DNA of 64,000 nt. It comes from Escherichia coli O157:H7. Its GTDB lineage: Bacteria; Pseudomonadota; Gammaproteobacteria; Enterobacterales; Enterobacteriaceae. The number at the start of each line of letters is the position of its first letter. Position 1 is the stretch's first letter. The notes below the pieces were generated by a model. The model was not told where the DNA came from. It ran no database searches and worked only from the letters and a program-made list of their open reading frames with translations. Positions 1 through 64,000 of this stretch are shown piece after piece. The stretch lies in NCBI RefSeq assembly GCF_013167455.1, contig NZ_CP038328.1. One strand, written 5' to 3'. The translations under genes and the position numbers were made by a program.

Positions 1-215
1 TTACCGGTTTTAGCCAGTGCACCCGCCGCCAGCGGCAGCTCATAGGCACCAGGCACCCAAACAACGGTAATGTTTTCATCTTTTACCTGACCGATACGTT
101 TCAGTGCATCAATTGCACCTTCCAGCAGGCTGTCATTGATAAAGTTGTTGAAACGCGCGATGGTGATGGCGACGCGAGCGTCCGGGGTAGCAACGTTAGC
201 TTCAATAATGTTCAT
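1..215 (-). CDS. ribE: 6,7-dimethyl-8-ribityllumazine synthase, N-terminal part only (gene continues past window start)
   Basis: Reverse-strand translation from ATG at 213-215 reads [27 protein letters not shown]..., matching lumazine synthase; lies downstream of ribD as in the nrdR-ribD-ribE operon. Confidence 0.9.
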
Positions 216-303
216 TTTCTTCCTTCGGGTTCGAGTATGGCCCCGCAGGGGGGCGGATTTTAGCATAATATTTCGTGCGCTGCTTCCCTTTCGAGCCGGG
301 AGA

Positions 304-1407
304 TCATGCACCCACTAAATGCAGGCAAACATCCGGGCCTACATGACGTATCTCTTTGAATTTAAATTGGGGGGCGTCAGCTAATTTCTCAAGCCCTGGC
401 AGTGTGCATAATCCACGGGCGTCGCTGCCTAATAGTTTAGGTGCGATATAGACAATCAGCTCATCGACTAACCCCGCCTGCAGCAATGCGCCAGCGAGCG
501 TTGGCCCCGCTTCCACCCAGATGCTGTTAATCTGCTGTTTACCCAGTTGCATCATCAGTACAACCAGATCCAGATGACCTTTATGCTCTGGAATCAGCAA
601 GGTACGCACCGTTTCCGGCCACTCACGAGAATCTTCCTGCGTACGCGCGAACCAGGTTTCGCCGGGCTGCTGCACAATGTGATGTTCCGGCGTCACGCGA
701 TTTTGGCTATCAATCACAATACGTACCGGCTGGCGGAGATGATGTTGCGGGTAGAGCGCCTGAGTTTGTACATCCAGTTCAGACCAACGCACCGTTAAGG
801 CAGGATCATCCGCCAGCACCGTAGCGCTGCTGGTTAAAATGGCATGACTTTGTGCGCGCAGTCGTTGTACGTCGCGCCGCGCCTGAGGCGAAGTGATCCA
901 CTGGCTTTCGCCGCTCGCCATCGCCGTGCGGCCATCAAGCGATGCGCCAAGTTTTAACTGAATATAAGGAAAGCCGGTGCGCATCCGCTTGAGAAAGCCT
1001 TTATTCAATTGCTCGGCTTCACTCATCATCAGGCCGTGGCTGACGTCAATGCCAGCCTGTTGCAGACGGTAAAGTCCACGCCCAGCGACCTGCGGGTTCG
1101 GGTCCTGCATCGCAGCGACCACGCGCGCTACGCCAGCGGCGATGAGTGCGTCACAGCACGGTGGCGTACGACCATGATGGCTACAGGGTTCGAGTGTGAC
1201 ATAGGCGGTCGCACCTTTGGCTTTTTCACCCGCCATACGCAACGCGTGTACTTCGGCATGTGGTTCACCCGCTCGTTGGTGGTAACCTTCACCGACAATT
1301 TCGCCATCTTTGACAATGACGCACCCGACATTCGGGTTGGGGTGGGTGGTAAAACGTCCTCGTTGCGCCAGCTTTAGCGCCCGCGCCATGTAATACTCGT
1401 CCTGCAC
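304..1407 (-). CDS. ribD: bifunctional riboflavin biosynthesis deaminase/reductase
   Basis: 367-aa ORF; deaminase zinc motifs (HAE...PCxxC) and reductase domain; synteny. Confidence 0.95.
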
Positions 1408-1410
1408 GGC

Positions 1411-1896
<486 letters not shown>

Positions 1897-2010
1897 TTAC
1901 CCTGAACTGACGATACAACAAAGGCGCAACGCTTTTGAGATAAAGGATCGATGCTTTCGCTGCTTTTACCCTCTACCATTAGGCTAATTGCGACGAGAAA
2001 GGGACGACCT

Positions 2011-2550
2011 ATGAATATTAACGTTTTTCGACTGATCCTGCTGGGAAGCCTATTCAGCCTTAGCGCCTGTGTGCAGCAAAGTGAAGTGCGACAGATGAAA
2101 CACAGCGTCAGCACGCTGAACCAGGAGATGACGCAACTCAATCAAGAAACAGTCAAAATCACTCAGCAAAACAGGCTGAATGCAAAATCCAGCAGTGGGG
2201 TTTACCTTCTGCCTGGAGCGAAAACACCGGCAAGACTGGAAAGCCAGATCGGTACTTTACGTATGTCGCTGGTGAATATTACGCCTGATACAGATGGCAC
2301 CACCCTGACACTACGTATTCAGGGTGAGTCGAATGATCCCTTGCCCGCATTCAGCGGAACTGTTGAATATGGGCAAATTCAGGGAACAATAGACAACTTT
2401 CAGGAAATCAATGTACAGAATCAATTGATTAATGCCCCTGCCAGCGTCCTCGCCCCCAGCGATGTTGATATTCCGTTACAGTTAAAGGGGATTTCTGTGG
2501 ATCAGTTAGGCTTTGTACGTATCCACGACATTCAACCTGTTATGCAGTAA
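2011..2550 (+). CDS. yajI: lipoprotein YajI
   Basis: Start MNINVFRLILLGSLFSLSAC with lipobox; 179 aa; position between nrdR and tsx. Confidence 0.85.
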   Translation: MNINVFRLILLGSLFSLSACVQQSEVRQMKHSVSTLNQEMTQLNQETVKITQQNRLNAKSSSGVYLLPGAKTPARLESQIGTLRMSLVNITPDTDGTTLTLRIQGESNDPLPAFSGTVEYGQIQGTIDNFQEINVQNQLINAPASVLAPSDVDIPLQLKGISVDQLGFVRIHDIQPVMQ

Positions 2551-2848
2551 ACTTATAGCGGGGCGATTTTGTGCGTCCCGCAACATCCTTCCCCATCATT
2601 TTGTTACTCCGCTTACATAACCCAGATTGATAGTAAAAGTTTGCAACAAGGGCGAAAGTCAGTACAATCCCCGCCCGAATGTGTGTAAACGTGAACGCAA
2701 TCGATTACGTAAATGATAGAACTGTGAAACGAAACATATTTTTGTGAGCAATGATTTTTATAATAGGCTCCTCTGTATACGAAATATTTAGAAACGCAAT
2801 TTGCGCCTTTTTCACTCCCGCAAGGGATTTTCAAACAGTGGCATACAT

Positions 2849-3733
2849 ATGAAAAAAACATTACTGGCAGCCGGTGCGGTACTGGCGCTCTCTTCGTCTT
2901 TTACTGTCAACGCAGCTGAAAACGACAAACCGCAGTATCTTTCCGACTGGTGGCACCAGAGCGTTAACGTTGTCGGAAGCTATCACACCCGTTTCGGACC
3001 GCAGATCCGCAACGATACCTACCTTGAGTACGAAGCATTCGCTAAAAAAGACTGGTTCGACTTCTATGGTTATGCGGATGCGCCGGTATTCTTCGGCGGT
3101 AACTCCGATGCAAAAGGTATCTGGAACCACGGTTCTCCTCTGTTTATGGAAATCGAACCACGTTTCTCCATCGACAAGCTGACCAATACTGACCTTAGCT
3201 TCGGTCCGTTCAAAGAGTGGTACTTCGCGAACAACTACATTTACGACATGGGTCGTAATAAAGATGGTCGCCAGAGCACCTGGTACATGGGTCTGGGTAC
3301 CGATATCGACACTGGCCTGCCGATGAGCCTGTCCATGAACGTCTATGCGAAATACCAGTGGCAGAACTATGGCGCAGCGAACGAAAACGAGTGGGACGGT
3401 TACCGTTTCAAAATTAAATACTTTGTGCCGATTACCGATCTGTGGGGCGGTCAGCTGAGCTACATCGGCTTCACCAACTTCGACTGGGGTTCCGATTTAG
3501 GGGATGACAGCGGTAACGCAATCAACGGTATTAAGACCCGTACTAATAACTCTATCGCTTCCAGCCATATTCTGGCTCTGAACTACGATCACTGGCACTA
3601 CTCTGTCGTAGCTCGTTACTGGCACGACGGTGGTCAGTGGAACGACGATGCAGAACTGAACTTCGGCAACGGCAACTTCAACGTTCGCTCTACCGGCTGG
3701 GGTGGTTACCTGGTAGTAGGTTACAACTTCTGA
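2849..3733 (+). CDS. tsx: nucleoside-specific outer-membrane channel Tsx (phage T6 / colicin K receptor)
   Basis: 294 aa from [22 protein letters not shown] signal peptide; aromatic-rich beta-barrel ending ...GYLVVGYNF. Confidence 0.95.
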
Positions 3734-3743
3734 TTATGAAAAT

Positions 3744-3762
3744 GCCGGGATTTATTCCCGGC
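3744..3762 (+). terminator. stem-loop immediately after tsx stop (gccggga tttat tcccggc)
   Basis: Perfect 7-bp inverted repeat 10 nt after the stop codon; weak T-tract. Confidence 0.5.
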
Positions 3763-3796
3763 ATTTCAGATTGTTAACAACGTACGCTTTGTTCAT

Positions 3797-3894
3797 GCCG
3801 GATGCGGCGTAAACGCTTTGTCCGGCCCACAAAAGCACGTAAATTCAATATATTGCTGAAATAACGTAGGCCTGATAAGCGTAGCGCATCAGGC
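3797..3894. repeat. REP/BIME-type extragenic palindromic repeats (two units)
   Basis: gccggatgcggcgtaaacgctttgtccggcc and taggcctgataagcgtagcgcatcaggca match the E. coli REP family. Confidence 0.8.
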
Positions 3895-3909
3895 AATTTT
3901 ACGTTTTAA

Positions 3910-4257
3910 TCACTTCTTCTTGTTCATCATCGCTTTCAGGTCAGCGAATGGGTTGTACTTCGCTTCACCGACATCTTTCTGCGCATCTTCCCCTGCGATA
4001 ACGGTCGTACCATACTGATCCGCTTCGGTATATTTCGAATGCTCATGATCGTGGCAATAGAGACAAAGCAATTCCCAGTTACTGCCATCTTCCGGGTTAT
4101 TGGTATGGTCGTGATCAATGTGGTGAACGGTAAGTTCACGCAGGTTGGAATAAACAAACTCGCGGGAACAGCGACCGCAGACCCACGGATAGATTTTTAA
4201 TGCTTTTTCGCGATAGCCGCTTTCTAACCGCGCATAGTTTTTTGGGATGATAGCCAT
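3910..4257 (-). CDS. yajD: HNH nuclease-family protein YajD
   Basis: 115 aa; His/Cys-rich HNH-like motif (HHIDHDHTNN...CLYCHDHEH); synteny next to tsx. Confidence 0.85.
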   Translation of the reverse strand: MAIIPKNYARLESGYREKALKIYPWVCGRCSREFVYSNLRELTVHHIDHDHTNNPEDGSNWELLCLYCHDHEHSKYTEADQYGTTVIAGEDAQKDVGEAKYNPFADLKAMMNKKK

Positions 4258-4344
4258 GAAAAGTTACCTGGATGAAATGTAGGGTTACGCGCAGTTTCCC
4301 AAGATGCGGGGATTTTCGCAATCCTGAGTCAAGAAATTCTCACA

Positions 4345-4626
4345 TTACCAGTGACGGCGAGGTTCCATCAACTGATGAAGAATGCGCGCAATGAGAATGT
4401 CATCGACTCTTATAACGTAATAAACAGTGTGAAACCTAAATGCGATCTTCTTTACCTCTGGAATCGCATCATAGTCTTGCCCTATCTCGGGCATTTGAGA
4501 GAGTGTATCCAGAAAAGTGCCGAGAGAGTCGGTATAGCGATCCGCCTGCTCATCACCAAACTTTCCCAGCGTGTAGTCATAGATCCCTCTGAAATCTTCA
4601 ACAGCTTTTCCGCTAAGCTTATACAC
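4345..4626 (-). CDS. ParE/RelE-superfamily toxin (type II TA toxin)
   Basis: Small basic protein ending ...YYVIRVDDILIARILHQLMEPRRHW, typical of ParE C-termini; likely start is GTG at 4624-4626 (MYKLSGKAVEDF...), 2 nt after the antitoxin stop; the track's longer ORF begins at 4659. Confidence 0.7.
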   Translation of the reverse strand: MYKLSGKAVEDFRGIYDYTLGKFGDEQADRYTDSLGTFLDTLSQMPEIGQDYDAIPEVKKIAFRFHTVYYVIRVDDILIARILHQLMEPRRHW

Positions 4627-4861
4627 GATGTTTTTGCTTCCTTTCTGCTGCGATATCACGAAGCGTCATCGAACTTTCACCGCTCTCAAGACCTTCAATA
4701 ACAGCATTTCTGACAGCTTCATCCCTGGATTCTTGTTGTTCCAATAGACGAAGTGCCGAACGCATTACTTCACTGGCCGAGCCATAACGACCAGACTGGA
4801 CCATCCGGGTAATAAAACTATCTAATTGTTCGCCAACGCTTACTGAGGTAATTTTGCGCAT
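4619..4861 (-). CDS. ParD-like ribbon-helix-helix antitoxin
   Basis: 80 aa; motif GRYGSASEVMRSALRLLEQ typical of ParD/COG3609 antitoxins; directly upstream of the ParE-like ORF. Confidence 0.7.
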   Translation of the reverse strand: MRKITSVSVGEQLDSFITRMVQSGRYGSASEVMRSALRLLEQQESRDEAVRNAVIEGLESGESSMTLRDIAAERKQKHRV

Positions 4862-4875
4862 AAGCGATCTCCACG

Positions 4876-4890
4876 TATTAACTATTAATA
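4876..4890. promoter_or_regulatory. inverted repeat TATTAA-cta-TTAATA upstream of the ParD-like gene (candidate autorepression operator)
   Basis: Perfect 6-bp arms next to a TATACT -10-like hexamer on the coding strand; RHH antitoxins typically bind palindromes in their own promoter. Confidence 0.35.
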
Positions 4891-4951
4891 CAAAGTATAT
4901 GTCAGAACGCTTTCTACAACCAAACCGTATTCAGTTGCCTGTGAAACAGGC

Positions 4952-4989
4952 AAAAAAAAACCGCAGCGCAAATACGCCACGGTTTTTTT
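4952..4989 (-). terminator. rho-independent terminator downstream of secF
   Basis: A9 - ccgcagcg/cgccacgg stem (with G-U wobbles) - T7; reads as stem plus U-tract on the minus strand. Confidence 0.6.
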
Positions 4990-5012
4990 AACAGAACGGA
5001 TTTAAAACACCA

Positions 5013-5984
5013 TTACGGCAGAATTGACGGCTGATCCGCCCCTTCTTTTTCCACTTTCTGCTGCAACATGTGTTCGCGCTTCATACCCAGTTTCAGAGCC
5101 AACGCAGATGCCACATAGATGGAAGATGCAGTACCGATGGAAACACCGATAAGCATGGTCAGCGAGAAGCCTTCCAGTACCGGACCACCGAAGAGATACA
5201 GCATCAGGATAACCATCAAGGTAGTACCGGATGTGATCAAGGTACGGTGCAGCGTCTGGGTCAAGGACACGTTAAAGATTTCGTAAGGCGTACCGCGACG
5301 GATCTTGCGGAAGTTTTCACGAATTCGGTCCGATACCACGATACTGTCGTTAAGCGAGTAACCGATAACCGACATCAACGATGCCACAATGGTCAGGTCA
5401 ATCTCGATATGGAATAACGACAAAATACCCAGCGTAATGATAACGTCGTGCGCCAGCGCAATAACCACCCCTGCCGCCAGTCGCCACTCAAAGCGGAAAC
5501 CTACGTACACGAGGATAGACAGCAGCGCTGCCATCAACGCCATCGCACCGGTTTGCGCAAGGTCTGCCCCCACGCTCGGACCGACGAACTCAATACGCTT
5601 CACTGCTGCATTCTGATTGGTGGATTCGTTAATCACCTTCAGAACCTGGCTGCCCAGCACCTGACCGCCGGTTTCGCCTTCAGCAGGCGGCATACGGACC
5701 ATGATGTCGTGGCTGCTACCAAAGTTTTGCAGCATCGGCTCTTCAAAACCGGCTTTTTGCAATGCATCACGCATTACGTCAATTTCAGCCGGTTTTTCGA
5801 GCGTAATTTCGATAACCGTACCACCGGTGAAATCCAGCCCCCAGTTAAAGCCGCGCACGCCCATAATAACGATAGCAGCGATTAACAGCAGACCAGAGAT
5901 GCCAAAAGCCCAGTAGTCCCAGCGCATAAAGTCATAGACTTTACGGCCGTGGTTTAGTTGTTCAACAGTATATTCCTGTGCCAC
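5013..5984 (-). CDS. secF: protein translocase subunit SecF
   Basis: GTG start giving (M)[28 protein letters not shown]...; 323 aa; follows secD. Confidence 0.95.
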
Positions 5985-5994
5985 ATCGCACTCC

Positions 5995-7842
5995 TCAGAT
6001 TGACAGCTTCTTGACGCGCTTGCCGCCATATAGCAGGTTTACGATGGCACGCGTACCGACAATCGCGGTAAACATCGACGTCGCCACACCGATACCGGTA
6101 GTAATCGCGAACCCTTTAATTGCCCCGGTACCCACTGCGTACAGGATGATGACTTTAATCAGCGTGGTGATGTTCGCATCGAAGATAGAACTGAATGCGC
6201 CACGATAACCTTCATCAATTGCCTGTTGAACAGTACGTCCGTTGCTCAACTCTTCTTTAATACGTTCGTTGATCAGTACGTTCGCATCGACCGCTACCGC
6301 AAGGGTTAAGACGATACCCGCGATACCTGGCATACTCAGTGTTGCGCCTGGCAACAGCGACATAATACCGACGATCAAGATCAAGTTGGCAATCAGAGCA
6401 CTGGTCGCAATCAGACCAAACTTCTTATAGAAGATGATCATGAACAGAATAGAAACCAGCAGACCGGCAAGGCAAGCCTCCAGCCCCTGCTCAATGTTCT
6501 GCATACCCAGGGTCGGGCCAATTGTACGTTCTTCAACAATCTGAATCGGCGCGATCAACGCACCGGCACGCAGCAGCAGTGACAGCTGACGGGCTTCGTT
6601 CGGGTTGTTGATGCCGGTGATACGGAAGCTGTTACCCAGACGAGACTGGATGTTGGCGATGTTAATCACCTCTTCCTGTTTCACCAGAACCGCACGACCA
6701 TTTGCATCTTTCTTACCGCTGTCTTTGTACTCCACAAACAGGGTTGCCATCGGTTTGCCGATGTTGTCCTTGGTGAAGTTAGACATAATGTTGCCACCAG
6801 CGCTATCGAGCGAGATGTTAACCTGCGGCTGGTTGTATTCGTCCTGGCTGGAAGTGGAGTCGGTGATATGGTCACCGGTAAGAATTACGCGTTTGTACAG
6901 CACAACCGGCTGACCTTCGCGGGTCTGTTTCACTTCAGAGTCGCCCGGTACGCGACCGGATGCCGCAGCGGCCTGATCAACGTTGGTGTTTACCAGACGG
7001 AATTCCAGCGTTGCCGTCGCACCCAGAATCTCTTTCGCACGCGCAGTGTCCTGAATACCTGGCAGTTCAACAACGATACGGTCAGCACCCTGACGCTGAA
7101 CCACCGGCTCCGCCACGCCAAGTTGGTTTACACGGTTACGCAGGATATTGATGTTCTGCTGCACCGCATATTCACGCGCTTCACTCAGACGAGCATCGCT
7201 CATTACCGCACGCAGCTGGTTGCTGCCCTGACTGCTAATCACCAGGTCCGGATGACGCTTGCTCAGATACGCAATGGCTTCATCACGAGCTTTAGCATCG
7301 CGGAAAGTGATGCTCAGGCCGTAGTTATTTTCTTTACGAACGGTGGTATACGGGATGCCTTTTTCGCGCAGGTCGCTGCGCAGGCTATCGATATTTTGTT
7401 CCTGGAGTTTGCCAAGCGCGGTGTCCATATCCACTTCCATCAGGAAGTGAACGCCGCCACGCAGGTCAAGGCCGAGCTTCATCGGCTCAGCGTGAATAGC
7501 TGCCAGCCAGCGCGGCGTTGCCGGGGCAAGGTTAAGCGCCACGACGTATTTGTCACCCATAACGCCCATTAATGCTTCACGAGCGCGCAGCTGGGTGTCA
7601 GTGGAGTCGAAGCGCGCAAGAATAGCGCCCTCTTCCAGTGCCACAGACTTAGCAGTTATTTTTTCTTCTTGTAACGTTTTCTGGACCTGGATCAGCGTTT
7701 GCTCACTGGCGGCGACTCCGCGCGCACCAGTGATCTGAACAGCCGGATCCTCACCAAACAGGTTGGGAAGCGCATACAGCAGACCGATGACAATCACCAC
7801 GATCAGCATGACGTACTTCCACAAAGGATAACGGTTTAACAC
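5995..7842 (-). CDS. secD: protein translocase subunit SecD
   Basis: 615 aa, [30 protein letters not shown]...; large periplasmic domain plus 6 TM segments. Confidence 0.95.
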
Positions 7843-7869
7843 GGCAATTCCCTTAGGGAAAAATTTTAA

Positions 7870-8202
7870 TTACAGCGCCTTCATGGTGCCTTTCGGCAGG
7901 ACGGCAGCTACGAAGTCACGTTTAATAACTACTTCAGTGGTGTCATTCAGCGCGATAGCAATGTAGCCGTTTTCCGCTACTTTGGTTACGCGACCAACCA
8001 GGCCACCGTTCGTCAGAACTTCATCACCTTTGGCAATGGAGTCCATCAGCTTTTTGTGTTCTTTGGTGCGCTTCTGCTGTGGACGCAGGATCATGAAATA
8101 GAAAATCAGACCGAATACCACCAGCATCAAAATCAAAGACATCGGGCTACCTTGCGCCGGTGCACCCGTTGCCGCTACCGCATCAGAAATAAAAAAGCTC
8201 AT
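7870..8202 (-). CDS. yajC: Sec translocon accessory subunit YajC
   Basis: 110 aa from MSFFISDAVAATGAP...; synteny yajC-secD-secF. Confidence 0.95.
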   Translation of the reverse strand: MSFFISDAVAATGAPAQGSPMSLILMLVVFGLIFYFMILRPQQKRTKEHKKLMDSIAKGDEVLTNGGLVGRVTKVAENGYIAIALNDTTEVVIKRDFVAAVLPKGTMKAL

Positions 8203-8224
8203 TAAATTTCCCTCATTATTAATA

Positions 8225-9367
<1,143 letters not shown>

Positions 9368-9406
9368 TCAGAAAAACAGTCCAACGTTTAAACCAGCGCC
9401 GCGGAA

Positions 9407-10477
9407 TTACTCCCCGACGCGCTCATTAATTGCCTGCGGATTGTACGTGATAAACATCGCATCACCGTAACTAAAAAAGCGATATTTCTCTTCTACCGCC
9501 GCTTTATAGGCATTCATTGTGTGTTGATAACCGGCAAAGGCCGAAACCAGCATAATCAGCGTCGATTCCGGAAGGTGGAAGTTTGTCACCAGCGCATCGA
9601 CCACTTTGTACTGGAAGCCCGGATAGATAAAGATTTGGGTATCGTCAAAGAACGGTTCGATGAGATCGTTTTTCGCCGCCTGAGCCGCGCTTTCCAGCGA
9701 ACGTACTGAGGTGGTGCCAACCGCAATCACCCGGTTACCGCGCGCTTTCGCCGCCAGTACCGCGTCTACCACATCCTGCGGTACTTCAGCGTATTCCGAG
9801 TGCATGATGTGATCTTCAATGGTGTCGACGCGTACCGGCTGGAAGGTGCCCGCACCAACGTGCAGGGTGACGAACGCCATCTCCACGCCTTTGGCGCGTA
9901 ATTTTTCCAGCAAAGGTTCGTCAAAATGCAGACCAGCGGTCGGGGCTGCAACCGCGCCCGGTTTTTCGCTATAAACGGTTTGATAAAGTTCGCGGTCAGC
10001 GTCTTCGTCCGGACGGTCGATATACGGCGGCAGCGGCATATGGCCGATGCTGTTGAGAATATCCAGCACCGAGCGTTCATCATTAAATTCGACTTCAAAC
10101 AGTGCGCCGTGGCGCGCGGTCATTGTTGCGTTAATACTTTCGTCATCGCCCAGCAGCAGTTCTGCGCCAGGTTTTGGCGCTTTCGAGGCGCGAATATGCG
10201 CAAGAATGCGTTTGTCGTCGAGCATCCGTTCAACCAGCACTTCAATCTTGCCGCCGCTGGCTTTACGCCCAAACAGGCGCGCCGGGATCACCCGGGTATT
10301 ATTAAAAACCAGAAGATCGCCGGGGTTGAGCTTATCGAGTAAATCGGTGAAAGTACCGTGCGTCAGCGCGCCCGTCGGCCCGTCCAGCGACAGTAAACGA
10401 CAGCTACTGCGTTCAGGCATCGGATAGTGGGCAATCAGGGATTCGGGCAATTCAAAGGAGAAATCGGTAACGCGCAT
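9407..10477 (-). CDS. queA: S-adenosylmethionine:tRNA ribosyltransferase-isomerase
   Basis: 356 aa [19 protein letters not shown]... Confidence 0.95.
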
Positions 10478-10569
10478 GACACTGACTCAGACTAAAATAA
10501 GAGGCGGGTAGTCTAGTGCCGGGGCGCTCTCCCTGCAACCTTTACCCCCCTTTGGATAGAATATAATCG

Positions 10570-11151
10570 ATGAATTTTTTAGCTCACCTGCATTTAGCCC
10601 ATCTCGCGGAAAGCTCGCTTTCCGGCAATTTGCTGGCTGATTTCGTACGCGGAAATCCTGAAGAAAGTTTTCCGCCCGACGTCGTGGCTGGCATTCATAT
10701 GCATCGACGTATCGACGTATTGACTGACAATCTGCCGGAAGTCCGCGAAGCACGGGAGTGGTTTCGTAGTGAAACTCGCCGCGTTGCGCCTATTACGCTG
10801 GATGTCATGTGGGATCACTTTCTTTCCCGTCACTGGTCGCAGCTGTCGCCGGACTTTCCGCTACAGGAATTTGTTTGTTATGCCCGCGAGCAAGTGATGA
10901 CAATTTTGCCGGACTCACCGCCACGCTTTATCAACCTGAACAACTACTTATGGTCAGAGCAGTGGCTGGTGCGCTATCGCGATATGGATTTCATCCAGAA
11001 CGTGTTAAACGGCATGGCAAGCCGTCGCCCACGTCTGGATGCCCTGCGTGACTCCTGGTACGATTTAGACGCCCATTATGCCGCCCTCGAAACCCGCTTC
11101 TGGCAGTTTTATCCACGGATGATGGCGCAGGCGTCACGCAAGGCGCTCTGA
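10570..11151 (+). CDS. acpH: acyl carrier protein phosphodiesterase
   Basis: 193 aa [28 protein letters not shown]... Confidence 0.9.
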
Positions 11152-11171
11152 AACTTCAAACTCCGGCGTCA

Positions 11172-12617
11172 CTATTTTTTAGCATTCGCATCCAGCGGGG
11201 CGGCATAACAACGGTAAGAAAAACATTCGCTGGAATGATTGGCGATATCTTTAAAGTTGCTTTCAGCAACCCCCTCGAACATGAGTACCGTTCTGGACAA
11301 CTCTCCGTTTTCATTTATATGTGGAAAATCAAATTGGCTACTGAATCGCCATACATCTGTCTTTTCTGGCTCGCTCTTCACAGAGATATGTCGATGGAGG
11401 ACCCCTCCTGTAAACGTGCGCCAGAACAATTGTTGATCAAAATCTTGTAATATCGCAGACTTGGATGCTATTTGACGTAGTAAACCTGCATACCGTGGAC
11501 TGCCATTACGAGCAACATTATGCAAACCCTGACTAAAAGCATCAAACAAACAATAGATGTGATCACTAGTGAAAAAAGGTCTTAATTTTTTTTGTTCTTC
11601 ATCGCTGTAATCCAGGAGCATCTCATTGATTTCTTCCGGTGAGAATTTTAAGACAAAATTATCCTCAGAATTTGTTTGTTTCTTGTTTTTTTCAATATTC
11701 TTCTCCTCAATGCTCTTCGCATTTTGTTTCGCAATTATTTCCGCAGTTTTTTTCGCAATTTCTTCCGCAATTTTTTCCCGAGTTATTGATTTTAGACTAA
11801 CACCATCGATGTCAACCGGTGTTGTTTTCAGATCTCTCTGCGCGTCTTCCAAATTTGTCTTATAGAGTTTGTGCAGTTTATCGGCAGATACGTATCCGGA
11901 TGAAGAAATCTGGTGTGTACGCATGGGGGGCTGTTCACAAAGCATCGAGGCTATATCGTCTTTAAACTCTTTTACATTAAAGTTCTCGGCTTTAACCTTC
12001 CTTGTTATAAACCCCGCATCGGCAATTTTCTTCTCTAATTGTTTTGTACGTTTAGAATAATAAGCGTTGTTATCATAAAACTTTTCAAGAAGGGCCCACT
12101 CCTCAAGTTGCCTTATGTGATTTTTCAACTGTTGATGATCTATTTTATATTCATGTGTACTAGAATCATTTTGGTTGCAGGAGTTACAGATTTTTAAGCA
12201 TAATTTTCCATCAGATTTATCATCTATGGTATCAGTGAAAATATAGGACACTTCAATACTCTGCCCGTTCTTATCAGTCATCTCATATGACCATTGTCCC
12301 GTTCGTTTCGCATTCTTAATGACTTCGATCGACTCTACAGGACAACCATGAAGAATGGGCAGAATTTTATCAGGATGCTTAATGAGTAAAATTATTATAT
12401 TTACAATGTTTGAAAAGAAATTTTTGCTATTTTTTATTTCATCGATTTTTTCCGCTGAAATGTTTACTAAGTTTTCATTTCCGGAAATGAAAAGCGATTT
12501 GCCATAGGTGCTTTTTTTAAATTGTTCTTCTGTTTTAGAAAAGACATCCTCTTTAAAAGGTGGCAACTCAGTACCAGTAATAAACGGTTTCAATAAATTC
12601 GAATTTGAAATTGTCAT
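11172..12617 (-). CDS. hypothetical protein, 481 aa, low-GC orphan gene (function unknown)
   Basis: Long ORF with a good SD (GGAG 7 nt before the ATG); AT-rich codon usage unlike its neighbours; Lys/Glu-rich coiled-coil-like internal repeat (AEEIAKKTAEIIAKQNAKSIEEKNIEKNKK); Cys/His-containing C-terminal region; no recognisable catalytic motif. Confidence 0.6.
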   Translation of the reverse strand: MTISNSNLLKPFITGTELPPFKEDVFSKTEEQFKKSTYGKSLFISGNENLVNISAEKIDEIKNSKNFFSNIVNIIILLIKHPDKILPILHGCPVESIEVIKNAKRTGQWSYEMTDKNGQSIEVSYIFTDTIDDKSDGKLCLKICNSCNQNDSSTHEYKIDHQQLKNHIRQLEEWALLEKFYDNNAYYSKRTKQLEKKIADAGFITRKVKAENFNVKEFKDDIASMLCEQPPMRTHQISSSGYVSADKLHKLYKTNLEDAQRDLKTTPVDIDGVSLKSITREKIAEEIAKKTAEIIAKQNAKSIEEKNIEKNKKQTNSEDNFVLKFSPEEINEMLLDYSDEEQKKLRPFFTSDHIYCLFDAFSQGLHNVARNGSPRYAGLLRQIASKSAILQDFDQQLFWRTFTGGVLHRHISVKSEPEKTDVWRFSSQFDFPHINENGELSRTVLMFEGVAESNFKDIANHSSECFSYRCYAAPLDANAKK

Positions 12618-12723
12618 ATCTTTGCTCCACTACAGGGTTATCCTGGAGCATGTTGTACATAACATCATGGGCAAACAATACCAAAAATCGCTCATATCGA
12701 TCGGGACAAATATTTAACAAATT

Positions 12724-12771
12724 CAGCCCTGACATTGAGCAGCTTTTTTGCGCTGCGTAGTGTCAGGGCTG
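12724..12771. terminator. large inverted repeat (cagccctgaca ... tgtcagggctg) downstream of malZ
   Basis: 11-bp perfect arms with a short nested stem and T-tract in the loop; lies between malZ stop and the 481-aa gene start. Confidence 0.4.
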
Positions 12772-37976: not shown

Positions 37977-38438
37977 GTCTGTATTTCCTTATCCAAAGTA
38001 TGGAGAAGTTAACATTATGTTTCACAACTTCATAGTGTCTGGAGGTATTATTTTTATGGCAAAGGAAATACTTTGCGCAAATATTTTTTGTTTGATTACC
38101 AGCGAAACGTTTCTCTTATTTAAATAATTACCCACACAAAACATAGGCTTTTAATTATCAACCTTTATTATAAATAAAAGTTATGAAATATATTCTCTTC
38201 GTTAACTTATAATTAAGAGAAAAAAACTCACCGCATGGCCATTTAAGCCAGGAATAAATTAGCTTCCCGTTCATCATTTTTGTGATCTTGCGCACATCTT
38301 TGAGATAACGCACTTTCTTCACCAGTACGTTGCACGCTTTGTCAGCAGAAGATTGCAACAATCTTTCAGAAGGCCGCGAATCCCCCGTTTTGTCGTGGTA
38401 ATGTATGCACTTTGTGTTAGACGGGATAGGTTTTTAAG

Positions 38439-39533
38439 ATGGAAAAACTGCGGGTAGGAATCGTTTTTGGTGGTAAATCAGCGGAACATGAAGTGTCTCT
38501 GCAATCGGCAAAAAACATTGTCGATGCCATTGATAAAAGTCGCTTCGACGTTGTGCTGCTGGGCATTGATAAACAAGGGCAATGGCACGTCAGCGATGCC
38601 AGCAATTATCTGCTAAATGCAGACGATCCTGCCCATATTGCGTTGCGCCCTTCGGCGACCAGCCTCGCCCAGGTGCCAGGTAAACATGAGCATCAGCTTA
38701 TCGACGCGCAAAACGGTCAGCCGTTGCCGACGGTGGATGTCATTTTCCCGATTGTCCACGGTACGCTGGGCGAAGATGGTTCCTTGCAGGGAATGCTGCG
38801 GGTCGCCAATTTACCGTTTGTAGGTTCTGATGTTCTGGCTTCAGCAGCCTGTATGGATAAAGATGTCACCAAACGTCTGCTACGCGATGCCGGGCTGAAC
38901 ATTGCGCCATTTATTACCCTGACGCGCGCTAATCGTCACAACATCAGTTTTGCCGAAGTGGAGTCTAAACTGGGGTTACCACTGTTTGTAAAACCGGCTA
39001 ATCAGGGCTCTTCTGTTGGTGTCAGCAAAGTAACCAGTGAAGAACAATACGCAATTGCCGTCGATCTGGCGTTCGAGTTCGATCATAAAGTGATCGTTGA
39101 GCAAGGGATCAAAGGTCGTGAGATCGAATGCGCAGTTCTGGGCAACGACAATCCGCAAGCCAGCACCTGTGGCGAGATCGTACTCACCAGCGATTTCTAT
39201 GCCTACGACACCAAGTACATTGACGAAGATGGCGCGAAAGTGGTAGTTCCGGCAGCCATTGCGCCAGAAATCAACGATAAGATCCGGGCGATTGCCGTTC
39301 AGGCTTATCAGACGTTGGGATGCGCAGGCATGGCGCGTGTAGACGTGTTTTTAACCCCAGAGAACGAAGTGGTGATCAACGAGATCAACACACTGCCTGG
39401 CTTCACCAACATCAGTATGTATCCGAAGCTGTGGCAAGCCAGCGGTCTGGGTTACACCGATCTGATCACACGTTTGATTGAGCTGGCGCTGGAGCGTCAC
39501 GCTGCGGATAACGCATTGAAAACCACAATGTAA
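38439..39533 (+). CDS. ddlA: D-alanine--D-alanine ligase A
   Basis: 364 aa [33 protein letters not shown]...; ATP-grasp. Confidence 0.95.
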
Positions 39534-39556
39534 TATTTTAACGCCCGATAATATTC

Positions 39557-39769
39557 TTATTGGGCGTTTTCAGTTTCTTCATCGCGACGACGAATAATCA
39601 ACCCCGCCAGCCAGAAACTAATCACCCACGTCACCAGACCGACGGCATAGGTCTGCCAACCTTTTGCTTCAAATCCCAGTAACCCCACCACGCCATTAAG
39701 AATGAATATAAGGCCAATGGCGAACGCATAGTAGTGCCAGTCACGGCGGATTTTTACAGGCAGATTCAT
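39557..39769 (-). CDS. yaiZ: small inner-membrane protein YaiZ
   Basis: 70 aa from MNLPVKIRRDWHYYAFAIGLIFILNGVVGL...; two TM helices. Confidence 0.8.
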   Translation of the reverse strand: MNLPVKIRRDWHYYAFAIGLIFILNGVVGLLGFEAKGWQTYAVGLVTWVISFWLAGLIIRRRDEETENAQ

Positions 39770-40028
39770 GGCTGCTCCGTTAACGAAAAACAACATCCTT
39801 GCATATTCTGCAACAACCGTCTGTGGTGTAGACAACATTTTCGCAATTGTTAATAAATTTAACTTAAAGTTGCTATTTTGTGACTCGCAACGAAGATTCA
39901 CGCTTCGGGAATATTCCCAACATCAATTTACCATGATTCTGATATTGACAATCTAAATGACCTGTCAGACTTGCCATAAGCCGCTGGTATCACACCAGAA
40001 GAGAAGCAGATGACTTCCGGAGGTTTTT

Positions 40029-40337
40029 ATGGCTGATTTCACCCTGTCAAAATCGCTGTTTAGCGGAAAATATCGCAATGCCTCTTCAACGCCTGGCAAC
40101 ATTGCCTATGCGTTGTTTGTGCTGTTTTGCTTTTGGGCTGGGGCGCAATTGCTGAACCTGTTAGTGCATGCGCCCGGCGTCTATGAGCGTTTAATGCAGG
40201 TCCAGGAAACAGGTCGCCCACGGGTGGAAATTGGTTTAGGTGTCGGCACCATTTTCGGGCTGATCCCGTTTTTAGTAGGCTGCCTCATTTTTGCAGTGGT
40301 GGCGCTATGGCTGCACTGGCGACATCGCCGCCAGTAA
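40029..40337 (+). CDS. yaiY: inner-membrane protein YaiY
   Basis: 102 aa [33 protein letters not shown]... Confidence 0.85.
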
Positions 40338-40395
40338 GATTTACGTTGCCAGATACGGCCTAAAACGCCTTATCTGGCATGACATTCCTGTTTGT

Positions 40396-41490
40396 TCACT
40401 GTTTCATACAACGCGCCCGCCGTTCGTCTACGCGCTTCGCAAACCAGGCCGTAGTCAGGTTGCGGGTGATTTTCGGGCTTTCCAGTTGAATGCCAGGCAA
40501 CATTTCGCGGGGGAGTGATTTACCCGTTTTCGCTTCGGCAAGTTGATAAACTTTCTTGTACAGCGCCGTCTCCTCAAAAGAGAAGCTGTCACCTTTCTCT
40601 AGCTGACGACGAATTTCGCTGTCGCTCATCCCCAGTTTTGCCGCCAGTTTGCGCGTTGCCAGTTCGGTTTTCCCGGGTTCTTTACTGTCGTAACGAATTA
40701 AATCACCGTCCAGTGCCAGCTTCACGCCGCTGGCCTTACTGACCGCGTTCTGAAACGCGGCATTACGGCTGGCGTACCAGCCAGCGTTAAAATCAGCAAA
40801 ACGGTATATCGGTGCGCTATAACTGGCGGGATAATTCAGTAAATGGTAAGTACCAAACCACAACCCGCCGCGGCGACTAAAGACTTCCTGACGGACTGTA
40901 CCGTCCATTTTCCACGGATACCCTTTGGTATGCTGTTCGGCAAAAGCAATGCTGACCTGCATCGGCCCACCGGTGCGCACCGGATTAAGCGAACCAAACA
41001 ACGTCTGCCCCATTGGCACCATGCTGATCAGATCGTCAAAAATCCCGCTCAATTGCTTTTCTGTACGCACCGAATCTAACCGTTCGCTATAACTTTTGCC
41101 GTTTGGCGATTTGATTTTTAGCGCAGTATGAACCAGAAAAGCAGGAATGTGCATCCGTTCAGCACGACGGTCAATCTCTTGCCAGGCGATCTTGCTTAAG
41201 CCCGGAACGGCCGGATCTGCCTGATAATTTGACTCCTGCTGCGCCACCGCCAGCACCGAGCAGACGTTTTCCAGCGTCGGTGCCAGCCCCTGACTTTCAA
41301 AGGTGGTGGCGAGATCTTTCGCCCAGGCATCGCGGTCTTTCACGCTCGCAGGCATCTTCTGCCGCACCACGCTAGCCACATCTATCGCTTTTTCGCCCTT
41401 TTTCAACGGCTGTGGCGCCTGACTGCTACACCCCGCTAAAACCAGAACCGCCAAAAATGAAAGCGAAGACAGATGATTGACTCGCGACAT
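40396..41490 (-). CDS. yaiW: outer-membrane lipoprotein YaiW
   Basis: 364 aa MSRVNHLSSLSFLAVLVLAGCSSQ... (lipobox); co-directional with sbmA. Confidence 0.85.
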   Translation of the reverse strand: MSRVNHLSSLSFLAVLVLAGCSSQAPQPLKKGEKAIDVASVVRQKMPASVKDRDAWAKDLATTFESQGLAPTLENVCSVLAVAQQESNYQADPAVPGLSKIAWQEIDRRAERMHIPAFLVHTALKIKSPNGKSYSERLDSVRTEKQLSGIFDDLISMVPMGQTLFGSLNPVRTGGPMQVSIAFAEQHTKGYPWKMDGTVRQEVFSRRGGLWFGTYHLLNYPASYSAPIYRFADFNAGWYASRNAAFQNAVSKASGVKLALDGDLIRYDSKEPGKTELATRKLAAKLGMSDSEIRRQLEKGDSFSFEETALYKKVYQLAEAKTGKSLPREMLPGIQLESPKITRNLTTAWFAKRVDERRARCMKQ

Positions 41491-41502
41491 TACTTCTCCT
41501 TT

Positions 41503-42723
41503 TTAGCTCAAGGTATGGGTTACTTCCTGAATTTTGTCACCATCCAGCTCATGTTCAAAGCTGCGCAGACGTTTGTAGATAGACATCAACTCAACCAGTG
41601 TGGTCCATGAGTTAATCAGGTACTGGAAAGCACCGCGAACCTGACCAAAAACGTTGGTAATCTGCGTCATCAGGCCGAGCGTAATCGTACCGGCAACAAT
41701 TGACGGAAACAGCAAGAACAAACCGAAAACGTTATCGACCTGCAAATAGAGAATGCGAGCGATGTTGAAATACATATAGTGAAAATAGAGGCGGAAATAG
41801 TTTTTCCGTACGGCGCTAAACAGCTCGCGTACCGTTGGCGGCGTCGCGCGCGTGGCATCGTCTTCACCATAAACCAGCTCTTTACGGTAGGCAGCCTCTA
41901 CACGCTGGTTTTTAAACTCCAGCCCCGGCAGTTTGATCCCTACCACTGCCAGCAATCCGGTCCCCATCAGCGACCAGACGATAGCGGCAATCACCAGACC
42001 ATACGGAATGTGCCCGATAATCGGCAGCTCCGGCACATGCGCGGAGAGCGTTACCAACACCGGCAGGAAGGCGATCAACGTCATGATGGCGTTGATAAAA
42101 CTGACACCCATATTCTCCAGCGTTGAAGCAAAACGCATGGTGTCTTCCTGCACACGCTGTGCGGCGCCTTCGATATGACGCAGTTGTTGCCAGTTCGCCA
42201 TGTAATATTCGTTCATCGCCGTACGCCAGCGGAACACGTAGTGACTGACAAAGAAGTTATTCAGCACACTGATCACTACCGCGATCAGCGCAATCCCCAG
42301 AAAGACGCCCACTTCGCGGTAAAATTGTTCGATAGTGACTTTATGCGGCGAACTTAGCGCGGTTTGAATCAGATCATAGAACGGTGCATACCAGGCGTTG
42401 ACGGCAACCCCAACTTCCACCAAAAACCAGGTGACGAAGATGATCAGTGCAGTACCGAGTATTGACCAGTATTGCCAACGGTGCGGGCTGTAGATAAACC
42501 AGAACAATGCAAAAAGTCCTACGCAAACAATGTAGTAAGCGTAAAAAATCAGGAAATCCAACGACCAGAAACGCGCGGCGCTAATCGGGATCTGCCCGGA
42601 AGCGCCGGTGATACGCGCCACCCAGTCCCCCCCACCGGCTTGCCAGAAGATAACGGCAATCAATGCCCAAACAAAGGCCGAGAGAAAAAACGTTCCCGGC
42701 TTTGGGAAAAAAGACTTAAACAT
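41503..42723 (-). CDS. sbmA: peptide antibiotic/antimicrobial peptide transporter SbmA
   Basis: 406 aa from [28 protein letters not shown]... Confidence 0.9.
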
Positions 42724-43074
42724 ATGCACTCCTGCTAACTTCTTATCGTTTTAACAACTGCTGTGTATTAACCGCATGACCGCTACAAAGCGTCAGCCAA
42801 ATGAAACCGCCCATTGTGACTCATAGCAAGGCGCTTAGTTCGCCAGCCTGGCCATAAGAATTGTTTCGACGGATTTCACAAACCAAAGATTGTTTACATA
42901 AGCGGATTAACACGCGCAGGATCACAAATGCAGGCATTGGTGAGCAGGAAAAAGATCGTGTTTACGCGCCGTTACGTTTTTAACACTATTATTGCACTAA
43001 TTCGCCCTTTGCAATCCATCAATGAGTAGTATAAATACGCTCAGTTACCTTCATTCAATTTATGGACACCACCG

Positions 43075-44232
43075 TTGAAACGTAGTCTGCTTTTTTCTGC
43101 CGTGCTGTGTGCGGCGTCATTGACCTCCGTCCATGCGGCGCAGCCGATCACTGAACCGGAGTTTGCCTCTGATATTGTCGATCGTTATGCCGATCATATT
43201 TTTTACGGCAGCGGTGCCACGGGGATGGCGCTGGTTGTTATCGACGGTAACCAGCGCGTCTTTCGCAGTTATGGCGAAACGCGACCTGGTAATAACGTTC
43301 GCCCGCAGCTGGATTCGGTCGTGCGTATTGCTTCCCTCACCAAGCTAATGACCAGTGAGATGCTGGTGAAATTGCTCGACCAGGGGACCGTGAAGTTAAA
43401 CGATCCGCTAAGTAAATATGCTCCGCCAGGCGCACGCGTGCCAACCTACAATGGGACGCCCATTACGCTGGTCAATCTGGCAACCCATACCAGCGCCCTG
43501 CCCCGTGAACAGCCCGGTGGCGCGGCACATCGTCCGGTGTTTGTCTGGCCAACGCGCGAGCAACGCTGGAAATACCTTTCTACGGCGAAGCTGAAAGCCG
43601 CGCCAGGCAGTCAGGCGGCGTACTCTAACCTTGCGTTCGACCTGCTGGCAGATGCACTGGCGAATGCGTCCGGCAAGCCTTATACCCAGTTGTTTGAAGA
43701 GCAGATTACCCGTCCATTGGGGATGAAAGACACCACCTACACTCCCTCACCGGATCAGTGCCGCCGTTTAATGGTTGCTGAGCGCGGTGCCAGTCCGTGC
43801 AATAACACGCTGGCGGCAATTGGCAGCGGCGGCGTCTATTCCACGCCTGGCGATATGATGCGCTGGATGCAGCAGTATTTGTCATCTGATTTTTATCAGC
43901 GCAGTAACCAGGCAGATCGCATGCAGACGTTGATTTATCAGCGCGCGCAGTTTACGAAAGTGATTGGCATGGATGTCCCCGGCAAAGCGGATGCGCTTGG
44001 TTTAGGCTGGGTATATATGGCCCCGAAAGAGGGTCGTCCGGGGATTATTCAGAAGACAGGTGGTGGTGGCGGTTTCATTACCTATATGGCGATGATCCCG
44101 CAGAAGAATATTGGCGCGTTTGTGGTGGTCACTCGTTCGCCGTTGACGCGCTTTAAAAATATGAGCGATGGCATCAATGATCTGGTGACCGAGCTAAGCG
44201 GGAATAAACCGTTGGTTATCCCCGCATCCTGA
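43075..44232 (+). CDS. ampH: penicillin-binding protein AmpH (class C beta-lactamase fold)
   Basis: 385 aa with signal peptide; SxxK motif (ASLTK) and YSN motif. Confidence 0.9.
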   Translation: MKRSLLFSAVLCAASLTSVHAAQPITEPEFASDIVDRYADHIFYGSGATGMALVVIDGNQRVFRSYGETRPGNNVRPQLDSVVRIASLTKLMTSEMLVKLLDQGTVKLNDPLSKYAPPGARVPTYNGTPITLVNLATHTSALPREQPGGAAHRPVFVWPTREQRWKYLSTAKLKAAPGSQAAYSNLAFDLLADALANASGKPYTQLFEEQITRPLGMKDTTYTPSPDQCRRLMVAERGASPCNNTLAAIGSGGVYSTPGDMMRWMQQYLSSDFYQRSNQADRMQTLIYQRAQFTKVIGMDVPGKADALGLGWVYMAPKEGRPGIIQKTGGGGGFITYMAMIPQKNIGAFVVVTRSPLTRFKNMSDGINDLVTELSGNKPLVIPAS

Positions 44233-44921
<689 letters not shown>

Positions 44922-44922
44922 T

Positions 44923-47886
<2,964 letters not shown>

Positions 47887-48411
47887 TTGTCATCCCTCCT
47901 CAGGGACGTAATAAGTTGATCCATCAATTATCAATGCATAGAAAACATCTTATGTTTCGCGTTGACGATTATGCGGCGTTATAGAGGAATGGTTCAATTA
48001 TTCTTTCCCCTAAGTCCGATTGCGGACATATATAAAAATATCTATACGCACAAAGAATAAGTTGACAAAAACACTGCATTTCAACACGTTAATGAAATCA
48101 TTAATTTTGAATTATAGATCCTAAAAATACCAAAACAACAAATCAGACAAATAATTTATCAATAAGCAATGAACTTTAAGTAATTCAATTTTTGACAGTT
48201 CAACCAAATTGACAAAAATAATAACCAGCACCTATAAATAAAAATTAAAAAATATTTTCAGTGAATATGAAGTTATTGCTATTTCTATTACAAAGATGCC
48301 CTGGTCTCTCTTTCATTCTCTTCTTGTCAACATCGTGACAACTTTCGTAAAACACTCCAGCCCCGCTTCAGGTATACTGTGCACCTTAATTCCACAAACA
48401 TCAGGCAGACC

Positions 48412-49386
48412 ATGACAGACTTAATCCAACGCCCTCGTCGCCTGCGCAAATCTCCTGCGCTGCGCGCTATGTTTGAAGAGACAACACTTAGCCTTAACGA
48501 CCTGGTGTTGCCGATCTTTGTTGAAGAAGAAATTGACGACTACAAAGCCGTTGAAGCCATGCCTGGCGTGATGCGCATTCCAGAGAAACATCTGGCACGC
48601 GAAATTGAACGCATCGCCAACGCCGGTATTCGTTCCGTGATGACTTTCGGCATCTCTCACCATACCGATGAAACCGGCAGCGATGCCTGGCGGGAAGATG
48701 GACTGGTAGCGCGTATGTCGCGCATCTGCAAGCAGACGGTGCCAGAAATGATTGTCATGTCAGACACCTGCTTCTGTGAATACACTTCTCACGGTCACTG
48801 CGGTGTGCTGTGCGAGCATGGCGTCGACAACGACGCGACTCTGGAAAATTTAGGCAAGCAAGCCGTGGTTGCAGCTGCTGCAGGTGCAGACTTCATCGCC
48901 CCTTCCGCCGCGATGGATGGCCAGGTACAGGCGATTCGCCAGGCGCTGGACGCTGCTGGCTTTAAAGATACGGCGATTATGTCGTATTCGACCAAGTTCG
49001 CCTCCTCCTTTTATGGTCCGTTCCGTGAAGCTGCCGGAAGCGCATTAAAAGGCGACCGCAAAAGCTATCAGATGAACCCAATGAACCGTCGTGAGGCGAT
49101 TCGTGAGTCACTGCTGGATGAAGCCCAGGGCGCAGACTGCCTGATGGTTAAACCTGCTGGAGCGTACCTCGACATCGTGCGTGAGCTGCGTGAACGTACT
49201 GAATTGCCGATTGGCGCGTATCAGGTGAGCGGTGAGTATGCGATGATTAAGTTCGCCGCGCTGGCGGGTGCTATAGATGAAGAGAAAGTCGTGCTCGAAA
49301 GCTTAGGTTCGATTAAGCGTGCGGGTGCGGATCTGATTTTCAGCTACTTTGCGCTGGATTTGGCTGAGAAGAAGATTCTGCGTTAA
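48412..49386 (+). CDS. hemB: porphobilinogen synthase (delta-aminolevulinic acid dehydratase)
   Basis: 324 aa from [37 protein letters not shown]... Confidence 0.95.
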
Positions 49387-49435
49387 TTTTGTTTCCTCTC
49401 AGAAAGGGGGAGTTAACCTGTTGAAAGCACGGTGA

Positions 49436-49478
49436 ACGCCCCCTCACCCTAACCCTCTCCCCAAGGGGGCGAGAGGAC
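49436..49478. repeat. GC-rich imperfect palindrome (boxC-like intergenic repeat)
   Basis: acgccccctcaccctaaccctctccccaagggggcgagagg between hemB and tauD; resembles the GGGGAGAGGG-containing boxC family of E. coli. Confidence 0.5.
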
Positions 49479-49492
49479 CGTCCACTCTCGTA

Positions 49493-50344
49493 TTACCCCG
49501 CCCGATAAAACGGTTTATCCCCAAGAATCGTCGCCCGATGCATAATCCGCCGCTGTGGCAGGTAATCGGCATTGGCATAGTGCTGAGTCACACGGTTATC
49601 CCAAATCGCAATATCATTCGGTTGCCAGCGCCAGCGCACCTGAAACTCCGGTTTAGTGATATGGGCGAATAAAAAGCCTAACAAGGCTTCGCTCTCTTTC
49701 TCGCTGACATCAACAATTCGCGTAGTAAAGCCTTCATTCACAAACAGCGCCTGTTTACCGCTCACCGGATGCGTTCGCACCACCGGATGTAGCAACGGCG
49801 GATTTTTCGCAACCGCCTCGCGCCAGCGTTGATGTTCCTCTTCGGTTTTGCGGTATTTGTATTCCGGGAACGATTTACGAAAATCATGCTCCGCACGCAG
49901 CCCGCTCAGCAGCTGGCGGAAGGGAACAGAGAGCGCCTCATAGGCCGCAATACCGCTGGTCCAGAGCGTATCGCCGCCGGTCGAAGGTAACTCTTTCGCT
50001 GCCAGAATCGCCCCTGCGGGTGGCGTTTCAATAAATGTCACATCGGTATGCCAGTTGTCGTTATCTGGCGGATTATCGTTATGGGTATCCAGCACGATGA
50101 TCTCGTCAACCCCTTCGGCATGAGGGTAAACAGGGTGAATATGCAGTTCGCCAAAACGCTGGGCCAGCGCGCGTTGCTGCTGCGGCGTAATGGCTTGATC
50201 GCGCAGAAACACCACCTGATGGCGCAGTACCGCATGGTAAAGTTGTTCAAACTGATTATCGCTTAACGGGCGCGTCAGGTCGGCACCCGAAATTTGTGCT
50301 CCGATATACGGCCCCAGCGGGGTAATGCTCAGACGTTCACTCAT
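49493..50344 (-). CDS. tauD: taurine dioxygenase
   Basis: 283 aa [27 protein letters not shown]... Confidence 0.95.
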
Positions 50345-51168
50345 TGTACTTCTCCATGCCAGGGCGTCAGGCGGCGCTGTAACGCGCGCAGACCCAGTTC
50401 TAAAAGAAAGGCGATAATCGCAATCACCGCGATCCCCGCCAGCACCACGTCAGTCGCGAGAAATTCACCCGCTGACTGAACCATAAATCCTAAACCGCGC
50501 GTCGCGGCAATCAGCTCCGCCGCCACCAGCGTAGACCAGCCCACACCCAGACCAATACGTAATCCGGTGAGGATTTCCGGCAGCGCGCCGGGCAAAATGA
50601 CAAACCACAGCACCTGCGCACGGCTGGCACCCAGCGACTGGGCAGCACGAATGCGAACCTGCTGCGCGCTTTTCACCCCCGCCAGCGCCGACATCGCCAC
50701 CGGTGCAAAAATCGCTAAATAGATCAGTAAGATCTTCGAGGTTTCACCAATACCAAACCAGATCACCATCAGCGGCAAATAAGCCAGCGGCGGCACCGGA
50801 CGATAAAGCTCGATTATCGGATCCAGAATGCCGCGCACCGTCGGGCTTAGCCCCATGGCGATCCCGACCGGAATGCCGATCAACACCGCCGCGAGTAGCG
50901 CCAGCACAATGCGCGTCAGGCTGGCTGCCAGATGCTGCCACAGCGTGGCGTCCATAAATCCCTGCGGTCCGGCAATGGTGAGCAGTTTTGCCAGTACTTG
51001 TTGCGGCGGCGGCAAAAACAGCGGGCTAATCAGTTGCAGCGCCGCCACCGTCCACCATACAGTGAGTAAAACCGCTAACGTGCCAATGCTTAAGGTCACC
51101 TGACGCGAGAGCGGCCAGCGCCATTTCAGCCGCCGCGAATGCAGTTTTTCATTAATGAGCACACTCAT
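50341..51168 (-). CDS. tauC: taurine ABC transporter permease
   Basis: 275 aa; ABC permease; ATGA overlap with tauD. Confidence 0.95.
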
Positions 51169-51932
51169 GAGAACGCCTCCCGTTGCTCAAATACGCGGCT
51201 TAAAACATATTCGCGCATGGCGATGAATTGTGGATCGGACTTGATGCTGCGGCTCGACTCTCCCGCAACAAAGCGGCGAGCAAAGTTGAGCGGCAGCCGC
51301 TCCAGCACGCGGCCAGGGCCGGGTGAAAGCAGAACCAGTTCAGTCGCCATAAACACCGCTTCTTCTATATCGTGGGTAATCAACAGCACCTGCTTGCCCG
51401 TCTCCTGCCAGAGTTTCAGCAGCAGGGTTTGCATCTGGTCGCGGGTGAAGGCGTCCAGCGCACCAAACGGTTCGTCGAGTAATAACAGCTGGGGATTCGC
51501 CGCCAGCGCGCGGGCAATCCCCACCCGCTGACGTTGACCACCGGAAAGCTGCCAGATGTAGCGTTTTTCTGCGCCTTCCAGCCCCACTTTTTTCAGCATC
51601 TGGTGCGCGATTTCCAGTCGCTGCATTTTCTCTATACCTGCCAATTGCAGGCCGAACGCCACGTTGTCCTGTACATTGCGCCACGGTAGTAGCCCTTCAT
51701 TCTGAAAAACTACGCCACGCTCTGCTCCCGGCCCCTCAATACGCTTACCCGCCAGTTGAATGCTGCCATGCTGATAAGGCACAAAACCGGCAATCAAATT
51801 CAGCAGGGTGGTTTTACCGCAGCCGGACGGCCCCAGCACCACCAGTAGCTCGCCGCTTTCCAGCGTCAGGTTGATATCTTCCAGTACCGGTTTGCCGCCA
51901 TAATCGGCGTAAAGATGAGAGATTTGCAGCAT
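51165..51932 (-). CDS. tauB: taurine ABC transporter ATP-binding protein
   Basis: 255 aa; Walker [10 protein letters not shown], signature LSGGQRQR. Confidence 0.95.
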
Positions 51933-51944
51933 CTGCGCCTCCTT

Positions 51945-52907
51945 TTATTGCACGAAGCGCGAGGTAACGTACTGGCTGTAATCATTCGCTACAGCCGGGA
52001 CCTTGCCCTGCTCTTTCAAAAACTGCGCGGTGTCGATGATCGCTTTGTTCACCGGTCCGGTCAGTTCTGCCGTTTGTTGCTGCGGCGTCAGATAGGTATT
52101 CCCCTTCACCAGCCCCGGAACGTCACCTTCAGGCACGCCGCTTAAACGCGCCAGTTTGCTGATGTTTTCCGGCTGTTTCAGCCACACGTCTGGGTTAGCA
52201 ATGTACGGTTGCTGAGCATCGATGGCGCTTTTAGAGAACGCTTTCACGACCTCAGGATGTTTCTCGGCAAAATCTTTGCGCACCACCCAAACGTCCAGCG
52301 TTGGCGCGCCCCACTGCCCGACCTGTTCAGAATCGGTCAACACCTTGCCGTCTTTTTCCAGGGCGTTAACCGCCGGTGCCCAGACATAAGCACCATCAAT
52401 ATCTCCCCGCTGCCAGGCAGCGATAATCGCGGGCGGCTGCAGGTTCACAATCTCCACTTGCCCGGGTTTAATGCCCCAGTGTTTCAGCGCCGCCAGCAGG
52501 CTGTAGTGGGTGGTGGAGATAAACGGTACGGCGATGCGTTTGCCAATCAGATCTTCCGGTTTGCTGATAGTTTTCTTTACCACCAGCGCTTCGGAGTTAC
52601 CCAGTTTTGACGCCAGCAAGAAGACTTCAATCGGCACCTGTTGGCTGGCTGCAACCGCTAACGGGCTGGAACCAAGGTTGCCGATTTGCACGTCGCCAGA
52701 AGCCAGCGCCCGCACGATGCTGGCTCCGCTGTCAAACTTGCGCCAGTCCACAGTTGCTCCACTTTCTTTAGCAAAGGTGTTATCGGCCTGAGCCACTTTC
52801 GCCGGTTCGGCTGAGGTTTGATACGCCACGGTGACGTTCACCGCCTGCGCCTGAAAAGCGATGAATGCCAGTGCGGCAAGAAGAGTGTTACGCGATGAAA
52901 TTGCCAT
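51945..52907 (-). CDS. tauA: taurine ABC transporter substrate-binding protein
   Basis: 320 aa with signal peptide MAISSRNTLLAALAFIAFQAQA. Confidence 0.95.
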   Translation of the reverse strand: MAISSRNTLLAALAFIAFQAQAVNVTVAYQTSAEPAKVAQADNTFAKESGATVDWRKFDSGASIVRALASGDVQIGNLGSSPLAVAASQQVPIEVFLLASKLGNSEALVVKKTISKPEDLIGKRIAVPFISTTHYSLLAALKHWGIKPGQVEIVNLQPPAIIAAWQRGDIDGAYVWAPAVNALEKDGKVLTDSEQVGQWGAPTLDVWVVRKDFAEKHPEVVKAFSKSAIDAQQPYIANPDVWLKQPENISKLARLSGVPEGDVPGLVKGNTYLTPQQQTAELTGPVNKAIIDTAQFLKEQGKVPAVANDYSQYVTSRFVQ

Positions 52908-53209
52908 GATTGTCTGCTCCCCTGTCTTGTTATGGGAGCAGTATTTCGTTGCGGGTCAGTTTGATAAAGGAATTAAAAGGTCTTGTTAAGAACAAAGCGT
53001 TTTTAGAAAAAAATCGGCAATGGTTAGCGAGTTTGCGCATTTTGCGGTTTTGGCGAACGTATCCCGCCGGTTCACAAGCCAGATAAGATGTGCGCGCTCC
53101 GGCAAATTATTGCCATTTTGTTACATCCATTCCATATCTGTCGCTGGTTGATTGCCAGCGCCGCGCCGTGATGCATGATAGGAGAATTAGATAATAAGAG
53201 AAGAAAAGT

Positions 53210-53839
53210 ATGATTCGGGTAGTGCTGGTGGATGACCATGTTGTGGTGCGCTCTGGCTTCGCACAATTACTCTCTCTGGAAGACGATCTGGAGGTCATTG
53301 GTCAGTACAGTAGTGCCGCGCAGGCATGGTCGGCATTAATCCGTGATGACGTCAATGTTGCCGTCATTGATATTGCCATGCCGGACGAAAACGGCCTCAG
53401 TTTGCTTAAGCGCCTGCGTGCACAAAAACCGCAATTTCGCGCCATTATTCTTAGCATTTATGACGCGCCAACCTTTGTGCAAAGCGCGCTGGATGCCGGT
53501 GCCAGCGGGTATTTAACCAAACGCTGTGGGCCGGAAGAGTTAGTACAGGCGGTGCGCTCGGTCGGGCTGGGCGGGCATTATCTCTGTGCCGATGCGATTC
53601 GGGCTTTACGCGGCGGCGGGCAACCCGCCCAGGCGCTGGAAATTCTCACCCCACGAGAACGTGAAGTGTTTGAGTTACTGGTCAAAGGAGACAGCGTTAA
53701 AGAGATCGCCTTTAAACTCGAACTCAGTCATAAAACGGTACATGTGCATCGCGCCAATGTGCTGGGAAAACTGAACTGCCATAGCACCATTGAACTGGTA
53801 CATTTTGCGCTCGACCACCATCTGCTGGCGGGGCATTAA
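53210..53839 (+). CDS. NarL/FixJ-family response regulator (UhpA-like)
   Basis: 209 aa; receiver domain (VVLVDDH...D) plus C-terminal LuxR-type HTH. Confidence 0.85.
   Translation: MIRVVLVDDHVVVRSGFAQLLSLEDDLEVIGQYSSAAQAWSALIRDDVNVAVIDIAMPDENGLSLLKRLRAQKPQFRAIILSIYDAPTFVQSALDAGASGYLTKRCGPEELVQAVRSVGLGGHYLCADAIRALRGGGQPAQALEILTPREREVFELLVKGDSVKEIAFKLELSHKTVHVHRANVLGKLNCHSTIELVHFALDHHLLAGH

Positions 53840-64000: not shown

Follow-up and report, generated by a model that had tools for sequence, protein, structure and literature searches.

A stretch of 64,000 nucleotides from the chromosome of Escherichia coli O157:H7, referred to here as the window, spans ribD to yaiL and carries palindromic repeats behind several of its genes. 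It also holds four accessory loci: a ParE/ParD toxin-antitoxin (TA) pair, a 481-aa open reading frame (ORF), a two-gene cassette behind rdgC (the 762/149 cassette), and an afu island. This raises the question whether the palindromes are members of the REP/BIME family, and whether such elements have set the borders of the accessory loci. We consider it very probable that the sites after tsx, araJ, rdgC and frmB are canonical REP/BIMEs of already described kinds, and that the borders of the accessory loci were not shaped by them.

The gene order is ribD-nrdR-yajI-tsx-yajD-(ParE/ParD)-secFD-yajC-tgt-queA-acpH-(481-aa ORF)-malZ-proY-brnQ-phoRB-sbcDC, continuing with araJ-mak-rdgC-(SF0329/DUF2773 cassette)-ppnP-aroM-yaiA-aroL-yaiI-proC-adrA-psiF-phoA-iraP-ddlA and ending with yaiZ-yaiY-yaiW-sbmA-ampH-iprA-ehaB-hemB-tauDCBA-(two-component system, uhpC-like, afuABC)-frmRAB-yaiL. 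This order and the 10-kb surroundings were taken from the RefSeq annotation of the O157 strain FRIK1989, from which the whole window differs by one 23-bp indel only; the first 25 kb show 100% identity to many E. coli O157:H7 chromosomes. About 5,400 genomes served for comparison (5,425 to 5,426 genomes; 5,470 records in one count), and structural allele classes were read from 40-row samples of this set, which rare alleles could escape. Two genes outside the loci under study deserve mention. At 37432-37477, phoA contains a perfect tandem duplication of 23 bp (GCGGCGGTCTGATCAGCCGTTAA twice) that is absent from FRIK1989 and K-12; the resulting frameshift leaves a longest phoA ORF of 403 aa vs 471 aa, and the gene looks like a pseudogene in this strain. 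The autotransporter gene ehaB (44944-47886) is intact here, whereas in K-12 the corresponding gene, yaiT, is interrupted by IS3 and has in part diverged or been deleted, with positions 46399-47792 of the window lacking a K-12 match.

REP/BIMEs are located at the 3′ ends of genes, where they form hairpins in the transcript, and members of the family have been reported to bind IHF (via the L linker of BIME-1), DNA gyrase and Pol I. BIME-1 elements consist of a z1 and a y REP in inverse orientation, joined by the conserved long linker L, which frequently contains an IHF site, and are single-copy at their locus; BIME-2 elements combine z2 and y REPs with a short linker and form tandem repeats, the number of which varies between strains (Ton-Hoang et al., PMC3333891). 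Bachellier et al. (1997; cited via PMC3333891) call BIMEs a major source of intergenic polymorphism in their title. The domesticated Y1 transposase TnpA-REP is thought to spread and amplify these elements, and the REPtron, in which BIMEs flank the tnpA-REP (RAYT, yafM) gene, presumably supplies the enzyme for their movement and amplification. In contrast to a REPtron, the elements of the window are non-autonomous copies; the annotation of the window and of the 10 kb to each side lists no tnpA-REP gene.

Five REP sites were located in the window (Table 1), all of them extragenic and each between the 3′ ends of convergent genes: tsx/yajD, araJ/mak, rdgC/SF0329, yaiY/yaiW and frmB/yaiL. Shuffled sequence yielded 0 matches to the y-type and 0 matches to the z1-type REP pattern; the y and z2 pairs, the rdgC REP and the yaiY/yaiW REP were located by a looser scan together with reading of the spacers. 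The elements are imperfect palindromes of 30–40 nt whose foot carries the GTAG/CTAC tetranucleotide. GTAG is found at 3866, 25918 and 63572, and the opposite tetranucleotide occurs as CTAC at 25896 and 63552 and as one-base variants at 3827 (CCAC) and 27977 (GTAC). Folding gave the imperfect hairpins to be expected of REPs, with energies of -13 to -25 kcal/mol and z-scores of -2.4 to -6.2. High dispersed copy number is displayed by the 98-bp unit behind tsx, which as a query is found at a median of at least 39 places per E. coli genome (5,425 genomes). Rfam, searched over the whole window at the gathering threshold, matched no family, REPs included, and the K-12 RefSeq feature list holds no REP or repeat_region entries. 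An earlier note on this DNA had read REP units after tsx, araJ, rdgC and frmB; consensus matches, folds and copy number bear out these four sites, to which the overlooked fifth, between yaiY and yaiW, has to be added.

Table 1. Features of the window discussed in the text (positions are those of the window).
Feature	Position	Strand	Details
tsx intrinsic-terminator-like hairpin	3744-3766	+	read from sequence; directly upstream of BIME-1
Complete BIME-1 mosaic	3767-3906		left flank, y REP, L linker, z1 REP, right flank; between convergent tsx and yajD
y-type REP	3797-3830	+	3 mismatches to y consensus; hairpin -18.2 kcal/mol
L linker	3831-3865		35 nt; IHF-consensus-like site ATTCAATATATTG at 3843-3855
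z1-type REP	3866-3894	+	5′ GTAG; hairpin -13.2 kcal/mol
ParE/ParD toxin-antitoxin segment	4324-5011	-	Pfam ParE_toxin, ParD_antitoxin; limits are breakpoints vs K-12
481-aa ORF segment	11155-12804	-	between the acpH and malZ stop codons
481-aa ORF	11172-12617
BIME-2, araJ/mak	25866-25954		convergent genes; y REP 25866-25899, 18-nt linker, z2 REP 25918-25954
Single REP behind rdgC	27944-27980	+	z2-like stem, GCCGGAT head; 20 bp past rdgC stop; hairpin -25 kcal/mol, z-score -6.2
SF0329/DUF2773 cassette	28009-30735	-	SF0329-family ORF (149 aa) and ORF with C-terminal DUF2773 (Pfam); intact here
Degenerate y-like REP, yaiY/yaiW spacer	40348-40378	+	hairpin -18.7 kcal/mol, z-score -5.4
afu island	53046-61069	+	two-component system, uhpC-like gene, afuABC; between divergent tauA and frmR
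BIME-2, frmB (fghA)/yaiL	63523-63608		convergent genes; y REP 63523-63555, linker, z2 REP 63572-63608

The element between tsx and yajD agrees with the BIME-1 (RIB, RIP) elements of E. coli in its parts and in their order, with one y and one inverted z1 REP in single copy at the locus, and displays no structural difference from them. At the level of single bases, two y REP stem positions differ from consensus (CTTTGTCC vs CCTTATCC). The y REP carries its CTAC-like tetranucleotide (here CCAC) at the 3′ end, and 3866-3894 is an exact minus-strand match to the short z1-type consensus. The linker aligns with those of the copies at fepA-entD and rnpB-yhaC, and its putative IHF site agrees with WATCAANNNNTTR at 12 of 13 positions. 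These two paralogs can be aligned from the left flank (TCAGATTGTT...) through the y REP, L and the z1 REP to the right flank (...TTTTGCGTTT). The family unit is thus the whole 140-bp mosaic, which begins just past the terminator hairpin of tsx and ends a few bases before the yajD stop codon at 3910.

Comparison of strains displays two alleles of this spacer, which measures 176 bp in O157, K-12 and E-1246 and 37 bp in SCU-172, M2021-10044802/2-E and SK1144. The short allele consists of the hairpin, an uninterrupted T6 run (TTTTTT) and then the yajD stop, and the block that it lacks is the BIME-1 family unit. Genomes without the tsx-yajD copy still match a 161-bp query over positions 7-158 with ~84% identity, at other loci. 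About 30% of records (1,669/5,470) have only such a paralogous best match (60–90% identity) to the tsx-yajD query, and the short class accounts for 10 of 40 sampled genomes. The 140-bp BIME-1 at tsx-yajD is gained or lost as a whole unit.

The sites at araJ-mak and frmB-yaiL resemble the BIME-2 elements of E. coli, with a y and a z2 REP joined by short linkers of 16–18 nt. Other than in tandemly amplified BIME-2, a single unit is present at each of the two loci in the O157 strain. At araJ-mak this one unit contrasts with two tandem units in K-12 (spacer 142 vs 244 bp), and at frmB-yaiL with two units in K-12 and several other strains, the spacer measuring either 124 bp or about 224 bp in the strains compared. 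These BIME-2s change their tandem copy number between strains. Variation of BIMEs both in presence or absence and in tandem number is published already. The degenerate REP between yaiY and yaiW has kept its stem by paired substitutions (GCCAGAT...ATCTGGC).

The single REP behind rdgC has a stop codon on either side, that of rdgC at 27924 and that of the 149-aa ORF at 28009. This REP is identical across six aligned E. coli alleles (intact, K-12-like and JNE170426-like forms: 100% conserved), and its position is kept in three other Escherichia lineages. The copy in Escherichia sp. E1V33 (locus ~6300-6400) is changed in both arms into a perfect palindrome (GCCGGATGTGACGC...GCGTCACATCCGGC), which suggests that the hairpin, and not the sequence as such, is under selection.

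The larger ORF of the cassette was given as 762 aa in the earlier note and has 759 aa in RefSeq. NCBIfam assigns the 149-aa protein to SF0329_fam, Pfam adds the DUF2773 C-terminus of the large protein, and neither protein has a PADLOC match or a Pfam or NCBIfam match other than to families of unknown function. The cassette query is covered to at least 80% in 443 genomes, the cassette being apparently intact in about 8% of E. coli, and in a sample of 40 rows distributed along the ranking, all 39 that were chromosomal had at least remnants of it. K-12 is homologous to the window through the REP to 28064, again at 28427-28796 (the ykiA pseudogene) and again from 30736. All breakpoints are internal to the cassette (28064/28065, 28426/28427, 28458/28459, 28778/28779, 28796/28797 and 30735/30736).

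They define three deletions: one of 28065-28426 between the 9-bp direct repeats GCYGTAACT (GCCGTAACT, GCTGTAACT) and a second of 28797-30735 with a 5-bp filler, both in the K-12-like form, and a third of 28459-28778, which the JNE170426-like remnant combines with the second. The latter form keeps the SF0329 ORF at full length, though it is marked as frameshifted by RefSeq. Escherichia sp. MOD1-EC7003 carries the second deletion alone. Decay is seen in steps: the second deletion alone, the second with the first, and the second with the third. Beyond E. coli, E. whittamii and E1V33 have the DUF2773 gene between ppnP and rdgC as well (72–73% amino-acid identity, 73% in E. whittamii), where a deletion of their own has taken out most of the SF0329 ORF. 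The 762/149 cassette is ancestral in Escherichia, and in most E. coli the gene pair is in decay through internal deletions. A further observation concerns the T-run of the SF0329 ORF (~28025-28031), in which O157 has one T more than the other aligned E. coli and Escherichia alleles; the extra T alters the C-terminal tail (149 aa vs 151 aa).

The TA segment takes the place of a 61-bp yajD-secF spacer of K-12 that holds the secF terminator hairpin. The tsx-secF query, TA segment included, is covered to at least 80% in 426 of 5,426 genomes. Neither a REP nor a repeat was seen at the edges of the segment, and SCU-172 possesses the TA pair without BIME-1, so that the two are independent of each other. 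Strain M2021-10044802/2-E carries IS200C in the same spacer (locus ~1000-1720), just 5′ of the secF terminator hairpin. This short spacer has received foreign DNA repeatedly, with ParE/ParD in O157 and IS200C in M2021-10044802/2-E.

The segment with the 481-aa ORF was found in 1,126 genomes, at the same site. Its left breakpoint falls within the last two acpH codons, and 4 bp separate the stop codons of acpH and malZ where the allele is empty. The insert has a GC content of 0.376, its borders are free of REPs, and neither Pfam nor NCBIfam nor PADLOC has a family that the protein matches above threshold. A long terminator-like inverted repeat (CAGCCCTGACA...TGTCAGGGCTG) is found at the malZ-proximal (upstream) edge of the ORF.

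The tauA-frmR locus exists in three alleles: the afu island in 518 genomes, a yaiS-yaiP-yaiX-yaiO island in most, and an island-free form in 594, S14 and SK1144 among its carriers. Measured against K-12, the difference begins at 52946. On the tauA side, the island-free allele shares ~100 bp of extra sequence with the afu type, and on the frmR side it has CCGGATAAATTTT in common with the yaiO type. Enclosed by these stretches, and located between the divergent promoters, is a private 64-bp segment with the degenerate REP GCCTGATGTGACGCTCACGCCTCTTATCATGCCTAC (~765-800 of the S14 locus). No clear REP was found at either edge of the afu island, nor at the two K-12 yaiS-yaiO border stretches that were read; the only REP that coincides with an island site is the one in the island-free allele of other strains, outside the window. 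This REP may have survived from an earlier arrangement, or it may have been inserted later. A look-up of FrmR returned E. coli-type contexts only.

As to the origin of the accessory loci, the FRIK1989 RefSeq annotation lists neither an integrase nor a transposase gene for the window and the 10 kb to each side of it, and the window contains no tRNA. The only direct or inverted repeats at the island borders are 7-8-mers, which are not above chance, about 37% of random junction pairs having a common 8-mer. None of the four loci therefore displays the integrase or transposase, the tRNA or att site or the flanking direct repeats of a mobile-element island. Between lineages the four inserts are 95.3–97.5% identical and their core flanks 95.8–99.7%; the GC contents of the inserts are 0.44, 0.38, 0.43 and 0.54, vs 0.51 for the window. 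The low GC of three of them (0.38–0.44) shows that these were once foreign. Together, identities and GC contents fit anciently acquired segments kept as alternative alleles, and do not fit recent delivery. The TA pair, the 481-aa gene and the afu island are old alternative alleles, and their borders are the ends of homology with the other allele. Such alleles would be kept or exchanged via homologous recombination in the conserved flanks. A comparable accessory gene lies a short way outside the window: espY3, which encodes a T3SS effector and is located between yajO and pgpA (locus 6009-7580), 4-2.4 kb upstream of position 1 of the window, with no mobility gene next to it.

Several other explanations have to be weighed against this account. 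The palindromes might be nothing but gene-specific intrinsic terminators or chance inverted repeats without a dispersed family, as their location at 3′ gene ends and their hairpin folds would allow. Matches to the family consensus against 0 in shuffled sequence, dozens of copies per genome, full-length paralogs at unrelated loci and the separate terminator hairpin of tsx upstream of the BIME contradict this reading, which is almost certainly wrong. REP-REP recombination junctions are known from the formation of F′128 and from lambda bio transducing phages (PMC1525189), and with this precedent the REP between rdgC and the cassette might have been a junction for insertion or removal of the cassette, either by REP-REP or by REP-targeted recombination as in F′128. 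The earlier note had suggested such a junction for a REP at 27943-27976 and had proposed a multi-genome alignment of the junctions as a check. The location at the rdgC-side edge of the cassette is correct. The alignment, however, places every breakpoint inside the cassette and at least 88 bp away from the REP, the nearest one within the 149-aa ORF; the 84 bp between REP and first breakpoint are shared by 5,420 of 5,426 genomes, the ppnP side has no second REP, and cassette and REP are already together in E. whittamii and E1V33. With an invariant REP and internal breakpoints, a junction is contradicted within E. coli and appears extremely unlikely. Both cassette and REP are old residents, and loss proceeded by internal deletions; hence the rdgC REP is not a junction. 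REPs do lie near variable loci, but unlike in F′128 and lambda bio no accessory-locus breakpoint in the window coincides with one, and neither the TA pair nor the 481-aa gene has a breakpoint in or at a REP; the afu island is a less clear case, as its island-free alternative holds a REP.

Recent delivery by a mobile element, with integrase or transposase genes just outside the window or later lost, would agree with the low GC of three inserts and with insertion sequences observed in these spacers elsewhere (IS200C in yajD-secF, IS2 and IS3 in K-12, IS1 near yaiO). This appears very unlikely in view of the lack of mobility genes in the window and within 10 kb, the lack of a tRNA, repeat scars not above chance, the presence of each insert at the same site in distant lineages with an identity like that of the core flanks, and the cassette remnants found species-wide. 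The old-acquisition account is thus retained for the window, and it agrees with what had been proposed for loci without mobility genes, tRNA or direct-repeat scars, namely old insertion or differential loss: the cassette is ancestral, its remnants are species-wide, and the inserts diverge like their flanks. For tauA-frmR, an event linked to REP or TnpA-REP may be considered, in which loss or exchange of an island left the REP behind or an ancestral spacer bearing the REP received the islands. The degenerate REP resides in the private segment of the island-free allele in 594 genomes, flanked by afu-type sequence on its left and yaiO-type sequence on its right. REPs are rare in spacers between divergent genes, such as this one. 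TnpA-REP moreover cleaves at a distance from the BIME in vitro, and capture of flanking genes has been proposed (PMC3333891). On the other hand, no clear REP is seen at the afu edges or the two K-12 yaiS-yaiO borders read, and a lone degenerate REP could have entered an empty spacer later, so that we regard such an event as unlikely. A broader proposal would take this REP and the filled and empty alleles at the T-run of tsx as in-vivo footprints of TnpA-REP, with BIMEs inserting as blocks at terminator T-tracts and occasionally mediating the loss or exchange of islands; this appears decidedly unlikely.

Taken as a whole, the earlier note was right about the REP/BIME identity of the repeats, about the absence of mobility genes, which now extends 10 kb beyond the window, and about old insertion, and it erred in its suggestion of a REP junction. 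REP/BIMEs, the IHF-binding L linker, variation between strains and the islands that distinguish O157 from K-12 in this region are established already, and the wider import of these data is therefore small. The negative result is nevertheless of use, as it excludes, on the scale of the population, a REP junction at the 762/149 cassette. Studies of the movement of BIMEs could draw on the filled and empty tsx-yajD alleles and on the REP in the empty tauA-frmR allele. If these sites were indeed footprints of TnpA-REP, they would provide natural substrates for defining the in-vivo ends and the target of BIME mobility.

Follow-up and report, generated by a model that had tools for sequence, protein, structure and literature searches.

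What fills the gap between secF and yajD in Escherichia coli O157:H7, and what is it for? In the window analysed here, the whole stretch of 64,000 nucleotides to which all coordinates refer, the gap houses a pair of small overlapping genes. We consider the best explanation to be a canonical two-gene type II ParD/ParE toxin-antitoxin (TA) operon, carried on the chromosome between secF and yajD, with a probability of about 0.85. The locus is laid out as follows:

3910-4257, yajD
4258-5012, secF-yajD gap, 755 bp, with both module genes on the minus strand
5013-5015, stop codon of secF
4324-5011, minus strand, variable segment with the module, 688 bp in place of 61 bp of K-12-type intergenic DNA
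4258-4344, minus strand, spacer between the parE stop and the yajD start, 87 nt, of which 4258-4323 is common to K-12

In a K-12-like strain (L002) the gap measures 128 bp, and the sequence-only reading, which had put the two lengths at about 750 and 120 bp, was close on both counts. Alignment of filled and empty alleles placed the segment junctions at 4323/4324 and 5011/5012, with sequence common to both kinds of allele up to 4323 and from 5012. The 61 bp that are replaced include the K-12 terminator of secF, and they displayed no residual homology to the 688-bp segment above that of shuffled sequences (89 of 500 shuffles scored as well). The module had been described as an accessory insertion; it is indeed accessory, but "inserted" is a loose term for 688 bp that replace 61 non-homologous bp and bring along their own secF terminator. 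Terminal repeats, direct or inverted, were absent from the junctions at 4324 and 5011, as were target-site duplications. With no junction repeats and no additional ORF with a mobility domain in the segment, the hallmarks of a transposon, insertion sequence or integron cassette as the vehicle were lacking. Rfam and tRNA scans were negative.

The secF-yajD gap of another strain contains two copies of IS200C. According to Fraikin et al. 2020 (PMC7167474), TA modules occupy plastic intergenic sites, and a gap filled with IS200C fits this view.

The two genes and the ribosome-binding site in front of them are:

4619-4861, minus strand, parD, 80 aa, ATG start, ribbon-helix-helix (RHH) antitoxin, RefSeq WP_001226938.1
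4345-4626, minus strand, parE, 93 aa, GTG start, ParE-class toxin, RefSeq WP_000277484.1
4869-4872, minus strand, Shine-Dalgarno GGAG, 7 nt before the parD ATG, read from the sequence

ParD passed the curated cut-offs of both PF03693 (E = 1.7e-22; 80 bits, cut-off 21) and TIGR02606 (E = 1.2e-27; 95.7 bits, cut-off 46.2). It contains GRYGSASEVMRSALRLLEQ, the motif by which an RHH antitoxin of 80 aa had been recognised at this ORF. Its closest solved relative by sequence is Vibrio cholerae ParD2 (7b22), whose RHH domain it matches with E = 2.9e-19; the two proteins share the core GRYGSASEV and align without gaps over residues 1-69 of ParD. Judged by its sequence, ParD is predicted to comprise an N-terminal RHH DNA-binding domain followed by a C-terminal toxin-binding tail.

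The reading frame that follows covered 88 of the 89 profile positions of PF05016 (E = 7.1e-15; 55.8 bits, cut-off 23), while none of the NCBIfam toxin models matched it. The profile searches that had been proposed as a check therefore place the proteins in the ParD and ParE families, respectively, in agreement with the NCBI annotation and with their nearest solved relatives, all of them ParD/ParE complexes. A toxin of the ParE/RelE fold with about 93 aa and a GTG start had been expected 2 nt downstream of the antitoxin gene. Length and start codon were correct but the spacing was not, as the GTG of parE lies within the end of parD, forming an 8-nt overlap, GTGTATAA, at 4619-4626. This overlap is kept in every relative examined, which suggests translational coupling of parE to parD. 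In a mechanical ORF list parE begins at a GTG further upstream (104 aa); the 93-aa start is nonetheless correct, because the RefSeq CDS is identical and because 37 relatives have their M/VYKL start at the aligned position. The locus thus has the arrangement of a type II TA operon: antitoxin gene first, a small overlapping toxin gene, and a promoter of its own, the -10 box of which we infer below.

ParE and RelE have a common fold, and both PF05016 and the NCBI name "RelE/ParE family toxin" span the two activities, so the toxin could be a RelE-like ribosome-dependent mRNA endonuclease and no gyrase poison. Because PF05016 does not separate ParE from RelE, the toxin was modelled with AlphaFold from a 38-sequence alignment. 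The resulting model (pLDDT 90.3) displays a beta-alpha-alpha-beta3 layout. In a Foldseek search against the PDB, its five best matches, with TM scores of 0.85-0.88, were ParE toxins, among them 7ycs, 8c24, 3kxe and 7r5a, and the first 23 matches were all ParE-class toxins or close homologues (PrpT, PfiT, ParE2 of PaaA2-ParE2, M. tuberculosis ParE2). RelE, YoeB, HigB and YafQ, on the other hand, reached only 0.47-0.69, with no RelE or YoeB RNase above 0.66. The significant PDB sequence matches were likewise all of the ParE class, namely 7ycs (PrpT), 8c24 (M. tuberculosis ParE1) and 3kxe (Caulobacter crescentus ParE1). The model therefore gives the toxin a predicted ParE-type fold, nearer to ParE than to RelE-type RNases, including the long alpha1-alpha2 hairpin typical of ParE. 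With a ParD-type RHH antitoxin as its partner in addition, we regard a RelE-like activity as highly improbable.

The module is ordinary and already known. In every filled genome listed, RefSeq annotates a ParD family antitoxin together with a RelE/ParE family toxin, and none of the RefSeq rows examined carries a pseudogene flag. WP_001226938.1 and WP_000277484.1 of O157:H7 and O55:H7 are identical genes at the identical secF-yajD site and hence the same entity; the database names were assigned automatically, at the level of the family. A pangenome study (PMC12472240) lists WP_000277484.1, there called "Toxin ParE4", among the markers of the O157 serogroup. Fraikin et al. tabulate TAfinder predictions for EDL933 and mark those that are unvalidated (PMC7167474). 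Searching the full-text literature by locus tag, accession and keywords, we found no functional study of this locus.

The DNA upstream of parD contains two hairpins:

4952-4989, minus strand, intrinsic secF terminator, with an A-tract, a GC-rich hairpin CCGUGGCG/CGCUGCGG and nine U
4935-4953, minus strand, second small hairpin UGCCUGUUUCACAGGCA, from RNA folding

A simple scan of 4200-5100 for consensus promoters and terminators returned nothing, and the terminator was recovered by folding: region 4930-5015 folds with -33.1 kcal/mol (z = -5.7; none of 200 shuffles as good), around an inverted repeat at 4954-4968 / 4975-4989. Located about 25 nt past the secF stop, upstream of the palindrome, where the sequence-only reading had put it, this strong element is specific to the TA-bearing allele, is conserved among E. 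coli alleles, and isolates parDE from secDF. The E. coli alleles differ most from one another in the second hairpin, which CE10-type alleles carry in rewritten form, and it is therefore probably dispensable. At the other end of the operon, no terminator was detected in the spacer between parE and yajD (fold z = -0.42; 61 of 200 shuffles as good), and it is therefore possible that parDE transcription runs on into yajD.

Between the hairpins and parD lie the elements from which the operon would be controlled:

4894-4899, minus strand, putative -10 box TATACT, from a dyad-anchored alignment with relatives
4874-4892, minus strand, 19-bp dyad TGTATTAA-TAG-TTAATACg, candidate ParD operator over the expected transcription start

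TATACT is the probable -10 box of the parDE promoter. The dyad directly follows it, and a similar hexamer (TATCAT, TATAAT, TACACT etc.) stands directly upstream of the dyad in nearly all listed relatives. No good -35 box was found for parDE, and it is because of this poor -35 box that the scan of 4200-5100 contained no full consensus promoter. A perfect palindrome, TATTAA-cta-TTAATA, had been noticed in the putative promoter; it is present but longer than reported, extending to GTATTAA-cta-TTAATAC (4875-4891, 7-3-7) here and to 8-3-8 in the non-O157 E. coli alleles. The 64-kb window contains no second site of this kind; chance alone would give 0.10 occurrences, even if 2 mismatches are tolerated.

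To compare related loci, we collected the regions upstream of parD from 70 of them, located on plasmids, on the chromosomes of other Enterobacterales and in more distant Gammaproteobacteria. About 60 of the 70 have an 8-3-8 dyad of the form TGTrTkAA-nnn-TTmAyACA, 9-21 nt upstream of the parD ATG, and this conservation backs the idea of an operator. Across 39 distinct sequences, 89% of the arm cells were symmetric, compared with 22-50% when the arms were slid. Covariation between the arms was modest, at 10 doubly changed cells (7 of 500 shuffles gave at least as many), and the loci are phylogenetically non-independent. The arm sequence furthermore co-varies with the N-terminal residues of ParD, which form the DNA-reading strand. 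All six loci whose ParD begins with MRKITS (E. coli, with two alleles, two Xenorhabdus species, Enterobacter cancerogenus and Pantoea rodasii) have TGTATTAA arms, and 58 of the 63 loci with an xRTTS ParD have G at arm position 4 and C at position 16 (TGTGT[T/G]AA). The 19-bp dyad is thus very probably an autoregulatory operator bound by ParD. Another dyad, ATAC-ttt-GTAT, which overlaps the -10 box, was dropped as a candidate, as it is not conserved in the relatives.

Lying at or just past the predicted transcription start, the 19-bp dyad would be transcribed, and the palindrome might conceivably act as an RNA hairpin in the 5' UTR of parDE, controlling stability or translation, and not as a protein operator. 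The G-T "wobble" asymmetries of several relatives (9 cells), which RNA tolerates, are in keeping with this. The outer GT...AC bases, however, are invariant and show no free covariation, and the pairing of RKITS with TGTAT and of xRTTS with TGTGT, in which the arms track the N-terminal beta-strand of ParD, is not required of an RNA hairpin. Since RHH antitoxins are, moreover, established operator binders (PMC10776004), we consider a leader hairpin very unlikely.

In V. cholerae ParDE2, experiments have demonstrated that the RHH protein ParD binds an operator upstream of parD and represses in a ratio-dependent manner (PMC10776004). By analogy, the E. coli operon would work as follows. Transcription would start at the weak sigma-70 promoter marked by TATACT, just past the dedicated secF terminator, and parE would be translationally coupled to parD via the overlap of the two genes. 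ParD dimers would bind the dyad over the transcription start and thereby repress the operon, while the C-terminal tail of ParD would wrap around ParE and neutralise it. ParE set free from this complex would poison DNA gyrase. We infer toxicity, gyrase as the target and autorepression of the operon from family membership and from characterised ParDE systems; to our knowledge, gyrase inhibition has not been shown for every ParE homologue.

Comparison with known systems places the module among them without making it a copy of any. V. cholerae ParD2/ParE2 (7b22, 7r5a) resembles it in the antitoxin, as described above, in the fold of the toxin (TM 0.85) and in having the antitoxin gene first, but the sequence similarity between the ParE proteins is weak (E = 5e-4). 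The V. cholerae operator consists of three GGTA / GTA[C/T] boxes bound in a 6:2 complex (PMC10776004), whereas a single 19-bp 8-3-8 dyad is found here, and the V. cholerae module is located in the superintegron, the E. coli module in a core-gene gap. The best matches of the toxin are those of C. crescentus ParDE1 (3kxe), M. tuberculosis ParDE1 (8c24) and Pseudoalteromonas rubra PrpA/PrpT (7ycs), with E values of about 1e-7 to 1e-8 and TM scores of 0.86-0.88 but an identity of only 28-32%. Each of these toxins is paired with an RHH ParD-type antitoxin, as here; unlike the E. coli module, PrpA/PrpT is plasmid-borne.

A much nearer relative is a plasmid paralogue of the same subfamily (WP_000124732.1/WP_000277490.1), with an identical architecture of 80-aa ParD, 8-nt overlap and 94-aa ParE. 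Its ParD is 75% and its ParE 57% identical to the chromosomal proteins, and it has the same 19-bp dyad after a -10 box. The plasmid copy is preceded by a strong consensus promoter (TTGACA, 17 nt, TATCAT), whereas the chromosomal one is without a good -35 box. The dyad arms read TGTGTT on the plasmid and TGTATT on the chromosome, and the N-terminus of ParD reads ARTTSVTIG and RKITSVSVG, respectively. In contrast to the chromosomal module, the paralogue is found in a plasmid-maintenance context, where it adjoins repA and parA-parG in 49 Enterobacterales plasmids.

Two further systems were compared. PaaR-PaaA-ParE of O157:H7 prophages (5cw7, 5czf) shares the host lineage and a toxin of the ParE fold (TM 0.80), but the toxins are only 18-20% identical. 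It consists of the PaaA antitoxin with a separate PaaR regulator and lies in cryptic prophages (PMC7167474); the module described here has two genes, an RHH ParD, secF and yajD as neighbours, and no prophage around it. ParDE-I of IncI/IncF plasmids (PMC6614396) was rejected as a close relative, since it belongs to a different, YacA/YacB-type family.

How widespread and how old is the module? Comparing the junction across E. coli genomes, as had been suggested, we found it in 424 of 5426 complete genomes (~8%), always at the one site between secF and yajD. Identity was at least 99% in 312 matching records, including the listed O157:H7 and O55:H7 strains, and 95-99% in 114 matching records of other lineages, including CE10 at 95.9%. 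What look like truncated versions of the toxin (P0026, P0008) were treated as sequencing artefacts, as secF and tsx are also fragmented in those assemblies.

Among six E. coli alleles, the two genes together contain 11 synonymous and 2 non-synonymous differences, from which we conclude that both are under purifying selection. The 6 variable sites of parD are all synonymous, leaving the protein identical; the 7 of parE comprise 5 synonymous and 2 conservative non-synonymous changes, D25E and T37I, both specific to O157. The divergence of the module alleles (1-2%) matches that of the flanking secF. Together with purifying selection, this indicates that the module is old in E. coli, a polymorphism that goes back as far as the divergence of the core genes on either side and is no recent acquisition.

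With the toxin alone as the query, no close relative turned up among 100,044 species genomes. Rescanning the species genomes with the subfamily alignment yielded 80 loci with a best identity of 59%, none of them in representatives of other Escherichia species, and consequently no donor or ancestral state is identifiable. The nearest ParE proteins outside E. coli are 55-65% identical. Plasmid and chromosomal relatives have the same architecture, with an 80-aa ParD, an 8-nt overlap and a ParE of 93-94 aa.

The C-terminal region of ParE toxins is linked to toxicity. At position 86, within the C-terminal LHQQM motif, the E. coli protein carries Leu in a column that is at least 90% Gln across the subfamily, and as this residue sits in the toxicity-linked region it could lower the potency of the toxin. 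One may therefore ask whether the toxin is attenuated or inactive and the module is kept mainly for ParD, as a regulator or as an anti-addiction antidote to the plasmid ParE. The degree of identity between the two ParD proteins, whose toxin-binding C-terminal halves are well conserved, and the circulation of the paralogue on plasmids would suit such an antidote. On the other hand, purifying selection on parE is as strong as that on parD, and the absence of pseudogene flags is matched by the retention of all invariant residues: of the 20 columns that are invariant across the 38 aligned subfamily members, the E. coli protein keeps every one, including the C-terminal RILHQxM...H (R81, I82, L83, H84, Q85, M87 and H92). 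L86 itself is common to all E. coli alleles and hence old and tolerated. We thus find it unlikely that the toxin is attenuated or inactive and the module retained mainly for ParD.

The chromosomal module could also serve as an anti-addiction device against the plasmid paralogue, a role documented for chromosomal ccd and ataRT (PMC7167474). For this, the tail of ParD would have to be near enough to that of the plasmid protein to neutralise the plasmid ParE, while the switched DNA-reading residues (RKITS against ARTTS) and dyad arms (TGTATT against TGTGTT) would make the regulation of the two copies independent. In a lesser variant, derepression of parDE may be passed on to yajD, an HNH nuclease gene, by read-through. 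We put forward the anti-addiction role as a doubtful proposal.

A possible role in stress response or phage defence had also been suggested from the sequence. For type II TA modules as a class, links to phage defence have been described (PMC7167474), and an accessory, lineage-restricted module could in principle be an abortive-infection system. Our searches gave phage defence no support. Neither protein matched any PADLOC model (PADLOC-DB 2.0, E <= 0.01), and a collection of 50,697 phage records did not contain a single homologue. Furthermore, the neighbours of the module are core housekeeping genes and not a defence island, and its relatives adjoin genes for plasmid replication and partition, a location that speaks for maintenance. 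An anti-phage function is decidedly unlikely. Most likely, the ParD/ParE operon would act as a selfishly maintained addiction-type module.

Beyond bookkeeping, the locus is of little import: it adds to the lineage-restricted chromosomal ParDE modules one that RefSeq has named already. It can be used as a marker of the O157:H7/O55:H7 lineage, and it offers a clean natural example of a TA module in a plastic core-gene gap, where it represents a long-standing polymorphism under purifying selection. The subfamily in turn provides a simple operator code, in which two variants of the ParD beta-strand are paired with two variants of the dyad. Finally, if gyrase is indeed the target of the toxin, carrying the module could influence how O157 responds to quinolones.

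Two positions of the chromosomal parDE module stand out. Codon 86 of parE (window 4369-4371) encodes Leu in every E. coli allele, while the corresponding column of the subfamily alignment is at least 90% Gln (LHQQM). The Leu at ParE position 86 might therefore alter how potent the toxin is. The second position, the outermost base of the operator (window 4874), is G in the O157 allele, leaving seven of the eight arm pairs symmetric, and A in all five of the other E. coli alleles (5/5), which thereby carry a perfect 8-3-8 dyad.

Homologous parDE modules were also found in other genera, where they occupy unrelated intergenic sites in Yersinia ruckeri and Xenorhabdus doucetiae. The Y. ruckeri homologue (locus L017, 1-939) adjoins colicin- and microcin-like genes, and that of X. 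doucetiae (locus L018) is flanked by a peptidase S13 gene and a gene for an Obg-family GTPase.

The search of E. coli genomes returned 451 matching records from 451 matching genomes and, because the two counts are equal, none of the 451 genomes showed the chromosomal module together with the plasmid paralogue (WP_000124732.1 / WP_000277490.1). This zero is not significant, since about two co-occurrences would be expected among the approximately 25 carriers of the plasmid paralogue.

Across the whole window (1-64000), ARAGORN identified zero tRNA or tmRNA genes, and none of the Rfam families scored as high as its gathering score. The following features were recorded.

Features at and near yajD and further ORFs of the window
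About 3869-3893: REP-like palindrome GCCTGATAAGCGTAGCGCATCAGGC in the tsx-yajD spacer
3910-4257, minus strand: yajD, whose product fits the NCBIfam model of the HNH nuclease YajD (E = 5e-63)
11172-12617, minus strand: ORF of 481 aa, flanked by malZ and acpH
28009-30743, minus strand: ORF of 762 aa, then an overlapping ORF of 149 aa, flanked by ppnP and rdgC

YajD also matched weakly to the HNH part of the PADLOC models for Zorya ZorE (E = 4e-7) and to that of IscB (E = 2.5e-4), a likeness that probably reflects a common domain only. The 481-aa ORF, which is not known to belong to the K-12 gene order, is annotated in O157:H7 AC-5 merely as a "hypothetical protein" (WP_000155946.1). The 762-aa ORF is annotated in the same strain as a 759-aa DUF2773 protein, and the two ORFs between ppnP and rdgC may represent a further accessory or lineage-variable block.

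Finally, the secF-yajD gap of E. coli DA33137 (locus L004, 3541-4710) is occupied by two IS200C transposase genes, without parDE. The presence of this IS200C pair in place of parDE indicates that the secF-yajD site takes differing mobile DNA.

Follow-up and report, generated by a model that had tools for sequence, protein, structure and literature searches.

What function is served by the DNA that separates ehaB from hemB in Escherichia coli O157:H7? In the 64,000-nucleotide stretch that was analyzed (hereafter “the window”), ehaB is a 980-aa open reading frame on the minus strand (44944-47886). The annotation names its product as the autotransporter adhesin EhaB, and the gene is intact in O157; yaiT is the K-12 name for the same gene, which is an IS3-split pseudogene in that strain. 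In O157:H7, EhaB contributes to adhesion and biofilm formation and has been considered as an antigen for vaccines, but its phenotypes have been seen only on overexpression. The hemB gene (48412-49386) is on the plus strand, and iprA is located 42 bp beyond ehaB on the same strand as the latter. Because the ehaB start codon ends at position 47886 and the hemB ATG is at 48412, the interval under study coincides exactly with the divergent intergenic region, a gap of 525 bp. Its G+C content is 33.0%, compared to 50.8% for the window; the initial annotation thus described it correctly as an AT-rich divergent gap between yaiT and hemB. In this report, we conclude that the interval is probably a regulatory region shared by ehaB and hemB, in which two promoter modules flank an AT-rich spacer that would allow H-NS to silence ehaB. 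The features discussed below are collected in Table 1.

The arrangement is not peculiar to one strain. The 901 bp around the interval are 100% identical to the corresponding DNA in Sakai, EDL933-type, and many other O157 genomes. When one genome per species was scanned for hemB relatives, 80 loci were found, 39 of which have an adjoining, divergent ehaB orthologue. The divergent arrangement is therefore present in 39 species from at least 15 genera of the Enterobacteriaceae. Others have noted that seaB/ehaB always adjoins hemB, upstream of iprA (PMC13248724). The sequence occurs at a single place per genome, which rules out the remnant of a mobile element.

Table 1. Features of the ehaB/hemB intergenic region, with positions numbered from the first nucleotide of the window.
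Feature	Position	Strand	Remarks
Whole ehaB/hemB divergent intergenic region	47887-48411		525 bp, 33% GC
Leader end (CG)UCCCUGAGGAGGGAUGACAA, directly before the ehaB AUG	47887-47908	-	GGAGG Shine-Dalgarno in a potential 5-7 bp hairpin; GGA motifs
Conserved AUUGAUGGAUCAAC in the ehaB leader	47915-47928	-	GGA in a potential hairpin loop, or DNA palindrome TTGAT-GG-ATCAA
Leader palindrome AAACAT-N3-ATGTTT	47943-47957	-	Genus comparison
Predicted ehaB sigma-70 promoter	47968-47997	-	Consensus scan and cross-genus conservation
Palindrome GTCCG-N4-CGGAC	48014-48027		Centre ~58 bp before the presumed start of ehaB transcription
AT-rich hyper-divergent core	48036-48235		GC down to 21%; proposed H-NS nucleation/silencing platform
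TTGACA copy 1, inside AAGTTGACAAAAA	48062-48067	+	CTGACA in L112, TTAACA in MOD1-EC7003
TTGATAAATT, 9/10 match to the high-affinity H-NS motif TCGATAAATT	48153-48162	-	Motif search
TTGACA copy 2	48192-48197	+	AAAAAT after 16 nt gives a promoter-like pair (48192-48219)
TTGACA copy 3, 18 nt, TATAAA	48209-48238	+	11/12 sigma-70-like, toward hemB, O157-specific
Perfect palindrome TTGTCA-N6-TGACAA	48324-48341		In nearly all Escherichia alleles sampled, not in other genera
Predicted hemB promoter	48339-48378	+	Cross-genus footprint
hemB leader with ribosome-binding region TTCCACAAACATCAGGCAGACC, ending at the ATG	48390-48411	+	Conserved across genera

A gap of this length could conceal a gene, either for an unannotated small RNA, as the initial annotation had proposed, or for a small protein. 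Besides the long non-coding gap itself, two open reading frames speak for this idea. In K-12-type alleles, an ORF of 88-89 codons runs through the AT-rich core, and a rough, composition-based estimate of the chance of such an open frame is ~2e-4, before correction for the frames and positions tried. A hydrophobic ORF of 25-29 codons is kept in most of the E. coli alleles examined. However, no other allele class keeps the long frame open, and the short frame, diverged in E. albertii, is missing elsewhere. Lacking conservation, both were rejected as genes; with no ORF kept across alleles or genera, we agree with the original reading that the interval has no ORF with a coding signature. As for RNA, a scan against Rfam (E <= 10) returned noise only, the best hit being IS128 (E = 4.7), with a score of 15.7 bits where the gathering threshold is 80. 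No terminator-like site is found within the interval; the only one in positions 47700-48600 is at 48551-48536, inside hemB. Further, the core cannot be aligned between genera, which also speaks against a small RNA. No feature is annotated inside the interval in the RefSeq records of Sakai, of K-12, or of any of 40 sampled E. coli, although K-12 RefSeq does list small proteins, such as YtiB and YkiC, at neighbouring loci. A literature search found no report of a small RNA here. We consider a hidden gene of either kind to be highly improbable.

The two ends of the interval are far better conserved than its middle, and the features of both suggest promoters. Over the ~150 bp adjoining ehaB, E. 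coli alleles share 92-100% identity. The predicted ehaB promoter has the -35 hexamer TTGAAC (47997-47992), an 18-nt spacer, and the -10 hexamer CATAAT (47973-47968), which is read as GCATAAT. Both hexamers are kept across genera while the sequence of the spacer varies, and a consensus promoter scan independently picks the same TTGAAC-18-CATAAT combination. Transcription of ehaB would then start at about 47961 ± 2, giving a leader of ~75 nt.

Upstream of this putative promoter is the palindrome GTCCG-N4-CGGAC. It is retained as (T)GTCYG-N4-CRRAC in nearly all genera, and it also occurs in S. enterica diarizonae. No compensatory changes accompany its variation, a pattern that suits a protein operator and not an RNA. 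The palindrome is thus a likely candidate for a transcription-factor operator. IprA, the product of the nearby iprA gene, combines a winged-helix domain with a weak cNMP-like domain and could be named, speculatively, as a protein that binds the palindrome. A second copy of the palindrome (with up to one mismatch) was not found in the 64-kb window, for example near iprA, and nothing links IprA to this site. Readings of the palindromes as sites for CRP, FNR, CpxR, or PhoP, or as a marbox, were compared by eye and gave no convincing match.

The presumptive ehaB leader is also well conserved. Its end, UCCCUGAGGAGGGAUGAC, directly before the AUG, is the same in 31 of the 32 species compared, which represent at least 15 genera; the exception differs at a single base. 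The AAACAT-N3-ATGTTT palindrome is present in Escherichia, Citrobacter, Kluyvera, and Intestinirhabdus, and is deleted in Enterobacter and Lelliottia. Folding predicts hairpins in this leader (z = -1.74). The initial annotation had suggested covariance analysis as a check for structured RNA; applied to the hairpins of the 5'UTR, it disclosed no covariation. The Shine-Dalgarno hairpin is invariant, and the pairing in AUUGAUGGAUCAAC is 76% kept. In the former case, covariation is absent because the pairs do not vary. Given the z-score and the absence of covariation, we do not regard RNA structure in the ehaB leader as demonstrated.

Leaders that are repressed by CsrA, such as those of glgC, pgaA, and cstA, present GGA motifs in hairpin loops, with one motif overlapping the Shine-Dalgarno sequence. 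The ehaB leader resembles them: it has a conserved GGA in AUUGAUGGAUCAAC and, ~25 nt away, a conserved GGA/AGGGAUGA at the Shine-Dalgarno hairpin. In a supplementary table of Potts 2017, K-12 yaiT' is a sequence-predicted target of CsrA. The same study reports that ribosome footprints on yaiT' are significantly elevated in a csrA mutant (log2 +0.63), with no significant change in the RNA. It found no CsrA CLIP-seq peak on yaiT', however, and in this respect, as in the lack of covariation in its hairpins, yaiT' differs from the established CsrA-repressed leaders. Translational repression of ehaB by CsrA is a plausible proposal in view of the GGA motifs of its leader.

At the other end of the interval, the ~175 bp adjoining hemB are 88-100% identical between E. 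coli alleles. Here, a conserved block, CAACTTTCGTAAAACA (48339-48354), is followed after 18 nt by GGTATACT, which includes the probable -10 hexamer TATACT (48373-48378). Across genera, this hexamer takes the form TAnAnT (TATACT, TACACT, TACAAT, TAGACT, or TAAACT). We infer a hemB transcription start at about 48385 ± 2 and a leader of ~27 nt; a literature search found no report on the hemB start site. The -35 region, AAAACA, is a poor match to the sigma-70 consensus, such that hemB transcription may depend on an activator or on some other mechanism. When the -35 block was read as a sigma-E or sigma-32 element, by eye, no convincing match emerged. A natural deletion supports the assignment of the hemB promoter. 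In strain 4848, the end of an IS1 element replaces everything upstream of position -9 relative to TATACT, such that 49 bp of native DNA remain before hemB. The IS1 end supplies TTGGCA at a spacing of 18 nt from TATACT, an arrangement consistent with use of the predicted -10 hexamer.

The feature that first drew attention to this interval was a reiterated TTGACA-like motif, and the motif is indeed overrepresented. TTGACA begins at 48062, 48192, and 48209 on the plus strand and is found at 48330 on the minus strand. Two of the plus-strand occurrences have the form TTGACAAAAA, and they are part of a 13-nt direct repeat, AA[G/A]TTGACAAAAA, at 48059 and 48206, 147 bp apart. The four occurrences exceed what the composition predicts (0.52 ± 0.70 in 2000 dinucleotide shuffles, of which a fraction of 0.001 reach four), although the hexamer was chosen post hoc from among many possible hexamers. 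The accompanying suggestion that the DNA is curved fared less well: AA/TT phasing at periods of 10-11.5 bp was not above that in the shuffles (fractions 0.27-0.86).

The distribution of the motif among alleles bears on its meaning. A metagenome scan with an invariant 24-mer, together with the genomes already in the set, brought the number of complete Escherichia intergenic regions to 78, representing 49 distinct sequences. In 76 of the 78, the only TTGACA is the conserved one on the minus strand, which is one arm of the palindrome TTGTCA-N6-TGACAA. The three plus-strand copies, all located inside the variable core, occur in the O157 allele only (1/78). They are thus an allele-specific feature of the spacer and not the promoter of the autotransporter gene. 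That role would belong to the predicted site at 47997-47968, which is conserved and lies elsewhere.

The origin of the three copies can be traced by comparison with L112, the nearest allele to that of O157 (~10% away in the core), and with Escherichia sp. MOD1-EC7003. Copy 1 is one base off in each of them. Copy 2 is a single G-to-A change; both of the other alleles have TTGGCA. Copy 3 differs from both by four adjacent substitutions (48210-48213), which suggests one templated event that copied AAGTTGACAAAAA. One could therefore suppose that the copies are working -35 elements, and that O157 has gained one or two upstream promoters, which would give hemB a second, long-leader transcript or drive a new short transcript that includes the ORF at 48261-48338. 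The apparent templated origin of copy 3 and the enrichment over shuffles are compatible with this idea, as are the matches to the consensus (11/12 at 48209-48238 and 10/12 at 48192-48219). Further, the TATAAA partner of copy 3 is kept in the aligned Escherichia alleles apart from MOD1-EC7003, which has TATGAA. Against it, the copies are missing from 77 of the 78 alleles, the nearest included, and the ORF is not conserved outside E. coli. AT-rich DNA also gives promoter-like sites by chance: the region has 3, versus a shuffle expectation of 3.2. (The scan demands T at position 6 of the -10 element and for this reason misses TTGACA-18-TATAAA.) The predicted hemB promoter, conserved in all genera, is located 160 bp downstream, and sites within the core would be silenced if H-NS covers it. 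We regard working -35 elements as unlikely. At most, the O157 copies create cryptic or accessory promoters that face hemB.

If the copies of TTGACA do not account for the middle of the interval, what does? This segment stands out by its composition. The 200 bp beginning at 48095 have the lowest G+C content (21%) of any 200 bp in the window. Among the 39 species with the divergent arrangement, the interval measures 389-617 bp with 32-44% GC (32-38% in 38 of the 39), and all 39 have a 150-bp core of 15-29% GC. The cores cannot be aligned between genera, whereas both ends of the interval align well.

Within the genus, the core is very diverse. Compared with five other E. coli alleles, the O157 interval is a mosaic, the core of which is only 60-75% identical between classes (58-75% within Escherichia), with 0-4 gap positions. 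By comparison, the ~37 kb of the window that were aligned to K-12 are 98.1% identical, with a median of 99.0% for 200-bp bins; the bins of lowest identity in the window are those of the intergenic core, at 70-72%. For the 78 alleles, pairwise distances have a median of 0.31 in the core (48036-48235; maximum 0.42), versus 0.04 in the ehaB-proximal block, 0.07 in the hemB-proximal block, and 0.055 at the third codon positions of hemB. The length of the interval nonetheless holds steady at 522-527 bp. At least seven deep classes of core allele, diverged by up to ~40%, can be distinguished, and some are common to other Escherichia lineages. Core divergence within E. coli is as large as that separating E. 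coli from E. albertii. The allele of O157 is nearer to that of MOD1-EC7003 (82% identity) than to those of other E. coli with which it was compared (64-75%).

Very AT-rich DNA of this kind is bound by the silencing protein H-NS. A high-affinity H-NS motif, TCGATAAATT, was reportedly described by Lang et al. in 2007. With up to one mismatch allowed, this motif matches 13 places in the 64 kb, one of them at 48153-48162 in the core; given so many comparable matches, the site is weak evidence taken alone. Our search of the literature found no study of E. coli yaiT and H-NS.

Experimental data come from an orthologous locus. In S. Typhimurium, yaiU (= seaB) encodes an orthologous autotransporter, is divergent from hemB and upstream of iprA, and has an AT-rich promoter fragment. 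That gene was termed a previously reported H-NS-repressed gene in a study (PMC10657408) in which H-NS shifted the AT-rich yaiU promoter fragment, and not a coding-region control, in EMSA. Isothermal titration calorimetry in the same work gave Kd values of 0.29-0.46 uM across four promoters including that of yaiU, and ChIP-qPCR placed H-NS on the yaiU promoter in vivo, with c-di-GMP relieving the binding. Also, an H-NS K107A mutant showed less yaiU mRNA and a higher occupancy of the promoter by H-NS (PMC10657408). Between hemB and yaiU in Salmonella, a ChIP-seq peak of SoxS has been described as well, with no motif assigned. Salmonella is another genus and its core does not align with that of E. 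coli; the layouts were compared via S. enterica diarizonae, which has the same palindrome, -35 hexamer, AT-rich core, and hemB promoter block.

The conserved composition and size, the lack of conserved sequence, and the Salmonella data together favour the core as a platform for H-NS nucleation and silencing of ehaB. By analogy to yaiU, we infer that H-NS occupies the core in E. coli as well. The initial proposal of an H-NS-silenced promoter region for the autotransporter is thus credible, given that the orthologous promoter is bound by this protein and is described as repressed by it.

Such a region would have relatives among other E. coli surface adhesin genes silenced by H-NS, e.g. flu/Ag43, upaB/upaC, ehaG/upaG, and the csgD-csgB intergenic region. 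These genes have long, AT-rich upstream regions and are poorly expressed in laboratory culture. As in these cases, ehaB is a surface-protein gene with a long, AT-rich upstream region. It differs from them in that neither a switch for phase variation nor Dam/OxyR sites nor an invertible element was seen in the region, and in that its divergent partner, hemB, is a housekeeping gene with a promoter ~300 bp away. We view the region as an ordinary H-NS-type regulatory region of an adhesin gene, the population genetics of which are mildly curious.

A rival view is that the core is an inert spacer subject to AT-biased drift, and that its diversity stems from relaxed constraint and from recombination that imports old alleles. 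The lack of sequence conservation between genera accords with this view, as does the loss of the whole core in strain 4848. The same can be said of the several deep allele classes, of the affinity of the O157 allele to that of MOD1-EC7003, and of the absence of linkage between the core and the passenger-side flank. Yet bacteria tend to delete inert DNA, and the AT-rich core and the interval containing it have persisted in 39 species. In the 78 alleles, the length is maintained despite core divergence of up to 41%. The core distance, set against that at hemB third codon positions, is above what relaxed constraint predicts, and the orthologous Salmonella fragment binds H-NS. We therefore judge an inert spacer to be quite unlikely. 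Relaxed constraint alone fails to explain the approximately five-fold excess of divergence in the core over near-neutral sites.

Silencing by H-NS, which we favour as the role of the core, is not enough to account for a divergence of the core that is about five times that of its near-neutral neighbours. Hitch-hiking with the passenger domain of ehaB was ruled out, the two sets of distances being essentially uncorrelated (Spearman 0.06-0.14). As the core classes are not linked to the passenger classes, recombination within the conserved promoter/signal-peptide block shuffles two hypervariable modules independently. Balancing or diversifying selection on the strength of silencing may keep old alleles in the population, or the rate of substitution may be raised locally. 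A stronger version of the former idea holds that the core is a module constrained in length and composition and under balancing or diversifying selection of its own, that its alleles encode heritable set-points for H-NS, and that the gain of -35 elements in O157 is one variant among these. We consider this version unlikely.

Pan-genome studies are said to have described “switched” or hyper-variable intergenic regions (reportedly Oren et al. 2014, PNAS, and Thorpe et al. 2018, Piggy). The ehaB/hemB interval is similar to these in that its flanking genes are conserved while a segment reshuffled by recombination is far above the genome average in divergence. It is dissimilar in that its alleles are still homologous (58-75% identity), with almost no change in length and no replacement by unrelated DNA. 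Further, the divergence is confined to the central part, and both promoter modules are conserved.

In our preferred reading of a shared regulatory region, the interval would comprise three modules. The first (47887 to ~48035) would serve ehaB, with a sigma-70 promoter, an operator palindrome of the 5-N4-5 type upstream of it, and a leader of ~75 nt with a Shine-Dalgarno hairpin. The second (~48339-48411) would serve hemB, with its TATACT -10 element, a conserved block that spans the -35 region, and ~27 nt of leader. The third would be the AT-rich spacer between them, with a core of ~200 bp in which H-NS nucleates and thereby silences ehaB. The hemB module, which is normal in GC content, would be at the edge of the core and would stay outside the H-NS filament.

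For the annotation of E. coli genomes, this analysis indicates that the interval harbors no hidden gene or small RNA, and that the TTGACA repeats are a chance feature of one allele of the AT-rich spacer. For the biology of EhaB, a predicted promoter, a likely H-NS platform, and a candidate repressive leader make the silencing of this adhesin directly testable. Among strains, the proposed silencer upstream of ehaB is as variable as the surface-exposed domain of EhaB, and it varies independently of that domain. If variation in the core changes expression, differences among strains in the production of EhaB would be regulatory, not structural.

Within the autotransporter adhesin gene ehaB, the passenger-encoding part shows only 49-80% nucleotide identity from strain to strain, with a median distance of 0.46 over nt 401-1200 (numbered from the ATG), whereas the parts encoding the signal peptide and the β-barrel are 97-100% conserved. 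The classes of passenger and those of the AT-rich intergenic core assort independently. Beyond E. coli, the locus of Salmonella enterica subsp. diarizonae is incomplete: it lacks the 5' end of seaB, the Salmonella orthologue of ehaB, along with the leader and the -10 hexamer, but still carries the hemB promoter, the AT-rich core and, on the seaB side, the palindrome and the -35 hexamer. In the arizonae locus, the entire module is absent.

Features of the ehaB-hemB region and of other parts of the window (coordinates in the window, or in the fetched locus where an L-number is given)
Feature	Position	Strand	Remarks
ehaB passenger domain	44944-47780		hypervariable between strains
ehaB-iprA spacer	44902-44943		42 bp
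Small hydrophobic ORF	48261-48338	+	just upstream of hemB promoter
88-89 codon ORF, ATG start	L001 (K-12), intergenic positions 85-354	reverse	K-12-type alleles; also L006, L004 (M23917)
IS1 terminal repeat/hemB junction	L007 (strain 4848), 3448-3551		TTGGCA at 18-nt spacing from hemB -10 hexamer
Partly kept ehaB/hemB intergenic module	L024, 3580-4000		S. enterica subsp. diarizonae
Putative dispersed repeat	63515-63622 and 25865-25956; L088, 2923-3334		both window segments match the mhpE-mhpT unit at 80-87% identity
Second locally divergent stretch vs K-12, with adjoining low-GC segment	37301-37650 and 38027-38226

Two open reading frames lie inside the intergenic region. The longer, of K-12-type alleles, crosses the AT-rich core toward hemB; it is interrupted in all other allele classes, and the K-12 annotation holds no entry for it. 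An open frame of this length is surprising in DNA of roughly 28% GC. The small hydrophobic ORF is retained in most E. coli alleles examined, and in most E. coli alleles other than that of the window it encodes 29 amino acids ending in RQLS; it is divergent in E. albertii and missing from other genera. Inspection by eye found no good Shine-Dalgarno sequence for it.

On the other side of ehaB, its stop codon is followed on the same strand, after the short spacer, by the start of iprA (yaiV); iprA may therefore be transcribed in part together with ehaB. In K-12, the yaiU-yaiV spacer has been described as holding a constitutive promoter of its own, one that carries an H-NS mark (Shimada 2014).

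Elsewhere, the K-12 mhpE-mhpT gap holds four tandem copies of a unit of ~101 bp. Together with its matches in the window, this unit looks like a dispersed intergenic repeat family. The second stretch divergent from K-12 has 86-88% identity to it, versus a window median of 99%; beside it lies a 200-bp segment of 25.5% GC, the second-lowest value in the window.

Insertion sequences have repeatedly altered this locus. IS3 interrupts ehaB/yaiT in K-12, and IS2 does so in M23917; in strain 4848, an IS1-mediated deletion removed nearly all of ehaB and most of the intergenic region. There, the hemB -10 hexamer lies 9 nt downstream of the IS1 terminal repeat, which itself supplies the TTGGCA. Judged by this arrangement, the housekeeping gene hemB has apparently acquired an IS-derived hybrid promoter in this strain. 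Because a different insertion sequence has struck ehaB/yaiT in different strains, these events suggest that the adhesin EhaB has been lost recurrently.
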